The notes under the pieces: model-generated
What the model was told of the DNA's origin: nothing
The model's input: only the letters and a program-made list of their open reading frames with translations
The model's database searches: none
Position numbers and translations under genes: made by a program
Shown here: in pieces, positions 1 to 64,000 of the stretch
Numbering within the stretch: position 1 is the first letter of the stretch
Layout: each line of letters begins with the position of its first letter
NCBI GenBank assembly: GCA_035944555.1
Contig: DASZAY010000021.1
Coordinates: 66,415-130,414, forward strand
DNA: 64,000 bases
From: Thermomicrobiales bacterium
GTDB lineage: Bacteria; Chloroflexota; Chloroflexia; Thermomicrobiales; UBA6265
Direction of reading: 5' to 3'

Positions 1-81
1 ATGGATCGATGTGACAGGAATGCAACAATGGCCGACCGCCGAGGAGTGAAATTTTCATCATTTCACCGGTTTTTCTTCAAG

Positions 82-168
82 TGGTGCCGGGGAGGGGACT
101 CGAACCCCTACAGCCTTACGGCCACCAGATCCTAAGTCTGGCGCGTCTGCCAATTTCGCCACCCCGGC
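82..168 (-). tRNA. tRNA-Leu (anticodon UAG), class II with long variable arm, CCA encoded
   Basis: The reverse complement folds by hand into a cloverleaf. Acceptor stem is GCCGGGG/CCCCGGC. Anticodon stem is CCAGA/TCTGG with loop CTTAGGA (anticodon TAG). It has a 15-nt variable arm, a T arm AGGGG-TTCGAGT-CCCCT, discriminator A and CCA. Confidence 0.9.
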
Positions 169-497
169 GGCGGCGGAAGTGTACCCCGCCGGACGACGAG
201 GAAGGAGTCCGGCCGCCGGCACGCCGGGGAACGGATAGACACCATGTGAACCCGGTGCTACGGTGACCGTCGTGTCACCCGTTGGTCACTTGCGCGACGA
301 GGTCTGACGTGATCTGCCGATCCCCCGCGTCCCGCACAGCTGCGGACGCGACCGCCATCATCAACATGGCCGCCCCCGGCTGTCCTGAGCATTGCCCGAC
401 AGGACAGCCGATCAGGGCCACGCCGTTTCGCTGACGACCTGCTGCTCACCGGTCGTACCGGCGTCTACCCTGATCCTCGTACCGGGGATCCGTTGTC

Positions 498-1955
498 ATG
501 CCTTCCATCCGCGTCTCTTTCCCCCGCCCTGCCCGTGGCGGCAGCACCCGTCTCCGTCGATCCGTCCACAGCTCGTGGTCATCCGGCGCCGCATCGGGCC
601 GGCCTTTCCGCCACCTGTGGGCTGCGTCCACCGTCGCCGACCTTGGTGGCCATGTCTCCGCCCTGGCCCTGCCGCTGACGGCCATCACCATCCTCGACGC
701 CTCACCGCTCGCGATGGGCGTCCTGACGGCGACGTCATGGGTGCCGTACATCGTCCTCGGCCTGATCGCGGGGATCGTCGTGGACCGGGTGTCACGCCGA
801 ACGTTGATGCTCGCGTCTGACTACGTCCGGGCGGGCCTCCTCTTGCTCGTCCCCATCCTGTATCTCGTGGACCAGCTCGGCATGGCGTGGCTGATCACCA
901 TCGCTTTCGGGGTAGGCAGTTGCGGCCTGCTCTTCCAGGTCGCGCAGGCGGCCATCCTTCCTGGCGTCGTCCCGCGGAGTGACCTCGCCGATGCGAACGG
1001 CCGGCTGGAGGCGAGTCATGCCACCGCCCAGGCGAGCGGGCCGGCGCTGGCCGGCACGCTCATCGGCGTCATTCCCGCTCCGCTCGCCGTCGTCGTCAAC
1101 GCCATGACCTTCGTGGTTTCGGCCGTCATCCTTCGTGGGTTGCCACGGGATATGACGTCCAGCGAGACGGCAACCCGGCCATCCCCAAAATCAGCCGCGT
1201 CGTTCCAGCACCGGTTGTCGACAGCGGCCTCGGACGTCCTTGAGGGGCTCGGGTTCTACCGACGCGTCAGGGTGCTCGGCTCGACCCTGCTGGCCTCGCT
1301 GGGCCTGGAGGTGTTCGGTTTCGTCTTTCTCGCGGTCTATCTGCTGTTCATGTCGCGGGACCTCGGCCTGTCCGGACTGGCCATCGGCGTGATCCTGTCC
1401 CTTGGAGGGGTAGGCGCTGTCCTGGGTGCCATCGTCAGCGATCACGTTCGTCGACGGCTGGGCTTTGGTATGACCATGGTCTGGTCGATGGCGTTCTGTG
1501 GTCTGGCGGGACTGATGATTCCCATGGCCATCGTCGTCCCTCCCGTCGCGATCCCGTTGCTCGCCGCCGCCGAACTGCTCCAGTACGGTTCGCTGGCGAT
1601 CTTCAACATCGGTGCGCGGACCCTGCGTCAGTCATTGACGCCCGATCATCTACTTGGCCGCGTCTCGGCCACCGCCCGGATGGCGGAGGGAATCGCGATC
1701 GTCGGGGGCAGTCTGCTGGGTGGGGTACTTGGCGGGCTGATCGGCCTGGGCGAAACGCTCATCGTCGGGTCGATCGGGATGCTTTTGGCCATCCCACCGC
1801 TGCTCCGCTCGGGGCTAAGATCGATGTCCAGCATTCCCGGCGACCCATCGGGCGAATCTGACCGGGACGTGAACTCCTCAGGGGGTGCGGACCGGCGCGG
1901 ACCATGCGACGCTGCCCGTGACGCATCTACCAGGACGACCGAGGAGCTTCCATGA
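498..1955 (+). CDS. MFS transporter (MFS_3/EntS-like exporter family)
   Basis: The translation has many hydrophobic segments. The N-terminal motif FRHLWAASTVADLGGHVSALALPL is typical of this MFS subfamily. Its stop overlaps the next start (ATGA at 1952). The exact start is uncertain. Confidence 0.7.
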   Translation: MPSIRVSFPRPARGGSTRLRRSVHSSWSSGAASGRPFRHLWAASTVADLGGHVSALALPLTAITILDASPLAMGVLTATSWVPYIVLGLIAGIVVDRVSRRTLMLASDYVRAGLLLLVPILYLVDQLGMAWLITIAFGVGSCGLLFQVAQAAILPGVVPRSDLADANGRLEASHATAQASGPALAGTLIGVIPAPLAVVVNAMTFVVSAVILRGLPRDMTSSETATRPSPKSAASFQHRLSTAASDVLEGLGFYRRVRVLGSTLLASLGLEVFGFVFLAVYLLFMSRDLGLSGLAIGVILSLGGVGAVLGAIVSDHVRRRLGFGMTMVWSMAFCGLAGLMIPMAIVVPPVAIPLLAAAELLQYGSLAIFNIGARTLRQSLTPDHLLGRVSATARMAEGIAIVGGSLLGGVLGGLIGLGETLIVGSIGMLLAIPPLLRSGLRSMSSIPGDPSGESDRDVNSSGGADRRGPCDAARDASTRTTEELP

Positions 1956-3322
1956 CCGTTGAGAGCCACTTACCCGTGACCGAACAGACCATCGCCGACC
2001 GCGCGACCTCCATCCTGCAGGACCTGATCCGCATTGACACGTCGAATCCACCGGGCAACGAGTCGGCCGCCGGGGAGTACATCGCCAGCCTCACCCGCGA
2101 AGCCGGGTTCGAGACGGAAATCGTGGAGGGGGTACCTGGTCGCGGGAGCCTCGTAGCCCGCTACCGGAGCGCCAAGCCGACCGGTCGGCCGATCATGCTT
2201 ACCGCCCACCTCGATGTCGTCTCGGTGGAGCGCGACAAGTGGACCCGCGACCCGTTCGGCGGGGAACTGGTCGACGGATATGTCTCGGGTCGAGGGGCGC
2301 TGGACATCAAGAGCCTGGTCGCGGCCGAACTGGCCGTCGCGCTCGAACTCGCCGGGTCGGGGACCGCGCTGGACCGCGACCTCATCCTCGCGTTCTTCGC
2401 AGATGAGGAAGCCGGCGGCGAGCATGGCGCGGCGTGGCTCTGGCAAAACCGGCCCGAGCTACTCGACGCCGAGTACGCGATCAACGAAGGCGGCGGAACG
2501 GCCATCCGGGTGGCCGGCCGGAATTTCTACCTCTGCCAGACCGGCGAGAAGGGAGCCAGCCGGCTCCGCATCATCGCCCGTGGTGCCCCCGGCCACGCAT
2601 CGATCCCGCTCGATGACACGGCGATGCGCCGGCTCGGCGAGGCGCTGTCCCGGCTGACCGCATGGACAGCCCCGACGCGGCTGACCGAGCCCGTCCGGCA
2701 GATGCTCCAGGCGATGGCTCCGGCGCTGGGAGCTGACGCGTCGGCGATGATCGAGCGGGTGCTGGACGCGCCGGACGGCGAGCTGTCGTGGGACGACATC
2801 GCCGCACTCGGCCTGCCCTTCGACGCCGAGACGATGGCGATGCTCCGGGCTACGACCCGCGACACGGCCGTCCCGACCCTAGTCCATGGTGGGCATCGCA
2901 TCAATGTCATTCCGTCCGAGATCGTCCTCGATGTCGATGGGCGAATCTTGCCGGGAACCGACCCGGAGGAGTGGCGCCAGCGGGTCCAGGACGTCGTCGG
3001 CGATGGCGTCGAGGTGCAACTGCTCTCCCGCGAGAGCGGCATCCTGGCCGATCCGGCGTCCCCATTCTTCGAAGCCATCTCGGCGACGATCGAGGCGATG
3101 GACCCGGGCTCGGTCGTCGTCCCCTACCTCGTCTCCGGCGGGACGGACGCCCGGAACATCCCGGGCGTCAAGGTCTACGGGTTCATGCCGTTTGAGCCCG
3201 GCGTCCGGAACGCGGAATACGTTCCCCTCGTCCACGGCCACGATGAGCGGATCCACGTCGACGACCTGCGCTACGCGACCCGGTTCCTCCGGGACCTTGT
3301 CCTGCGGTTCGCCGCCGCCTGA
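1952..3322 (+). CDS. M20 family metallopeptidase (ArgE/DapE/ACY1-like)
   Basis: M20-type motifs are present: TAHLDVV, GRGALDIKS, FFADEEAGGEHGA and SGGTDAR. A GAGGAG SD lies just upstream of ATG 1952. Confidence 0.8.
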   Translation: MTVESHLPVTEQTIADRATSILQDLIRIDTSNPPGNESAAGEYIASLTREAGFETEIVEGVPGRGSLVARYRSAKPTGRPIMLTAHLDVVSVERDKWTRDPFGGELVDGYVSGRGALDIKSLVAAELAVALELAGSGTALDRDLILAFFADEEAGGEHGAAWLWQNRPELLDAEYAINEGGGTAIRVAGRNFYLCQTGEKGASRLRIIARGAPGHASIPLDDTAMRRLGEALSRLTAWTAPTRLTEPVRQMLQAMAPALGADASAMIERVLDAPDGELSWDDIAALGLPFDAETMAMLRATTRDTAVPTLVHGGHRINVIPSEIVLDVDGRILPGTDPEEWRQRVQDVVGDGVEVQLLSRESGILADPASPFFEAISATIEAMDPGSVVVPYLVSGGTDARNIPGVKVYGFMPFEPGVRNAEYVPLVHGHDERIHVDDLRYATRFLRDLVLRFAAA

Positions 3323-3457
3323 TCCAGCTGGCTACCCGGACTGGCTCCCGGTGAAGTCACCGGGAAATCGGTTCCGGGCCGTGCGACACTATCCGGCGGC
3401 GCGAGCGGACGACCGCTCGACTCAGAATCCGCGGAGAACGCGGGAGGACGACACCCT

Positions 3458-4516
3458 ATGTTGCGCGTTGGGATCATCGGGGCCGGCGGAATCGTGCGTG
3501 CCCGGCACGCTCCTGCCTGGCACAAGCAGCAGCTGGCCGGCACGGCCCAGGTCACCGCGATCTCGGACATCTTCGAGGAGCCGGCGCAAAAGATCGCCGA
3601 CACCCTCGAGCACAACGGCCAGAAGCCGGTCGTCTACACCGATTTCGAGAAGCTCATCGCCGAGGCACCGATCGACGCCGTCGATATCTGCCTGCCGCAC
3701 CACCTCCACGCCAAGGCGATCCTTGCCGCGGTGGCCAATGGCAAGCACGTCATCTGCGAGAAGCCGATGTGCATCTCGCTGGCCGAGGCGGACCAGATCG
3801 TCGAAGCCGTCGACAAGGCCGGCATCACCTACATGTCCGGCCACAACGAGCTGTTCCACCCGGCCCTCATCGCCGGTCGCCGAGCGATCGAGCAGGGTGT
3901 CGCGGGCAAGCCGTTCCTGATCCGCTCGCACGAGTTCCCGGGTGGGTACAACCGGTCGTCCGTGCCGGGCCGCGAGCCGCAGGGCACCAACATGGTTGGC
4001 TGGCGCGCCAGCAAGGAGACGATGGGCGGCGGCGTCCTGATCGACAAGGGCTACCACCCGACCTACATCCTGCTCGCGCTCGCTCGCAGCGAGCCGAAGA
4101 AGGTCACGGCCATGATGAACACCTTCGTCGCCCAGATGGACGGCGAGGACACCGCGCTCGTTCTGGTCGAGTTCGAGGACGGCTCGATCGGTCAGATCTT
4201 CACCGGCGAGGGATTCATCTTCCCTGAGGGCGACGCGAAGTTCCACTTCGTCGGCTCCCAGGGCGAGATCTACGGCGACCGGGTCACCGCGCACATTAAG
4301 CCGCGCGGGTTCGATCAGCCGTCCAGCGTGACCGCCAAGAACTACGCTGGCGACGCGACGTTCGACGATGAGATCGCCCACTTCGTCGACGCGATCGAGA
4401 CCAAGCGCAAGCCGATCCAGGATCACTATGACGGCCGGCGCGTCCTGGAGGTCATCCAGGCGGCTTACAAGTCGGTCGAGACGGGCACCACCGTCGAGCT
4501 TCCGCTGGCTCGCTAG
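3458..4516 (+). CDS. Gfo/Idh/MocA family oxidoreductase
   Basis: N-terminal Rossmann motif MLRVGIIGAGGI and the EKP motif (VICEKPM). A GGAGGA SD lies upstream. Confidence 0.8.
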   Translation: MLRVGIIGAGGIVRARHAPAWHKQQLAGTAQVTAISDIFEEPAQKIADTLEHNGQKPVVYTDFEKLIAEAPIDAVDICLPHHLHAKAILAAVANGKHVICEKPMCISLAEADQIVEAVDKAGITYMSGHNELFHPALIAGRRAIEQGVAGKPFLIRSHEFPGGYNRSSVPGREPQGTNMVGWRASKETMGGGVLIDKGYHPTYILLALARSEPKKVTAMMNTFVAQMDGEDTALVLVEFEDGSIGQIFTGEGFIFPEGDAKFHFVGSQGEIYGDRVTAHIKPRGFDQPSSVTAKNYAGDATFDDEIAHFVDAIETKRKPIQDHYDGRRVLEVIQAAYKSVETGTTVELPLAR

Positions 4517-4547
4517 CTCCGGTCGAGCGGCCACCCCAGACAGGAGA

Positions 4548-4587
4548 GGACGCCAGCGGATTCCTGCCGCTGGCGTCCTCACGTTTT
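4548..4587 (+). terminator. Intrinsic terminator after the oxidoreductase gene
   Basis: Perfect 12-bp stem GGACGCCAGCGG/CCGCTGGCGTCC with loop ATTCCTG, followed by TCACGTTTT. Confidence 0.75.
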
Positions 4588-4697
4588 CAGCGTCCAGCAA
4601 CTCGTGGGGCACCCTGCGCGATAGGAGCATTCGCGACGCACCGAAATGATGAACAGCACCGATGCGCACCACGCATGTGGCCTTTCGTCGGCACCTA

Positions 4698-4727
4698 TTG
4701 ACAACGAACAAAGTGAATCGGTACAAC
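4698..4727 (+). promoter_or_regulatory. Candidate sigma70-type promoter for the sugar ABC operon
   Basis: TTGACA (4698-4703), an 18-nt spacer and TACAAC (4722-4727), about 95 nt upstream of ATG 4822. Confidence 0.35.
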
Positions 4728-4821
4728 TAGCGAACCGCCATCGGCATACTTTCGACCCTCGCACCGTTGCGTGGGTGACTCGCCGTCTGGTGTAGCTGCA
4801 AAGTTGCAGGAGCAGGAAGAG

Positions 4822-6255
4822 ATGGGGAGCAACGACGTTCTCTCGTCCCGGGTCTCGCGCCGGTCAATCGTGAAGGGAGCCGCTGCGGTTGCCGGAGCCG
4901 CCGCGCTCGCTGGCTCCGCGCCCTCCACACGATCGGCCCTCGCTCAGGACACCGTCACCGTGACATGGATGTCCAACCAGCGCCATGACCGGGTCGCCAA
5001 GGAGGAGCTGTTCGCCCAGTTCTCCGAGAGCGACGCGTCGCTGCTGCCAGACGGACGGCGCATTCAGGTTCAGATGAACATCTTCGCCGACGAGTACGCC
5101 GACCAGCTCCTGTTGGCGTTTCAGTCGGGCACCCCGCCCGACATCTACAACATGAACCAGGCCCGGATCGAGGTTGCCAACGGCTGGGCCGAGCCAGCCG
5201 ACGCCTGGCTGGCCGAGAACCCGGACATCGCCTCGTCGTTCCTGCCGGGAGCGTTCGTCCCGAATCGGGGCATCTACGGGGGCCAGTCCTACGGGCTGCC
5301 GATGTATGCCCAGACCATGCGGCTCTATTACAACCGGCGGATCTTCGAGGAGGCGGGACTGGACCCGAACCACCCTCCCGCCACTTACTCCGAGTTCCGC
5401 CAGTTCGCCCAGCAGATCACCGAGAACGTGCCGGGGACGTACGGCCTGATCTTCGGGGACAAGTTCCCGTGGGTCTGGTGGATGAACTGCACCGTTCCGG
5501 CCATGGGCGCAGGGTCCTACTACTTCGACTTCGCAACCGGGCGCTACAACTTCAACCAGCCCGGGATCCAGCAGGCCATGCAGCTGTTGCTCGACATGAA
5601 GAGCGACGGGAGCATAACGCCCGGCACCACGACGCTCACGGATGACGACGCCCGCCAGCAGTTCTCGTTCGGCACGGCCGGCATGATAATCGGCGGCTCC
5701 TGGAACCCCGGCGTATTCAACGACCAGTTCCAGTCCACCGAGGATTGGGAGACGGCCGAGCTGCCCTTCCCGGACAGTGGGCCGGCCGGGCGCTTCGTCC
5801 AGGGCATCGGCGATCGCTACACCGTCTCCGCCGCCAGCCAGAACAAGGAAGCCGCCTGGCAAGTGATGCGGTACTTCTACTCCGTCCCGATCATGACCGA
5901 GATGTACACCCGGGGCATGGGCGTGATGGGCGTCGCGGCGGCCAACACGGGTCAGTCCGATGTCCGGGGCGTGCCGAAGCTCGCGCCGACGGCCAACGAC
6001 GTCATCCTGCCACCGGAGCCGGAGCTGCCCACACAGACGCCGGACTACCAGACCGTCCTGAGCCAGATCTTCGCGGGCGATCTCGACATGGCGACCGGTC
6101 TCCAGCAGATCACCGATCAGTACAACGCCTCGCTGGACGCCGAGATCGCATCCGGCGCCATCGTGGCAGAGGACTACATCGTTCCCGACTTCGACCCGCT
6201 GACCTGGCAGCCGGGCGGCGGCGACGCGACGCCCGGAGCGACGCCGGCCGCCTGA
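4822..6255 (+). CDS. ABC transporter substrate-binding protein (family-1, sugar/CUT1 type) with Tat-like signal
   Basis: Twin-Arg signal SRRSIVKGAAAVAGAAALAGSAP. Two CUT1 permease genes follow. I moved the start from the track's 4771 to ATG 4822, which sits behind an AGGAAGAG SD. Confidence 0.75.
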   Translation: MGSNDVLSSRVSRRSIVKGAAAVAGAAALAGSAPSTRSALAQDTVTVTWMSNQRHDRVAKEELFAQFSESDASLLPDGRRIQVQMNIFADEYADQLLLAFQSGTPPDIYNMNQARIEVANGWAEPADAWLAENPDIASSFLPGAFVPNRGIYGGQSYGLPMYAQTMRLYYNRRIFEEAGLDPNHPPATYSEFRQFAQQITENVPGTYGLIFGDKFPWVWWMNCTVPAMGAGSYYFDFATGRYNFNQPGIQQAMQLLLDMKSDGSITPGTTTLTDDDARQQFSFGTAGMIIGGSWNPGVFNDQFQSTEDWETAELPFPDSGPAGRFVQGIGDRYTVSAASQNKEAAWQVMRYFYSVPIMTEMYTRGMGVMGVAAANTGQSDVRGVPKLAPTANDVILPPEPELPTQTPDYQTVLSQIFAGDLDMATGLQQITDQYNASLDAEIASGAIVAEDYIVPDFDPLTWQPGGGDATPGATPAA

Positions 6256-6392
6256 CCGGGACCATACCGATCCTCCCGGCTCAACCTGACGCGACCATGG
6301 CGGCACGGCGACATTTCGTCGCGTCGCCATGGCGCCGTCGCGAATGACACCAGCGCCGGTCCTCCCGACGGGTACGCATAAAGAGGACGCCC

Positions 6393-7376
6393 ATGGTCCA
6401 GCCCGTTCCCACTGCGGTGCCGTCCGTCATCGCCGGGGTGCCGTCGGAGATCCCCCGGCGCCCCGGCCCCTTCCGGCGCTCCATTCCGGCCTACGTCATG
6501 TGCGCGCCGACCATCATCCTGTTCCTCGTCTTCATGGTCTTCCCAATCGGGTTCGTGATCTACACATCCACCCTGAGCTGGGACGGAATCCAGAGCCTCG
6601 GCTCGGCCAGGCAGGTTGGATGGGATAATTACGAGCGCCTGTTGACCGACAGCTTCTGGTGGCAGGCGGTGCGAAATACCATCATCTATGCCCTGATCAA
6701 GATCATCGTCGAGCTGCCGCTGGCCCTGCTGATCGCGCTGGTTCTCAGCTCGGGCATCCGCTGGGTGGTTGGCTTCCGGACCATCGCCTTCCTTCCCGTC
6801 GTCTCCAGCATCGCGGTGGTGTCGCTGGCGTTCGTGTTCTTCTTCGCTGTGCAGGGTCCGGTCAACACCATCCTGGTCCAGCAGCTGGGCTGGATGGACC
6901 GACCGGTCGCGTTCCTCGGCGAGCGCGAGACGGCCTTCTGGGCGGTGACGAGCGTCGCGATCTGGCACGACCTCGGGATCAACATGGTGTTCTTCCTCGC
7001 GGCGCTGCAAACCGTCCCGCGGGACCTCTACGACGCGGCGATGGTCGATGGCGCTGGCGCCTGGCAGCGCTTCCGGAACATCACCGTTCCGACGATCCGC
7101 CCGTTGACGGCGATCATCGTCACGCTCAGTCTGGCGGGCTCGCTCAAGGTCTTCGACTACTTCGCCGTGATGACGGGCGGCGGACCAGCATTCAGTACCA
7201 CCACGATGGTGCTGTACATGTTCCGCTACACCAGCTTCGGCGGCGGTGGAGTAGGCGGCACGTCGGTCCGGCCGGAGGTCGGCTACGGCTCATCCATCGC
7301 CATCGGCCTGGGCGTGATCATCTTCGCGTTCATCATCGTCCAGCAGTGGGTCAACCGCCTGCAGGACCGGAGGTAG
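6393..7376 (+). CDS. Carbohydrate ABC transporter permease (MalF-like)
   Basis: Multiple TM segments and the EAA-loop motif DAAMVDGAGAWQRFRNITVPTIRP. An AAGAGGA SD lies upstream. Confidence 0.85.
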   Translation: MVQPVPTAVPSVIAGVPSEIPRRPGPFRRSIPAYVMCAPTIILFLVFMVFPIGFVIYTSTLSWDGIQSLGSARQVGWDNYERLLTDSFWWQAVRNTIIYALIKIIVELPLALLIALVLSSGIRWVVGFRTIAFLPVVSSIAVVSLAFVFFFAVQGPVNTILVQQLGWMDRPVAFLGERETAFWAVTSVAIWHDLGINMVFFLAALQTVPRDLYDAAMVDGAGAWQRFRNITVPTIRPLTAIIVTLSLAGSLKVFDYFAVMTGGGPAFSTTTMVLYMFRYTSFGGGGVGGTSVRPEVGYGSSIAIGLGVIIFAFIIVQQWVNRLQDRR

Positions 7377-7380
7377 CGGG

Positions 7381-8307
7381 ATGGCGACGACGATCGACTC
7401 CGGCGACCGTCCGGTCGCTGCGCTGGACGTCACGGTCCCGGCGACCGGCAATTCCATCGGCCGGACCGTCCTGGGTGGTGGCTGGCTGGGCGTCCGGTAC
7501 GTCCTCCTCGGCCTTTACATGGTCCTCTGCCTCTACCCGTTCCTCTGGATGGTGGCGACCTCGCTCCGCACGGCGCGCGGCGTGTACGAGGCCGGGACGT
7601 CGCTGTGGGTCTCCGAGCCGCAGTGGCAGAACTATGCCGACTTCTGGGTGGCCGCCAACATCCCGCGCGCGGCGGTCAACACGGTACTGATCACCGCCGC
7701 CTGCATGGTGATCACCATCCTGACGACGTCGATGACCGCCTACGCCGTCTCCCGGACCGATTTTCCCGGGCGCCGCGCCATCATGTTCGCACTGGTCACG
7801 ACGCTGCTCATCCCGGGCGAGATGCTTGTTATCCCGACCTTCTACGTCAACCGGTCGCTTCATCTGATCGGTGACTGGAAGGCATTGATCGCGGTGATCC
7901 TCGTCATGACGGCCGGGGCGCAGGTCTTCAACATCTACCTGCTGCTTGGTCATTTCAACACCATCCCGCGCGACCTGTTCGACAGCGCGGAGCTCGACGG
8001 CGAGAGCTACTTCGGCGCCTACTGGCGGATCGCCTTCCCGTTGATCCGACCCGCCCTGGCAACCGTCACACTCCTGACGTTCATGGGCATCTGGAACGCG
8101 TATCTGATCCCGCTGGTCTATCTGGCCCCCCTCCCCGACTTCCAGACCCTGACCATCGCGCTGATCCAGTACTCCAAGCAGTACCAGACGCTGTACCAGA
8201 TCATGGCCGCTGGCGCGGTCATCACCCTCATCCCGGTCATGATCGTCTTTGTCTTCCTGCAGCGGTACTTCATCCGTGGCCTGACCGAGGGCGCAACCAA
8301 GGGATGA
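7381..8307 (+). CDS. Carbohydrate ABC transporter permease (MalG-like)
   Basis: EAA-loop motif DSAELDGESYFGAYWRIAFPLIRP. Six predicted TM segments. The start lies 4 nt after the upstream stop. Confidence 0.85.
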   Translation: MATTIDSGDRPVAALDVTVPATGNSIGRTVLGGGWLGVRYVLLGLYMVLCLYPFLWMVATSLRTARGVYEAGTSLWVSEPQWQNYADFWVAANIPRAAVNTVLITAACMVITILTTSMTAYAVSRTDFPGRRAIMFALVTTLLIPGEMLVIPTFYVNRSLHLIGDWKALIAVILVMTAGAQVFNIYLLLGHFNTIPRDLFDSAELDGESYFGAYWRIAFPLIRPALATVTLLTFMGIWNAYLIPLVYLAPLPDFQTLTIALIQYSKQYQTLYQIMAAGAVITLIPVMIVFVFLQRYFIRGLTEGATKG

Positions 8308-8359
8308 TTCCGGGGTCTCGGGTGGACAACCGTCGAGGTACGGGTTGACCACCATCCGG

Positions 8360-8388
8360 TTGCCAACCCGAACCCCGACGGCTATGAT
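8360..8388 (+). promoter_or_regulatory. Candidate promoter of the lysC-asd leader
   Basis: TTGCCA (8360-8365), a 17-nt spacer and TATGAT (8383-8388). The predicted TSS falls at about 8395, which coincides with an ATG. Confidence 0.45.
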
Positions 8389-8481
8389 GCGAGCATGAGC
8401 GCCAACGTCGGAGACCGCTGCTACGGAACGCGATTGTTCAACTCGCCCTCGCGCGGGATGTCGCCGGACCAGCGCGCCTCG

Positions 8482-8562
8482 ATGGCGATCACCATGACCA
8501 TCATGATTACCACTGGCGGCACCGGGATTACCCGGCCTGCTGTCGTGGTGTTCAGGGGGTAG
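8482..8562 (+). CDS. Putative Thr/Ile/Met-rich leader peptide (26 aa; in-frame 55-aa version from ATG 8395)
   Basis: Manual translation gives MAITMTIMITTGGTGITRPAVVVFRG*. Of the first 17 residues, 13 are Met, Ile or Thr. It uses locally AT-rich codons in a GC-rich genome. It lies directly upstream of aspartate kinase. It is below the track's 60-aa cutoff. No clear SD precedes ATG 8482. Confidence 0.45.
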   Translation: MAITMTIMITTGGTGITRPAVVVFRG

Positions 8563-8596
8563 CGGGAAACGCAGACCAACTGACGGCACGGTGAGC

Positions 8597-8631
8597 AGGC
8601 GGGAGGCACACAGCCCCCCGCCTCTTCGTTT
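8597..8631 (+). terminator. Candidate attenuator terminator between the leader ORF and lysC
   Basis: AGGCGGGAGG (8597-8606) pairs with CCCCCGCCT (8615-8623), with one bulged A. The sequence CTTCGTTTG follows. The segment 8531-8541 (CCCgGCCTGCT) can alternatively pair with 8594-8603 (AGCAGGCGGG). Confidence 0.4.
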
Positions 8632-8699
8632 GCCCGCGCGCAGCCATCCGGCGGCCCGGCGGGTGAGCGGGATGCACCCGCAACAGGGGATTGACCACG

Positions 8700-10145
8700 A
8701 TGATTGTCCTGAAGTTCGGCGGCACGTCGGTGCAGAATGCGGAACGGGTCCGGGAATCGGCCCGGATTGCGGCGGCCCAGCCTTCGCCCCGTGTCGTGGT
8801 CGTTTCCGCGGCGTCGGGTGTCACCAATCTCCTGCTGGAAGCGGCACGGGGAGCGGGCGACGGCTCAGCCCGAACCATGAACCGGGCTGTTGAGCGCATC
8901 CATGCCATCCACGCCGAGATCATCGATGGCCTGTCCAATCCGCGGGAGCAGTCCGCCGCCCGGACCTCGATCGACACCCTGCACGGCCAGTTGGACGCCG
9001 TGCTTGCCGAAGTCGCCGCCGCTGGCGAGCTGTCCAGCCGGCATTCCGACCGGGTGGTGTCGTTCGGCGAGAAGTCAATGAGCGTGCTGATGGCCGCCAC
9101 GCTCCGTGACCGGGGAACTGCCGCCGCCCACGTCTTCGCCGACACGGTCGTCGGGACCGACGACCGCTTCGGCAGCGCCCGTCTGGATCGTGCCCGCACT
9201 CGCGCCAACGCCCAGGCGCTGATCCGCCCGCTCTGTGCGGAGGGCAAGACGGTCGTCGTCACCGGGTTCATCGGCCATGCGCCCGACGGCTCGACTACGA
9301 CGCTCGGACGAGGAGGCTCCGATTACAGCGCCACGATCCTCGGTGCGGCCCTCGACGCCGACGAGGTTCAGATCTGGACGGATGTCCCCGGGGTGTTGAG
9401 CGCCGACCCCCGCAAGGTCGCCGGCGCCCGCGTCGTGCCCCAGATCAGCTACGACGAGGCGCAGGAGTTGGCCCACTTCGGCGCCAAGGTCCTGCATCCC
9501 CGCACGATCCGTCCGGCCGTCGCCCGCGACATCCCGGTGCGGATCCTCTCGACATACGCGGCCACCGAACCCGGCACGGTCGTCACGAGGGAGCCACTCG
9601 GCGGTGGCATCAAGGCGGTCACGGCGTTGAGTGGATTGCTCCTGCTGACCATTGACGTGCAGGAGATCGAGGACCTGGCCGGAGCGGCGGCCGGAGTCTT
9701 CGGGACGCTCCACGCCGACGGGGCCGAGGTGGCCTTCGCCGCCCAGGCGTCGTCACGTCGGCGGATGACGTACCTCGTCGACGAGGTCACGGGCGGCTGT
9801 GAGCGGCTCAAGGCCCGGATCCAGTCCGTGGTCGAGGAGTTCGAGGCGGAGGTGAACTGCACCGACAACGTCGCGCTCATCGCCGTGGTCGGCGCCGGAG
9901 CGGCCGGTCATCCCGCGACCGTCAGCCGCATGCTCAAGACGCTGGAGCGGGAGGGCATCCCGGTCCTTGCAATGAACCAGCAGGACGCCAACGTGGCGCT
10001 GGTTGCGGCCGTACCCGAACCGCTCGCCCAGCAGGCGACGCTGACCCTGCACCGTGAGCTGGTCGAATCGTCGCTGCCGACTACCCCGCCGGCCCGGCGG
10101 CGGCGGCGAGCTTCGCTGCTCGACGAGCCGATTCGGGTCGGCTGA
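8700..10145 (+). CDS. lysC: Aspartate kinase
   Basis: N-terminal MIVLKFGGTSV kinase motif and a C-terminal ACT-like regulatory region. An AGGGGA SD lies 9 nt upstream of ATG 8700; the track's TTG 8691 is less likely. The asd gene follows. Confidence 0.9.
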   Translation: MIVLKFGGTSVQNAERVRESARIAAAQPSPRVVVVSAASGVTNLLLEAARGAGDGSARTMNRAVERIHAIHAEIIDGLSNPREQSAARTSIDTLHGQLDAVLAEVAAAGELSSRHSDRVVSFGEKSMSVLMAATLRDRGTAAAHVFADTVVGTDDRFGSARLDRARTRANAQALIRPLCAEGKTVVVTGFIGHAPDGSTTTLGRGGSDYSATILGAALDADEVQIWTDVPGVLSADPRKVAGARVVPQISYDEAQELAHFGAKVLHPRTIRPAVARDIPVRILSTYAATEPGTVVTREPLGGGIKAVTALSGLLLLTIDVQEIEDLAGAAAGVFGTLHADGAEVAFAAQASSRRRMTYLVDEVTGGCERLKARIQSVVEEFEAEVNCTDNVALIAVVGAGAAGHPATVSRMLKTLEREGIPVLAMNQQDANVALVAAVPEPLAQQATLTLHRELVESSLPTTPPARRRRRASLLDEPIRVG

Positions 10146-10210
10146 CCGTTGGCTTTCTCGACACCTGACCATTTGACCGGGACTCACCGGCACCCAAGGA
10201 GCGATCTCAC

Positions 10211-11269
10211 ATGACGGATCAGCGAATTCCCTGCGCGGTTCTCGGCGCGACCGGCAATGTCGGCCAGCGGTTCATCCAGTTGCTCGAGCGGCACCCCTGG
10301 TTCCGCCCGGCCGAACTCGTCGCCTCCGAGCGCAGTGCCGGACGGCCGTTTCGGGAGGCAGCTACCTGGCGCGTCGACGCCGAGATGCCGGAGAGCGTCC
10401 GCGACTTGACCGTCCGGGGCTACGACGACCAGCTCGACAGTCCCGTCGTGTTCTCCGCCCTGCCTGGCGAGACCGCCGGTGAAATCGAGCAGCGGATGGC
10501 TCGCGAAGGACGCGCGGTCCTGACCAACACCAGCACCCACCGGGCGGACCCCGACGTTCCTTTGATGATTGCGGAGGTCAACCCGGAACATGTTGCGGCA
10601 ATCCCCATCCAGCAGGCGAGACGTGACTGGTCCGGTTTTATCGTCGCCAACGCCAACTGCTCGGCGATCCACCTGACGCTTGCCCTCAAGCCCCTGCATG
10701 CCGCGTTCGGTATCGATTCGGTCATGGTCACGACGCTCCAGGCCATCTCCGGCGCGGGCTACCCGGGCGTCCCGTCGATGGATATCGTGGACAACGTGGT
10801 CCCGTATATCGGTAACGAGGAAGAGAAGCTGGAGACAGAGCCTCTCAAGATGCTGGGGCAGTGGCGAGATGGCGCGTTCCATGATGCCGACTTCCGGCTG
10901 AGTACGACCTGCACCCGCGTGGCCGTCCGGGACGGGCATACCGAGAGCGTCAACATCCGCCTGCGGATGGATGCATCGCCATCAGATGTCGCCGACGCCA
11001 TGACCCGCTTCCAGGCGGCGCCGCAACTGCTCGAGCTGCCTTCGGCACCCAGGCGGCCGATCGTCGTCCGCAACGAGGTCAACCGGCCGCAGCCCCTGCT
11101 CGACCGCGAGACCGAGCGCGGGATGGCGTCCGTCGTCGGTCGGATCCGACCATGTCCGCTGATGGGGGTCAAGTTCGTGGTCCTGGGACACAACACGATC
11201 CGCGGAGCGGCTGGTGCGAGCATCCTCAACGCGGAACTGCTCAAGGCGCAGGATCTTCTCCCGTCCTGA
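10211..11269 (+). CDS. asd: Aspartate-semialdehyde dehydrogenase
   Basis: NAD(P) motif LGATGNVGQ and the active-site Cys context ANANCSAIHL. An AAGGAG SD lies upstream. It sits directly downstream of lysC. Confidence 0.9.
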   Translation: MTDQRIPCAVLGATGNVGQRFIQLLERHPWFRPAELVASERSAGRPFREAATWRVDAEMPESVRDLTVRGYDDQLDSPVVFSALPGETAGEIEQRMAREGRAVLTNTSTHRADPDVPLMIAEVNPEHVAAIPIQQARRDWSGFIVANANCSAIHLTLALKPLHAAFGIDSVMVTTLQAISGAGYPGVPSMDIVDNVVPYIGNEEEKLETEPLKMLGQWRDGAFHDADFRLSTTCTRVAVRDGHTESVNIRLRMDASPSDVADAMTRFQAAPQLLELPSAPRRPIVVRNEVNRPQPLLDRETERGMASVVGRIRPCPLMGVKFVVLGHNTIRGAAGASILNAELLKAQDLLPS

Positions 11270-11349
11270 TCAGTCGAGGGCAACGACCGGGTCGTATTGC
11301 TTCGCGGCGGCCGCCCCCGTTCCTGGTGAACGCCCGGCCGCAGTGAAGC

Positions 11350-11404
11350 AACCTGGTTATTACGGCACGCGAACCATCACCTGTCATGGGCATGTAACTG
11401 GTTA
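11350..11404. promoter_or_regulatory. Two short inverted repeats in the AT-rich marR upstream region (candidate operators)
   Basis: AACCTGGTT (11350-11358) is palindromic about its central T. TAACTGGTTA (11395-11404) has the form TAAC-NN-GTTA. Both share the core AAC(C)TGGTTAT. Confidence 0.3.
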
Positions 11405-11479
11405 TATTTCGGAAATCCTGTACCATTCGGAGCAATACTGTTTAAGTGGTCAGCCCCCCATGACCCGAGGCACATTCCC

Positions 11480-11998
11480 ATGGCGTACGATTTCCAGACC
11501 ATTGACCCCGACACCGACATGTCTGAATTCAATCTGCCGCCGGAGGACGGCAAGCGGATCGAGCTGGCGCTCCACGCCCTTCCGGATCTCTGGCAGGCGT
11601 ACCAGCGGCGACTCCTCAAGCAGCAATACTTCAAGGGCGTCACGTCGGGTCAGGTCCGGCTCCTGACGGTGCTGTTGCACAACGCGCCATGCTCGGTCGG
11701 GACGGTCGCGTCTGCCCTGAACATCTCCATGGGAGCGGCAAGCGAGAGCATCGACAAGCTCGTCGACCTCGGCTACATCAGCCGTGAGCATAGCCGCATT
11801 GATCGTCGCCAGGTCATCCTCGACCTCACCGACGAGGCCCGGGAAATCGCCGCACACGTCCGGCGCATCCGCATCTCGCATATCGCGGCCGTCTTCGAGC
11901 AGCTCTCCCCCGCCGAACGCGACGGGTTCGTCAAAGGCATGATGCTCTACCGGGACGTGCTCTCAAATGCGTCGGAACAGCCCGGCGGGACCGAATGA
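11480..11998 (+). CDS. MarR family transcriptional regulator
   Basis: The winged-helix region GTVASALNISMGAASESIDKLVDLGYISREHSRIDRRQVILDLT is typical of MarR. Confidence 0.8.
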   Translation: MAYDFQTIDPDTDMSEFNLPPEDGKRIELALHALPDLWQAYQRRLLKQQYFKGVTSGQVRLLTVLLHNAPCSVGTVASALNISMGAASESIDKLVDLGYISREHSRIDRRQVILDLTDEAREIAAHVRRIRISHIAAVFEQLSPAERDGFVKGMMLYRDVLSNASEQPGGTE

Positions 11999-12055
11999 GA
12001 CCCAGCACCTGATCTGACTCGCACAAGGCGTTGGGTGATGGCGGTCCTTGCGACG

Positions 12056-13234
12056 TTACCGGCCGCCGACTGTCCGCTGCCGGACCTGCGCCGAGCGTTC
12101 GATCCCCGTCCGCAGTTGCGACCGTAGCCGCATGTTCTCGACGATCATCTCCCGCGAGAGCACACCGACCGGCCGGCCATCAGCACCCACCACAGGCAAC
12201 TGAGACACGCCCGTCTCGGCCATCCGTTGGAGCGCGTCAAGGATCGGCGTGGTCCGGTCGATGGTGTGGACGCGCGACCACGGGACCATGACCTGCCCTG
12301 CCGGGACCCAGTCCCACCGCTCGCGCGGGATCTTGACGATGTCGGACAGACTGAGGACGCCAATCGGCGACTGGCCGTCGGTAACGACGAAGAAGCGCTC
12401 CCCCATCCCGAGGACGCGTTCGTCGACGATCTGCCGGAGCATGTGCCGGCTCATCACCATCCTGATGTGATCGTCCATCGCCTGCTGGGCCGTCACGCCG
12501 CCGAGCAGGCTATTCATGCCCGATTGCGCCCCGGTAATCCCGGCACTGTTCTGGATGAACCAGCCGATCGCGAGCAACCAGACACCGCTGAGGAACTGCC
12601 CGGTCAGGATCAGGAAGATGGCGACGCCGAAGAAGCCGAAGCCGACGAGTTGCCCGCTCTGGGCGGCGCGGAGGTCAGCTCGCTCCTTGCTTCCGGTCCG
12701 CTGCCAGACGATCGCCCGCAGGATCCGGCCGCCATCGAGCGGAAAGCCCGGAATGAGATTGAAGACGGCGAGCAGCAGATTGACGACGCCCAGATAGAGC
12801 AGCGGCGCCTGGACGACCGACAGATCCGCCGCCGCGGCGATCAGGCCGGCGACGAAGAAGATGAAGGAGAGGACGAAGCTGACGATCGGGCCTGCCGCCG
12901 CGATGCGCAACTCCGCGCGAGCGTTGTCGGTATCCTGCGCCAGCTCGGCGACACCGCCGAACACGAGCAGGGTGATCCGCCGGACCTCGACACCCAGGCG
13001 CTGGGCGACCAAGGCGTGTCCCAGCTCATGGGCGAGGACGGAGAGGATGAACAGCGCCGCGGTGACTGCCCCGATCAGCCATTGGGTCCCCGGGTTGAGC
13101 TCCGGGAACGCATCCGGCGAGAACCCGGACGCGATCGACCAGGTCAGGAGCAGGAAGATGATCGCCAGGCTCCAGTGCAGGAAGATCGGGATTCCCCGGA
13201 ACGCGCCGAGACGAAACGCTGACCCAGTATTCAC
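12056..13234 (-). CDS. Site-2 protease family (M50) metalloprotease with C-terminal CBS pair
   Basis: HELGH zinc motif (LAHELGHALVA), multiple TM segments and a CBS-like C-terminus. GTG start with a GGAGAG SD. Confidence 0.8.
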   Translation of the reverse strand: MNTGSAFRLGAFRGIPIFLHWSLAIIFLLLTWSIASGFSPDAFPELNPGTQWLIGAVTAALFILSVLAHELGHALVAQRLGVEVRRITLLVFGGVAELAQDTDNARAELRIAAAGPIVSFVLSFIFFVAGLIAAAADLSVVQAPLLYLGVVNLLLAVFNLIPGFPLDGGRILRAIVWQRTGSKERADLRAAQSGQLVGFGFFGVAIFLILTGQFLSGVWLLAIGWFIQNSAGITGAQSGMNSLLGGVTAQQAMDDHIRMVMSRHMLRQIVDERVLGMGERFFVVTDGQSPIGVLSLSDIVKIPRERWDWVPAGQVMVPWSRVHTIDRTTPILDALQRMAETGVSQLPVVGADGRPVGVLSREMIVENMRLRSQLRTGIERSAQVRQRTVGGR

Positions 13235-13308
13235 ATGCTCTCCGTGGACGACGACGAATGCCCGCGATAGGGCCGGCGGGATCGACCGGCTGGTCGGCCA
13301 GGATGCGT

Positions 13309-14058
13309 CTAGTTCCGCTCCCCGGTTGCAGGGGGACGAATCTCGCGCACGACGCGGTCGGCGTCGACGATGTATGCCGCATGTGCGATGCCGAGGAACA
13401 ACCCATGTTCCACCACGCCAGTCGTAGCCTTGACTTCCCTGGCCGTGGCGGCCGGGTTAGCGAGACCACCGGCGTGGCAATCGAGAATGAGATTGTTGCT
13501 GTCGGTCCGGTACGCTGACCCGTTCTTTCCCGACCGCAACACCGGGGCGAGCCCCAGCGCGTCAAGTCGACGGGCCGTCGCCGCCCAACCCAGTGCCACA
13601 ACCTCGACCGGGACCGGCATCCGGCTCCCCAACCGGCTGACCAGCTTGGCCTCGCCCGCGATCAGAACGTATCGCTGGCAGGCCAGCGCGACCAGCTTCT
13701 CGAACAGCAACGCTCCGCCGCGGCCCTTGGTCGCGTGCAGGTGCGGGTCGATCTCGTCGGCGCCATCAAGCCCGACAGTGATCCGTTCTCCGGTTTCCAC
13801 CACGTCGTCGAGTGTCCGGAGCGGGATATCGAAGGACGCAGCGAGCTCCGCCGTCCGATGGCTGGTCGGAACGCCGGTGATCCGGAGTCCCTCTCCGGCC
13901 CGTCGCCCCAGCTCGCGCACCAGTGCTTCCGCCGTCGAACCCGAACCGAGACCGACGAGCATCCCGTCGTGGACTTCGTCGGCTGCGGCCCTGGCCAGCG
14001 CCAGCAAGGCAGGATCCTCGGGGGCCATCCGACCGGGCGCAACGGGACGGTCAGTCAC
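13309..14058 (-). CDS. rpiA: Ribose-5-phosphate isomerase A
   Basis: Motifs GLGSGSTAE, GLDGADEID and KGRGGALLFEK. It overlaps the pgl stop by 8 nt. Confidence 0.9.
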   Translation of the reverse strand: MTDRPVAPGRMAPEDPALLALARAAADEVHDGMLVGLGSGSTAEALVRELGRRAGEGLRITGVPTSHRTAELAASFDIPLRTLDDVVETGERITVGLDGADEIDPHLHATKGRGGALLFEKLVALACQRYVLIAGEAKLVSRLGSRMPVPVEVVALGWAATARRLDALGLAPVLRSGKNGSAYRTDSNNLILDCHAGGLANPAATAREVKATTGVVEHGLFLGIAHAAYIVDADRVVREIRPPATGERN

Positions 14059-14848
14059 CGGACGACTCGCCGTCGCGCGTCAGCCTCGCCGCAGCCGCGG
14101 CGTCGACCAGCCAGATCAGCTCTCCACCCTTGGGCCGGATCAGCTGAGCGGGCAGCCGATCGGTCTCGATCGGACCGTCAAGGACCTCGGCTAGCCGTTC
14201 CGCCTTGCCAGCCCCGCCGACGAGGAAGACGACACGCCGGGCGGCATTGACCAGCGGAGCGGTCATGGTCAGTCTGACGGTATCGAGCTTCTCGACCGGG
14301 TTCGCCACGACGAGCCGCTCGGTTTCAGCGAGCGCTGAGGTGCCGGGGAACAGCGATAGCGTGTGCCCGTCATCGCCCATCCCCAGAAACACCAGATCGA
14401 AGCTGGGCATGCCGTCCGTCTCGCCGAATACGGTCCTGATCTGAGTGGCGTACATCTCGGCCGCCAGTCCCACGTCTCCAACCGTTGTCGGGAACGGGTT
14501 GATGCGGGCCGGGTCGGCATCGACCTTGTCAAGCAGAATCCGCCGGGCCTCGCCCGCGTTGCTTTCAGGACTTTCCTCTGGCACGTAGCGCTCGTCACCC
14601 CAGAAGAACTCGATGTTTCGCCAGTCGATGGTGTCCCGGTACGGTGGTTCGGCCAGCAACTGGCCCATGCGCTTCGGTGTCGAGCCACCCGAGAGCGCGA
14701 TGAACGCATGACCACGCGCGTTGGCAGCGGATTCAGCGAACACGTCCGCCGCGGCACGGGCAAGCGCCTCGCCGTCCGGGTAAACGCGTACTATCCCGCG
14801 CTCCCCGTAGTCGATCGTCGCCTGAGGTCCTGTCTGCGCGTCGCTCAC
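14051..14848 (-). CDS. pgl: 6-phosphogluconolactonase
   Basis: Motifs ALSGGSTPK and DLVFLGMGDDGHTLSLFPG. It shows a 4-nt overlap with opcA. Confidence 0.9.
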   Translation of the reverse strand: MSDAQTGPQATIDYGERGIVRVYPDGEALARAAADVFAESAANARGHAFIALSGGSTPKRMGQLLAEPPYRDTIDWRNIEFFWGDERYVPEESPESNAGEARRILLDKVDADPARINPFPTTVGDVGLAAEMYATQIRTVFGETDGMPSFDLVFLGMGDDGHTLSLFPGTSALAETERLVVANPVEKLDTVRLTMTAPLVNAARRVVFLVGGAGKAERLAEVLDGPIETDRLPAQLIRPKGGELIWLVDAAAAARLTRDGESSGD

Positions 14849-16146
14849 CGTCGCCCCTCCATGGTTGATCCGACTCGCTGATTCGCGTGCTGATACTCCA
14901 GGATGCCAGCCACGGCCGACAGCGCCGACTCGGCAACGACATCCTGGCCGCCAACGCTGAATGCTTCTCTCAGCAGGACCTGATCGCCGACCGGCAGCAT
15001 CATGACATGACGGGACAGACCTGGCCCGCCCTTCACATCGGATGTCGTCATGAGATGGAACGCGTCGACCTGTTCGACAACGTAATGCCCATGGGCCGGA
15101 CCGCCAGTGCTGATCTCAACACGACGGATACCAGTCGGCGTGGCGTCGCCCTCCTGGGGTCGCAGGTGGACCACGACGCCCTGCTGGTACACCGGTGCTT
15201 CGAGGTCGAACCGGAGCCCGTTCGAGGTCCGGGTCGGGCGATCCGCTATCCGCCATCCCAGGCGGGACGACAGCCAGCCGAGGAGAAGCAGGGCGGCCGA
15301 CTGGCCGGACGGCATCCCTTCGGCGCTGCCCGTCGGATCGTACGTCATCGTCACGTCGGAGATCGTGTGGACCGCGTCGGGCGTAGGCGGAACATCGAAG
15401 AACTGGGCGACAAGACCCCGCCAGATCGCCGTGCGAAGCCACGTCAGGTCGGTACTCGCCCCCTGGCGCCGACTGATCTGTCCAACGATCGGTTCGAGCT
15501 CAGCCAGGCTCCGGTAGACGTCGCCGAACAGCGCCGAGTCGTAAACGACCTGGTCGCTGCCACCCACGAGATCGCGGAACACCCCGAGGTCGTACTGGAT
15601 GTCACCGTTCCACCAGAGGACGGTCGACAGATCCGGCACACACAGCGGGAAGGCAGTCGACGCCGCGCTCCCGATCGCCCGCGGTCCGCCGATGATGGCG
15701 ACGGACTCGAAGTGTTCCTGGCGCCTGGAGGGTGTCTCGGCACGGGGCAATGCAACCCGAACGGTCAGGCCACCACCGTCGGGCAATTCCGCCGGGGATC
15801 GCCGATCAAGCATCGGGTCCGAGTAGAGGGCCACGACACGTGTCGGGAAGTTTGATCCCGTTCCGCTGACGATGTCGGCCGAGCGGGCAGCACGACTCGC
15901 AGTCCGCGCACAGACAAGCAGGTTGTAGGTATTGGTGCGGGCGAACATGCCCGGGACATCCGTCTCGTCGTTTGGCTCAACGATCTTGCCGAGACGCCGG
16001 GGTTTTGGCACTTCCAGTCGCTGCCAGAGGGCGTTGAGGCGACGGTTGACCTCATCGACTCCGACTGAATTGGTCTGCCAGGCATCGGCGATAGCCACGT
16101 GATCGGACCCGATCAGCGGCAGTTCCATGTCGTGTGCGGGATCCAT
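14845..16146 (-). CDS. opcA: Glucose-6-phosphate dehydrogenase assembly protein OpcA
   Basis: It sits immediately downstream of zwf. OpcA-like segments are present (NRRLNALWQ, RTNTYNLLVCA, FPTRVVAL). Confidence 0.7.
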   Translation of the reverse strand: MDPAHDMELPLIGSDHVAIADAWQTNSVGVDEVNRRLNALWQRLEVPKPRRLGKIVEPNDETDVPGMFARTNTYNLLVCARTASRAARSADIVSGTGSNFPTRVVALYSDPMLDRRSPAELPDGGGLTVRVALPRAETPSRRQEHFESVAIIGGPRAIGSAASTAFPLCVPDLSTVLWWNGDIQYDLGVFRDLVGGSDQVVYDSALFGDVYRSLAELEPIVGQISRRQGASTDLTWLRTAIWRGLVAQFFDVPPTPDAVHTISDVTMTYDPTGSAEGMPSGQSAALLLLGWLSSRLGWRIADRPTRTSNGLRFDLEAPVYQQGVVVHLRPQEGDATPTGIRRVEISTGGPAHGHYVVEQVDAFHLMTTSDVKGGPGLSRHVMMLPVGDQVLLREAFSVGGQDVVAESALSAVAGILEYQHANQRVGSTMEGRR

Positions 16147-16233
16147 GTTGTGTCCTGTTACCGGGGAAGGGAAATCGGCACGGGACGGCGGGCACCAGGG
16201 CGCCGCCGTCCTGCCATGATCTGAGTAGGGTGT

Positions 16234-17865
16234 CTACGGTCGGCGCCACTGGTAGCCATCATCACGGAGCATCTGGTCCGCTTCGGCCGGTCCCCAGGTC
16301 CCGGATTCATAGGTCCGGGTCGGCGACTTGCCCTCGGCCCACCCGTCCAGGATCGGCTGCATCAGCGTCCAGGCGGTCTCGACCTCGTCGCGACGCTGGA
16401 ACAGGGTCGGGTCCCCGAGCATCGCGTCCAGCAGCAGGCGCTCGTATGCATCGGGGCTCGCCTCACCAAAGGTGGACCCGTAGTAGAAATCCATCGGGAC
16501 GTTCCGCAGCCGGTTGCTCGGGCCCGGCACCTTGGCGGCGAACCGGAGGGCGATTCCCTCATCCGGCTGGATGCGCATGGTGATGACGTTGCTGTCCGGG
16601 GCGCTGTCGCCGAGATTCCGGAACATGAGGTGCGGAACCTTCTTGAATGTGATGGCGATCTCGGTGACGCGACGCGGCATCCGCTTGCCGGTCCGAAGGT
16701 AGAACGGCACGTCCGCCCAGCGCCAGTTGTCGATCTCGAGCTTCAGGGCGGCGAAGGTCTCGGTCTGGGAGCCTTCCTTCACCCCCTTCTCGCCGATGTA
16801 GCCGTCAACCGGCTTGCCGCCGGCAAAGCCCGCCCCGTACTGACCCCGGACCGTCCGCGTCTCCACGGTCGAACCCTGTGGCGGGACGATCGCGCGCAAG
16901 ACCTTGACCTTCTCGTCACGGACCGCGTCGCCGTCGAACACCGCGGGTGGCTCCATCGCGACGACGGTCAGCAGCTGAAGCAGGTGGCTCTGGACCATGT
17001 CCCGGAGGGCGCCGGAGTCGTCGTAGTAACCGCCTCGTCCTTCGACGCCGATCGCCTCCGCCGCGGTGATCTGGACCTGCTCGACGTAGGAGCGACTGAA
17101 GATCGGCTCGAACAGGATGTTGGCGAACCGGAAGGCCATGACGTTCTGGACCGTCTCCTTCCCGAGATAGTGGTCGATCCGGTAGATCTGCTCCTCGGAG
17201 AAGACCGACGCCATCTCCTGGATCAGGGTCCGCGCGGATTCGACATCGTGGCCGAACGGCTTTTCGACCACGACCCGGTTCCAGCTGGCGCCCTCGTCAC
17301 CGTAGATCTCGCGGCGTTCGGCGATACCGGACTCGCCGAGATTCCGGACGATATCCGGGAAGGCGTTCGGAGAGGTCGCGAGGTAGAACAGCCGATTGCC
17401 CTGCGTCCGGCGCTCGGCGTCGATCGCATTGAGCCTGGCGCTCAGGTCGGTGTAGGTCTGCTCGGTGGCGAAGTCACCCTGGACGTAGAACAGGCCTTCG
17501 CTGAACTGCTTCCAGGCCTGATCGGTGACGGGAGTACGGGCTCCACGGACGACCGCGGCACGCATCTCTTCCCGGAAACTCTCGTCGGTCCAGTCGCGGC
17601 GAGCCACGCCGACGATTGCAAACCCCTCCGGGAGGGGATGCCCGACGGCGAGATCGTAGAGGGACGGCATGAGCTTCCGGGCCGTAAGGTCGCCGGTCAC
17701 CCCGAAGATGACCATCACGCACGGATCCGGGACCCGGGATCCGGTCTGGCCTGCCCTCAATGGGTTGTCGATGGGAGAGGAGTCGTCGAACAGCGTACGG
17801 CCCTGATCGCCGTCCGCCGGGCCGAGGTCCGGTCGACCACGGGTGGGTGCCTGGATGCTGGTCAT
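16234..17865 (-). CDS. zwf: Glucose-6-phosphate 1-dehydrogenase
   Basis: NADP motif FGVTGDLTARKL and active-site motif RIDHYLGKE. Confidence 0.95.
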   Translation of the reverse strand: MTSIQAPTRGRPDLGPADGDQGRTLFDDSSPIDNPLRAGQTGSRVPDPCVMVIFGVTGDLTARKLMPSLYDLAVGHPLPEGFAIVGVARRDWTDESFREEMRAAVVRGARTPVTDQAWKQFSEGLFYVQGDFATEQTYTDLSARLNAIDAERRTQGNRLFYLATSPNAFPDIVRNLGESGIAERREIYGDEGASWNRVVVEKPFGHDVESARTLIQEMASVFSEEQIYRIDHYLGKETVQNVMAFRFANILFEPIFSRSYVEQVQITAAEAIGVEGRGGYYDDSGALRDMVQSHLLQLLTVVAMEPPAVFDGDAVRDEKVKVLRAIVPPQGSTVETRTVRGQYGAGFAGGKPVDGYIGEKGVKEGSQTETFAALKLEIDNWRWADVPFYLRTGKRMPRRVTEIAITFKKVPHLMFRNLGDSAPDSNVITMRIQPDEGIALRFAAKVPGPSNRLRNVPMDFYYGSTFGEASPDAYERLLLDAMLGDPTLFQRRDEVETAWTLMQPILDGWAEGKSPTRTYESGTWGPAEADQMLRDDGYQWRRP

Positions 17866-18012
17866 GTGCTTACCCTTGGGCGTGAGCGGACGATTGGAGG
17901 CGCCGGCGGGCCGCGATCGTCAGAGCAGACGCGGCGCCGGGCACGAATCGGTTTCGGATATCGAAGTGAAAAAGGTACATGGCCAGAGGCGAGGCTGCCA
18001 GCTCACCCGAAA

Positions 18013-18049
18013 GGTGAAGCGGCCGTGCTGAACGCACGGCCGCTTCACC
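18013..18049 (-). terminator. Strong hairpin between gnd and zwf (partial terminator or processing site)
   Basis: Perfect 16-bp stem GGTGAAGCGGCCGTGC/GCACGGCCGCTTCACC with a 5-nt loop, 4 nt after the gnd stop. Only TTTC follows on the minus strand. Confidence 0.5.
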
Positions 18050-18053
18050 GGGA

Positions 18054-19568
18054 TCAGGCGTCAGTCGTCTTCTCGATGATGGCCGGACCGGTCGGCTCCA
18101 TCCATTCGGTATGGAAGATCCCGTCCTGGTCGACCCGCCGGTAGGTGTGAGCACCGAAGTAGTCGCGCTGCCCCTGGACCAGGTTGGCGGGAAGGTTGGC
18201 GGTGCGGTAGGTGTCGATGTAGTCCAGCGCGGCGCTCAGCGCCGGGCACGGGATGCCGTACGCCCGGGCATTGACGACGGCACGTCGAAGAGCCGGGAGG
18301 GCGTCGTTGACGCTGTCCAGGATCCCCGGCGCGACCAGCAGGTTCTCCGGCTGGTTGGCCTGATCAGCGAACGCGTTGCGGATCGGGTCGAGCAGCTGAG
18401 CCCGGATGATGCATCCACCCTTCCAGATCCGGGCGATCTCGGACAGGTTCAGCCCCCAGTTGTAGGTGGTTGACGCCGCGCTCAGCATCGCCATCCCCTG
18501 CGCGTAGGACGAGACCTTGGCGACGTAGAGGGCATCCTCCAGCGTCTTCAGGAGTTCCTCACGCTTGTGGGCATCCATCACCTGCGGCGCCGCGTCCCGG
18601 TCATGCTCCGGTCCATGCAGCAGTTCGGAGGCGCGGACGCGCTCGGCCTTGCGCGACGACATCGAGCGGGCCATGACGGCCGCGTCGATCGTCGGGATCG
18701 GCGTGCCGAGATCCAGAGCGTTCTGGCTGGTCCAGCGGCCGGTCCCCTTCTGCTCGGCAGCATCGAGGATGACGTCAACGAGGGGCTTGCCGGTATCCGG
18801 ATCGACCTTCGCCAAAACCTTGGCCGTGATCTCGATCAGGAAGCTCTCGAGCTTGCCTTCGTTCCAGCCGGCGTAGATGTCGGCCATCTCAGCGGCGGTC
18901 AGGCCCATCGCCCGGCGCATGATGTCGTAGGTCTCGGCGATCAACTGCATGTCGCCGTACTCAATGCCGTTGTGGACCATCTTGACGTAGTGACCGGATC
19001 CACCCGGACCGATGTGGGTCACGCAGGCGCCCGCATCCGTCTTGGCGGCGATCGCCGTCAGCATCGGCTCGAGCTCGGCATACCCCTCCGCCGGGCCGCC
19101 GGGCATGAGGGACGGGCCCCAGAGCGCCCCTTCCTCGCCGCCAGACACACCCATGCCGATGAACCGGAAGCCCTTGGCCTCCAGCTCGGCGGCGCGCCGA
19201 TCGCTGTCGACGAACAGCGAGTTGCCGCCGTCGATGATGACGTCGCCCTGGTCGAGGTACGGCTCCAGCTCGGCGATGACGGCGTCGACCGGACCTCCGG
19301 CCTTGACCATGAGCAGGATGCGGCGGGGCGTCTGGAGCGAGGCGACGAATGAGGGGATGTCACGCTGCCCGGTCAGGTTGGGCTTGTCCGCGTGCATGGC
19401 GAGAAACTCGTCGGTCTTCGATGTCGTCCGGTTGTAGACCGAGACCGGGAATCCGTTGCGGACGATGTTGAGGGCGAGGTTCTCACCCATGACGCCGAGT
19501 CCGACGAGGCCGAGGTAGGCCAGGTCGCCCTGCGCGGTCGTGTTGGGCGCGTCCTGAGTCGCGGTCAT
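18054..19568 (-). CDS. gnd: NADP-dependent 6-phosphogluconate dehydrogenase (decarboxylating)
   Basis: Motifs GLVGLGVMGENLALN, GMGVSGGEEGA and GHYVKMVHNGIEYGDMQ. A GGGAGGA SD lies upstream. Confidence 0.95.
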   Translation of the reverse strand: MTATQDAPNTTAQGDLAYLGLVGLGVMGENLALNIVRNGFPVSVYNRTTSKTDEFLAMHADKPNLTGQRDIPSFVASLQTPRRILLMVKAGGPVDAVIAELEPYLDQGDVIIDGGNSLFVDSDRRAAELEAKGFRFIGMGVSGGEEGALWGPSLMPGGPAEGYAELEPMLTAIAAKTDAGACVTHIGPGGSGHYVKMVHNGIEYGDMQLIAETYDIMRRAMGLTAAEMADIYAGWNEGKLESFLIEITAKVLAKVDPDTGKPLVDVILDAAEQKGTGRWTSQNALDLGTPIPTIDAAVMARSMSSRKAERVRASELLHGPEHDRDAAPQVMDAHKREELLKTLEDALYVAKVSSYAQGMAMLSAASTTYNWGLNLSEIARIWKGGCIIRAQLLDPIRNAFADQANQPENLLVAPGILDSVNDALPALRRAVVNARAYGIPCPALSAALDYIDTYRTANLPANLVQGQRDYFGAHTYRRVDQDGIFHTEWMEPTGPAIIEKTTDA

Positions 19569-19586
19569 GCTTGTCCTCCCGGTCGG

Positions 19587-20723
19587 CTAAGCGACGGTGC
19601 CGGCCAGCTCGGCCCGCTTGCTCTCGACGCCCGCGATCAGGGAATCGAATGCCTTGGCGAAGGTGGCGATCCCCTCTTCCTCCAGCTGAGCCGTCGCGGC
19701 CTGCAGGTCGATGCCCAGCTCGGCCAGCTTCGCGATGGCGTCGCGCGCCTCAGTCACGCCGGTATCCACGGAGCGGGTGATCCGCCCGTGGTCGACGAAC
19801 GCCTCGATGGTCTTGCCCGGCATGGTGTTGACCGTGTTCGGACCGATCAGCGACTCGACGTAGAGGACATCACTGTAGTTCGGGTTCTTGGTCCCGGTGC
19901 TAGCCCAGAGCGGACGCTGGACATTGCCGCCCGCAGCCTTCAGCGGGGCGAAGCGCTCGCTCTCGAAGATCTCCAGGTACTTCTGGTAAGCGAGCTTGGC
20001 GTTGGCAACGGCGATCTTGCCCTGCAGCCCGCCTGCGACCTCGGCAACCTTCGCGTCGCCCGTCGCGATCTTCTCGTCGAGCAGCTTGTCAATCAGCGTG
20101 TCGACACGAGAGACAAAGAACGACGCGACGGAGGCCAGCGTCTCGATCGACTGCCCGGCGGCGTGACGCGCCTCGAGGGCCTCGACATGCGCTACGGCTA
20201 CCTCTGCGTACCGCTCGACCGAGAACAGCAGCGTCACGTTGATGCTGATGCCTTCGATCAGCGCCTGCTTGATGGCAGGGAGCCCCTCGGCGGTACCGGG
20301 GATCTTGACCATCAGGTTCGGCCGGTTGACGCTGGCCCACAGCCGGCGAGCCTCGTTCAGCGTACCTTCGGTGTCGCGGGCGAACTCGGGAGCGACCTCA
20401 ATGGAGACGTACCCGTCCTGCCCGCCACTCGCCTTGTACAGGTCGGCGAACAGATCACAGGCGTCCCGGATATCGTCGACCTCGACTGCCTCGAAGATCT
20501 CACCCGACGACTTGCCAGCGCGAAGCAGCTCGGCGACCTGGTCATCGTAGGCGTGGCCGGACGCGATGGCCTTCTCGAAGATGGACGGGTTGCTCGTGAC
20601 GCCCCGGATCCCATCCTGCTCGATCTGCTTCCGGAGGGCTCCGGTCTGGAGCATCGTCCGGCTGATGTCGTCGAGCCAGAGGCTCTGCTTCTGCTCGTCC
20701 CAGAGTTGCTGGATCTTGGTCAC
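19587..20723 (-). CDS. tal: Transaldolase (long type)
   Basis: Motifs VTSNPSIFEKA and MVKIPGT. I moved the start to GTG 20723 behind a GAGAGGAA SD; the track start is 20759. Confidence 0.9.
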   Translation of the reverse strand: MTKIQQLWDEQKQSLWLDDISRTMLQTGALRKQIEQDGIRGVTSNPSIFEKAIASGHAYDDQVAELLRAGKSSGEIFEAVEVDDIRDACDLFADLYKASGGQDGYVSIEVAPEFARDTEGTLNEARRLWASVNRPNLMVKIPGTAEGLPAIKQALIEGISINVTLLFSVERYAEVAVAHVEALEARHAAGQSIETLASVASFFVSRVDTLIDKLLDEKIATGDAKVAEVAGGLQGKIAVANAKLAYQKYLEIFESERFAPLKAAGGNVQRPLWASTGTKNPNYSDVLYVESLIGPNTVNTMPGKTIEAFVDHGRITRSVDTGVTEARDAIAKLAELGIDLQAATAQLEEEGIATFAKAFDSLIAGVESKRAELAGTVA

Positions 20724-20789
20724 TGGTCGTTCCTCTCGGGTGAGCCGGCAGGCAGCCACAGCAGCCCGCCGGCGTGAAGTGGTCGTGGA

Positions 20790-22916
20790 CTAGGAGTGAC
20801 CCTCGTTCGGCTGGATCGGACCGCTGGTCACGTCACCGCCCCACGTCTCGTCCACCTGGCGGGCGAGCTCGGCCTTGCCGAGGACGAACAGGGCGACCGC
20901 GGCGACATGCTCAGTCGTGAATCCGTAGGCCGCCAAGACCTCTTCGCCGGGGCCGGACGCGCCGAACGTGTCGACACCCACACAGGCGCCGTTGTCTCCG
21001 GCGTACTTCGCCCAGCCCAGGGTGGTCCCGGCCTCGACCGTCACGCGAGGCGTGCCCGGCGCACCGAGGACGCTGGTGCGATATTCCTTCGGCTGGGCCT
21101 CGAACAGCTCCCAGCTCGGGAGGCTGACGACACGGGCGGCAACACCATGCTCGGCGAGCAGGTCAGCGGCGGAGATCGCCAGCGACACTTCCGACCCCGT
21201 AGCGACGTAGACGACGTCGGGCTCTCCGTCGGTGTCCCGGAGGATGTAGCCACCCTGCGAAACATCGCCCTTGGCGCCCGACCGGTCCAGCACCGGCAGA
21301 TCCTGCCGGGACAGGACGAGTGCCGCCGTGGTCGGGGACTGAATGGCCAGCTTCCATGCCTCGACCGTTTCATTGCCATCGGCCGGCCGGAACACGGTCA
21401 GCTGCGGGATGGCACGGAGTGACATGGTCTGCTCGACCGGCTCATGTGTCGGCCCGTCGCCGCCGACCGCGATGGAGTCGTGCGTGAAGACCCACAGGCT
21501 CTTGTAGTGCGACAGGGCCGCCAGCCGGACGGACGGGCGCAGGTAATCGGCGAACACCAGGAACGTCGAGCCGTAGGGGATCGTGCCGCCGTGGGCTGCG
21601 AGGCCGTTGACGGCCGCCGCCATGCCGTGCTCGCGAACGCCCCAGTGGACGTTCTGGCCGGCGTAGGACCAGCCACCACCGGCTCCACCCTGCGTCTTGG
21701 AGGAATCGAAGCCCGCCGGGGCGAAATCACCCTTGCCCTTGATTACGGTATTGGTCGAGGAGTTCAGGTCGGCCGAGCCGCCGATCATCCAGCCGACCTT
21801 CTGGCCGATGGCGTCGAGGGTCTCGCCGGATGCCTTGCGGGTCGCGACCTTCTTGCCGGCCTCATAGCTCGGCAGGGCGCTATCCCAGCCCTCCGGCAGG
21901 CCGCCGGAGATCGCGAGCTTCAGTTCGCTGGCCAGTTCAGAAAACTCGGCAGCGTAGGCATCCCAGCGGCCCTGCCACTCCTGCTGAGCAGCGGCGCCGT
22001 CGCGAATGTGCTCCTCGGTCAGGGCCTTGACCTCCTCCGGTACGTAGAACGCCGGCTCGGTGGGCCAGCCAAGATGCTGCTTGGTCGCGATGGTCTCGTC
22101 GGGACCCAGCGGAGAGCCGTGGGCGCCGTAGGTGTTGGCCTTCTTCGGCGAGCCGAAGCCGATAATCGTCCGGGCCAGGATCAGGCTCGGCCGGCTGGTC
22201 TCCGCGCGGGAGGCTTCAATCGCCTGCCGGACCGAGTCCGGATCAAGGCCATCGGCCTCGACCGTGTGCCACCCCATCGCCGCGAACCGGGCGCCGACAT
22301 CCTCGCTGAGCGTGAAGTCGGTCGAGCCGGCAAGGCTGATGTGGTTCTGGTCGTAGAGGTAGATGAGCTTGCCGAGGCCCAGCTGGCCCGCAATCGCCGC
22401 TCCCTCGAACGCGACGCCTTCCATGACGTCACCGTCGGAGACGATGCCATAGGTGTAGTGATCGATGATCTCGTGGCCTGGCTTGTTGTACTTCGCCGCC
22501 AGGAACTGCTCCGCGAGCGCCAGACCGACCCCGTTGGCCAGGCCCTGCCCGAGCGGGCCCGTCGTCAGCTCAACCCCCGGGGTGATGCCCCGCTCGGGGT
22601 GCCCCGGCGTGATGCTGCCCATCTCGCGGAAGGCCTTGAGGTCGTCGATGGTGACGTCGTAGCCGAAAACATGGAGCAGCGAATAGAGCAGGGCCGACCC
22701 GTGCCCGGCCGAGAGGACGAAGCGGTCCCGGTCAAACCAGGCGGGATCCTTCGGGTTGTCCTTGAGATAGTCGTTCCAGACGACGTAGGCCATCGCGGCC
22801 GCACCCATCGGCAGACCCGGGTGACCGTTCTTTGCCTTCTCGACCGCGTCGACGGACAGCATCCGCAGCGCATTGATGGCGAGCGTTTCTGTCGTGTTCT
22901 CAACCGCCGTTGTCAA
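20790..22916 (-). CDS. tkt: Transketolase
   Basis: Motifs [19 protein letters not shown] and [22 protein letters not shown] start behind an AAGGA SD. Confidence 0.95.
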
Positions 22917-23212
22917 CCGTTCATCCTTTCATTCCGGGCAGCCGCGAGAGACTTCGGCTCGACCCGGCGGTGGCTTCTTCCCCACGGTGGGGGTTGTCGG
23001 CATGGGGTTCGCTTAGGGGTTCGGGGCGGAGCCGGGCTCCGGGTCAGCGTTTCGTGCCGGATGGCAAGCCACCCAGCCCGGCCGTGCTGGTGGGGTAGCC
23101 GCATGGTCACTGCCATGCCCAACGACCGGTTCTTCCCACAATTGTATAGGTATCGCTTCAGACGGGAGCATTCGTATCACGCCAGGGTCGGCGTCAAGAC
23201 TCCCTTGAAGGT

Positions 23213-24562
23213 TCAGCGCTGCGACGCGATGACGTCTTCGTCGGCCAGGGCGACCAAATCCGGCCGCTCAGCCAGCGACGTGGGATCGACGATCGCCCCC
23301 GACTCGTAAACGATGGAAGCGATTCCACTCTGCTGCCAGGCGAGTTCGCCAGCCAGACCAATTTCGATCGCACTCGACCCGCTAGCCATCAGCATCGCCG
23401 ACCCGGGATCAACGTCCGCCGCGTCCAGCGCCGCATCATCCTCCAGCGAGGTGATGACCCTGGTCATGCTTCCGCGGAGCAGGATCCTGGAGTCGTCACG
23501 CCCGACGATCGCCACCTCGTCGCCGCGGCCAACCTGAATCGCCACCTGGCTGTCACCCGTAGCGACGATGCGCAGCGCGCCGACTGAGGCCAGATCGATC
23601 GCGCTCCGCACTCCATCTCCGACCCGGACGCTGGTCAAACCCGGTACGACCACCTCGACGGACAACGGCGCGTCGGTCCTGACTGGCGTCGAGAGCAATG
23701 GGTCAAACACGACATGAAGTAGTCCATCGATGATGTCGACCGTGACATAGTCAATGAGATTGGAGTCCCCGCTGACCACAATGCGAGACCGGTCCCCCTG
23801 TCTGACGGACAGTTGATCGATCCCCTCGACCGAGACCTGGTCGAAGCGCGCATCATCGAGGACCCGGCTGGCAACGTTGCCCGAACCGCGCACCTGGAAC
23901 GCCTCGAGGCTCGCGGAACCGAGGGCGGACAGCACGATCAGGAGGGCAACGCCACCGAGCACGATGTTGGGCAGCGAGACGAGACGTGGCCGACGAGCCG
24001 GCGCGGCAGCTGCCGATCGGGGCGTACTGGCGACCGTGCTAGTTCCGGGACGAAGGAGTCCCGGCGGGCGGATGGCGACGCTGATCGCCACGGCCAGCCC
24101 CGACAACGCGAACGAACCGCACGCCAGCACGATCCCCAGCACTTCGTAGCGATACACCTGCGACAGGAAGGCAGCGCCCAGCAGTACCGACGCCATGGCA
24201 CCCAGCACGGCGCCCATCCATCGGCGATGTTGGAAGATTGCGGCACCGAACTGGGCCGCGATCAATGTTCCCCAGACGAAGGCGGGCCAGAACACTGGCC
24301 AGAAGTCACCTCCGACGAGGCGGCTCGAGAACGGACCGAACGAGGTACCAATCCCTACGACCGTGACCAGGAGCGTGCCCACGACCGCGACGTAGACGAC
24401 GAGGTGGATCCCGACAAGCACGAGATCCCGCAGTAGTGTCGAGCGACGCCGGGGTGGATGGCTGCCAAGGTCGTGCGGACCGTGACCAGCTGGCCCCGGA
24501 CCCGATCCCTCCGCCACATACCGCCCCGTCGCCGAATCGAACCGTGGTCCCTGGCTGCTCAC
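23213..24562 (-). CDS. Polytopic membrane protein with C-terminal DUF2807/GIN-like (putative adhesin-fold) domain
   Basis: The N-terminal half has about 5 TM segments. The C-terminal half is beta-rich with repetitive strands (VSVEGIDQLSVRQGDRSRIVVSGDSNLIDYVTVDI...). It shows a 4-nt overlap with the response regulator gene. Confidence 0.55.
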   Translation of the reverse strand: MSSQGPRFDSATGRYVAEGSGPGPAGHGPHDLGSHPPRRRSTLLRDLVLVGIHLVVYVAVVGTLLVTVVGIGTSFGPFSSRLVGGDFWPVFWPAFVWGTLIAAQFGAAIFQHRRWMGAVLGAMASVLLGAAFLSQVYRYEVLGIVLACGSFALSGLAVAISVAIRPPGLLRPGTSTVASTPRSAAAAPARRPRLVSLPNIVLGGVALLIVLSALGSASLEAFQVRGSGNVASRVLDDARFDQVSVEGIDQLSVRQGDRSRIVVSGDSNLIDYVTVDIIDGLLHVVFDPLLSTPVRTDAPLSVEVVVPGLTSVRVGDGVRSAIDLASVGALRIVATGDSQVAIQVGRGDEVAIVGRDDSRILLRGSMTRVITSLEDDAALDAADVDPGSAMLMASGSSAIEIGLAGELAWQQSGIASIVYESGAIVDPTSLAERPDLVALADEDVIASQR

Positions 24563-25314
24563 GAGGCGAATCGGTAGCCGACGCCCCAGACGGTCGCGAT
24601 CCGCTGCCCGGCCGGACCGAGCTTCTTGCGGAGGCGAACGACGTGGCTGTCGACGGTGCGATCGAAGACTTCGATCTCGTCCCCCCAGATGCGTTCGAGG
24701 AGATAGGCCCGGCTGAAGGCGCGGCCGGGATTGCTGGCGAGCATCGCCAGCAGATCAAACTCCCGCCGCGTGAGATCGACCGCCTTGCCTTCGACGAGCA
24801 CGGTCCGCCCGGACGGGTCGATCACCAGCTCGCCGTGGGTGATGACGGCGGCGCCGCCGTCCGAGGCTGTCACGCCGGGCGGGACGACGGAAGGGTCCGA
24901 CGCCGACGCCCGTACCTGCGCCGCACCCGGCGCGTTCACCGGAGCGGACATCGTCACGGCGCGGCGCAGGATGGCGCGGACCCGCGCCATGAGTTCCCGC
25001 ATCCCGAACGGCTTGGTGACGTAGTCATCGGCCCCGACTTCGAGCCCGACCACCCGGTCGATCTCCTCACCCCGGGCCGTCAGCATGATGATCGGCATCA
25101 GATGCGACTGACGGATGCGGCGACAGACCGTCAGTCCGTCCAATCCGGGCAGCATCCAGTCAAGGATGACGAGGTCGATCCGCTCCTCGGCGACCGCGAC
25201 GAGCGCCGCTGGCCCATCGAACGCCTGGCGGACGGAATACCCCTCCCCTTCCAAGTTGGTCCGGATGAGATTGCAGATGTCGACGTCGTCTTCGACCACC
25301 AGGATCCGAGTCAT
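24559..25314 (-). CDS. OmpR/PhoB-family response regulator
   Basis: Receiver domain (ILVVEDD..., DLVILDWMLPGLDG) and winged-helix C-terminus (VWGVGYRF). The inter-domain linker is unusually long and Ala/Pro/Ser-rich. Confidence 0.9.
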   Translation of the reverse strand: MTRILVVEDDVDICNLIRTNLEGEGYSVRQAFDGPAALVAVAEERIDLVILDWMLPGLDGLTVCRRIRQSHLMPIIMLTARGEEIDRVVGLEVGADDYVTKPFGMRELMARVRAILRRAVTMSAPVNAPGAAQVRASASDPSVVPPGVTASDGGAAVITHGELVIDPSGRTVLVEGKAVDLTRREFDLLAMLASNPGRAFSRAYLLERIWGDEIEVFDRTVDSHVVRLRKKLGPAGQRIATVWGVGYRFAS

Positions 25315-26852
25315 CGTGTGCGTTCTCCGGTATGGGTAGCGACAGGGACCCGTGGCGTGAGCCTGTCGGGTTTGGCGAGGATGGGATTGGCCCCGGCGAG
25401 GCGGACCACGAAGCGGCTTCCCTCGCCCAACTGGCTCTCGGCGGTGATGGTCCCACCCATCGCCGTGACGAGGTCGTGAACGATCGAGAGACCCAGCCCG
25501 AAGCCGCCGGACGACCGATTCCGGGATGCGTCGACGCGATAGAACCGGTCGAAGATCCGCTCAAGGTCCTCGGCGGCGATCCCAGCGCCCGTATCTGCGA
25601 CAACGATGGCCACACCGGGCTGACCGTCCGCGCCCGGCCCTGCATGCTCGACCGACATGGAGACGATCCCGCCGGCCGGGGTGTAAGTGATCGCATTGCG
25701 CACCAGGTTGAGCAGCACCTGGGCCAGACGATCCCGGTCGGCGAGGGCAAGCGGCAGCCCGTCCGGGATATCGGCGATGACGGTCACGCTTCGGTCCCGC
25801 CAGGCCAGCGGCGCCAGGGTCTCGTGAACCTCCCGGACGACATCAGCCACCTGGATCGGCCGGAGGACGAGGCTCAGTTCGCCTGCTTCCGACCGGGCCA
25901 GCGCGAGGAGATCGTCGACGAGGGCACCTAGCCGCTCGGTCTCTCGATGGATGATCGTCAGGTAGTTCGAGAATTGCGCCGCGTCGACGGACGCGCCATC
26001 CCCGTCCCGCTCCTCGGCCCGCTCTGCGGAGATCAGCAGCGACTCGACGTGTCCCCGGATGCTCGCAACCGGCGTCCTGAGTTCGTGCGACACGTTGACC
26101 ATCAGTTCACGACGACTCTGCTCGGCCTTCTCGGCGGAAATCCGGGCCCGGGCGGCTTCGGCCTGCGACGTCTCGACCTGGAGGACCGAATCGCTGGGAC
26201 CGAGCGTCAGCCGGGCGAACCGGCCATACAGGAACGCCAACCCGTTGAAGATATGCAGCGCCGGGACGATGAGCATCAGCCCGAAGAGGAACCTGGAGGC
26301 GTTCTCTAGCGGCGAGGGCTCACCGAACCGAGGGTCAACGAGGACTGCGACCGGATGGAGCAGCCTGAACCAGATGCCCTGGAGGATGAAGTCGATGAGA
26401 AATCCGGCGCCAACGCCAAGCGGCAGGCGCAGGACCAGGAAGAGCAGATTGGTCCATGTTACCGGGTCTCGGACGAACCGCCCGATCCGGGGCAGGAGGC
26501 GCATCCCCTGGCCGGACAATGGCGCGGGGATCGCCACGCCCACCCAGCGCCACGCGAGCTGTCGCTCGAACCCGTTGAACCGGCGGGCCAGCACCAGTCC
26601 GAGGATGAGCAGCGGGATGCCGATGAGCACCACGCTGAGCGCCAGGCCTCCGACGAGCAGAAACGCAAAGGCGATGAGGTAGACGATCCCGAGCGGGATG
26701 CCGAAGGTGAGATAGGCGATGTTGTAGACGGTCTGCAGGCGGAACGGCCCGACCAGCGCCCAGCGAGCAGCCCGCCGCCAGTCGCCGTTCCAGTCGTCCG
26801 TCACCTCGCGGAACAGTCGTGCTATCGGGATGGCGAGCGAACTCTGCCTCAC
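25311..26852 (-). CDS. Sensor histidine kinase with polytopic N-terminal sensor domain
   Basis: H-box VSHELRTPVASI and HATPase N/G boxes (LLNLVRNAITYT, DTGAGI, GGFGLGLSIV). GTG start without a clear SD. Confidence 0.85.
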   Translation of the reverse strand: MRQSSLAIPIARLFREVTDDWNGDWRRAARWALVGPFRLQTVYNIAYLTFGIPLGIVYLIAFAFLLVGGLALSVVLIGIPLLILGLVLARRFNGFERQLAWRWVGVAIPAPLSGQGMRLLPRIGRFVRDPVTWTNLLFLVLRLPLGVGAGFLIDFILQGIWFRLLHPVAVLVDPRFGEPSPLENASRFLFGLMLIVPALHIFNGLAFLYGRFARLTLGPSDSVLQVETSQAEAARARISAEKAEQSRRELMVNVSHELRTPVASIRGHVESLLISAERAEERDGDGASVDAAQFSNYLTIIHRETERLGALVDDLLALARSEAGELSLVLRPIQVADVVREVHETLAPLAWRDRSVTVIADIPDGLPLALADRDRLAQVLLNLVRNAITYTPAGGIVSMSVEHAGPGADGQPGVAIVVADTGAGIAAEDLERIFDRFYRVDASRNRSSGGFGLGLSIVHDLVTAMGGTITAESQLGEGSRFVVRLAGANPILAKPDRLTPRVPVATHTGERTR

Positions 26853-26990
26853 GTCCTGATCGTTGCCCTTTCCGCTGGACCGGCCAGCACCAGGATTGTC
26901 GCCGCCGTCTGTGACGCCGGGTACGCGGGAGTGTGAACAGGCTGTGTCTGACGTTCACCGCCAGCATAGGGCACTGGCACCGCCCATCTC

Positions 26991-27038
26991 CCGAAAAACC
27001 GACGACCCGGCCGGGCATACTGCCCGGCCGGGTCGTTG
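26991..27038 (-). terminator. Intrinsic terminator after the DEAD-box helicase gene
   Basis: A stem of about 16-17 bp (CGACGACCCGGCCGGGC/GCCCGGCCGGGTCGTTG) followed on the minus strand by GTTTTTTCGGG. Confidence 0.8.
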
Positions 27039-27064
27039 CTTCCTGGTCTGACCAGCTGGTTGAG

Positions 27065-29929
27065 CTACTCGGCGTTATCGTCCCGGTGGAACGGCCGGTA
27101 TGGCTGCTCGCGCTGCTGCTGCGGGCGGCGCGGTCGGTCGAAGTTGCGCTCCTGTCGGGGAGCATCATCGAAGCGACGCGGCCCACGATCCTCGCGAGGC
27201 GCACGATCGTCGCGCGGCCCTCGGTCCTCACGCGGCCCACGATCCTCCCGGGGACCACGGTCGTTGTCGAAGCGGCGTGGCCCGCCACCGGCGCGGTCGA
27301 CCGGCCGGTCCTCGCGACGGGGGCCGCGGTCCTCACGATCCTCGAAGCGGCGCGGACCACGGTCATCGCGGTCCTCGAACCGGCGGGGGGCGCGATCGTC
27401 ACGGCGGGGACCACGATCCTCGAAGGTGCGCGGGCCGCGGTCCTCGAATCCGAACTGGCCGCCACGGGGTCCACGATCGTCACGCGGACCACGGTCGAAG
27501 CCACCACGGTCACGGCGGGGACCACGGTCACCACGGTCGTTGAACGAACGACCGCCACCGCCACCGCCTCGACCACCACCGAACTCACCGGTGCGCGGTG
27601 CTTCCGTGGAGATTTCGGCCTGGACCGGACGACCCTTCATCCGGATGGTGGTCATTGCCTCCATCACTGCTTCGACACTGGCCGTCGGCACATCGACGAA
27701 GGTCGACGTGTCGAGGATGTCAATGGCCCCAATACTCCGACCCGGGATGTTGGCCTCGTTGGCGATCGCGCCGACGATGTCCTGCGGGCGGATGCCCTGG
27801 GCTCGGCCGATGTTGAGGAACAGCCGGGTCATGCCCTGCTCACCACGGCCGCGCTGGGCGGAACCGAAGGTGGCGAGGTCGTCCTCGGTGTTCTCGGTGA
27901 TGGCGCCACGTCCCGTCTCGTCAGCGTACAGCTTGAGCAGGGCGGCCGCGATCGCCGACACGTCGTTGTCTTCAGCAAGCTGCTCAACGACTTCAAGGTA
28001 CGGCTCGTAATTAGACTCATCACGCAGCGTGTCGGAGATAAGGTTCTTCATCGCCTCGCGGCGACGATCAGCGACATCAGCCAGCGTGGGCAGGCGACGA
28101 ACATCGATCTTGCCCTTGGTCGCCCGCTCGATCTGGCGAAGCCAGCGGAGTTCACGGGGAGAGACGAGGGTGATCGCGTCTCCGGCACGCCCGGCGCGGC
28201 CCGTCCGGCCAATCCGATGGACGTATGCCTCGGTGCTCTCCGGGATGTCGAAGTTGATGACGTGGCTGACCTCAGGGATGTCGAGACCACGGGCCGCGAC
28301 GTCGGTCGCGATCAGGATCTCGGCCGTCCCCGACCGGAACCGCTTCATGACGCGATCACGCTGGGCCTGCGACAGGTCACCATGGAGCGTCTCCACGGCG
28401 TAGCCGCGAGCAAGCAGAGACTCTCCGAGCTCATCCACACCGTTCTTGGTCCGGCAGAAGATCATCGCACTGGTCGGCGCTTCCGCATCAAGGATCCGGT
28501 TGAGCACGTCGACCTTGCGCGACCGCGGTACCTCGTAGGCACTCTGGGTGGTCGTCGGGACGGTGACTTCCTTGCCCCGGACCGAGATCCGGGCAGGGTC
28601 CTTCATGTGATTGCGGGCGAGCTGCTCGATCCGCGGCGGCATGGTCGCGGAGAAGAGCGCCATCTGGCGGCTCTCCGGGACCTGGCCGAGGATCCAGTCG
28701 ACGTCGTCGATGAAGCCCATGTCGAGCATCTCGTCGGCTTCGTCAAGCACGAAGAAGCGCGCGGCCTCAAGCGACAGGGAGCCCCGCCGCATGTGGTCCA
28801 TGACACGGCCCGGGGTGCCGACAACAATCTGCACGCCGCGCTGGAGGCCACGGAACTGGCGCTCATAGGCCTGCCCTCCGTAGATGGGAAGGGTCTCGAC
28901 ATGCTTGTGCTTGCCGTACTTGTGCAGGGCCTCGGCGACTTGGATGGCCAGCTCGCGGGTCGGGCAAAGGATCAGAGCCTGCACGCCTCGCTGCGAGGGG
29001 TCGATGGATTCGATGATCGGCAGACCGAACGCCGCCGTCTTGCCGGAGCCAGTCTGCGCCTGAGCGATGACATCACGGCCATGCAGCAGGTCCGGAATCG
29101 TCGCCATCTGGATCGGGGTCGGGGCCTCGTAGCCAACGTCCTTGAGCGATCGGAGCAGGTCTCCGGTCAGGCCAAGGTCCTCGAACGTCGTCGACGGCTC
29201 ATCGTTGTCGGTGGAGGCGCTGGCATCAGATGCCCTGCTCGCTGGCTTGGCCTCCCTGGACTCCGCCTCGTTGGCGGTCGTTCCGTTGTTCCGGGTTTCA
29301 GCCACGACGGCCGTTTCCTCGGCGGCAGACTCGTCCGCGGGCTCGGTAGCAGACGCGACTTCGTCGACCACGGGCTCAGCGGCGGTTTCCGCAGCCAGCT
29401 CGGTGGTGAATTGTGAATCGTCGGCGGGCTCATCCTCGATCGCGTCGGCCGTGGCGGCAGGCTCGATGATGACGGTCTCGTCACCAGAAGCAGGCTCCGC
29501 CGTGTCCATGACGGTTTCACCCGTAGCGGGATCGGTCAGGGGCTCGGTCACCTGTTCAGCATTCGACGTGTCGTCGGTCGCCGACGTGGCAGTCTCTGCC
29601 GCAGCCGTTGTTTCGGCGGCCTTCTTCAGGCGCGGCGCGCGCGGCCTGGTTGGCTTCTTCACCGGAGCGGCGACCGCTTCGGTCGCTATTTCGGTCTCAG
29701 TCACTTCAGTATCTCCGACGGTCGGAGCAGCCTCGGGCTGCCCGTCCTCGACGGGGACAACCTCGCCGGCGAGATCCATCTGCGCGACGTCGGAGTCGCC
29801 CTGTGCGACATCGGTCCCGGTCGCGACAGTCTCGCTATCGGCCTGCTCAGTGGTGGGTTCGACGGCCCCGGTGACGTCCTGGCCCTCGTTTTCGGACGCA
29901 GTGATCTCATCTGTCCGCGTGGCGGGCAT
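27065..29929 (-). CDS. DEAD-box ATP-dependent RNA helicase with acidic N-terminal extension, DbpA-like C-domain and DRGPR-repeat tail
   Basis: Helicase motifs are complete: Q motif GYEAPTPIQ, then [36 protein letters not shown] and [11 protein letters not shown] chose ATG 29929 (AAGGGA SD) over the track's 30232. An alternative GTG start closer to the core is possible. Confidence 0.85.
27165..27545 (-). repeat. In-frame degenerate 15-nt-period tandem repeats encoding the (E/D)DRGPR tail of the helicase
   Basis: The DNA shows recurring cgcggcccacgatcctc-like units. The protein tail reads [24 protein letters not shown]...[10 protein letters not shown]...[33 protein letters not shown]. Confidence 0.85.
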
Positions 29930-30255
29930 GACATTCCCTTTCGATGGCGTGAGAGACGCCTGAACGCCGGCAACGGACCTCTCACGGCTCACGTGGCGAA
30001 TGCCAGGCGACGTCGAATCCCGGTGCGGGCGTTTGTTCTGTGGCGGCGATCGGATGTGGTGCGCGGTGAACGCCGGTCGCCGAACTTGGCGGGACCGGTC
30101 AGTGCCAGGCCGATGGTTGGCGGGACACTGGTCGCGACGCCGCTGGTCGCGATTCCCTTGGGGGCAGGTGCCACCCCGGATGCCATGCCTGAGGCGCATG
30201 GCCAGCAGTTGGAAACTGTGGAGGGAGGACACCAGCTATATGGCGCAACGTGAAC

Positions 30256-30264
30256 AGTATACCA
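30256..30264 (-). promoter_or_regulatory. Candidate extended -10 (TGgTATACT) for the helicase gene
   Basis: The minus strand reads cTGgTATACTg inside the only AT-rich patch of the intergenic region. This implies a 5' UTR of about 320 nt. Confidence 0.3.
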
Positions 30265-30554
30265 GTTTACGGCCCAACTTACCGCCCGTTAGCCACTCCG
30301 GGTCCTAGGTTTCCGCTTGCGTCCCGGACGCCCCTGGTCGATCGATTAGGCCCAATACGCCTCCGGGACCCGGGTCCGCTACGCCCGAAGGGGAGCGTGC
30401 GGGTTTCCGCAACTTGCGGTTTCCGCCCGCCAAATCAGCTTTCGTTCAGGCGGCGCAATATCGTCGCTTCCCCTGATTCCGGGACGGCCCTGCATGATGA
30501 ACCTGTTAGGCTGTTCGCATCGAAATGACTAGGACCTACCAAGGAAGTAGCCAC

Positions 30555-33251
30555 GTGTCCGACGCTCGACTCACGCAGGAAACGGACTCGACCGTGTCAC
30601 CCAACCAGGCACCACCGGACGAAGGCCTACCGATTGATCCTGATACGGTCGAAGAAGCTCTCGAGGCTGTCGGAGCGCTGGACGAGATCGAGGGTGCCGA
30701 AAATCCGCCCGTCGCTCCGATGTCGCTCGTTACAACTCCTCTGCCCCATGGAACCGACGACCCCGTGACAGAAGGTCTGGAGTACCGGCGCCGATTCCGT
30801 GGGCTGATCGGCGTCCGGAGCAAGGTACCCATCCGCGACCGGGCCATCCTGTCGCTCGTCTACACACCCGGCGTCGCGGAAGCATGTCTGGCAATCGAGA
30901 AGGACGCGCTGGCCTCCTACGATCTGACCTGCCGCGGGAACACCGTCGCGATCCTCACCGATGGATCTGACCTGTTCGGCTCGCAGGGCGGCACCGGTGC
31001 TGAGGCGCTGCCGATCGAGGAGGGCAAGAGCGTCCTGTTCAAGACGTTTGCCGGCATCGACGCCTTCCCGATCTGCCTTGAGAGCCACGACCTCAACCGG
31101 GCCGTCCAGGCCGGCGTAGCCATCGCGCCGACATTCGGCGCGATTTGCCTTGACGACATCGCCGCACCGGGTGCGTTCACGATCGCCGATCATCTGGAGA
31201 AGGCCGCCGATATCCCGGTGTTCTCCAACCAGCATCACGGCACCGCCGTGCTCGTCCTCGGCGCGCTGATCAACGCCCTCAAGGTGACCGGTCGCGAGGC
31301 GGCTACCACCCGGATCGTAATCAGTGGGGCCGGAGTGGCAGGGATCGGCGTGGCCCGGCTGCTCGTCCGCTCCGGGTTCCGCGACGTAATCGTCTGCGAC
31401 CGCGCCGGGGCCATCCACCGCTACCGTCCGGACCGGATGCACTGGGCCAAGGCCTACGTCGCCAAGGAAACCAACCTCGACAACCGGCAGGGCAACCTGC
31501 GTGAGATGCTCAAGGGCGCGGACGTGTTCGTCGGATTGAGCACCGGCGGCATCGTCGACGGCGAGATGATCGCGTCGATGGCGGCTGACCCGATCGTCTT
31601 CTCACTGGCCGTCCCAGACCCGGAGATCGCACCGGCGCTGGCCCGAGAGGCCGGCGCCCGCGTCGTCGCGACGTCCCGCTCGGACTTCGCCAACCAGATG
31701 GACATCTCGCTGGTCTTCCCTGGCGTCTTCCGGGGCCTCTTGGACAGCCGCGCACGCAACATCCGGCTCAGGACGCTGCGGTACGCAGCCGAGGCCCTGG
31801 CCGACATGGTTCAGCCGGACGAGCTCCACGCCGAGTTCATAGTGCCGCGCATCTTCGACTTCCGGGTCGCCCCGGCGGTTGCTGAGGCGGTCGCGCGAGC
31901 GGCGGTCGAGAGCGGTGAGGCGGGCCGGCAGGTCGATCCCGGTGAAGTGGCCGCCCGGACCCGGCGCTTCGTCTACGAGGGCAAGTTCCAGTCGCCGCCG
32001 CAGCGCACCAACGGCGACCAGCGCACCTTCAAGGAGGAGGCGATTGATCTGCGGCGCCGCCACGGCGGTGTCCTGGAGATCGAAAGCAAGCTACCGATCC
32101 GCGACCACCACATCCTCAACATGGTCTACGTCCCCCCGGCGGCATACACCCCGGCCCAGATCATCCGGGAGACCCCCAGCGAGATCACCAACCTGACCTC
32201 CAAGGGCAACCTCGTCGCGATCGTGACGGACGGGTCAGCGGTGCTCGGACTGGGCGACATCGGCCCGCAGGCCTCCCTGCCGGTGATGGAGGGCAAGGCG
32301 GTCCTTTTCCGCTCGCTGGCCGGCGTCGAAGCCTTCCCCATCTGCCTGATGTCGCGGGACGTCGACGAGATCGTCGACATCGTCGCCTCAATCTCGCCCT
32401 CGTTTGGCGGGATCAACCTCGAGGATATCGCCGCCCCCCGCTGCTTCGAGATCGAGCGGAAGCTGCGGGACCGGCTGGCCCTCCCGGTCTTCCACGACGA
32501 TCAGCACGGCACCGCGATCGTCGTCTCGGCGGGCGTGATCAACGGCCTGAAGCTGCGCGGGACCGCGATCGAGGACGTCCGCATTACGATCAACGGCGCC
32601 GGAGCGGCCGGAGTGGCGGTCGCCAAGCTGCTGCTCGCCTTCGGTGCTGGTGACGTCATCCTCTGCGACCGTGCCGGCGCGATCCACGAGGGCCGGACGG
32701 CCAACATGGACGACTCCAAGCGCGAGATCGCCCGGATCACCAATCGCGCCAACCTGTCCGGCTCGCTCACCGACGCGCTCGTCGGAGCCGACATCTTCAT
32801 CGGGCTCTCGGCGCCGGGCGTGCTGACGCCGGAGATGATCGGCCGGATGGCGGAGCGGCCCCTGGTCTTCGCGCTGGCCAACCCGACGCCGGAGATCTAC
32901 CCGGACGAGGCGCGCAAGGCCGGGGCGCTCGCCGTGGCGACCGGCAGGAGCGACTTCCCCAACCAGATCAACAACTCGCTGGCCTTCCCCGGCGTGTTCC
33001 GCGGCGCGCTGGATATCGAAGCCCGGACGGTCAATGACGAGATGAAGATGGCCGCCGCCGAGGCGATCGCCAACCTCGTCTCCCCGTCGGAGCTGTCGGC
33101 GGATTTCCTGATCCCCGACAGTCTCGACCTGCGGGTTCCGCCCCGGGTTGCCTCCGCGGTCGCCACGGCAGGAATCGCGACCGGTGTCCACCGCCTTGAT
33201 GTCGACCCGGCAACGATCGAAGCGAGGGCACGGGACCTGGTCTACGAGTAA
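30555..33251 (+). CDS. Tandem-duplicated NAD(P)-dependent malic enzyme (two complete ME modules in one polypeptide)
   Basis: Module A carries YTPGVA, EEGKSVLFK and ISGAGVAGIG, but has LDDI and SNQHHGTA. Module B carries MEGKAVLFR, FGGINLEDI, FHDDQHGTA, INGAGAAGVA and GRSDFPNQINN. The modules end in ...RRFVYE and ...DLVYE. GTG 30555 behind an AAGGAAG SD is preferred over ATG 30525. Confidence 0.8.
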   Translation: MSDARLTQETDSTVSPNQAPPDEGLPIDPDTVEEALEAVGALDEIEGAENPPVAPMSLVTTPLPHGTDDPVTEGLEYRRRFRGLIGVRSKVPIRDRAILSLVYTPGVAEACLAIEKDALASYDLTCRGNTVAILTDGSDLFGSQGGTGAEALPIEEGKSVLFKTFAGIDAFPICLESHDLNRAVQAGVAIAPTFGAICLDDIAAPGAFTIADHLEKAADIPVFSNQHHGTAVLVLGALINALKVTGREAATTRIVISGAGVAGIGVARLLVRSGFRDVIVCDRAGAIHRYRPDRMHWAKAYVAKETNLDNRQGNLREMLKGADVFVGLSTGGIVDGEMIASMAADPIVFSLAVPDPEIAPALAREAGARVVATSRSDFANQMDISLVFPGVFRGLLDSRARNIRLRTLRYAAEALADMVQPDELHAEFIVPRIFDFRVAPAVAEAVARAAVESGEAGRQVDPGEVAARTRRFVYEGKFQSPPQRTNGDQRTFKEEAIDLRRRHGGVLEIESKLPIRDHHILNMVYVPPAAYTPAQIIRETPSEITNLTSKGNLVAIVTDGSAVLGLGDIGPQASLPVMEGKAVLFRSLAGVEAFPICLMSRDVDEIVDIVASISPSFGGINLEDIAAPRCFEIERKLRDRLALPVFHDDQHGTAIVVSAGVINGLKLRGTAIEDVRITINGAGAAGVAVAKLLLAFGAGDVILCDRAGAIHEGRTANMDDSKREIARITNRANLSGSLTDALVGADIFIGLSAPGVLTPEMIGRMAERPLVFALANPTPEIYPDEARKAGALAVATGRSDFPNQINNSLAFPGVFRGALDIEARTVNDEMKMAAAEAIANLVSPSELSADFLIPDSLDLRVPPRVASAVATAGIATGVHRLDVDPATIEARARDLVYE

Positions 33252-33437
33252 CCCGGTCAGGGGCGGTCGGACTGATCTGCCCGGAACCGAGCGCCATGAC
33301 GGGGATGATCCGGACGACCGGGTCATCCCCGTCGTCGTCCAGGACCCATCCGAACCGCTATGCTCCATCTCGCCAGACCTCGTCATGTCCCGGCGGGCGT
33401 GACACGACGAGGATCGATACGACGAGGACGTCGAAGC

Positions 33438-35483
33438 ATGAGGACCACGGGCGGAATGACCAATAGCACGTCGATCGGAGCGCTGGCACAGCAACTCGAA
33501 GCGGAACTCTACGCCGCCTACCCGGACCGCCCTGGAGCCGAGGCACACGGAGGGGAGCACACTGCTCTACGCGCCGCGTTCAGCCGTTTCGGACGGGAGT
33601 CTGTCGTCGCGGGAATCTCGCTCGAGGACGCGATGGCGGCCAGCGTGGATATCCTCCAGGGCCTGTTCGAGCGGGTCGGGGGAAGGACGGGCGACGCCGT
33701 CACCATGCGACTGGCCGGGATCGCGCTGGCGGCCGTCAGTCGCGGCTACCAGACCACGGCGGAGTCGCCGGCCGGGGTGAACGGTAACCCGCCGATGCCG
33801 ACCCAGCTCAGCAGACTGGCCGCGCTGCACCGCGTCAACCGGGCAATCACCGCGCACCTCGAGCTCAACGACATGCTCGAGACCACCGTCCGGATCGTCA
33901 CAGAGACGATGGCCAGCGATGGTGCGGCAGTGTTCCTGTATGACGAGGCGACGTCGTCACTGGCCCTCCGTTCGGCTGTCGGGCTGCAGCCGGCATCAGT
34001 CGGGGCGTTCACGATCCGGCCCGGTGAGGGCGTGACGGGCCGCGCCGCGAGCGAGCTCCAGCCCGTCGTCGCAACCATGGCGGGCGATCTGTCGGGCCTC
34101 CCCAGTGGCGCCAATCCCGGCGACGCGATCTACTCGTCCCAGCTGGCCGTCCCCCTGGTCCTTCACGGCATGAACGAGCTGGTCGGAGTGCTGACCATCT
34201 TCAGCATCGCGCCCCGCCGGTTCGAACCGGAGGAGATCACGTTCCTCCAGAGCGTGGCCAGTGAGCTGGCAATCAGCGCCGAGAACGGCCGCCTCTACGG
34301 CCAGACCGACGAGCGCCTCCGGCAGAAAGTCGATGAGCTCGGCACGCTGCAGCGCGTCTCCCGCACGGTCGCGTCGTCGCTGGATCTCGACGATGTGCTC
34401 CGCCTGATCGCCGAGCAGTCGGTCGAACTGATGGGAGCCGAAGCCGCCGCCATCTTCCGCGTTCGCCCAACCCAGAACGGTCGCCAGGACAAGGAGGCCC
34501 AGATCGAGTACTTCGCCGGCGACGAGCGCAAGGTTGTCAATGACCGGCGGGACAATCTCGTCCGCGAGGTCGTTGCGACCGGCAGTGCCCAGACGGTCGA
34601 TATCGACTACACGGACGGTTCCGGCACCCTGTTCTGTCTCCCACTCCGTTCGGCCAGGGAGATGTACGGGGCACTCTGCATCCGCATGCACCCCGACACG
34701 GAAATCACGGAGGACCAGCTTGGTCTGCTCCAGGCATTTACCGACTCGGCCTCGATGGCCATCGAGAACGCCCAGCTCTACCAGCAGGCCCGCCGTGGAC
34801 TGGAGACCGTCTCAGCGCTGCTCCAGGAGATGCACCACCGCGTCCGGAACAACCTGCAGACCGTCGCGGCGCTGCTCTCGCTCCAGATGCGGGCCAATGC
34901 CGACCAGCCCTGGTCGGGGATCCTGCGCGAAGCGATCAGCCGCATCCAGGCCATCGCCGCCGTCCACGACCTGCTCTCGGACGAGCGCCGGTTGAGCGGC
35001 ACAACGGTCGACGTGATCGCCAAGCACGTCGCCGACGAAGCCCACGTCACGATGATCCCGCCAGGAATGACTGTCGATTTCGAGATCCTGCCCAGCAATG
35101 TCACTGTGCCGTCGCGGCAGGGAACCATCGTGGCGCTCGTCATCAACGAGCTGATCACGAATGCCGTCAGCCACGGGTTCAAGGGTCGCGAGACGGGTCG
35201 CGTCTCGATCCGGACCTGGAAGCACGCCGGGTACGTCACGCTGGAAGTTGCCAACAACGGGCGCAGCGTGCCACGGAACTTCGAGCCCGCCCAGAGCACC
35301 GGCCTGGGGATGCGAATCGTCAGCCGCCTGGTCCAGAGTGACCTGCACGGCGAATTCACCATCGGCTCTCCCGGCGAGAGCGGCACGATCGCCCGGGTGA
35401 CGTTCCCGGTCGTCGAGGAAGAAGAGGAAGAGACGATCCTGCACCCGGCCGCGCGTCGTCCCGTGGCCGCGGTCCAGACATAG
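33438..35483 (+). CDS. GAF-domain sensor histidine kinase (HisKA_2/HWE-like), orphan
   Basis: H-box context LLQEMHHRVRNNLQTVAALLSLQ and an HATPase C-terminus (NELITNAVSHGF, GLGMRIV). Two GAF-like segments lie upstream. The start is uncertain (ATG 33438 or earlier). Confidence 0.8.
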   Translation: MRTTGGMTNSTSIGALAQQLEAELYAAYPDRPGAEAHGGEHTALRAAFSRFGRESVVAGISLEDAMAASVDILQGLFERVGGRTGDAVTMRLAGIALAAVSRGYQTTAESPAGVNGNPPMPTQLSRLAALHRVNRAITAHLELNDMLETTVRIVTETMASDGAAVFLYDEATSSLALRSAVGLQPASVGAFTIRPGEGVTGRAASELQPVVATMAGDLSGLPSGANPGDAIYSSQLAVPLVLHGMNELVGVLTIFSIAPRRFEPEEITFLQSVASELAISAENGRLYGQTDERLRQKVDELGTLQRVSRTVASSLDLDDVLRLIAEQSVELMGAEAAAIFRVRPTQNGRQDKEAQIEYFAGDERKVVNDRRDNLVREVVATGSAQTVDIDYTDGSGTLFCLPLRSAREMYGALCIRMHPDTEITEDQLGLLQAFTDSASMAIENAQLYQQARRGLETVSALLQEMHHRVRNNLQTVAALLSLQMRANADQPWSGILREAISRIQAIAAVHDLLSDERRLSGTTVDVIAKHVADEAHVTMIPPGMTVDFEILPSNVTVPSRQGTIVALVINELITNAVSHGFKGRETGRVSIRTWKHAGYVTLEVANNGRSVPRNFEPAQSTGLGMRIVSRLVQSDLHGEFTIGSPGESGTIARVTFPVVEEEEEETILHPAARRPVAAVQT

Positions 35484-35651
35484 CAACGGCTCCTGGAGCT
35501 CTCTCGCGGATATAACGTGCAATCCGTGCGCGATGGTGCCCGACCGTCACATGAGGATCGGGCTACCATCGGCGAAGGAACGGCTCCCCGGGACCGGGTC
35601 ATTCCCGGCTCCGGGGACGTCGGTGTGACGGAGTACGCGAGGGGGTCTGCG

Positions 35652-37481
35652 ATGACGATCGATAGCTTGCGACTTGGACGGGTGCTTCTGGCACTCGCCT
35701 TCATCGCCGGGATGTCTGGCGCGCTCGCCGGATACGGGTCCGTCCGTGCCCAGGTGGTTTCCCTCGGGAGCGACGAGACGGTCGAACCGACGGTCATCGC
35801 GCAAGGCGTCGCGGAGCTGCCGGACGACGATGTCGCCTGGCGGGTATTGCGCTCGACCGGCGGATCACGAGACGACCAGCAGCCCGTCCCGGCGGTGACC
35901 GGGTTCGTGGTCGCCGGGACGGACGACCTCCTGATCAGCGACCTCGACACCAGCGTCCAGACACTCCTTGGTCCGGCAGAAGCCAGCTGGGTGGCGGGTG
36001 ACTCGGAGCAGCAACGCGCATCGCTGACCGACGACCCGGTCACCTACTCCGAGATTGGCCCCGTCCCGGCGGACGACGCCGACGACGCGGGTGAGAGCGA
36101 CGTGGTGTTCGCGGGCGATGCCTTCGAAGGACCGGACGGCCCCCACCGGATCACCCTTTCGGTGGCCCTCCTCGGTCCGGATCAGGTCCTCGACGTGACG
36201 GTGGAGGATGGTCCGGTCCTGATCTATGTCAATGCCGGACAGCTCGCTGTCTCGACGGGTGGCGACCTGGCGACCGGCGATGCCCAGACATACGACGAGG
36301 ATATGTCGCTGACCAATGACGGGACCGACCCGGCCCGCGTCTACGTCGCGGCGATCGGTGCCAGCGTTCCGCCCCTGCCGTCGTTCGCCGGACAGGCGAC
36401 GCTGCAGGTCCGCGCCTGTCCGGAGGGGTCGTCCGGCTTCCAGTTCACCCCGAGTCAGTGCACGCCGGTCGATGCGGGTGACGGCTTCAGCGTCAGCCTC
36501 CTGGACGCCAACTACCAGCCGGTCGAGCCCAGCGGCGCGCTCGAGGACGGCGAGCAGACGTGGGACGACCTCGAGTTCGGGATCTACCCGTGGGGCGCAC
36601 CGACGCTCCCGGCTCCCTACGTCGGCAGCCTGTGGACGGACATCGACTCCAACCCGCTCGACATCGCCCAGGTCACGATCGACGCCGACACGCTGGATGT
36701 CACCCACATCCTCTACGTCTTCCCTATTACCGAAGGAACGATCTCGGTCAGCATTGCCAACTGTCCGTCGGGCGTCACGCCGGACAACCTCGCCGGCCAG
36801 ACGTGCGACGCCCCGGTCGGCAACACCACCAGTCTGACCGTCACCACGCCGGACGGAGAGACGCTCGACGCCAACGACGCGACGACCGGCAGTGGCGCCT
36901 ACGTCTTCACCGTCGACGTCGACAATGCGTCCGGTGCCTTCTTCACGGTCGACCAGGCGAGCCTGCCCGCTGGCTACGACGACTACCTCATCACGTCCGG
37001 CGGCGTGAACGACCTCAACGCGCCGCTGGCCGTCAGCCTGACGTCAAGCAGTCCCGCCGTCAGCGTGACGATCTACAACTTCACCGACGAGCAGCCGTCC
37101 CCGTCGCCATCTCCGTCGACAACACCGTCGGAAGCACCGTCGGTCAGCCTGGACGGGAGCGTGACGCTGCAGGTCCTCAGCTGCCCGTCGAGCGTCTCGA
37201 TCGGGAACCCCTCGGCCTACGATCAGTGCATGTCCTCGGTCGGGGGCTGGTCGGCAATCCTGGTCACGCCGTCCGGCCAGACGCTCCCGGCGAGTGCGTC
37301 CGGCGGGTCCTTCACCTACGGCGACCTTGCCCCCGGGACCTACTCGGTCGGCCTGACCGCCCTGCCGCCGGGCTACGCCAGTGCCGTCGCGCCAGGACTG
37401 TCGGGATCTGGCAGCCGAGTCAACGTATCGGTCTCGGCCGATAACCCGAGCCCGACGGTGACCGTCCTGGTTTTCCAATAG
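35652..37481 (+). CDS. Secreted protein with three Cys-pair, prealbumin/SpaA-like fold repeats
   Basis: Signal/TM segment LRLGRVLLALAFIAGMSGALAGYGSVRA. Three modules begin ...CP(E/S)G...C and contain LPAGY/LPPGY-type motifs (APGTYSVGLTALPPGY). A GAGGGGG SD precedes ATG 35652. Confidence 0.6.
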   Translation: MTIDSLRLGRVLLALAFIAGMSGALAGYGSVRAQVVSLGSDETVEPTVIAQGVAELPDDDVAWRVLRSTGGSRDDQQPVPAVTGFVVAGTDDLLISDLDTSVQTLLGPAEASWVAGDSEQQRASLTDDPVTYSEIGPVPADDADDAGESDVVFAGDAFEGPDGPHRITLSVALLGPDQVLDVTVEDGPVLIYVNAGQLAVSTGGDLATGDAQTYDEDMSLTNDGTDPARVYVAAIGASVPPLPSFAGQATLQVRACPEGSSGFQFTPSQCTPVDAGDGFSVSLLDANYQPVEPSGALEDGEQTWDDLEFGIYPWGAPTLPAPYVGSLWTDIDSNPLDIAQVTIDADTLDVTHILYVFPITEGTISVSIANCPSGVTPDNLAGQTCDAPVGNTTSLTVTTPDGETLDANDATTGSGAYVFTVDVDNASGAFFTVDQASLPAGYDDYLITSGGVNDLNAPLAVSLTSSSPAVSVTIYNFTDEQPSPSPSPSTTPSEAPSVSLDGSVTLQVLSCPSSVSIGNPSAYDQCMSSVGGWSAILVTPSGQTLPASASGGSFTYGDLAPGTYSVGLTALPPGYASAVAPGLSGSGSRVNVSVSADNPSPTVTVLVFQ

Positions 37482-37507
37482 CGGTTCACTACCCCAGGTC
37501 AGACGAC

Positions 37508-37543
37508 GAGAGAGCCGGGCGGATGATTCCGCCCGGCTCTCTC
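37508..37543. terminator. Bidirectional hairpin between convergent genes
   Basis: Perfect 15-bp stem GAGAGAGCCGGGCGG/CCGCCCGGCTCTCTC with loop ATGATT. The U-tract is weak on both strands. Confidence 0.55.
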
Positions 37544-37597
37544 GTTCCTGGAATGTAGCGTCGCAAGCCCGCTCCAATTCCCGATTGATCCCGTGGG

Positions 37598-37924
37598 CTA
37601 CAGGTCCTCGTAGACCACGGCGGTCCCGGCGGCGGCGACCATCAGCATGCTGCCACCGTTACCGAGGGTCTCGTAATCCAGGTCGACGCCGATCACGGCG
37701 TTAGCCCCGAACGACTGAGCCTGGGCGACCATCTCATTGATGGCGAGATCGCGGGCGCGGTCGAGCTCCTGCTCATAGGTATTGGAGCGACCGCCGATCA
37801 CGTCACGGACACTGGCGAAGAGGTCCTTGGCGATGTTGACGCCCAGGATGGCCTCCCCGTTGACGAGCCCGAGGTAACGGGTGATACGCCGGCCTTCGAG
37901 CGAAGCGGTGGTTGTGACGAGCAT
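37598..37924 (-). CDS. YbjQ/UPF0145 family protein
   Basis: The sequence TTTASLEGRRITRYLGLVNGEAILG...GANAVIGVDLDYE is typical of the family. An AGGAGG SD precedes ATG 37924. Confidence 0.8.
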   Translation of the reverse strand: MLVTTTASLEGRRITRYLGLVNGEAILGVNIAKDLFASVRDVIGGRSNTYEQELDRARDLAINEMVAQAQSFGANAVIGVDLDYETLGNGGSMLMVAAAGTAVVYEDL

Positions 37925-37994
37925 GGTGCCTCCTGGTTGCAACGTCTGTCAGGTCTCGATCGATGGTACGTCACCGCGATTGATCGTCAGGCGG

Positions 37995-38810
37995 CTAGAA
38001 CGGGTTGGCTTCGTCGAAGAACCGGGTCTCGACACCGAATCTCCGCTCCAGCCAGCCGCCGAGTGCCTGAACGCCGTAGCGCTCACTGGCATGATGCCCG
38101 GTCACCACCAGTGTCAGGCCAGCGTCCAGCGCCAGATCATACGACCAGAGCTCGGCCTCCCCGCATACCCAGGCATCCAGCCCGAGTGCGATGACCTCGT
38201 GGATCATCCTGGTCGCCCCGCCGGAAACGATGGCGACCGACCGGATATCGGCTGGCCGGCCCGGGACGACGATCGGCGCACCACCGAATGCCCTCGTCGC
38301 CAGGGTCCTGAGGTCCTCGGCGGTCAGGGGAACCGGAGACGCGGCGCGAACGCCAAGCCGGGCGCTCGTACCAGGCCATCCTCCGAAGTCCTGGGCAGTC
38401 ACGGTGAGGCCCAGCCGGCGGGCCAGCTCGACGTTGTTGCCAACCTCCGCGTGGGCGTCGAGCGGGATGTGCCACGAAGCGAGGCACATCCCATGATGCC
38501 GGAGCAGCGCGACCCGTCGCTCATCCCATGATGAGGCGGGATCAGTCGCTGGGTCGTAGCCGGGTCGTGTGCTGCCCCAAAACATCCCGTGGTGCGTCAC
38601 AAGCAGGTCCGCTCCCCACGCTCCCGCCCCGTTGATCACATCTGTCGTCGCACTGACGCCCAGGGCCACGCGGCGGATCGGGTGCTGCTCATTCCCGCGC
38701 TCCGACCGGACCTGCAGACCGGTCTGAGCGAGATCCGGGATTCGCCACGGGTCAACGAAGGCATCGGTTGCGGCGACGAGATGGTCGAGTGACACGGGGA
38801 GACGGGACAT
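37995..38810 (-). CDS. Nif3-like dinuclear metal center protein
   Basis: Motifs LLVTHHGMFW and VVTGHHASERYG. A GGGAGGAG SD precedes ATG 38810; the track start 38915 is rejected. Confidence 0.8.
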   Translation of the reverse strand: MSRLPVSLDHLVAATDAFVDPWRIPDLAQTGLQVRSERGNEQHPIRRVALGVSATTDVINGAGAWGADLLVTHHGMFWGSTRPGYDPATDPASSWDERRVALLRHHGMCLASWHIPLDAHAEVGNNVELARRLGLTVTAQDFGGWPGTSARLGVRAASPVPLTAEDLRTLATRAFGGAPIVVPGRPADIRSVAIVSGGATRMIHEVIALGLDAWVCGEAELWSYDLALDAGLTLVVTGHHASERYGVQALGGWLERRFGVETRFFDEANPF

Positions 38811-38929
38811 CGAGAACTCCTCCCGGTACCGGTGGGCGATACCACGAGCGAACAGAGTGTATGCCGGGCGTGCGCTAGGATGACCGGAGGCGGCCGAGCG
38901 ACGGCCACACCGCATTCCGGAGGCTCAGC

Positions 38930-40420
38930 GTGACCCTGCGATTCTCGTACCAGTCCGGCGACCCGGCCATGCTCACCTGCGACGCGCTCATCGTCCCGGT
39001 CACTCCAGGCGAAGCCGCAGACGCACCGGGTTCGGCTCTGCTGTCAACCCTCGACGGTGAACTCGGCGGAGCCGTCAGCGACCTGCTCGCCGACGCGAAG
39101 GTTCCGGGCACGCCCGGCAAGGTCCTCGTCGTCCCGACCCTCGGGCGGCTCCCGGCACGGCGACTCGTAATCACCGGCGTCGGCGATGGGACCGGTCCGG
39201 ATGACGTGCGCCTCGGCTACGCCGCCGCAGCTACCGCCGTCCGACAGGCAGGAGCCCGGTCCGTCGCGCTCGCCCTCCCGGACAACGCGGCGACCGACAC
39301 GATCGCCGACGCGGTCCAGGCGGTAGATCTGGCCCTCTATCGCTTCACCACCTACCACGGCACCGCTCACGGGACGTCGGATGCGGTTGATCCGGAGAGC
39401 ATCGTCATCCTCTCCCCCACGATCTCGCCGGAGGAAGCGGAAGCGGCCATCGGTCGGGGCGCCGCCATCGCGGCCGGAACCGCGATGGCACGCGATCTCG
39501 TCAATGAGCCCGCCAGCGTCCTGGACCCGGCCGAATTCGCCGCCCGGGCCAGAGCGGTCGCCGAAGACAGCGGACTGGACTTCCGCGAGATTGGCGTCGA
39601 GGAACTGACCGAGATGGGCGCCGGCGCACTCCTGGCTGTCGGGAAGGGCAGCGCCATCCCGCCCCGGCTGATCCACCTCACCTACCGCCCGGAGGGCGAA
39701 GCCTCCAGCCGCAAGGTCGGACTGGTCGGCAAGACGATCACCTTCGACACGGGCGGCTATTCGATCAAGACGACCGAAGGCATGGTCGAGATGAAGGGCG
39801 ACATGGCCGGTGGCGCGGCGGTGCTGGGGACGATGTCTGCCCTGCGCGCCCTCGGGTGCCGGCACGAAGTCCACGCCGTGATCTGCGCGGCCGAGAACAT
39901 GATCTCCGGCGAGGCATTCCGCCCCGGGGACATCCTGACGGCGATGAATGGCGTGACGATCGAGGTGCTCTCGACGGACGCCGAGGGGCGGCTGGTGCTG
40001 GCGGACGGCATGGTCTACACGGCTCGCCAGGGCGTTGACGAGATGATCGACCTGGCGACGCTGACGGGATCGGCGGTGGTCGCGCTCGGCAACACGACCG
40101 CGGCACTGTTCGCCTCGGATGACAGCCTGGCGACGAACCTGATCGTGTCAGGGGCGGCGGTTGGCGAGGATCTCTGGCGGATGCCCCTTACCCCGGCGAT
40201 CCGCGAGAACATCCGTGGCGACGTGGGCGACATCAAGAACACCGGCGGCCGCCCGGGCGGCTCGATCGCGGCGGCGCTGTTCCTCGACTACTTCCGCGAG
40301 GGACTGCCCTGGGCGCATCTCGACATCGCCGGGACCGCCCGGACCGGCAAGTCCCATGGCTACCTGCCCAAGGGCTCGACCGGCTTTGGTGTCCGCACCC
40401 TGCTGCAGTACCTGAGCTGA
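38930..40420 (+). CDS. pepA: Leucyl aminopeptidase (M17)
   Basis: Motifs GKTITFDTGGYSIK and the M17 signature VLSTDAEGRLVLADG. GTG start behind a GGAGG SD. Confidence 0.9.
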   Translation: MTLRFSYQSGDPAMLTCDALIVPVTPGEAADAPGSALLSTLDGELGGAVSDLLADAKVPGTPGKVLVVPTLGRLPARRLVITGVGDGTGPDDVRLGYAAAATAVRQAGARSVALALPDNAATDTIADAVQAVDLALYRFTTYHGTAHGTSDAVDPESIVILSPTISPEEAEAAIGRGAAIAAGTAMARDLVNEPASVLDPAEFAARARAVAEDSGLDFREIGVEELTEMGAGALLAVGKGSAIPPRLIHLTYRPEGEASSRKVGLVGKTITFDTGGYSIKTTEGMVEMKGDMAGGAAVLGTMSALRALGCRHEVHAVICAAENMISGEAFRPGDILTAMNGVTIEVLSTDAEGRLVLADGMVYTARQGVDEMIDLATLTGSAVVALGNTTAALFASDDSLATNLIVSGAAVGEDLWRMPLTPAIRENIRGDVGDIKNTGGRPGGSIAAALFLDYFREGLPWAHLDIAGTARTGKSHGYLPKGSTGFGVRTLLQYLS

Positions 40421-40500
40421 CGACCGCGCTTTCGCTGGCCGTCGTCACCGTGGCGACGGGACGGACTCGGGATTACATGGCGTCGTGCAGGAAAAGAGGA

Positions 40501-40550
40501 GGCGCGAGCCGGACTCCCGGTGTGGCTGGCACCGGGACCGGACTCGCGCC
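40501..40550. other. Long imperfect hairpin in a 475-bp non-coding gap
   Basis: GGCGCGAG-CCGG-ac-TCCCGGTG, loop TGGCTGG, then CACCGGGA-CCGG-a-CTCGCGCC. About 20 bp pair, and no U-tract follows. Confidence 0.5.
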
Positions 40551-40896
40551 CAGGGGGGATGGCTGGTCACCCTTGGGGACCTCGCCGTGGGGAAGGGGGG
40601 ATTAGGGGATCAGCACGTTCCCGGGGTGTTCCAGGAGGCGATCGGTGGTGGCTGGCCGCCCGTCCGCTCCGTGCTGGTCTTGACAAGAGGATAGGCAAGG
40701 GATGCGCCAGGAGTATCGTCGAGATGTGACGATTTCACGGAACCGGTGTGTCGTTGGTCATCCCCGCTCAGCTCCTGCTCTTTCTGGTCGAGCCGCCAGC
40801 CAGTGACCCGCCTTGGCCCCGTGGCTGCGTACGACAGAGAACGCCTGCTGCCAGTGGCAGCCACCGCCAGATCACCGCAACCCAAGGAGCAACACG

Positions 40897-41424
40897 ATGT
40901 CCCAGCAGGGCCGACCCAAGCCGCTCGGACCCGAGCGCCTGCCGGATGTCCAGCCTTCGAGGACGTCAATCGGCTACGCCACATTCCTGCCGAATCCCGA
41001 CAAGACTCCGGGCCAGCCCGCAATGGACCAGGAAGAGCCGGCCTGGTGGGAACAGGGTTCCGCTGCCACGCTGCCGGATGCTCCGCGCTGGCAAGCTGGC
41101 AGCTTGGTCGGTTCCCGGCTTCCACCTCGGTCCGAAACGTTGCGTCCCGGCTCCCTGTTCGACGAGATCATCGACCACGGGGACTACCATCGCCGGGAAC
41201 TCATGGACGAGTTCCGTGGACTCAAGCGTCCATCAGCCGTCGCGGGCGAGGAATCGACCGGTCAGGGACGCAGAACCGATCGTGACCAGGCCCGCCGCGA
41301 GCGCCGTGAACGCCGGCGACAGGAGCGGGCCAACGGTATCCATTCTGAAGGACAATCGTCATCCCGCCGTAGCCACTCACGCCGTAACCGGGACGTCAGC
41401 CTGGACTGGGACGATGAGAGTTGA
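40897..41424 (+). CDS. Hypothetical protein, predicted disordered, Arg-rich C-terminus
   Basis: An AAGGAG SD lies 7 nt upstream of ATG 40897. Third-position GC bias looks coding-like. No recognisable domain. Confidence 0.5.
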   Translation: MSQQGRPKPLGPERLPDVQPSRTSIGYATFLPNPDKTPGQPAMDQEEPAWWEQGSAATLPDAPRWQAGSLVGSRLPPRSETLRPGSLFDEIIDHGDYHRRELMDEFRGLKRPSAVAGEESTGQGRRTDRDQARRERRERRRQERANGIHSEGQSSSRRSHSRRNRDVSLDWDDES

Positions 41425-41492
41425 GCTTCGACACATCTCCCGCACGTCCTGCCCGGCGTCCGATCAGTCAGTCACCAGGTGAAGGGAGCGGC

Positions 41493-42200
41493 ATGCGCGT
41501 TGCCGTCATGTCCGATATCCACGGGTTCAGTCTCGCGCTCGATGCCGTCACCTCGGACATCGAGCGCCACGGACTGTTCGACGCCGTCGTCGTCGCAGGC
41601 GACCTCTGCGCGGTCGGGCCAGACCCGGCTGGTGTCATTGAACGGCTCCGGGCCCGGCCGGACTGGGTCGTGCTCAAGGGCAACACCGACGACGATATCG
41701 TCCAGGCGGCGACGCGCCGGGAGATGTGGTTCCCGGTCGCCGAAATCGGCCGGGAGGGAGCGGCTTTTCTGGAGGATCTGCCGCTCATCACTCGCTACTT
41801 CCCACCCGGGTCGGTAGACGACGATCAGTCCCTGCTCGTGGTTCACGCCAACCCACACGACCTGACCGGACGACTCGATCCGGAATCTTCCGACCGTGAG
41901 CTCCGGGAGGTCCTTGGCGACGCCCGCTTCGACACGATCGCGTTCGGGCATGTCCATATCGCCTATCAGCGCGAGCTGGATGGCAGGAAACTGGTCGACG
42001 TGTCGGCCGTGGGGAATCCCAAGGACGGGTCGCTTCGGAGTGCATGGGGCGAGTTCACCTGGGATACGAACACCGGCTATTGGACATCGACGATCCACCG
42101 GACCGACTACCCGCTGGCCGAGACCGAGCGCCAGATCCGGGACAGTCGCCTGCCGTCCCCGGACAAGGTTTTGCAGAAATTGATCCGGGCCAGGTACTAG
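41493..42200 (+). CDS. Metallophosphoesterase family protein (YfcE-like)
   Basis: Motifs MSDIHG, VAGDL, KGNTDD and FGHVH. A GAAGGGAG SD precedes ATG 41493. Confidence 0.8.
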   Translation: MRVAVMSDIHGFSLALDAVTSDIERHGLFDAVVVAGDLCAVGPDPAGVIERLRARPDWVVLKGNTDDDIVQAATRREMWFPVAEIGREGAAFLEDLPLITRYFPPGSVDDDQSLLVVHANPHDLTGRLDPESSDRELREVLGDARFDTIAFGHVHIAYQRELDGRKLVDVSAVGNPKDGSLRSAWGEFTWDTNTGYWTSTIHRTDYPLAETERQIRDSRLPSPDKVLQKLIRARY

Positions 42201-42213
42201 CGCGACACATGCA

Positions 42214-42247
42214 AAGGGGCCGGGAGGATGATTCCTCCCGGCCCCTT
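42214..42247. terminator. Bidirectional hairpin between convergent genes
   Basis: Perfect 14-bp stem AAGGGGCCGGGAGG/CCTCCCGGCCCCTT with loop ATGATT, then CGTTGTCAGTTG. Confidence 0.55.
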
Positions 42248-42272
42248 CGTTGTCAGTTGTTCCGCTGAGCGG

Positions 42273-42806
42273 TCAGGACTCAGACGCCTCAGCAGCGTCC
42301 GTCGGCGGGATCTCGGAATCCGCCTTCTTCGACTGTTCGACCGCGTAGTAGACGGCGCCCGCCGTAACGGCCAGGCCGACCGGAACCGTCCAGCCCGGGA
42401 GCCGACTACGCAGGATCGTGTCGAGCGCGATCGGCCCGGGTCCACTCACGATCTGCTCGGCCGCGATCGCCATGAAGAGCACCGGTAGCTCCGCTCCGCC
42501 GGAAGCGTTCCAGATCGGCTTGCCCCAGTGCATGGTCCGGGATGCCATCGACATCGCGCCGATGGTGGCAAGCGGTCCGGCCGGGTGCATAAAGCCCAGG
42601 GCGGTCAGGAGTCCACCACCGAACTCGCTGGCGCCAGCGAGCCGTGCCCAGTGCTGGGCAGGCTCCAGCTTCATCCCGCGCATCATCCCGGTGACACCTT
42701 CGAGGCCCGGTCCGTCGAACGAGCCGAACAACTTCTGCGCCCCGTGGCCAGCCATCAGGCCGCCAGCGACTCCCCGCACGATCAGTCTTCCAAGTCCCGC
42801 GGCCAT
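42273..42806 (-). CDS. DoxX family membrane protein
   Basis: DoxX-like N-terminus (GLMAGHGAQKLFG) and 4 TM segments. An AGAGGGGGAG SD lies upstream. Confidence 0.75.
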   Translation of the reverse strand: MAAGLGRLIVRGVAGGLMAGHGAQKLFGSFDGPGLEGVTGMMRGMKLEPAQHWARLAGASEFGGGLLTALGFMHPAGPLATIGAMSMASRTMHWGKPIWNASGGAELPVLFMAIAAEQIVSGPGPIALDTILRSRLPGWTVPVGLAVTAGAVYYAVEQSKKADSEIPPTDAAEASES

Positions 42807-43003
42807 CGACTCCCCCTCTTTCCTGTCCTTGCCGATCCCTCCCAGCCAGGCGGCGGTGGAGATAAGCGTTACGGATTCTGGTCAACGCAAGAAGGGCGCC
42901 CGGTTCCCGGGGTAGCCCAGTGCTACCATTGAGCCGCTTTGACCAATCCACCGGGCCACGACGCCGTGACCGATCCTCTCGACCCGGCACAGGAGCAGAT
43001 CCG

Positions 43004-45295
43004 ATGACGCGAGCCCCCGGTAACGGCCATCCCGATTCCGCCGCAGGAGGTGGCAACGGCACGACGCCGGTGCGACTTCAGATGATCGGGGAGAACCCGT
43101 ACAGCTACAACGTCCAAGGCAAGGCCAACGAGCCGATCACCGTCGCCGGGATCCTTGACCGGGCCCACCGGGAACTGACCCTGGCCGGGGAGGAGCGTCC
43201 GAAGCCCGACTGGTCGCTCGGCGCGATCTACGACCGACTGGACGGCAACGCCCCGCGGATCGCGGTCATCGGGGGATCGCCTGATCACCCTGCCCATGTC
43301 GTCGACCAGGGCACGATCGCGCGGGCAGCGCTGGCAATCTGGGAGCGCGGCGGCGTGCCGTTCTCGTTCAGTGTCCCGGTGCTCTGCGACGGGACGGCCC
43401 AGAGCACGCCGGGTATGAGCTACAGCCTCCAGAGCCGCAACGCGATCGCCGAGATGATTGTTAACCAGATGGAAGCGCACGGCTATCACGGCGCCTTCGT
43501 CATCCAGAGCTGCGACAAGATGCCGCTGGCCGCGGTGTCGGCGCTGGCGCACCTCGACACCCTGCGCCAGCTCCGGGGGGAGCCGCCGGTCTTTGCGGCC
43601 TTCGCGCCGGCCCACGTCCTCAAAGGCGGGGAGATCCCGGCGAACGTCCGGGATGAGCTGCAGCAGCTCGCCAATGACATGGTCGCGGCCGGCCATGAGG
43701 AGCTGGCTGAAGACCTCGAAGACACGATGGCATACATCCTCCAGTGCTCGTCGAATACGGCGTTCCAGGGCGTGTTCATTCGCGCGGTCGAGTACGGAGT
43801 CCTGTCTCCGGAGCGCCACGCCTGGTTCGAGCGGGAACTGGCGGTTCATACCTGCGACGCCAAGGGCGGCATCTGCGCGTTCAACGGCACGGGTAACTCG
43901 TCCCGAAACATCGTCGCCGGGATGGGTCTCGTCCATCCGGTCGTCGAGCTGCTGACCGATCCGCCAACGACCGCGCAGGTCGATGCGGTGGTCGCCGATC
44001 TGATGACTCTGCCCAATCGCCCCGAGTGCGGTGTTACCCGGATCCTGCTGGACAACGTCGGCAACGCCGTCCGGATCCACAGCGCCTCGGGCGGGTCGAC
44101 AAACCTGTTGATGCACTTCGTCGGCGCGGTCCTCTACAGCGGCCACCGGTTCAGCATCCATGACCTCGATCGGATCCACCACGCGCACTCGGTACCGGAC
44201 ATCTTCAACTACAGCCTGACGCAGGGCCGCGACATCTTCGCGCTGGCCAAGCAATGCTGCGACGGCGACATCCGCGGGATGGAGACGCTCATCTACGAGC
44301 TGGTCCGGAATGGCGTGCCGATGGATCTGGACGCCATGACGGTGACCGGTACGACCTGGCGGGAGCGACTCTCCGACGAAACCGGGCTGAGCGCCACCGG
44401 TGTGACCGACAACCCGATCATCCTCGCGACCCCTCGGCGCTCCATTTCCGGCGTCGACGTACTGACCGGCAACTGGTTCGAGAGCGCGGTCGTCAAGATC
44501 AGCGGCATGCCGGAGAAGCAGGTCGATCACTTCGACGAGCAGGTCGCACTCGTCCTCCGGTACGACGATGAGGAGGCCGCCAACAACAGCCTGCTCAACG
44601 TCCACCTGCTGGACAACCTGCGGGATTCCGTCGCGTTCGACGAGCAGACGCTACGGAGTCTCTGGGCGCACAACGCGACGGGCCTCGGGCTGGATGTCGC
44701 CGCGGCCAGCGATCTGAGCTACGACCGGCTGTTTGATCACATGGTCAGGACGGGCACGCTCAAGCTGGCGATCGTCGTCGCCGCCCAGGGACCGGTCGCC
44801 TACGGGATGCCCGAGATGTTCACGCCGATGCAGCACATCAACGCCAACCGGGCGCTGCGCCGCCTGGCGACCCTGATGAGCGACGGTCGGTACTCAGGCG
44901 TGTCCTATGGGGCGGCGGTCGGGCATATCACCCCGGAGGCGGCGCTCGGCGGCGGGATCCTCCGGCTGGAGACGGGCGACCCGATCCATCTTCGCTTCCG
45001 GGCACGACGACTGGACCTCCTCGATCCGGTCGCGCTGGCCGAGGGCCGGATCATCCCAGCCGACGACCGGCTGCTGGCCGGCCGGGACGACGTGGCCGCG
45101 GCCCGGATGGCGGTGATTCGCAGGCGTCAGCGGTTCGTCGCCGCCTCCAACCGAATGACGTACTGCACCGACGCGGCATCCGGGGTCGTCCCGGTCCCTG
45201 TCGCTGAGGAAGCCGTGGTCAATTTCTGGGATGCGGCGACCGTGGGCGGGGTCAACACCGCTGCCGAGAGCAGGGAACCAGTGCTTGCCGACTGA
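43004..45295 (+). CDS. IlvD/Edd-family dehydratase, long divergent form (763 aa)
   Basis: Family motifs are present: VLCDGTAQSTPGMSYSLQSRN, QSCDKMP, SGGSTNLLMH, MTVTGTT and DGRYSGVSYGAAVGHITPEAALGG. An AGGAG SD lies 8 nt upstream of ATG 43004. Confidence 0.7.
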   Translation: MTRAPGNGHPDSAAGGGNGTTPVRLQMIGENPYSYNVQGKANEPITVAGILDRAHRELTLAGEERPKPDWSLGAIYDRLDGNAPRIAVIGGSPDHPAHVVDQGTIARAALAIWERGGVPFSFSVPVLCDGTAQSTPGMSYSLQSRNAIAEMIVNQMEAHGYHGAFVIQSCDKMPLAAVSALAHLDTLRQLRGEPPVFAAFAPAHVLKGGEIPANVRDELQQLANDMVAAGHEELAEDLEDTMAYILQCSSNTAFQGVFIRAVEYGVLSPERHAWFERELAVHTCDAKGGICAFNGTGNSSRNIVAGMGLVHPVVELLTDPPTTAQVDAVVADLMTLPNRPECGVTRILLDNVGNAVRIHSASGGSTNLLMHFVGAVLYSGHRFSIHDLDRIHHAHSVPDIFNYSLTQGRDIFALAKQCCDGDIRGMETLIYELVRNGVPMDLDAMTVTGTTWRERLSDETGLSATGVTDNPIILATPRRSISGVDVLTGNWFESAVVKISGMPEKQVDHFDEQVALVLRYDDEEAANNSLLNVHLLDNLRDSVAFDEQTLRSLWAHNATGLGLDVAAASDLSYDRLFDHMVRTGTLKLAIVVAAQGPVAYGMPEMFTPMQHINANRALRRLATLMSDGRYSGVSYGAAVGHITPEAALGGGILRLETGDPIHLRFRARRLDLLDPVALAEGRIIPADDRLLAGRDDVAAARMAVIRRRQRFVAASNRMTYCTDAASGVVPVPVAEEAVVNFWDAATVGGVNTAAESREPVLAD

Positions 45296-45316
45296 CCGCG
45301 GCGATCAGATGACAAC

Positions 45317-45364
45317 GAGAAGGGCGGGCGCCGGAATGGCGCCCGCCCTTCTCGGTGTTTTCGT
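45317..45364 (+). terminator. Intrinsic terminator (usable from both convergent genes)
   Basis: Perfect 16-bp stem GAGAAGGGCGGGCGCC/GGCGCCCGCCCTTCTC with loop GGAAT, followed by GGTGTTTTCG. Confidence 0.8.
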
Positions 45365-45379
45365 GGTTCGCGACAGATG

Positions 45380-46171
45380 TCAGGCGGCCGGAGTCGCGAC
45401 CTCTTCCTCGTCGCTCTCCTGACCCGGGTACGTGCCGACGACCAGCGCGGTCGGCTCGCCCATGGCGTCGGCGGTCACGATGATAGCGATCGACGAGCCC
45501 GGCTGCAGGGTCAGGGCCGGCAGCGTGGCGACCGCACCTTCTTCGCCGGTCAACCGGACTTCGAACTCAGCCGACGTGCCCATGAAGTCGGAGGCGTCGG
45601 AGGCGTTGAAGTAGGACAGGTCCTCGATGATCGGGTCGCCACCGACGGCAGCGATATCGATGGCCTCGACGGCCGACGCGGCGTGAATCGCGATGACGCG
45701 GGAGTTGTCATCCGCGACCCGCTCGTTGTTGATCTCGAAGGCCTTGATCTCCGGCTCGTCCTCGCCGTTGGCGGCGACCATCGCGTAGATCTTGCCACTC
45801 TCCAGCTCGACGTCCGTGTCGATGACGGCCTGGGAGGCGTCGCCACCGGCCGGAACCACCTTGACGTTGTGGTCGCCGCTGTTGACGGAAAGGAACTCGC
45901 TGACCGCTCCGAACTCGATACCCGTGAGCACGGCCTCGTCATCCACCAGGATGTCGACGGCGGGAGCGGCCGCGGCCGCGTGGACCACGGAGATCGCGGC
46001 CATGTCGTCTTCGAGGGTGATCGCCGGAGTGGAGATCTGACCCGGTACCGGTGTCGCCTCCGGGGTGCTCTGGGCAAATGCCCCAACAGCCATGACCAGC
46101 GTCAGGGCGAGGGCTGTGGTCAGTGCGACGACGCTGTGGAACAGTCCGCTCAGGGGGACACCTGTCATCAT
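45380..46171 (-). CDS. DUF4397 domain-containing secreted protein
   Basis: Signal-like N-terminus. Repeated DUF4397-type segments (VHAA..APAVDILVD..., SGDHNVKVVPAGG). ATG 46171 lies behind a GAAGGA SD. Confidence 0.65.
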   Translation of the reverse strand: MMTGVPLSGLFHSVVALTTALALTLVMAVGAFAQSTPEATPVPGQISTPAITLEDDMAAISVVHAAAAAPAVDILVDDEAVLTGIEFGAVSEFLSVNSGDHNVKVVPAGGDASQAVIDTDVELESGKIYAMVAANGEDEPEIKAFEINNERVADDNSRVIAIHAASAVEAIDIAAVGGDPIIEDLSYFNASDASDFMGTSAEFEVRLTGEEGAVATLPALTLQPGSSIAIIVTADAMGEPTALVVGTYPGQESDEEEVATPAA

Positions 46172-46358
46172 GCGAATCCTTCTACTTAGGCTCAACGGCA
46201 CGCCGATCGCCGGCGCGCAGCACGATCGTGCTCCAGACAGATGCGCAAAAGCACACGACGTGCCAGAACCCCGACCGAGACGTCCACACGAATTCTCGGA
46301 CCGTAGCAGGCAGCAGCGGGGAAGGGCTGATGCTCTCATCCCGCCGGTGGAACCGACG

Positions 46359-47465
46359 CTACGTGGGGAAGAGCTCCCGAAGGCGCTGGTCGACCCCCTT
46401 CGCGTCGCCGACCGAAGACACCTGAATCGCGCCTGACTCGATGCCGGACCGCGCCGCCGCGACGGCCTCCGTCGTCTCGGACCGGATCGCCAGCTTCGTC
46501 TCGAGGAGGTTCACCCCACCGTTTGACAGGTCCATCGTATAGACCTGGCCGAACGTCCCGGCCTCGAGATCAGCGATCATCTGGGTATAGGCTGCCGTGT
46601 AGTCGAACAGGACCGAGGTCAGGAGCAAGTCGGCCGCTTCCTCGTTGCCCGACTTATCGCCGATGACGTCGATAAACCGGACCGGCGGTTGGCCCGGGCT
46701 TTGCTGGTTATGCTCGCGGATCGCCTGGATCATCCCGAAGGCCGCGCCGTCGCCCATTCCGAAGACGATGTCGGCGCCGGCCGCGAGGACCGTGTCGGTA
46801 ACCTGCCGGGCAGCAGCCGCGTCGTCATAGGTCCCTTCGCCGACCGAGGTATAGACCAGTCGAGCGTCCGGGCGAGCCGCCTTGAGCCCCTCTGCGAAAC
46901 CGACCGTCATGAAGTTCCACGTCGGTGGCTGCCCGGTCACGACGATCCCGACGGTCCCACTCGTCGTCTCATTGCCGGCCATCACGCCGGCGAGATAGGC
47001 AGCTTCCTGGGCCTGCGTTTCGATGTCCGCGACCAGTCCGGGCTGGATCGCCTCCGGGTTCTCGATCACCACGACGGGCACGCCCTCTGCGGCGGCGAAC
47101 TCCGGGCAGACGGTCTGGTAGCCAGACGCATGACAGACGATCAGGTCGACATCGTCACTTGCCAGGTCGAGCAGCACCGGCGTGATGTCGTCATACCCCA
47201 GGTTCTCTGCGACTTCGACGTCGACGTCGAGCTCCTCCCCGACCCGGATGAGGTTGTCGACACCCTGCTGGTCCCAGCCCTGATTGGTCCGGCTGGCCGG
47301 CGTGACGATCGCCACGGAACGGACCTCGACGCCCTCCTGGGCCGACGCCGGAGCGACAGCCAGTGGCGCCATCAGCAGGACGGCGATCGCAAGCGCCACC
47401 AACCGGCTTCGGACGAGACAGCCGTACCGAATACCGTCACGCCGGGAATGATGTCCTGCAAGCAT
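46359..47465 (-). CDS. BMP-family (PnrA/Med-like) ABC transporter substrate-binding protein
   Basis: Signal peptide LVALAIAVLLMAPLAVAPASA and a BMP-like core. A GAGGAGGA SD precedes ATG 47465. It lies downstream of the matching permeases. Confidence 0.7.
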   Translation of the reverse strand: MLAGHHSRRDGIRYGCLVRSRLVALAIAVLLMAPLAVAPASAQEGVEVRSVAIVTPASRTNQGWDQQGVDNLIRVGEELDVDVEVAENLGYDDITPVLLDLASDDVDLIVCHASGYQTVCPEFAAAEGVPVVVIENPEAIQPGLVADIETQAQEAAYLAGVMAGNETTSGTVGIVVTGQPPTWNFMTVGFAEGLKAARPDARLVYTSVGEGTYDDAAAARQVTDTVLAAGADIVFGMGDGAAFGMIQAIREHNQQSPGQPPVRFIDVIGDKSGNEEAADLLLTSVLFDYTAAYTQMIADLEAGTFGQVYTMDLSNGGVNLLETKLAIRSETTEAVAAARSGIESGAIQVSSVGDAKGVDQRLRELFPT

Positions 47466-47594
47466 GTGCGTGTCCTCCTCGTAGCGGGTGATCCGACTCA
47501 TATCCTTTACGGTCATCGTGCCGCCATTGCTTCCCGGAATCGACAGCCAATACCACAGCCAACCAACGGATTTGGATGGTCGCCAGCTGCTTCC

Positions 47595-48536
47595 CTAGTC
47601 GTCCTGCCGAGCGGTGGCGCGATCGTAGGGCCGGCCAAGCGCGGCCGGAAGTGCCACCCGGTGGCGGGCGAGCAGCAGCGCGACGACGACCCCCAGGTAG
47701 GGAAGCAGCCGCGGGAAGTCGGAACCGACCGGTGCGCCGGCCACCTGCAGGCCCGGCCCGAGTCCCTGCAGTACGCCGAACACGAGCGATGCGACCGCCA
47801 CCCGCAACGGGGTGTGCTGGCCGAGCATCGCGACGGCGATGGCGATGAACCCGGCTCCAGCCGTGACGCCCGGCCGGAAGAAGCCCAGTTCAACCACGAC
47901 CAGGACCGCACCGGCCAGGCCGCCAAGCACCCCGGCCATCGCGGTCGCTCCCAGCCGGACGCGCCAGACGCTGATCCCGGCAGCGTCGACCGCAAACGGT
48001 GCTTCCCCGGTCGCCCGGACGAGCAGCCCGGCCCGCGTGCGGGTCAGTACCGGGCCAAGCAGCAGGACGCCGATCATGGCGGCGTAGACCACCCAGTGCT
48101 GGTCAAACAGTGCCGGACCAACGACCGGGACGTGATCGGCCAACGACGCAAGCGGCCGACCGGAGCCGGTGTCCAGCAGGGGCTGCTGGTCGCCGTACCA
48201 CTCCCGGAACAGGAAACCGGACAGACCCGTACCGGCGAGCGTCAGGCCGATCCCGACCAGAACCTGATCTGCCCGGGCCAGGGTCACGAGCAGACCAAAG
48301 AGCGTGCCCACGACCAAACCGACGAGCGGCCCGGCCAGCAACCCGATCACGATGGAGTCGGTGTCGAGGGCCACCCGGAACGCCACCAGCCCGGCCAGCA
48401 GCATCGTCCCTTCGATCCCGAGGTTCAGCACCCCCGCCCGCTCGCCGATCGCTTCTCCGGTCGCGGCGAGCATCAGCGGGATGGACGCAAGGACGGCTGA
48501 TGCCAGCACGGTGGCGGCGATAGCGGAAAGATCCAT
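47595..48536 (-). CDS. ABC transporter permease (BMP/sugar-type, second)
   Basis: N-terminus MDLSAIAATVLASAVLASIPLMLAATGEAIGERAGVLNLGIEG. ATGA overlap with the upstream permease stop at 48536. The N-terminal 144 aa of the track ORF is rejected. Confidence 0.8.
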   Translation of the reverse strand: MDLSAIAATVLASAVLASIPLMLAATGEAIGERAGVLNLGIEGTMLLAGLVAFRVALDTDSIVIGLLAGPLVGLVVGTLFGLLVTLARADQVLVGIGLTLAGTGLSGFLFREWYGDQQPLLDTGSGRPLASLADHVPVVGPALFDQHWVVYAAMIGVLLLGPVLTRTRAGLLVRATGEAPFAVDAAGISVWRVRLGATAMAGVLGGLAGAVLVVVELGFFRPGVTAGAGFIAIAVAMLGQHTPLRVAVASLVFGVLQGLGPGLQVAGAPVGSDFPRLLPYLGVVVALLLARHRVALPAALGRPYDRATARQDD

Positions 48537-49615
48537 CACCGTACCTCCTTCCGCGTCCGGCGAGCTAGCAATCCGCGGATCAGCACCGGCGCCGCCAGTG
48601 AGGCGAGCAGCGTTCCCTCGATCACGCCAAAGAAGGCCGGGTCGATCCCGGCCGCTCGGGGCATCACGTCGGCTCCGTAGGCCAGCATGCCGAGCAGCAG
48701 CGCACCGGGGACCAACGCCCACGCCGACCGGCGAGCCAGGAATACCAGGGCGAAGGCCGTGAATCCGTAGCCCGGATCCCATTCGGCCTGGAACGTCCCC
48801 TTGGTGGACAGGATGTCGTTGGCGCCGGCCAGCCCGCCCACTGCCCCACTGACGACCAGCGCCCCGAACAGGTAGGCGCGCACCGGGATCAGGGCGACCG
48901 CCGCGGCGCGCGGGTTCTCCCCGACGACGCGAAGTTCCAGCCCGGCGACGGTCCGGCGGAGTGCCCATCCGACGAGCACCACGAGGACGAGTGCCACGAT
49001 GATTCCGGCATGGGTCCGGGTGTCGCCGAGCGAAACCAGGCGCAGCTCTCGCGGGATCAGCTCGGTCTGGGGGGAAACGACGGACCGGTCCCGGAGCGGG
49101 CCCTTGACCAGCCAGGCGGTGAGAAACAGCGCCACGTAGTTGAACATGATCGTCGTGACGATCTCATTCACGCCAAAGCGGGCACGGAGCAGGGCCGCCG
49201 GGAGCGCCCAGGCAGCACCAGCGACCAGCCCTGCTACGGTTGCAGTCAGCCAGACAACCGGTCGGCCCGCGTCAGTCACCAGGGCGGCGGCGACCGCCGC
49301 CGCGAGCGCCGCGACGAGCACCTGCCCATCGATACCGATGTTCCAGATGCCCGCCCGCACGGCAATCAGCACCGCGACGCCCGTGATCATGAGCGGTGTG
49401 GCGCGGACGACCGTCTCCTCCAACCCGGCGGGTCGCAGCACCGCACGCTCGATCAGCGCCCGGTAGACCTCGACCGGGTCGTGCCCGGTGATCAGCAGGA
49501 CGACCGACCCCGCGACGATGGACAGGACGACCGCCACCAGCGTCTCCAGGACGGGCCGCGATCGCATGGCAGCGGGTGAGGTTTCCCGGATTGACTCAAC
49601 GGAAGCGGCTACCAT
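48536..49615 (-). CDS. ABC transporter permease (BMP/sugar-type, first)
   Basis: About 9 hydrophobic segments, including GIWNIGIDGQ. It overlaps the ATPase gene stop. Confidence 0.8.
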   Translation of the reverse strand: MVAASVESIRETSPAAMRSRPVLETLVAVVLSIVAGSVVLLITGHDPVEVYRALIERAVLRPAGLEETVVRATPLMITGVAVLIAVRAGIWNIGIDGQVLVAALAAAVAAALVTDAGRPVVWLTATVAGLVAGAAWALPAALLRARFGVNEIVTTIMFNYVALFLTAWLVKGPLRDRSVVSPQTELIPRELRLVSLGDTRTHAGIIVALVLVVLVGWALRRTVAGLELRVVGENPRAAAVALIPVRAYLFGALVVSGAVGGLAGANDILSTKGTFQAEWDPGYGFTAFALVFLARRSAWALVPGALLLGMLAYGADVMPRAAGIDPAFFGVIEGTLLASLAAPVLIRGLLARRTRKEVR

Positions 49616-51183
49616 CCCACGGCCATCCAGCGCGACAGCTCGGCCCGATCGGCCGCAGCGGTTGGCCCGAGAGGTGACAGACGGCCGGCGTTCATCACGG
49701 CGACGCGATCTGACAGGCGCAGGGCTTCATCGAGGTCAGCGGTCAGCAGGATTACCGCACCGCCACGGTTGGCAACGGAACGCAGCGCCTCGGCGACCCG
49801 GACCTGGGATCGAACGTCCAGACCATGAGTGGGGTTGTCAGCAACCAGCAGAACCGGCTCACGGACGAGCTCACGCGCCAGCAACACCTTCTGCATGTTC
49901 CCGCCCGACAGCGTCCCGGCGGGCCGACCGGGGTCGGGGGGCCGAATCCCCCAGGCGGCGATCTCGCGCCGGGCGGCCTCGCGGATCGCCCGCGCGCGCA
50001 GGATCCCGAACCGCTGCGCCCCCTCCTCCCGCTGTCGCTTGAGCAGCAGGTTGGCCGTGATCGACATCCGGGCGACGATGCCTTCACCACGGCGGTCCCC
50101 GGTGAGGTAACCCACCCCGGCACCCGCGAATTCACGCGCGCCCTTCCCCGAGAGTGCCGTCCCGTTGACAGAGACCGCTCCCCGGCACGGCCGATACCCG
50201 GCCAGGACCTTGCCCAGCTCCCGCTGTCCCTGTCCCTGGATCCCGGCGATGGCCACGATCTCTCCGGCCCTGACCGTCAGCGAGACGCCGACCGGCCGAT
50301 GCCGGGCGGCCGGCCCGGTATCAACGACCCTGCCCACCGACAGAACGACTGAACCGTTCCCAGCCGGCGCTCCAGGTCGGCGCTTCGTGACCGCTGCGTT
50401 TCCCGTCATGGCGCCGGGATCCGCACCGAACATGGCGCCCAGCAACCGGTCCTCGGTGCCCGCTGGCCAGTTGCCGGCGGTCGGTCGGAGCTCATCGACG
50501 ACCGCTCCCCGGCGCATGACGACGATCCGGTCACAGATCGCCAGCGCCTCCCCGAGCTTGTGGGTCACGAAGACGGTCGCCCTGCCGGCGGACCGGCGCT
50601 GCCGGATGACGTCGAAGAGCATCTCGACCTGGGATGCTTCCAGGGTTGACGTTGGCTCGTCGAGCAGGAGTACCCGCGGAGTACGCCCGACGGCCCGGGC
50701 AATCTCCAGCAACTGTCGCTCGCCGACTGACAACTCCCTAACCGTCCGAGAGCGGTCCATCTCTCGGAGCAGCGTTCTGATAGTGTCGTCGTCCTCTACA
50801 TTGGCCAGATGGAGCTGCTCATCGACGGACAGTGTCGGGACAAGCGCGCCATGCTGATAGGCCGTCGCAATACCCTCGCGAAGGGCATCCGCAGGACTAT
50901 TGGGACTGAAGGATCTGCCGCCGACTTCGATCAGACCCCGGCTTGGGGCCGTCAGACCAGACAGGATTGCGATCAGCGTTGACTTGCCCGCTCCGTTTTC
51001 ACCGAGCAGTCCAACAACTTCACCCGGAGCCACGCCGAGACGGATGTTGTCGTTAGCGACTACTCCAGAATAGATCTTCGTCACGCCGCTAATTCGGATC
51101 AGGTCGGGCGACAGCTCCCCGTCTCTCCGTTCCTGACGTTCAGCATCACCCGCATGTTGTGGCATGCCGCCAATCAACGCCAT
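49609..51183 (-). CDS. ABC transporter ATP-binding protein with duplicated ABC cassette
   Basis: Walker A GENGAGKST and signature motifs LSVGERQ and LSGGNMQK, indicating two NBDs. The start is uncertain (ATG 51183 or 51165). Confidence 0.85.
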   Translation of the reverse strand: MALIGGMPQHAGDAERQERRDGELSPDLIRISGVTKIYSGVVANDNIRLGVAPGEVVGLLGENGAGKSTLIAILSGLTAPSRGLIEVGGRSFSPNSPADALREGIATAYQHGALVPTLSVDEQLHLANVEDDDTIRTLLREMDRSRTVRELSVGERQLLEIARAVGRTPRVLLLDEPTSTLEASQVEMLFDVIRQRRSAGRATVFVTHKLGEALAICDRIVVMRRGAVVDELRPTAGNWPAGTEDRLLGAMFGADPGAMTGNAAVTKRRPGAPAGNGSVVLSVGRVVDTGPAARHRPVGVSLTVRAGEIVAIAGIQGQGQRELGKVLAGYRPCRGAVSVNGTALSGKGAREFAGAGVGYLTGDRRGEGIVARMSITANLLLKRQREEGAQRFGILRARAIREAARREIAAWGIRPPDPGRPAGTLSGGNMQKVLLARELVREPVLLVADNPTHGLDVRSQVRVAEALRSVANRGGAVILLTADLDEALRLSDRVAVMNAGRLSPLGPTAAADRAELSRWMAVGW

Positions 51184-51184
51184 G

Positions 51185-52750
51185 TCAGTTTGGTATGACC
51201 AGGCCGGCCCGGTACTGTGGAGCGAAGCGGGCCTTCGTGGCCTGCTCAAAGCCATAGGCCAGGCGGATCAATGTCGCTTCGGACCATGCCCGGCCGGTGA
51301 ACGACAGACCGATCGGCATTCCGAAGGCGCTGCCGGACGGCACGGTGATAACCGGGTACCCCGCGACCGCTGACGGAGTCGATGCTGCTCCCCGGTGCTG
51401 CTCACCGTTGATCAGGTCGATCTTGACCGCGGGCCCCATGGTCGGCATGACCAGAGCGTCGAGACGATGCTCGTCCATGACGGCGTCAATCCCCTCGGCC
51501 CGTGCCAGGAAGTACGCCCGTTCCCGCGCCGCAACGTACTCCGGATCGGTCATGCCACTCGTCGCAGCCGCCATCGCTATGAGCTCCTGGCCGAAGAACG
51601 GCATCTCGCGGTCAGCGTTTGCCGTGTTCCAGGCCACGAGATCCTCAATGGTCTGGACAGGTGCGGCGTCGCCCAGTCCGGCCAGCCAGGCATTCAGCCC
51701 ATCGCGGAACTCGTGGAGCAGGATCGTCAGGGTGTCCTGGTTGCGGCCCGGCCATCCGCCGGCGAGCTCGGCGGCGTTCGGGATGTTGGCCGGATCGACG
51801 ATCTCTGCTCCGGCGGCGCGCATCACCTCGATGGCCGCTTCAGTTGCCCGGTCGGCAACCGGGCTGTATCCCATGTAGAGCTGTCGGACCACGCCGATCC
51901 GTGCGCCGACCAGCCCGTCCGGATCGAGCGCCGCCAGGTAATCCACGACGTGACCATCCGCGCCGGAAGTCGCCTCATCATCAGGATCGGTTCCGGCGAT
52001 CACCGCCAGCACGGCGGCCGCGTCAGCAACCGTTCGTGCCATCGGGCCGACGCTGTCCTGGGTCATAGAGATCGGGATGACGCCGGCCCGGGATGTCAGC
52101 CCGACCGTTGGCTTGATCCCGACCAGCCCGTTGACCGCGGCCGGGCAGATGATAGACCCGTTGGTCTCGGTGCCGAGGGCGACGGCGGCGAGTGACGCAG
52201 CGATCGCCACACCTGAACCTGACGAAGAGCCGGACGGCGACCGATCCAGCGCGTAGGGATTGACCGTCTGACCTCCCCGGCCGCTCCAGCCGGAAGATGA
52301 GGTCGTCGAGCGGAAGTTGGCCCACTCGCTCAGGTTGGTCTTGCCGAGGACGATCGCGCCGGCGGCTTCCAGCCGATCGACGACCCCTGCCGCCTTGGCC
52401 GGACGAGCCCCCACAAGAGCCAGCGAACCGGCGGTCGTCTCCATCCCGTCGATGGTCGCGATGTTGTCCTTGACCAGAACGGGGATCCCATGCAAGGCAC
52501 CGCGAATCTCGCCCGCGCCTCGCTCCCGGTCCCGTTCGGCTGCGGTCTCGAGCGAGATATCGGACAGTTCGACCACCGAGCGCAGCGTCGGTCCGGCGTG
52601 GTCAAGTGCGGCGATCCGCTCGCGATACCCTTTCACGAGCTCTACCGACGTGACCTCTCCCGCGGCCAGGCGCCGGCCAAGCTCTGCGATGGTCGTCTCG
52701 ATCAACTCTGGTCGGACATCCATTCCACCGTGCCCTGTCGAACCCGTCAT
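51185..52750 (-). CDS. Amidase-signature family amidase
   Basis: AS motif PSGSSSGSGVAIAASLAAVALGTETNGSIICPAAVNGLVGIKPT and upstream KDN. ATG 52750 behind a GGAG SD is preferred. Confidence 0.8.
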   Translation of the reverse strand: MTGSTGHGGMDVRPELIETTIAELGRRLAAGEVTSVELVKGYRERIAALDHAGPTLRSVVELSDISLETAAERDRERGAGEIRGALHGIPVLVKDNIATIDGMETTAGSLALVGARPAKAAGVVDRLEAAGAIVLGKTNLSEWANFRSTTSSSGWSGRGGQTVNPYALDRSPSGSSSGSGVAIAASLAAVALGTETNGSIICPAAVNGLVGIKPTVGLTSRAGVIPISMTQDSVGPMARTVADAAAVLAVIAGTDPDDEATSGADGHVVDYLAALDPDGLVGARIGVVRQLYMGYSPVADRATEAAIEVMRAAGAEIVDPANIPNAAELAGGWPGRNQDTLTILLHEFRDGLNAWLAGLGDAAPVQTIEDLVAWNTANADREMPFFGQELIAMAAATSGMTDPEYVAARERAYFLARAEGIDAVMDEHRLDALVMPTMGPAVKIDLINGEQHRGAASTPSAVAGYPVITVPSGSAFGMPIGLSFTGRAWSEATLIRLAYGFEQATKARFAPQYRAGLVIPN

Positions 52751-53052
52751 CGTCACTCCAGTAATCGGCAGTCCAGTTGTCCTCCGGATGGCACTGTCCG
52801 GAAGCAGATCCAATCATCGCCCAGCCAGACGCAGGGCGTCACGGTCCCGACGGTCCATCCGCGACTCCCGGCACCCCCTCCGCGGTTACCGGGACACCGA
52901 TTGCCGATCGCGCATCAATCCATTCAGTGCTCTTTCAGCGTTTACAAGGTAGCGCGACCGTAGCGAGACTTGCCCCCGATCCGTCGGGCAAGTGGGCCCG
53001 GACGGCGATGGTCTCCCGGCAGCCGTGCTGCGCGGTGTCGACAAGGGTCGTA

Positions 53053-53080
53053 TCGACTTCTTGTCCGCGTGTGCTAAAGT
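53053..53080 (+). promoter_or_regulatory. Candidate promoter of the bactofilin genes
   Basis: TCGACT, a 16-nt spacer, then TGcTAAAGT (extended -10). A perfect 12-bp palindrome GTGTACGTACAC (53079-53090) overlaps the -10/TSS. Confidence 0.3.
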
Positions 53081-53213
53081 GTACGTACACCCTAGCCCCG
53101 TCGGCCCTCCCGGAATAGCTCGGCAGTGGGCAGAGGCGACACGGGGTCGCCATCGTAACCATCCTCCGGTCCGGTCCCGATGCCGGTCGGCAGGTCCAGA
53201 GAGGGGTCGGACC

Positions 53214-53885
53214 GTGGTCTTTCGCCGAGAGAACCGGGATAGCCGGGACAACCGGAACGCGGAGTCGTTCAATCGCCAGATCGAAACCCTGCGTCAGTCA
53301 CCGCCGGCCGACGACACGCAGCGGGAACCCGAGGAGTTCGAAGAGGTGTCCTACTCGCTGGAACCAGCGAACGAGAGCGCCGCGGCGCCCAACCGTCAGC
53401 AGCTGCCCGGGTCGTACTCCGCCTATGGTCGCGACAACGCGCCGTCCTACCCCACCACTCCGGATGCCGCCACGATGAGCTACACCGCCAATCAGCCAAC
53501 CAGCGTTATCGCGGCCGATACCATCTGGCGCGGCGACCTCGAGTCCAACGGCGACGTCCACATCCATGGACAGGTCCAGGGCACGATCACGGCCCGGACG
53601 GACATCTTCATCTCAGAGGATGCCGAGGCCGACGCCACCCTGATCGCCAACAGCATCGTCGTGGCGGGCAATGTCAAGGGCGTGCTCCGGGCGACCACCC
53701 GGCTGGAGGTCCTGCCTCAGGGGCGGATCACTGGCGACGTCATCGCGCCAACGGTGATTGCCCACGACGGCAGCCGGGTCAATGCCAGCGTCCGCATGAC
53801 CCTGACGGCCGAGGAGCAGGCGGGCACGCCCCCGCGAGTCAGCACCACCGGGCGACGCTCCAGCCGGACGGGCGCCCGCTTCTAG
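53214..53885 (+). CDS. Bactofilin family protein (long N-terminal tail)
   Basis: The bactofilin beta-helix repeats are readable (GDLESNGDVHIHGQVQGTITARTDIFISEDAEADATLIANSIVVAGNVKG...). GTG 53214 sits behind a GAGAGGGG SD. ATG 53475 is an alternative start. Confidence 0.75.
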   Translation: MVFRRENRDSRDNRNAESFNRQIETLRQSPPADDTQREPEEFEEVSYSLEPANESAAAPNRQQLPGSYSAYGRDNAPSYPTTPDAATMSYTANQPTSVIAADTIWRGDLESNGDVHIHGQVQGTITARTDIFISEDAEADATLIANSIVVAGNVKGVLRATTRLEVLPQGRITGDVIAPTVIAHDGSRVNASVRMTLTAEEQAGTPPRVSTTGRRSSRTGARF

Positions 53886-53969
53886 GGCGTCGAGACGTTC
53901 GTTCCACTCCCCTGCCTCACCTGAACTGACCCCGGAGGCACCGCCATCCGGGACGACCAGGAGTCAGCC

Positions 53970-54683
53970 ATGTCCACCCGTTCCGCTCAGCCGACCAGTT
54001 ACGAGACCAACCGCGGACAGGCCTTTGACGCATCCGAGGCCCTGAGTCTGATCGACCGTCACTCCACCTTCGACGGCACCTACCGCTCCAGTCGTGACCT
54101 CCGCATTGAGGGCCAGGTCAAGGGCACCATCGAGTGCCGGGGCACGGTGCACGTCGCTCAGGGCGCGCAGGTCGATGCCCTCGTGGAGGCGGAGAACATC
54201 GTCGTCGCTGGCGAACTGAGCGGCGAGATCACCTGCCGCGGCCGTCTCCAGCTCATGCCGACCGGCCGGTTGCGGGGCAAGGTCTCCACCCAGACCCTAG
54301 TCATCAACGAGGGTGCGATCTATGAAGGTCAGCTCGAGATGATGAGCCAGGACAACGGCTCTCGCCTCGCCTCAGTGACCAGCACCCCGCGCCCGATCGC
54401 GCCGGTCAGCGGTGGATCGATTTCGCCGGCCTCCCAATCCCAGCCCGCCGCACCGGCCGGGCCGGCGCCGATGATCGCCGAGGAGGACCAGGAGCCAGCC
54501 GCTCCGCAGCCGCTGCCGCCGCCCGCCGAACTGCGCACCCGGACCGAGCAGACCGCCGGTGGCACTACCGTGAGCCAGCCGTCGGGCGCGAACTCCAGCA
54601 CGTTCATCCGCCGATTCGGTGGTCCCGAAACCCCGTTCGAGGGCCGACGATCCGAGGACGGCGACGAGACCGACGAGCGGTAG
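53970..54683 (+). CDS. Bactofilin family protein (Pro-rich C-terminal tail)
   Basis: Core sequence LRIEGQVKGTIECRGTVHVAQGAQVDALVEAENIVVAGELSGEITCRGRLQL. An AGGAG SD lies upstream. Confidence 0.8.
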   Translation: MSTRSAQPTSYETNRGQAFDASEALSLIDRHSTFDGTYRSSRDLRIEGQVKGTIECRGTVHVAQGAQVDALVEAENIVVAGELSGEITCRGRLQLMPTGRLRGKVSTQTLVINEGAIYEGQLEMMSQDNGSRLASVTSTPRPIAPVSGGSISPASQSQPAAPAGPAPMIAEEDQEPAAPQPLPPPAELRTRTEQTAGGTTVSQPSGANSSTFIRRFGGPETPFEGRRSEDGDETDER

Positions 54684-54733
54684 GTCCCTCATTCCGATCG
54701 ATGGCACCGGGCGGTGAGTCTGGTCCGGTGGGT

Positions 54734-54742
54734 TGCTATACT
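54734..54742 (+). promoter_or_regulatory. Candidate extended -10 (TGcTATACT) upstream of the SH3b gene
   Basis: The sequence gggtTGcTATACTct shares TGCTATACTCT (identical 11 nt) with the rpsB upstream element. Confidence 0.35.
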
Positions 54743-54909
54743 CTTTGGACCGCTCGTTGCCGGGACCAGATTTCCATGTCTGTCGACGGGCGCTGCGGTC
54801 GCGGTCATGGCGTGCTGAGCTCGATCCGAGAGACGTGCCCGCCGGCCACAACGACGTACTCACCCGCCGTACGCGGACCTGGACATGACCCGCAGCCCAG
54901 GAGGCCAGC

Positions 54910-55782
54910 TTGGACCGGCGTTCCCCGATCACTCCCCGTCTCTCAGTCGTTTCGGCCCGGCGTGATGGCCGACGCTTCGGCTCGATCGTCGATGTCAGTG
55001 CCCTGGCTGCCCATGTTGCCGACCGACTGGCGGGACCGCAGCTGGCACTCAGCACCGGCGGCTTCCGCTCGGAGCGACCAGCCGGCCGGCCCGAGCCGGG
55101 GCCGAGGACGGGAACCCGTCCGGCCGGGTACGCCACGGGAGGCGGCGGCGGCGGTCCTCGTCCGCCTCGTGGCGGACCGCCCGCGCCGAAGCCAGAGCGC
55201 TACTGGACGGACTATCTCCGGATCGCCCTGCCGGTTATCGGTCTGATCCTGATGCTGAGTGTGTTCATCTTCTGGGTAGACAGCATCATCGGGAACGACA
55301 GCGATACTCCTGAGACGCCGGTTGCGCTGACCACGGCGACAGTGGACCCCAACGCTGCCGCACCGACGGAAACCCTGGCGGCCAGCGAGCCGACCGAAGC
55401 CCCGACGCAGCCGTCGGCTGCCCCCACCGAGGAGGGTGAGGCCCCGAGCGAGGCACCCGCGGACGAACCCACTGAGGAGCCCACTGAGGAGCCGGCTGGC
55501 GATGCAACCGAGGAGCCGGCGGACGAGGCAACTGAGGAGCCAGGGACAGAAGCAGCATTTGCTGAAGGCGACGAGGTTACGACCAACGCATCGGTGAACA
55601 TGCGGAGTGAAGCGTCCAGCACCGGTGGTGATGAGACCATCATCGAAACGCTCGACGCGGCGACGCCTCTGACTATTACCGGCGCACCCGAGAACGACGG
55701 CGAGTTCGATTGGTATCCCGTCGACACCGGTACCGAGACCGGCTGGGTTCGGGAAGATTTCCTGGAAGCCGCCGCTGGATGA
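54910..55782 (+). CDS. Bitopic membrane protein with Gly/Pro/Arg-rich cytoplasmic tail, acidic linker and C-terminal SH3b domain
   Basis: TTG 54910 lies 5 nt after an AGGAGG SD. TM segment YLRIALPVIGLILMLSVFIFWV. The C-terminus NASVNMRSEASSTGGDETIIETLDAATPLTITG...DWYPVDTGTETGWVREDFL matches bacterial SH3_3. Confidence 0.7.
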   Translation: MDRRSPITPRLSVVSARRDGRRFGSIVDVSALAAHVADRLAGPQLALSTGGFRSERPAGRPEPGPRTGTRPAGYATGGGGGGPRPPRGGPPAPKPERYWTDYLRIALPVIGLILMLSVFIFWVDSIIGNDSDTPETPVALTTATVDPNAAAPTETLAASEPTEAPTQPSAAPTEEGEAPSEAPADEPTEEPTEEPAGDATEEPADEATEEPGTEAAFAEGDEVTTNASVNMRSEASSTGGDETIIETLDAATPLTITGAPENDGEFDWYPVDTGTETGWVREDFLEAAAG

Positions 55783-55801
55783 CAACGGTCGGTTAGTTAT
55801 T

Positions 55802-55840
55802 GGACGGGCAGCCGGAATACCGGCTGCCCGTCCACTTTTT
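55802..55840 (+). terminator. Intrinsic terminator after the SH3b gene
   Basis: Perfect 14-bp stem GGACGGGCAGCCGG/CCGGCTGCCCGTCC with loop AATA, then ACTTTTT. Confidence 0.85.
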
Positions 55841-55860
55841 CAGGGGAAGTTGAGGCACCA

Positions 55861-55869
55861 TGCTATACT
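55861..55869 (+). promoter_or_regulatory. Candidate extended -10 (TGcTATACT) of rpsB
   Basis: The sequence caTGcTATACTct lies about 135 nt upstream of the rpsB ATG, just after the preceding terminator. Confidence 0.4.
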
Positions 55870-56002
55870 CTCCGGCGGCCCGGCGAGTCCGGTCCGCTGA
55901 TTTCGCACGCGCCGCGACGAGCGACGGGGTGCCGGGGAACGCCCCCGGTCCGATCGCCCGGATGACCGGCGCGGAGGCATAACCCCACAGGGAGAACACG
56001 CA

Positions 56003-57046
56003 ATGGTCGCGACCGCGCCCGACCGCACCGAGGCTGCCGAGCAGGCACCTTCGAGTCCGGCACCTGCCCGCCAGGTAAGCACCTATGGCCAGCCCCGACC
56101 GCAGGCGCTTCGCCTGCTCCTCGAGGCCGGCGTCCACTTCGGCCACCAGGCCAAGCGGTGGAACCCGAAGATGAAGCGCCACATCTTCGGCGAGCGTAAC
56201 GGCATCCACATCCTTGACTTGCAGCAGACCGTCTACCGGCTCGAGGACGCGCAGAAGTTCATCGCCGACACCACGTCCCGTGGCGGCAAGATCCTGTTCG
56301 TCGGCACCAAGAAGCAGGCGACGGACATCGTCGAGCGCGAGGCGCTCCGATCCAACCAGTACTTCATCAACCGGCGCTGGATGGGCGGCACGCTGACGAA
56401 CTTCGTCACGATCCGCTCCCGCCTCCGCGTACTGAAGAACCTCCAGGGCCAGCTCGAGCGCGGCGAGTTCGACTACCTGCCCAAGCAGGAAGCCGCCAAG
56501 AAGCTCCTCGAACTGGAGAAGCTCGAGAAGAGCCTCGGTGGTATGCGTGACATGACGCAGCTGCCCTCCGCGGTCTTTATCATCGACACCCGCCGCGAGC
56601 AGCTGGCTGTGCATGAGGCTCGCCGCCTGGGGATCCCCGTCATCGCCCTGACCGACTCCAACGCCGATCCGGACGACGCCGACTACGCCATTCCCGCCAA
56701 CGACGACGCCATCCGCGCCCTTCGTCTCCTCGCCGCGTCCATCGCGGACGCGGCGATCGACGGCACGACCCGCTTCGAGAGCCGTGGACCCGAGGCTCAG
56801 GCCGAGGGTGGCCGTGGCCGCCGCGGCGGTGACGGACCGGTCACCGCCGAGGACTTCGCCAATCGCCCGGCTCGTGGGCAGCAGCAGGCTGGCGGACGCC
56901 AGCAGCGTCCGGCCCAGCCTGCTGCTCCGGCTCCCGCCGAGCAGTCCGCTCCGGCTGAGGTGACCGCACCGGCCGCGGTTGCGGCGGAAGTCCCGGCCGC
57001 TGAGGCGGCTCCGACGACCGACGCCCCGGCGACGACCGAGTCCTAG
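56003..57046 (+). CDS. rpsB: 30S ribosomal protein S2 with N- and C-terminal low-complexity extensions
   Basis: Core motif LLEAGVHFGHQAKRWNPKM. An AGGGAGAA SD lies upstream. There are about 35 extra N-terminal and about 90 extra C-terminal residues (Ala/Pro/Glu-rich). Confidence 0.9.
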   Translation: MVATAPDRTEAAEQAPSSPAPARQVSTYGQPRPQALRLLLEAGVHFGHQAKRWNPKMKRHIFGERNGIHILDLQQTVYRLEDAQKFIADTTSRGGKILFVGTKKQATDIVEREALRSNQYFINRRWMGGTLTNFVTIRSRLRVLKNLQGQLERGEFDYLPKQEAAKKLLELEKLEKSLGGMRDMTQLPSAVFIIDTRREQLAVHEARRLGIPVIALTDSNADPDDADYAIPANDDAIRALRLLAASIADAAIDGTTRFESRGPEAQAEGGRGRRGGDGPVTAEDFANRPARGQQQAGGRQQRPAQPAAPAPAEQSAPAEVTAPAAVAAEVPAAEAAPTTDAPATTES

Positions 57047-57136
57047 ATCGCGCCTCCGGCGACCGGCCCTGATCGGCCGGTCGCTGGCCATGTCCCCTGG
57101 TCCGCGTTCACGACACCAGTTCAGCAGGAGGAATCG

Positions 57137-57706
57137 ATGGTCATTTCGGCAGATCAGGTCAAGCAGCTCCGCGAGAAGACCGGCGCGGGCATCATGGACA
57201 GCAAGCGTGCCCTGCAGGAGACCGACGGCGACATGGCTAAGGCCGAGTCGCTCCTCAAGCAGCAGGGTCTGGCCAAGGCCGGCAAGAAGAGCGGCCGTGA
57301 GGCCCTCCAGGGCGTCGTCGAGGCGTACATCCATGGTGGTGGCCGCATTGGCGCGCTGGTCGAAGTCAACTGCGAGACCGACTTCGTTGCGCGCACGGCG
57401 GACTTCAAGACCCTCGCACGTGACGTCGCGATGCAGGTCGCCGCGATGAGCCCGCGCTACGTCTCGATTGACGACGTGCCGGCCGAGGCCTGGAGCCAGC
57501 TGGAGGCCGATCACGGCTCCCGCGACGACGCCGCCAAGGCCGTCGTGCTGCTAGAGCAGACGTTCATCCGCGATGGCAAGCTGACCATCAAGGACCTCGT
57601 TCGCGAAGGGATTTCCAAGCTCGGCGAGAACATCCAGGTCACGCGGTTCTCCCGCTTCGAGCTGGGCACTGACCGCCCCGCGACGGACGCCACCGCCGAC
57701 GCCTAA
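57137..57706 (+). CDS. tsf: Elongation factor Ts (short form)
   Basis: N-terminus [21 protein letters not shown]. An AGGAGG SD lies upstream. It follows rpsB. Confidence 0.9.
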
Positions 57707-57789
57707 TCTCATTTGATCGTGCCGGAAGGGGACGGCGGTTCGCGCACGCTGCGCGGCTGCCGTCCCCTTCAACGCGGAAGGACCTCCAC

Positions 57790-58533
57790 ATGACCTCTCC
57801 CTACCGACGGGTACTCCTGAAAGTCAGCGGCGAGGCGTTGATGGGGAGCGGCGGCTACGGCATTGACCCACCCGTGCTGGTCGGGATCGCAGAGCAGATC
57901 CGGACGGCGGCCGCTGAACACAGCGAGATGGCCATCGTCATCGGTGGTGGCAACATCTTCCGGGGTCTGTCCGCCGCATCCAAGGGGATGGACCGCGCGA
58001 CCGCTGACTACATGGGCATGGTGGCGACCGTGCTCAACAGCCTTGCCCTCCAGGACGGCCTGGAGAAGGTCGGGATGGAGAGCCGGGTCATGACCGCCAT
58101 CCAGATGCATGAGGTCGCGGAGCCCTACATCCGGCGCCGTGCCCTGCGACACATGGAGAAGGGGCGCGTCGTCATCCTCGCCGCCGGCACCGGCAACCCC
58201 TACTTCACGACCGACACCGCGGCGGCGCTCCGGGCACTGGAACTCGATGCGGATATCCTGCTGATGGCCAAGAACGGCGTCGATGGCGTTTACTCGGCCG
58301 ACCCGCAGAAGGACCCGTCCGCTGAGAAGTATCTCCGGCTGACGCACCAGGAGGCGCTGGAGCGCAACCTCAGGGTGATGGACGCATCGGCGCTGGCGCT
58401 CTGCCGTGACAACGAGTTGCCAATCCTCGTCTTCGACATGAACGATCCCACGGCCATCACCCGGGCCGTCTCCGGGCAGTCGGTCGGAACCATCATCACC
58501 GCTCGTGCCGACGATGCGGCCGGGACGGACTAG
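57790..58533 (+). CDS. pyrH: UMP kinase
   Basis: Motifs [19 protein letters not shown] and [17 protein letters not shown]. Confidence 0.95.
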
Positions 58534-58595
58534 CGCCCACCGGCCGAAGTGTCGATAATCGGACGAGTCGTCGCCCACCCAGAGAGGAATGCCCC

Positions 58596-59153
58596 ATGCT
58601 CAAGGACGTGATCAAGGACGCTGAGTCCCGCATGGACAAGGCGCTCGACGCGCTGCGCCGTGACCTGGAGGGTGTGCGGACCGGCCGCGCGTCGACTGCC
58701 CTTGTCGACCGGATCACCGTCGAGTCGTACGGGACGATCATGCCGCTCAATCAGGTCGCAGGCATTTCTGTCCCGGAGGCCCGTATGATCGTCATCCAGC
58801 CCTGGGACAAGGGCACGATTGGCGCGATCGAAAAGGCCATCCAGCGATCAGACCTTGGCCTGAACCCGAACAACGACGGCTCGTCGATCCGGATCAATCT
58901 CCCGCCGCTGACCGAGGAGCGGCGCAAGCAGCTGGTAAAGGTCGTGCACAGCAACGTCGAGGACGCCAAGGTCTCGATCCGCAACGTCCGCCGCGACGCC
59001 ATGAGTACGCTCAAGGAACTCAGCGACGAAGGCGAGATCTCGGAAGACGACGGCAAGCGTGGCTCGTCGCAGGTTGACGACGTCACGAAGAAGCACGTCG
59101 AAGAGGCGGATCGTATCGGCAAGAGCAAGGAACAGGAAATTCTCGAGTTCTGA
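58596..59153 (+). CDS. frr: Ribosome recycling factor
   Basis: Motifs RTGRASTALVD, LGLNPNNDGSSIRINLPPLTEERR and IRNVRRD. Confidence 0.95.
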   Translation: MLKDVIKDAESRMDKALDALRRDLEGVRTGRASTALVDRITVESYGTIMPLNQVAGISVPEARMIVIQPWDKGTIGAIEKAIQRSDLGLNPNNDGSSIRINLPPLTEERRKQLVKVVHSNVEDAKVSIRNVRRDAMSTLKELSDEGEISEDDGKRGSSQVDDVTKKHVEEADRIGKSKEQEILEF

Positions 59154-59156
59154 TCC

Positions 59157-59201
59157 GGATCCGTACGGCTCTCCGGGCAGACCGGAGAGCCGGACGGATC
59201 C
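59157..59201 (+). terminator. Long hairpin immediately after frr
   Basis: A 20-bp stem with one mismatch (GGATCCGTACGGCTCTCCGG/CCGGAGAGCCGGACGGATCC) and loop GCAGA. No clear U-tract follows. Confidence 0.45.
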
Positions 59202-59281
59202 GTTCCGGCACTCTGTAGCTTCGGTAACCCTCGTAGCCTGTATCCGGGTCCGCACTGCGCCGCCCATTCACGGACAGCCTC

Positions 59282-60094
59282 ATGACCACCTCAGCTCATC
59301 CCGATCAAACGGCCGACCCGACCAAGCAAGACGCCGTACCTTCGTGGGCGCATCTCGTCACGCCGACTCCAATCCAGACCGAGCACCCTGTGCCCGCGCA
59401 TGTCGCCATCATCATGGACGGCAATGGGCGCTGGGCCAAGGAGCGTGGTCTTCCCCGTCTGACCGGCCACGAGCGCGGAACGGACAACATCCGCCGCATC
59501 ACGTCGGCGGCGGTCGAAGCCGGCGTCAGCTACCTCACACTGTGGGCCTTCTCGACCGAGAACTGGCGCCGTCCCCGCGAGGAAGTCGAAGGCATCATCC
59601 GGATCCTCGGCATGTGCCTTGTGCGGGACGTCGACGAGCTGCACCGGCAGGGCGTCCAGCTTCGGCACATCGGCGACCTCGATGGTCTGCCAGACGAGAT
59701 GCGGGACCAGATCCACGCCGCAATCGAGCTGACCCAGCACAACGACCGGATCGTGCTGACACTCGCCTTCAACTACGGCGGACGATCCGAAATGATTCGT
59801 GCCATCCGGGCGCTCGTGGCGACCGGCGTTGCCCCGGAAGAGATCACCGAGGATGCCATCGCCTCGCACCTCTACACCGCCGGCATGCCGGACCCAGATC
59901 TGATCATCCGGACCTCCGGCGAACACCGGATCAGCAACTTCATGGTCTGGCAGGGCGCCTACTCCGAACTGTTCTTCACCAACACCTACTGGCCCGACTT
60001 CGGCCCGGAGCACCTCCGCGAGGCTGTGGACGACTACTCCCAGCGGGAGCGCCGGTTCGGACACGTCGCGGCGCTGACCGCGCCGTCGCAGTAG
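59282..60094 (+). CDS. uppS: Isoprenyl transferase (undecaprenyl-diphosphate synthase)
   Basis: Motifs IIMDGNGRWA, FSTENWRRP and RTSGEHRISNF. Confidence 0.9.
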   Translation: MTTSAHPDQTADPTKQDAVPSWAHLVTPTPIQTEHPVPAHVAIIMDGNGRWAKERGLPRLTGHERGTDNIRRITSAAVEAGVSYLTLWAFSTENWRRPREEVEGIIRILGMCLVRDVDELHRQGVQLRHIGDLDGLPDEMRDQIHAAIELTQHNDRIVLTLAFNYGGRSEMIRAIRALVATGVAPEEITEDAIASHLYTAGMPDPDLIIRTSGEHRISNFMVWQGAYSELFFTNTYWPDFGPEHLREAVDDYSQRERRFGHVAALTAPSQ

Positions 60095-60103
60095 TCGCCC
60101 GCC

Positions 60104-61009
60104 ATGCGCGATCGCCTGCTGGGTTCTGTCGGGGTGGTCGTGGTTGGCCTGGTGGCGCTGCTGCTCGGTGGGCCGGTCTACGTCGCCGTGATGCTTGCCA
60201 TCGGGCTGGTGGCATACCACGAGTTCCGGCGACTGGCGCAACGGATCGGCCTCGCGGTCTCCCATCTTGGTTATGGCTTTATCATCATTGGCGCCCTGGC
60301 CGGGTGGATGGACAACCGGTCCATCATGTTCGCCGTGGTGACCCTGGCGGCGATGCTGCCGCTGACTGTTGGCGTGCTTCGGGCGGGTCGCCATCCGGTA
60401 CTGGTCGGGCCGGAGTCGCTCCATAGTTCCGTGGGCCTCGGCGGTTGGGCGGCGACAGCGTGCGCCAGCCTGTTCATCACCATCCCGACGATGTTCGGGA
60501 TCAGCCTCAGGGAACGCGAAGCCGGAGGCGAAGCCGAGTGGCTGCAGTCGCTCAGCGAGGCACTCGCGCTCGGGTGGGATGGGCGACCCACCGGCCTGGG
60601 CTGGATCGCGACCTTTACGCTGATCGGCTGGCTGAGCGACACCGGGGCCTACCTGATCGGTCGTCGCTGGGGCCGCCACCCACTCGCGCCGACCGTCAGT
60701 CCGAAGAAGACCGTCGAAGGCGCGATTGGCGGCATGATCGGATCGGCACTCGCCGCGGCTGCTGGGATCCTCGTCTTCAATCTTGACTGTCCGCTCTGGC
60801 TCGGTCTGCTGATCGGTGTCGTGCTTGGCGCTCTGGGTATGCTGGGGGACCTCGGCGAGTCCCTGATAAAGCGGCAGGCCGGCGTCAAGGACAGCGGCAC
60901 GCTCATCCCCGGCCACGGCGGGATCCTTGACCGCTTCGACGCCATGTACGTCATCCTCGCCGCCGGCTGGTTCGCGGTCGAGTTCGTCAACTGGTACGTC
61001 TCCCGCTGA
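60104..61009 (+). CDS. cdsA: Phosphatidate cytidylyltransferase
   Basis: Signature SDTGAYLIGRRWG...GDLGESLIKRQAGVKDSGTLIPGHGGILDRFD. Confidence 0.9.
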   Translation: MRDRLLGSVGVVVVGLVALLLGGPVYVAVMLAIGLVAYHEFRRLAQRIGLAVSHLGYGFIIIGALAGWMDNRSIMFAVVTLAAMLPLTVGVLRAGRHPVLVGPESLHSSVGLGGWAATACASLFITIPTMFGISLREREAGGEAEWLQSLSEALALGWDGRPTGLGWIATFTLIGWLSDTGAYLIGRRWGRHPLAPTVSPKKTVEGAIGGMIGSALAAAAGILVFNLDCPLWLGLLIGVVLGALGMLGDLGESLIKRQAGVKDSGTLIPGHGGILDRFDAMYVILAAGWFAVEFVNWYVSR

Positions 61010-61042
61010 CCGGGGGTCCCCGCACTCCCAGGAGTTCCATCC

Positions 61043-62266
61043 GTGACAACGACGCACGCGACTCCGATCGTTCCACTCGCACCGCGTTCGACCCGGCCGG
61101 TCCGATGTGGGGAGGACGGTCGGATCCGGATCTCTGTCATCGGTTCAACCGGCTCGGTCGGCTGCCAGACACTCGACGTCCTCGTGGCGCTTCCTGACCG
61201 GTTCGTGGTCCGGGGACTGGTTGCCCGCCAGTCGGGGGAGACGCTGCGAGGTCAGATCGCCGCACACGCTCCCAGTGTCGTGGGTTTCGACGGTCCGGCG
61301 GATGCCCTTGGCGCATTGCCCCTCGGAACGGAAACGATGTCATCCTCGGCGGCGATGGCGGCACTGGCCAGGGACGATCAGACCGACATCCTGGTCGTCG
61401 CATCCTCCGGACATGCCGCCATCACCGCCACCTTGGATGCATTGAAGCAAGGCAAGGTTGTGGCCCTCGCGAACAAGGAAGCCGTCGTCTGCGCGGGGCC
61501 ACTCGTCATTGAGGCGATGCTCGCCGGGGGCGGCGAGGTGCGGCCGGTCGACAGCGAGCACAGCGCGATCTGGCAGAGCCTCGGTGCCAGCGACGGTCGT
61601 GACGTCCGTCGCCTGACTCTTACCGCCTCTGGTGGACCGTTCCGGACGTGGTCACGCGAGCAAATGCGCGACGTCTCGGCCGCCCAAGCGCTCAACCACC
61701 CGACGTGGCGGATGGGAGGCAAGATCACCATCGATTCCGCCACGCTGGTCAACAAGGGGCTCGAGCTGATCGAGGCGCGCTGGCTCTTCGGCGTCGAGCC
61801 GGCGATCCTGGACGTGGTGGTCCATCCTGAAAGCATCATTCATTCGCTCGTGGAGTTCGCAGACTACAGCCAGGTCGCCCAGCTCTCGCTCCCCGACATG
61901 CGGTTGCCGATCCAGTTCGCGTTGACCTGGCCGGAACATGCTCCGTCACCCTGCCGTCCTCTCTCGCTGGCGGAGCTGGGGCAGCTCACCTTCGAGGCGC
62001 CCGACGAGGACCGGTTTCCGGGGCTGCGGCTGGCCCGCGAAGCGATGATCGCGGGTTCAACCTTCCCCACCGTCTATAGTGCCGCCGACGAGGTCGCCGT
62101 CAAAGCGTTCCTTGCCGGCCGGATCGGGTTCACGGGCATCGCCGACGCCATCGCCGCCGCTCTCGACGCGCACGTTCCGGTCGGCTCGTTCAGCCTCGAC
62201 GCCATCGAAGAAGCCGATCACTGGGCCCGCGAAATGGTCGCAGCGCGGGTGGCTCGTGCCGGCTAG
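61043..62266 (+). CDS. dxr: 1-deoxy-D-xylulose-5-phosphate reductoisomerase
   Basis: Motifs GSTGSVG, LANKEA, DSEHSAIWQ and NHPTWRMGGKITIDSAT. GTG start 8 nt after an AGGAG SD. Confidence 0.9.
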   Translation: MTTTHATPIVPLAPRSTRPVRCGEDGRIRISVIGSTGSVGCQTLDVLVALPDRFVVRGLVARQSGETLRGQIAAHAPSVVGFDGPADALGALPLGTETMSSSAAMAALARDDQTDILVVASSGHAAITATLDALKQGKVVALANKEAVVCAGPLVIEAMLAGGGEVRPVDSEHSAIWQSLGASDGRDVRRLTLTASGGPFRTWSREQMRDVSAAQALNHPTWRMGGKITIDSATLVNKGLELIEARWLFGVEPAILDVVVHPESIIHSLVEFADYSQVAQLSLPDMRLPIQFALTWPEHAPSPCRPLSLAELGQLTFEAPDEDRFPGLRLAREAMIAGSTFPTVYSAADEVAVKAFLAGRIGFTGIADAIAAALDAHVPVGSFSLDAIEEADHWAREMVAARVARAG

Positions 62267-62283
62267 CCGGCGGGACCTGCACT

Positions 62284-63009
62284 TTATCGCCAGTGGTCTT
62301 CCGTCCACCCCGCCCGGGTGAGCGTCACCGCAGCAACGTCTGCCGCACCAGCATCGCGGAGCGCGGAGGCACACGCTGCCAGCGTGGAGCCGGTCGTCAG
62401 GACATCGTCGACGACGATAATCGGCCGAGAAGCTACCGGACCGGCATCGGCCTCGAACGCCCCCTCAACGTTCTGGACCCGCTCCGTCGCGTCCAGCCCC
62501 ACCTGTTGCCTCGTGACGCGCACTCGACGCAGGACATTCGGCCTGAGCGCGTCGGGGCGACCAACAGCACGGAGCCCGGCGAGGGCCAGCACATGGGACT
62601 GGTTGAAGCCTCGCTCCCGTTGCCTACCGCGATGAAGCGGGACGGGAACGACGAGCGCTTGCGATTCAGCAATGAGCAGTTCGGCCAGAGCAGGCGCGAG
62701 CAGCGTTCCCAGATGTCTGGACCGCGCGCGGTCACCGTCGTACTTCAGTGCGTGAACGGCGTCTTCGAGCCAGCCAGCGTGCGGCCCAGCCGACCGGACG
62801 ACGGAATACCCACTCGGGAGACGTTCACACTGGCAGACCCTGCTTCCGCAGCGCGGACACCATGGTTCGGCAGCGAGCGGCAGTCCGGCCCGACAGCGGT
62901 CGCAGACCCAGCGACCACGCTCGCCGCAGCCGGCGCAGACCCGCGGCCAGATGACCTCCGGCAGTAGCCCGAGAAGATGCCGGCTCTGCTCCAACGACCT
63001 GACGTTCAC
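62284..63009 (-). CDS. comF: ComF family phosphoribosyltransferase-like protein
   Basis: N-terminal Cys-rich motif CAGCGERGRWVCDRC...CPRCG and the PRTase motif IIVVDDVLTTGSTL. GTG 63009 behind an AAAGGGG SD; the upstream 100 aa of the track ORF is rejected. Confidence 0.75.
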   Translation of the reverse strand: MNVRSLEQSRHLLGLLPEVIWPRVCAGCGERGRWVCDRCRAGLPLAAEPWCPRCGSRVCQCERLPSGYSVVRSAGPHAGWLEDAVHALKYDGDRARSRHLGTLLAPALAELLIAESQALVVPVPLHRGRQRERGFNQSHVLALAGLRAVGRPDALRPNVLRRVRVTRQQVGLDATERVQNVEGAFEADAGPVASRPIIVVDDVLTTGSTLAACASALRDAGAADVAAVTLTRAGWTEDHWR

Positions 63010-63077
63010 CGCTGCCCCTTTGCGGCCGCCTGGACCCCGTGCAGGCGCGTTACTGCGGAGGCGAACATGCGTCCGCG

Positions 63078-63083
63078 TATACT
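63078..63083 (+). promoter_or_regulatory. Candidate -10 (TATACT) placing the polB ATG at the TSS (leaderless)
   Basis: TATACT ends 6 nt before ATG 63090. No SD precedes that ATG. Confidence 0.3.
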
Positions 63084-63089
63084 TATGGT

Positions 63090-64000
63090 ATGACGATAAT
63101 CCCCGCAGACCGCGACGACAGCACCCATTCCTTCGATGATATCCGCCGGGAGCGGCTGCTCTATGGCCACGATCCGCTCGATCGCATCGTCGCCGTTGAG
63201 CGGGTCGGACCGGATCGGATGGCGCTCTACCTGGCCACCGAGACCGGCGAGCGCAAGGTCCGGTACGAGACCTTCCGACCATGGTTGCTGGCGACGCGGG
63301 CCGAGCCATGGTCCGCGATTCGTCCCGTCCCGGAGATCGTCCGACTCAGCGGGGACCACGATCACCAGTACCTGATCCGGTTCGCGAACTGGAACGACCA
63401 CCTGGACGCCGTGCAGGCAGCCAAACGGACCAACGAGCCGTACTTCCGCATCCGACCCGCTGTCGAGCAGTATCTCGTCGGAGCTGGGCGGACGCTCTTC
63501 CGCGGAATGGACTTCCCGGACCTCCGCCGGGTCCAGCTTGATATCGAGACCCTGGGTCTTGACCCGACCGTCGACGACGCCGCCGTGATCGCGATTGCCA
63601 TCCGCACGCAGGATGGCGACGAGACGTTCATGATCAACGAGGGATCGGAGCCTGACCTGATCAACCGGCTCACGGAATGGATCCTGAAGCGGGACCCGGA
63701 CGTCGTCGAAGGTCACAACATCTTCAACTTCGATTTGCCATTCCTCGTGACCCGGGCCGAGCGATATGGCATGTCGCTTCCCTGGGGACGCAACGGATCA
63801 CAGGTCCTCGTGCGAGAGGGCTCGTCCCGGTTCAAGGTCGCCGCGCTCAGCCTGCCTTTCACGTGGGTGCATATCCACGGTCGCCACGTCATCGACACGT
63901 ACCAGCAGATCCAGCGTTATGACATCGGCGGGAAGCTGGGTTCGTACGCGCTGAAGAAGGTGATGGCGTCGCTCTACCCCGAGCAGGAGCGCGAGATCAT
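63090..64000 (+). CDS. polB: Family B DNA polymerase, N-terminal/3'-5' exonuclease part (partial, runs off the window)
   Basis: Manual translation of the open frame gives MTIIPADRDD...RVQLDIETLGLDP (ExoI, DxE)...VEGHNIFNFDLPFL (ExoII, NxxxFD)...HVIDTYQQ. There is no stop before 64000, so it is absent from the ORF track. Confidence 0.75.
   Translation, partial: MTIIPADRDDSTHSFDDIRRERLLYGHDPLDRIVAVERVGPDRMALYLATETGERKVRYETFRPWLLATRAEPWSAIRPVPEIVRLSGDHDHQYLIRFANWNDHLDAVQAAKRTNEPYFRIRPAVEQYLVGAGRTLFRGMDFPDLRRVQLDIETLGLDPTVDDAAVIAIAIRTQDGDETFMINEGSEPDLINRLTEWILKRDPDVVEGHNIFNFDLPFLVTRAERYGMSLPWGRNGSQVLVREGSSRFKVAALSLPFTWVHIHGRHVIDTYQQIQRYDIGGKLGSYALKKVMASLYPEQEREI

Follow-up and report, generated by a model that had tools for sequence, protein, structure and literature searches.

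A probable leader-peptide transcription attenuator upstream of ask-asd in Thermomicrobiales

The gap upstream of the aspartate kinase gene ask in a 64-kb stretch of DNA from a Thermomicrobiales bacterium (Chloroflexota; an order called unstudied) very probably contains a ribosome-mediated (leader-peptide) transcription attenuator. Judged from its sequence, the predicted element is functionally like the E. coli thrL attenuator but not homologous to it, and it is, as far as we found, a previously undescribed instance of a textbook mechanism. A preliminary description of this stretch (hereafter, the window) had proposed the classical layout of ribosome-mediated attenuation; that proposal is supported by the recurrence of the layout in related loci, by compensatory changes, and by the lack of a match to known riboswitch or leader models. 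All four elements of that description were located where it placed them, and they exceed chance. The observations comprise conserved sequence elements, a frame-specific codon bias, mutually exclusive helices and compensatory base changes (Table 1).

Table 1. Features of the ask-asd upstream region and the two downstream genes (window coordinates).
Feature	Position	Strand	Basis
-35 box TTGCCA	8360..8365	+	Promoter scan; TTGnnn conserved in 38/38 related loci
-10 box TATGAT	8383..8388	+	Promoter scan; TAnnnT conserved in 44/44 leaders
Leader ORF, 55 codons + TAG, ends ...MAITMTIMITTGGTGITRPAVVVFRG*	8395..8562	+	ORF translation; conserved in relatives
Regulatory run M-A-I-T-M-T-I-M-I-T-T, 10/11 Thr, Ile or Met	8482..8514	+	Translation; composition scan
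Region 1, candidate 5' arm of anti-antiterminator (1:2) hairpin	8508..8526	+	Fold of 8506-8552; pairs with 8531-8550
Region 2 (CCCGGCCUGCUGUCGUGGUG), common to 1:2 hairpin and 2:3 antiterminator	8531..8550	+	Folds, alignment; within ORF, encodes ..RPAVVV
Apical antiterminator stem-loop, holds leader stop TAG 8560-8562	8552..8585	+	Fold
Region 3, antiterminator 3' arm (CACGG..AGCAGGCGGG)	8587..8603	+	Folds, alignment A1
Predicted terminator hairpin (regions 3:4)	8597..8623	+	-20.3 kcal/mol, z = -3.1
Interrupted U-tract CUUCGUUUG	8624..8632	+	Read from sequence
Shine-Dalgarno-like AGGGGA of ask, 9 nt 5' of ATG	8685..8690	+	Read from sequence
ask, aspartate kinase, AA_kinase + ACT domains	8700..10145	+	Pfam; NCBIfam TIGR00657, 348.8 bits vs cutoff 208.7
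asd, aspartate-semialdehyde dehydrogenase	10211..11269	+	Pfam; NCBIfam TIGR00978, 434.5 bits vs cutoff 301.2

The gap extends from the end of a permease ORF at 8307 to the ask ATG at 8700; its length of 392 bp agrees with the 390 bp given previously. The asd gene lies 65 nt downstream of ask in the same orientation, and this gene order recurs wherever a related locus extends far enough. In relatives, the Shine-Dalgarno sequence of ask is GAGGAG or GAGGG at the equivalent position.

Within positions 8100-8900, the promoter that had been proposed earlier, TTGCCA-17-TATGAT (8360-8388), is the sole sigma-70-like match, compared with 0.1 matches in shuffled sequences. The distance from TTGnnn to the -10 box is 17 nt in 37 of the 38 loci with enough upstream sequence and 18 nt in the other one, and the -10 variants among 44 leaders include TATAGT (21 leaders) and TATGAT (16 leaders). 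Across related loci, the leader start codon is ATG or GTG; it follows the -10 box by 6 nt in 16 loci and by 7 nt in 28, a spacing that belonged to the criterion by which the 44 leaders were sought. In the window, 6 nt lie between the -10 box and the ATG at 8395, whose A is thus the seventh base, and in relative L002 the corresponding ATG is the sole in-frame start. Every locus tested has the same initiation signal for the leader, with no Shine-Dalgarno sequence: TTGnnn-17-TAnnnT, then 6-7 nt to ATG or GTG. Because the start codon falls 6-7 nt after the TAnnnT box, the transcript is predicted to be leaderless, with the mRNA 5' end probably at or adjoining A8395 and the start codon 5'-terminal. 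The suggestion that the leader is translated from a leaderless transcript is thus strongly supported by this spacing together with the -35 box in all 38 loci.

Counted from M(8482), 13 of the first 17 residues of the leader core are Met, Ile or Thr, as the preliminary description stated, and further T, I and T codons occur 3' of the regulatory run, at 8521-8532. An 11-residue stretch with at least nine T/I/M residues occurs nowhere else in the six frames of the 64-kb window (0/20 shuffles). Family-wide, T+I+M make up 57% and lysine 5.4% of the 21 aa that precede region 2; in six genes taken from the window, the shares are 15% and 1.4%. Across entire leader ORFs, T+I+M reach 36.7% in the coding frame, compared with 4.7% and 1.4% when the alternative frames are read. 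The window leader has no Lys codon, and Lys codons are present in many relatives. Isoleucine is encoded by ATT in 63% of cases in leaders versus 8% in window genes.

Across loci, leader peptides keep their composition while their sequence varies. Among relatives, the leader ORF is 33-55 codons long, and a length of 70 aa is found solely in L036, which has a frameshift; in the three closest relatives (L001-L003), the frame is open for exactly 55 codons despite diverged N-terminal 28 aa. In the clade to which the window belongs, the regulatory run comes after 29 non-regulatory codons, so ribosome and polymerase would have to stay coupled for ~170 nt. The final T/I/M codons are just 1-4 codons 5' of region 2, and stalls at these codons would therefore be expected to mask region 2, not to free it. 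Public collections list the leader ORF as a gene, with the annotation “hypothetical protein” in one relative. When the window was searched for other leaderless small ORFs with an amino-acid bias, the ask leader alone passed; a Trp-containing ORF at 56184 (- strand) was dismissed, as it sits within a 573-aa ORF.

Three helices are predicted to compete around region 2 and region 3. The first, the 1:2 anti-antiterminator, forms when 8506-8552 is folded (-27 kcal/mol, z = -4.9); among 44 loci whose 5' part was folded, 30 have the region-2 core paired to upstream sequence, and the candidate 1:2 helix is 77% paired on alignment A1, with no covariation beyond that of shuffles. Region 2 itself lies within the leader ORF, and its Pro codon CCU is invariant in 43/43 leaders, compared with 5% of Pro codons in window genes; an invariant yet locally rare codon points to a constraint on region 2 at the level of RNA and not of the peptide. 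In 40 of 43 loci, the leader stop codon follows this CCU at one of two distances, 24 nt in 24 loci and 21 nt in 16.

The second helix is the 2:3 antiterminator. Pairing of 8531-8541 with 8594-8603, which had been suggested as a means to sequester the 5' arm of the terminator, was recovered in the minimum-free-energy fold of 8527-8603 (-43.3 kcal/mol, z = -5.75), where it forms the base, and 8597-8603 serves both as part of region 3 and as part of the terminator 5' arm. The antiterminator core GCCUGCC:GGCAGGC is conserved, with the window carrying the version GCCUGCU (8535-8541) : AGCAGGC (8594-8600), and RNAalifold itself yields the 2:3 core. On A1, 83% of cells pair between columns 182-195 and 240-253, whereas sliding the columns leaves no more than 42%. 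Compensation from C-G to U-A occurred four times at A1 188:247, one of these cases being the window, and once at 187:248; a synonymous GCC-to-GCU change in region 2 is matched by a compensating change in region 3, and an Ala-to-Val change in L007 is likewise compensated. The covariation score of the antiterminator does not exceed that of shuffles because its core is almost invariant.

The third helix is the 3:4 terminator, a GC-rich hairpin that folds where the preliminary description had placed it. Family-wide, 88% of its cells pair and 27 cells are changed on both sides, a number reached in 0/500 shuffles. Median energies across loci are -41.9 kcal/mol for the antiterminator and -20.7 kcal/mol for the terminator. 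The equilibrium fold of 8527-8634, in which region 2 is free, still includes the terminator; antitermination would therefore have to be kinetic, as in E. coli trp.

A strict terminator scan did not call the window terminator, owing to an interruption in its U-tract. The closest relatives have tails of UUUCCGUUUG or UUUGUGUUG, and the window's clade has the weakest U-tract of the family. These degenerate tails, together with the strict scan, would suit an alternative in which aminoacyl-tRNA is sensed as proposed but the output here is Rho-dependent termination, an effect on mRNA stability or an effect on translation. We consider this alternative improbable: the hairpin is conserved and covaries, the U-tract in most relatives is canonical (UUUUUUG or UUUUUGU, with 5-8 U), and the Shine-Dalgarno region of ask, 137 nt 3' of the leader stop codon, shows no unusual degree of structure (z = 0.13).

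Under the attenuation model, we infer the transcription start site, the termination event and the response to amino-acid supply as follows. Transcription would start at or next to A8395, so that the mRNA begins with the leader AUG and a 70S ribosome loads straight onto its 5' end. As long as Thr-, Ile- and Met-tRNAs carry their amino acids, translation would proceed through the regulatory run, and the ribosome would cover region 2 during synthesis of regions 3 and 4; the 3:4 terminator would then form, and transcription would stop in the U-rich tail near 8625-8634. Scarcity of any one of these charged tRNAs would instead stall the ribosome in the run, so that it melts or blocks region 1 and leaves region 2 free; the 2:3 antiterminator would form once region 3 emerges, holding 7 of the 11 nt of the terminator 5' arm, and polymerase would continue into ask-asd. 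If the leader is not translated, the 1:2 hairpin would form, giving the terminator by default.

To assess conservation, we extracted 420 nt upstream of each related ask locus. The complete layout (-10 box, 6-7 nt, start codon, T/I/M-rich ORF, antiterminator and terminator) is present in 43 of 45 Thermomicrobiales ask-asd loci; the remaining two run into a contig end or beyond the 420-nt extraction, and both show the 3' part. The expectation that the T/I/M run and the stems would be conserved in relatives was thereby borne out on the alignment, with compensatory changes in the terminator and at two antiterminator positions. The gene upstream of the element varies among loci, and ask-asd is always downstream. 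Carriers of the element include Sphaerobacteraceae MAGs.

A looser pattern, GCCTGCCG-N30-60-GGCAGGCGRG, was uninformative in genome contigs, as the matches listed included chance ones from many phyla, and it was replaced by a stricter pattern of 26 bases. This exact pattern of the chassis has 25 matches in 596 Gb, essentially only before ask. In 22 of the 24 newly retrieved matches, ask lies within the retrieved stretch, directly downstream on the same strand; match L014 was already known upstream of ask, and for the Thermomicrobiales contigs L205 and L210 the retrieved stretch ends before ask could appear. A Streptomyces match (L202) was attributed to chance, as it lacks a terminator, a U-tract and an ask gene.

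We compared the region with Rfam, as had been proposed for Thr_leader, the lysine riboswitch and the T-box. Neither the window at the gathering threshold nor positions 8300-8760 at E-values up to 10 gave a match to Thr_leader, lysine riboswitch, T-box or SAM models; the sole matches found, miRNA-like ones to an upstream hairpin, were judged spurious. Riboswitch models (including RF00168) had no match in the sequence before ask, either in the window or in 10 Thermomicrobiales loci, and T-box RF00230 had none in the window or the Thermomicrobiales loci. Rfam has no model for the ask-asd leader element.

These results bear on a second alternative, in which the element is a riboswitch-like attenuator, the ORF is incidental, and a bound metabolite or protein switches between 2:3 and 3:4. 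The conserved helices stand independently of the translation model, the conservation of the C-terminal “PAGPG” is RNA-driven, and translation of the leader ORF is itself predicted from sequence, all of which would suit such a switch. We nonetheless regard it as very improbable, as no Rfam family matches even at the relaxed threshold, the T/I/M bias is frame-specific and kept while nucleotides vary, the positions of the start codon (in 44 leaders) and of the stop codon are fixed, and the variable part has no conserved core resembling a ligand pocket. A functional small protein, such as a hydrophobic membrane peptide with the hairpin merely as its own terminator, is scarcely credible despite the gene calls mentioned above and a peptide rich in hydrophobic and hydroxyl residues, given that the peptide is conserved solely in composition and in its RNA-constrained C-terminus, varies from 33 to 55 aa in length, and belongs to an element always attached to ask-asd, in which an antiterminator overlapping the ORF would be purposeless.

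The E. coli thr attenuator combines a Thr/Ile-rich thrL peptide with 1:2, 2:3 and 3:4 hairpins and controls the aspartokinase gene thrA and the aspartate pathway. The Thermomicrobiales attenuator that we predict resembles thrL (RF00506) in its Thr/Ile-codon-rich leader peptide, its three alternative hairpins and its aspartokinase target. The label “thrL-like” in the preliminary description therefore holds for function but not for homology: there is no sequence or structure homology, and the Rfam Thr_leader model is silent at E-values up to 10. The two also differ in that the predicted target in the window consists not of thrABC but of a monofunctional ask together with asd, which form the shared trunk of the pathway; Met codons are abundant here, and many relatives have Lys codons; the start is leaderless, not led by a Shine-Dalgarno sequence; the peptide is 33-55 aa long versus 21 aa; and the stop codon lies within the antiterminator loop. 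The “ITTG(G/N)G” ending, cited as a further resemblance to thrL, is better explained by RNA constraint, because these ACC-GGC codons make up region 1, the predicted pairing partner of region 2.

Leaderless leader peptides have been documented in Deinococcus deserti, with 14 predicted attenuators (PMC4007540), and in the ilvBNC attenuator of C. glutamicum (PMC11857589). As described there, both share with the window a leader peptide whose translation begins at the 5' terminus of the mRNA and the anti-antiterminator/antiterminator/terminator logic, whereas they belong to other phyla, regulate other genes and lack the T/I/M codon set found here. Full-text literature searches turned up no earlier description of a leader peptide for ask or lysC, whether in Chloroflexi, in Thermomicrobia or in any other group. 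Attenuator-like leaders may have been noted for Thermus ask and, reportedly by Tsubouchi (2005), for the Thermus lysine cluster.

In sister Chloroflexota, T-box RF00230 was identified in L047, L048, L049 and L052 (96-100 bits). It occupies the equivalent place ahead of ask-asd, and its specifier is ACC (Thr) without exception; its presence there provides an independent hint of the function of the window leader. The T-box is like the predicted attenuator in position, operon, readout of tRNA charge and choice between terminator and antiterminator; unlike the window leader, it senses uncharged tRNA directly, has no ORF, and reads the single specifier ACC, thus monitoring Thr only. The lysine riboswitch (L-box, RF00168) occurs upstream of lysC in Firmicutes and gamma-proteobacteria. 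It too is a cis-acting RNA through which an end product of the pathway controls aspartate kinase; however, the L-box binds a metabolite and senses lysine only, whereas the window leader has neither a Lys codon nor an RF00168 match.

As far as we found, this is the first amino-acid attenuator described in Chloroflexota, a phylum for which we know of almost no experimental data on gene regulation. Control of the aspartate-pathway trunk is exerted through separate isoenzymes in E. coli and through the lysine riboswitch in Firmicutes; here, the ask-asd trunk seems to respond jointly to the charging of tRNAs for several end products. About 45 unnamed or “hypothetical” small ORFs could be renamed as ask leader peptides, and the alignment could seed a new RNA family model. 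The strict -35/-10/AUG geometry offers a testable example of leaderless translation coupled to transcription, and, with a Thr T-box occupying this locus in sister lineages, the replacement of one tRNA sensor by another can be studied as a natural experiment.

A second RNA element was observed in ~15-17 relatives: a conserved RAGC-ARYGNY-GCUYCC hairpin, the 3' half of which is complementary to the ask Shine-Dalgarno sequence; L021 and L022, for instance, have it in their long spacer. A tentative joint reading, which we think rather unlikely to hold in full, would make the leader a multivalent sensor of Thr/Ile/Met-tRNA (and Lys-tRNA in many relatives) on the aspartate trunk, tuned by wobble-decoded rare codons; such tuning of sensitivity is suggested by the excess of ATT among leader Ile codons. 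In the same reading, the sensor would act in those ~15-17 relatives in tandem with the second element, which may be a new ligand- or condition-responsive translational switch, and the exchange of T-box and leader peptide would represent replacement of one tRNA-charge sensor by another.

The 392-bp gap between the end of an ABC-permease ORF (8307) and the ask ATG (8700) very probably carries a ribosome-mediated (leader-peptide) transcription attenuator of ask-asd, an adaptation of the classical model. TTGCCA-17-TATGAT is the sole sigma-70-like site in 8100–8900 (0.1 sites in shuffles), and it precedes a small leader ORF rich in Thr, Ile, and Met (T/I/M) codons. Across all six frames of the 64-kb window, the leader run is the only stretch with at least 9 T/I/M residues in 11, and none occurred in 20 shuffles. 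Scanning, translation, and folding placed the promoter, the T/I/M-rich ORF, and the hairpin where a preliminary description had located them. The 55-aa product is present in public protein collections without a name, and that of one relative is labeled “hypothetical protein.” Between the permease stop and the leader promoter, a long imperfect hairpin (8311–8378; −40.7 kcal/mol, z = −2.6) overlaps the −35 box; it was not seen in L001–L003, the other genomes of the window’s clade, and it gives rise to spurious minus-strand miRNA-like Rfam matches. This hairpin could serve the sugar ABC operon as a U-less terminator or as an insulator, or it could be a palindrome of the operator type.

We compared ~45 ask loci from Thermomicrobiales; the window Ask is 81–84% identical to that of Thermomicrobiales MAGs. 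In all ~45 loci, the best T/I/M-rich stretch upstream of ask falls in a small ORF, with recognizable C-termini (e.g., ..ITLPAGPEGRD*, ..ICWPAGPGVR*, and ..ITRPAVVVFRG*); such an ORF was absent from the more distant Chloroflexota examined. A TAnnnT box followed by an ATG or GTG opening an ORF was found in 43 of 45 loci, with a spacing of 6 nt (16 loci) or 7 nt (28 loci); the two exceptions are incomplete, as one ends at a contig end and the other at the 420-nt extraction limit. Wherever the upstream DNA reaches far enough (38 loci), TTGnnn is present, spaced 17 nt from the −10 box in 37 loci and 18 nt in the remaining one. This rigid −35/−10/start geometry argues that the start codon lies at the 5′ end of the transcript and that the leader is leaderless, as had been suggested for the window, with the start site itself predicted from promoter spacing. 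The ORF is exactly 55 codons long in all four genomes of the window’s clade, and its first 28 residues differ among them; in L002, the 5′-terminal ATG is its sole in-frame start.

Leader ORFs are 33–55 codons long across the loci, or 70 as called in L036 (1817–2029), where a single-base deletion near the ORF end shifts the stop such that the ORF reaches the ask start while the RNA helices remain intact; the deletion represents a natural frameshift variant or, alternatively, an error of assembly. Two Thermomicrobiales contigs (L058 and L080) encode a more distant Ask (38–39% identity), possibly a second type of aspartate kinase in this order, and have no leader-like ORF upstream.

Codon content was compared between 42 distinct leaders and six window genes. 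Over the 21 residues before a conserved Pro codon, Thr (29%), Ile (18%), and Met (10%) together account for 57%, compared with 15% in the window genes; Lys reaches 5.4% in the leader core vs. 1.4%, and the window’s own leader has no Lys codon. Over whole leaders, the T/I/M share is 36.7% when read in frame and drops to 4.7% and 1.4% in the alternative frames. This composition persists although the peptide sequences vary, a pattern that regulatory codons, and not a functional peptide, would be expected to produce. For Ile, leaders use ATT at 107 of 171 positions (63%), vs. 10 of 127 (8%) in the six genes. ACT is likewise enriched; both preferences could reflect tuned decoding speed or a constraint for weak structure in the stretch.

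In the window, the terminator hairpin (8597–8623) folds at −20.3 kcal/mol (z = −3.1 against shuffles). Folding of 8527–8603 (−43.3 kcal/mol, z = −5.75) yields an antiterminator in which 8531–8541 pairs with 8594–8603, exactly the alternative pairing proposed in the preliminary description. A third hairpin (8506–8552; −27 kcal/mol, z = −4.9) pairs 8508–8526 with 8531–8550. A significant score of a known riboswitch model had been named as a refuting result; Rfam searches with the gathering threshold and with E values up to 10 both returned nothing relevant. The window hairpin is followed by CUUCGUUUG, a poor U-tract, and was not called by a strict terminator scan; the efficiency of termination at this interrupted U-tract is the main uncertainty for this genome.

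All helices were examined across an alignment of 43 leader regions (A1). RNAalifold predicted the antiterminator core, GCCUGCC:GGCAGGC, unaided; 83% of cells are paired between columns 182–195 and 240–253, compared with ≤42% when the partner is slid. On four occasions, one of them in the window, a synonymous GCC-to-GCU change comes with a compensating G-to-A change in the partner, and an Ala-to-Val change (GUC) in L007 is compensated too; because the core is otherwise nearly invariant, its covariation score is not above that of shuffles. All 43 leaders use CCU for the Pro in the antiterminator arm, a codon that accounts for only 5% of Pro codons in window genes; the “PAGPG” motif is therefore conserved through RNA, not peptide. 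For the terminator (columns 250–260 with 271–281), 88% of cells are paired and 27 are changed on both sides, which 0 of 500 shuffles reached; UUUUUUG follows the hairpin in most relatives. The two structures are mutually exclusive, sharing the lower part of the terminator 5′ arm (8597–8603 in the window), into which the antiterminator of relatives reaches at least 3 nt further. Median energies are −41.9 kcal/mol (antiterminator) and −20.7 kcal/mol (terminator).

Region 1 contains a conserved ACC-GGC-A near codons 9–14; its pairing with UGCCGGU of region 2 is possible in 77% of cells and shows no covariation, and the region-2 core is paired upstream in folds of the 5′ part at 30 of 44 loci. An extra hairpin within the regulatory codons (columns 129–136 with 152–159) covaries, with 17 double changes (0 of 500 shuffles). 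In 40 of 43 loci, the CCU codon is followed 21 or 24 nt later by the leader stop codon, which falls within the apical part of the antiterminator.

The promoter, ORF, antiterminator, and terminator conserved in relatives thus support the attenuation reading. In the proposed mechanism, polymerase would start at the leader AUG and a 70S ribosome would load on the transcript 5′ end. Without translation, region 1 (8508–8526) would pair with region 2 (8531–8550), and the terminator (3:4) would form. With charged tRNAs plentiful, the ribosome would clear the run and cover region 2 during synthesis of regions 3 (8587–8603) and 4, allowing the 3:4 hairpin to end transcription near 8625–8634. When Thr-, Ile-, or Met-tRNA is limiting, the response we infer is a stall at 8488–8514 that covers or blocks region 1 and frees region 2; the 2:3 pairing would then form first, withholding 8597–8603 from the terminator, and ask-asd would be transcribed. 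Since the equilibrium fold of 8527–8634 still favors the terminator, the choice must be kinetic; attenuation of E. coli trp also involves a kinetic choice.

In all loci with enough sequence, asd follows ask; the gene upstream of the leader is conserved in L001 alone. Searching 596 Gb of genomes for a 26-base exact pattern of the attenuator chassis gave 25 matches, 23 of them labeled Thermomicrobiales, Chloroflexia, or Chloroflexota. Excluding L014, which lies upstream of ask and was known before, 22 of 24 matches have ask directly downstream on the same strand; in L205 and L210, both Thermomicrobiales contigs, the examined stretch is too short to reach ask. On these counts, the element is specific to the ask-asd operon and to Thermomicrobiales. 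The single Streptomyces match (L202), lacking a terminator and an ask gene, was dismissed as chance. L222 (CALLYK010000230.1), binned as Isosphaeraceae, is one of the 22; it has the exact chassis followed by an ask homologue and is probably a mis-binned Thermomicrobiales contig. A MarR-family regulator gene (11480–11998) lies ~210 nt downstream of asd and is kept in L001–L003 (65–70% identity) and, more weakly, in ~10 other loci.

Directly upstream of ask-asd in four non-Thermomicrobiales Chloroflexota loci, Rfam identified a full-length T-box (96–100 bits; gathering score 93), and L046 and L055 have one likewise by inspection. T-box specifiers follow the layout GAA-codon-purine; here, the loop reads GAA-N-ACC-(A/C), with ACC invariant amid variable neighbors, which suggests a threonine codon as specifier. 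Several of these loci also have a tRNA gene shortly before the T-box. The T-box is an independent functional hint for tRNA-charge control of ask-asd, which would then operate phylum-wide through two different devices, with a neat replacement of T-box by leader peptide at one locus.

By function, the closest system is E. coli thrL, whose Thr and Ile codons control the aspartokinase gene thrA. The label “thrL-like” holds for these shared functions and not for homology, since the Rfam Thr_leader model does not score. Unlike thrL, the ask leader targets the pathway trunk (monofunctional ask plus asd), is rich in Met codons, with Lys codons in many relatives, and appears to be leaderless. Published work describes 14 predicted leaderless leader peptides in Deinococcus deserti (PMC4007540) and, in the C. 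glutamicum ilvBNC attenuator, a leaderless leader peptide with the same anti-antiterminator logic (PMC11857589). A full-text literature search found no report of an ask or lysC leader peptide or of an amino-acid attenuator in Chloroflexi; cis-regulatory RNA surveys including Chloroflexi give only the proteobacterial Thr leader (PMC3766115), and an Actinobacteria survey gives nothing for threonine or lysine genes (PMC1262725). The element is a previously undescribed, order-wide addition to the leader-peptide attenuator class. It forms a regulatory family in a phylum that is unstudied, and its mechanism is not itself new and would be expected by a specialist.

The window’s 67-nt spacer lacks a further small, conserved hairpin, RAGC-ARYGNY-GCUYCC, found between the leader terminator and ask in at least 15 Thermomicrobiales loci where this spacer is long (90–220 nt); the hairpin precedes the ask ATG by 55–170 nt. 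It has no Rfam match. GCUCC, its 3′ half, complements the ask SD (GGAGC), and several minimum-free-energy folds contain this pairing; the hairpin could be a second, translational control layer.

Coordinates of features in the window and in retrieved loci (L-numbers)
Feature	Locus	Position	Strand	Basis
Sigma-70-like promoter, TTGCCA-17-TATGAT	Window	8360–8388	+	Promoter scan
Leader ORF, product MSANVGDRCYGTRLFNSPSRGMSPDQRASMAITMTIMITTGGTGITRPAVVVFRG	Window	8395–8562	+	Translation
T-box RF00230	L047	2183–2430		Rfam
T-box RF00230	L048	2207–2461		Rfam
T-box RF00230	L049	2220–2461		Rfam
T-box RF00230	L052	2082–2324		Rfam
RAGC-ARYGNY-GCUYCC hairpin	L021	~640–660		
RAGC-ARYGNY-GCUYCC hairpin	L022	~2430–2450		
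RAGC-ARYGNY-GCUYCC hairpin	L013	~2400–2420		
RAGC-ARYGNY-GCUYCC hairpin, further loci	L016, L018, L006, L008, L017, L020, L023, L024, L026, L028, L035
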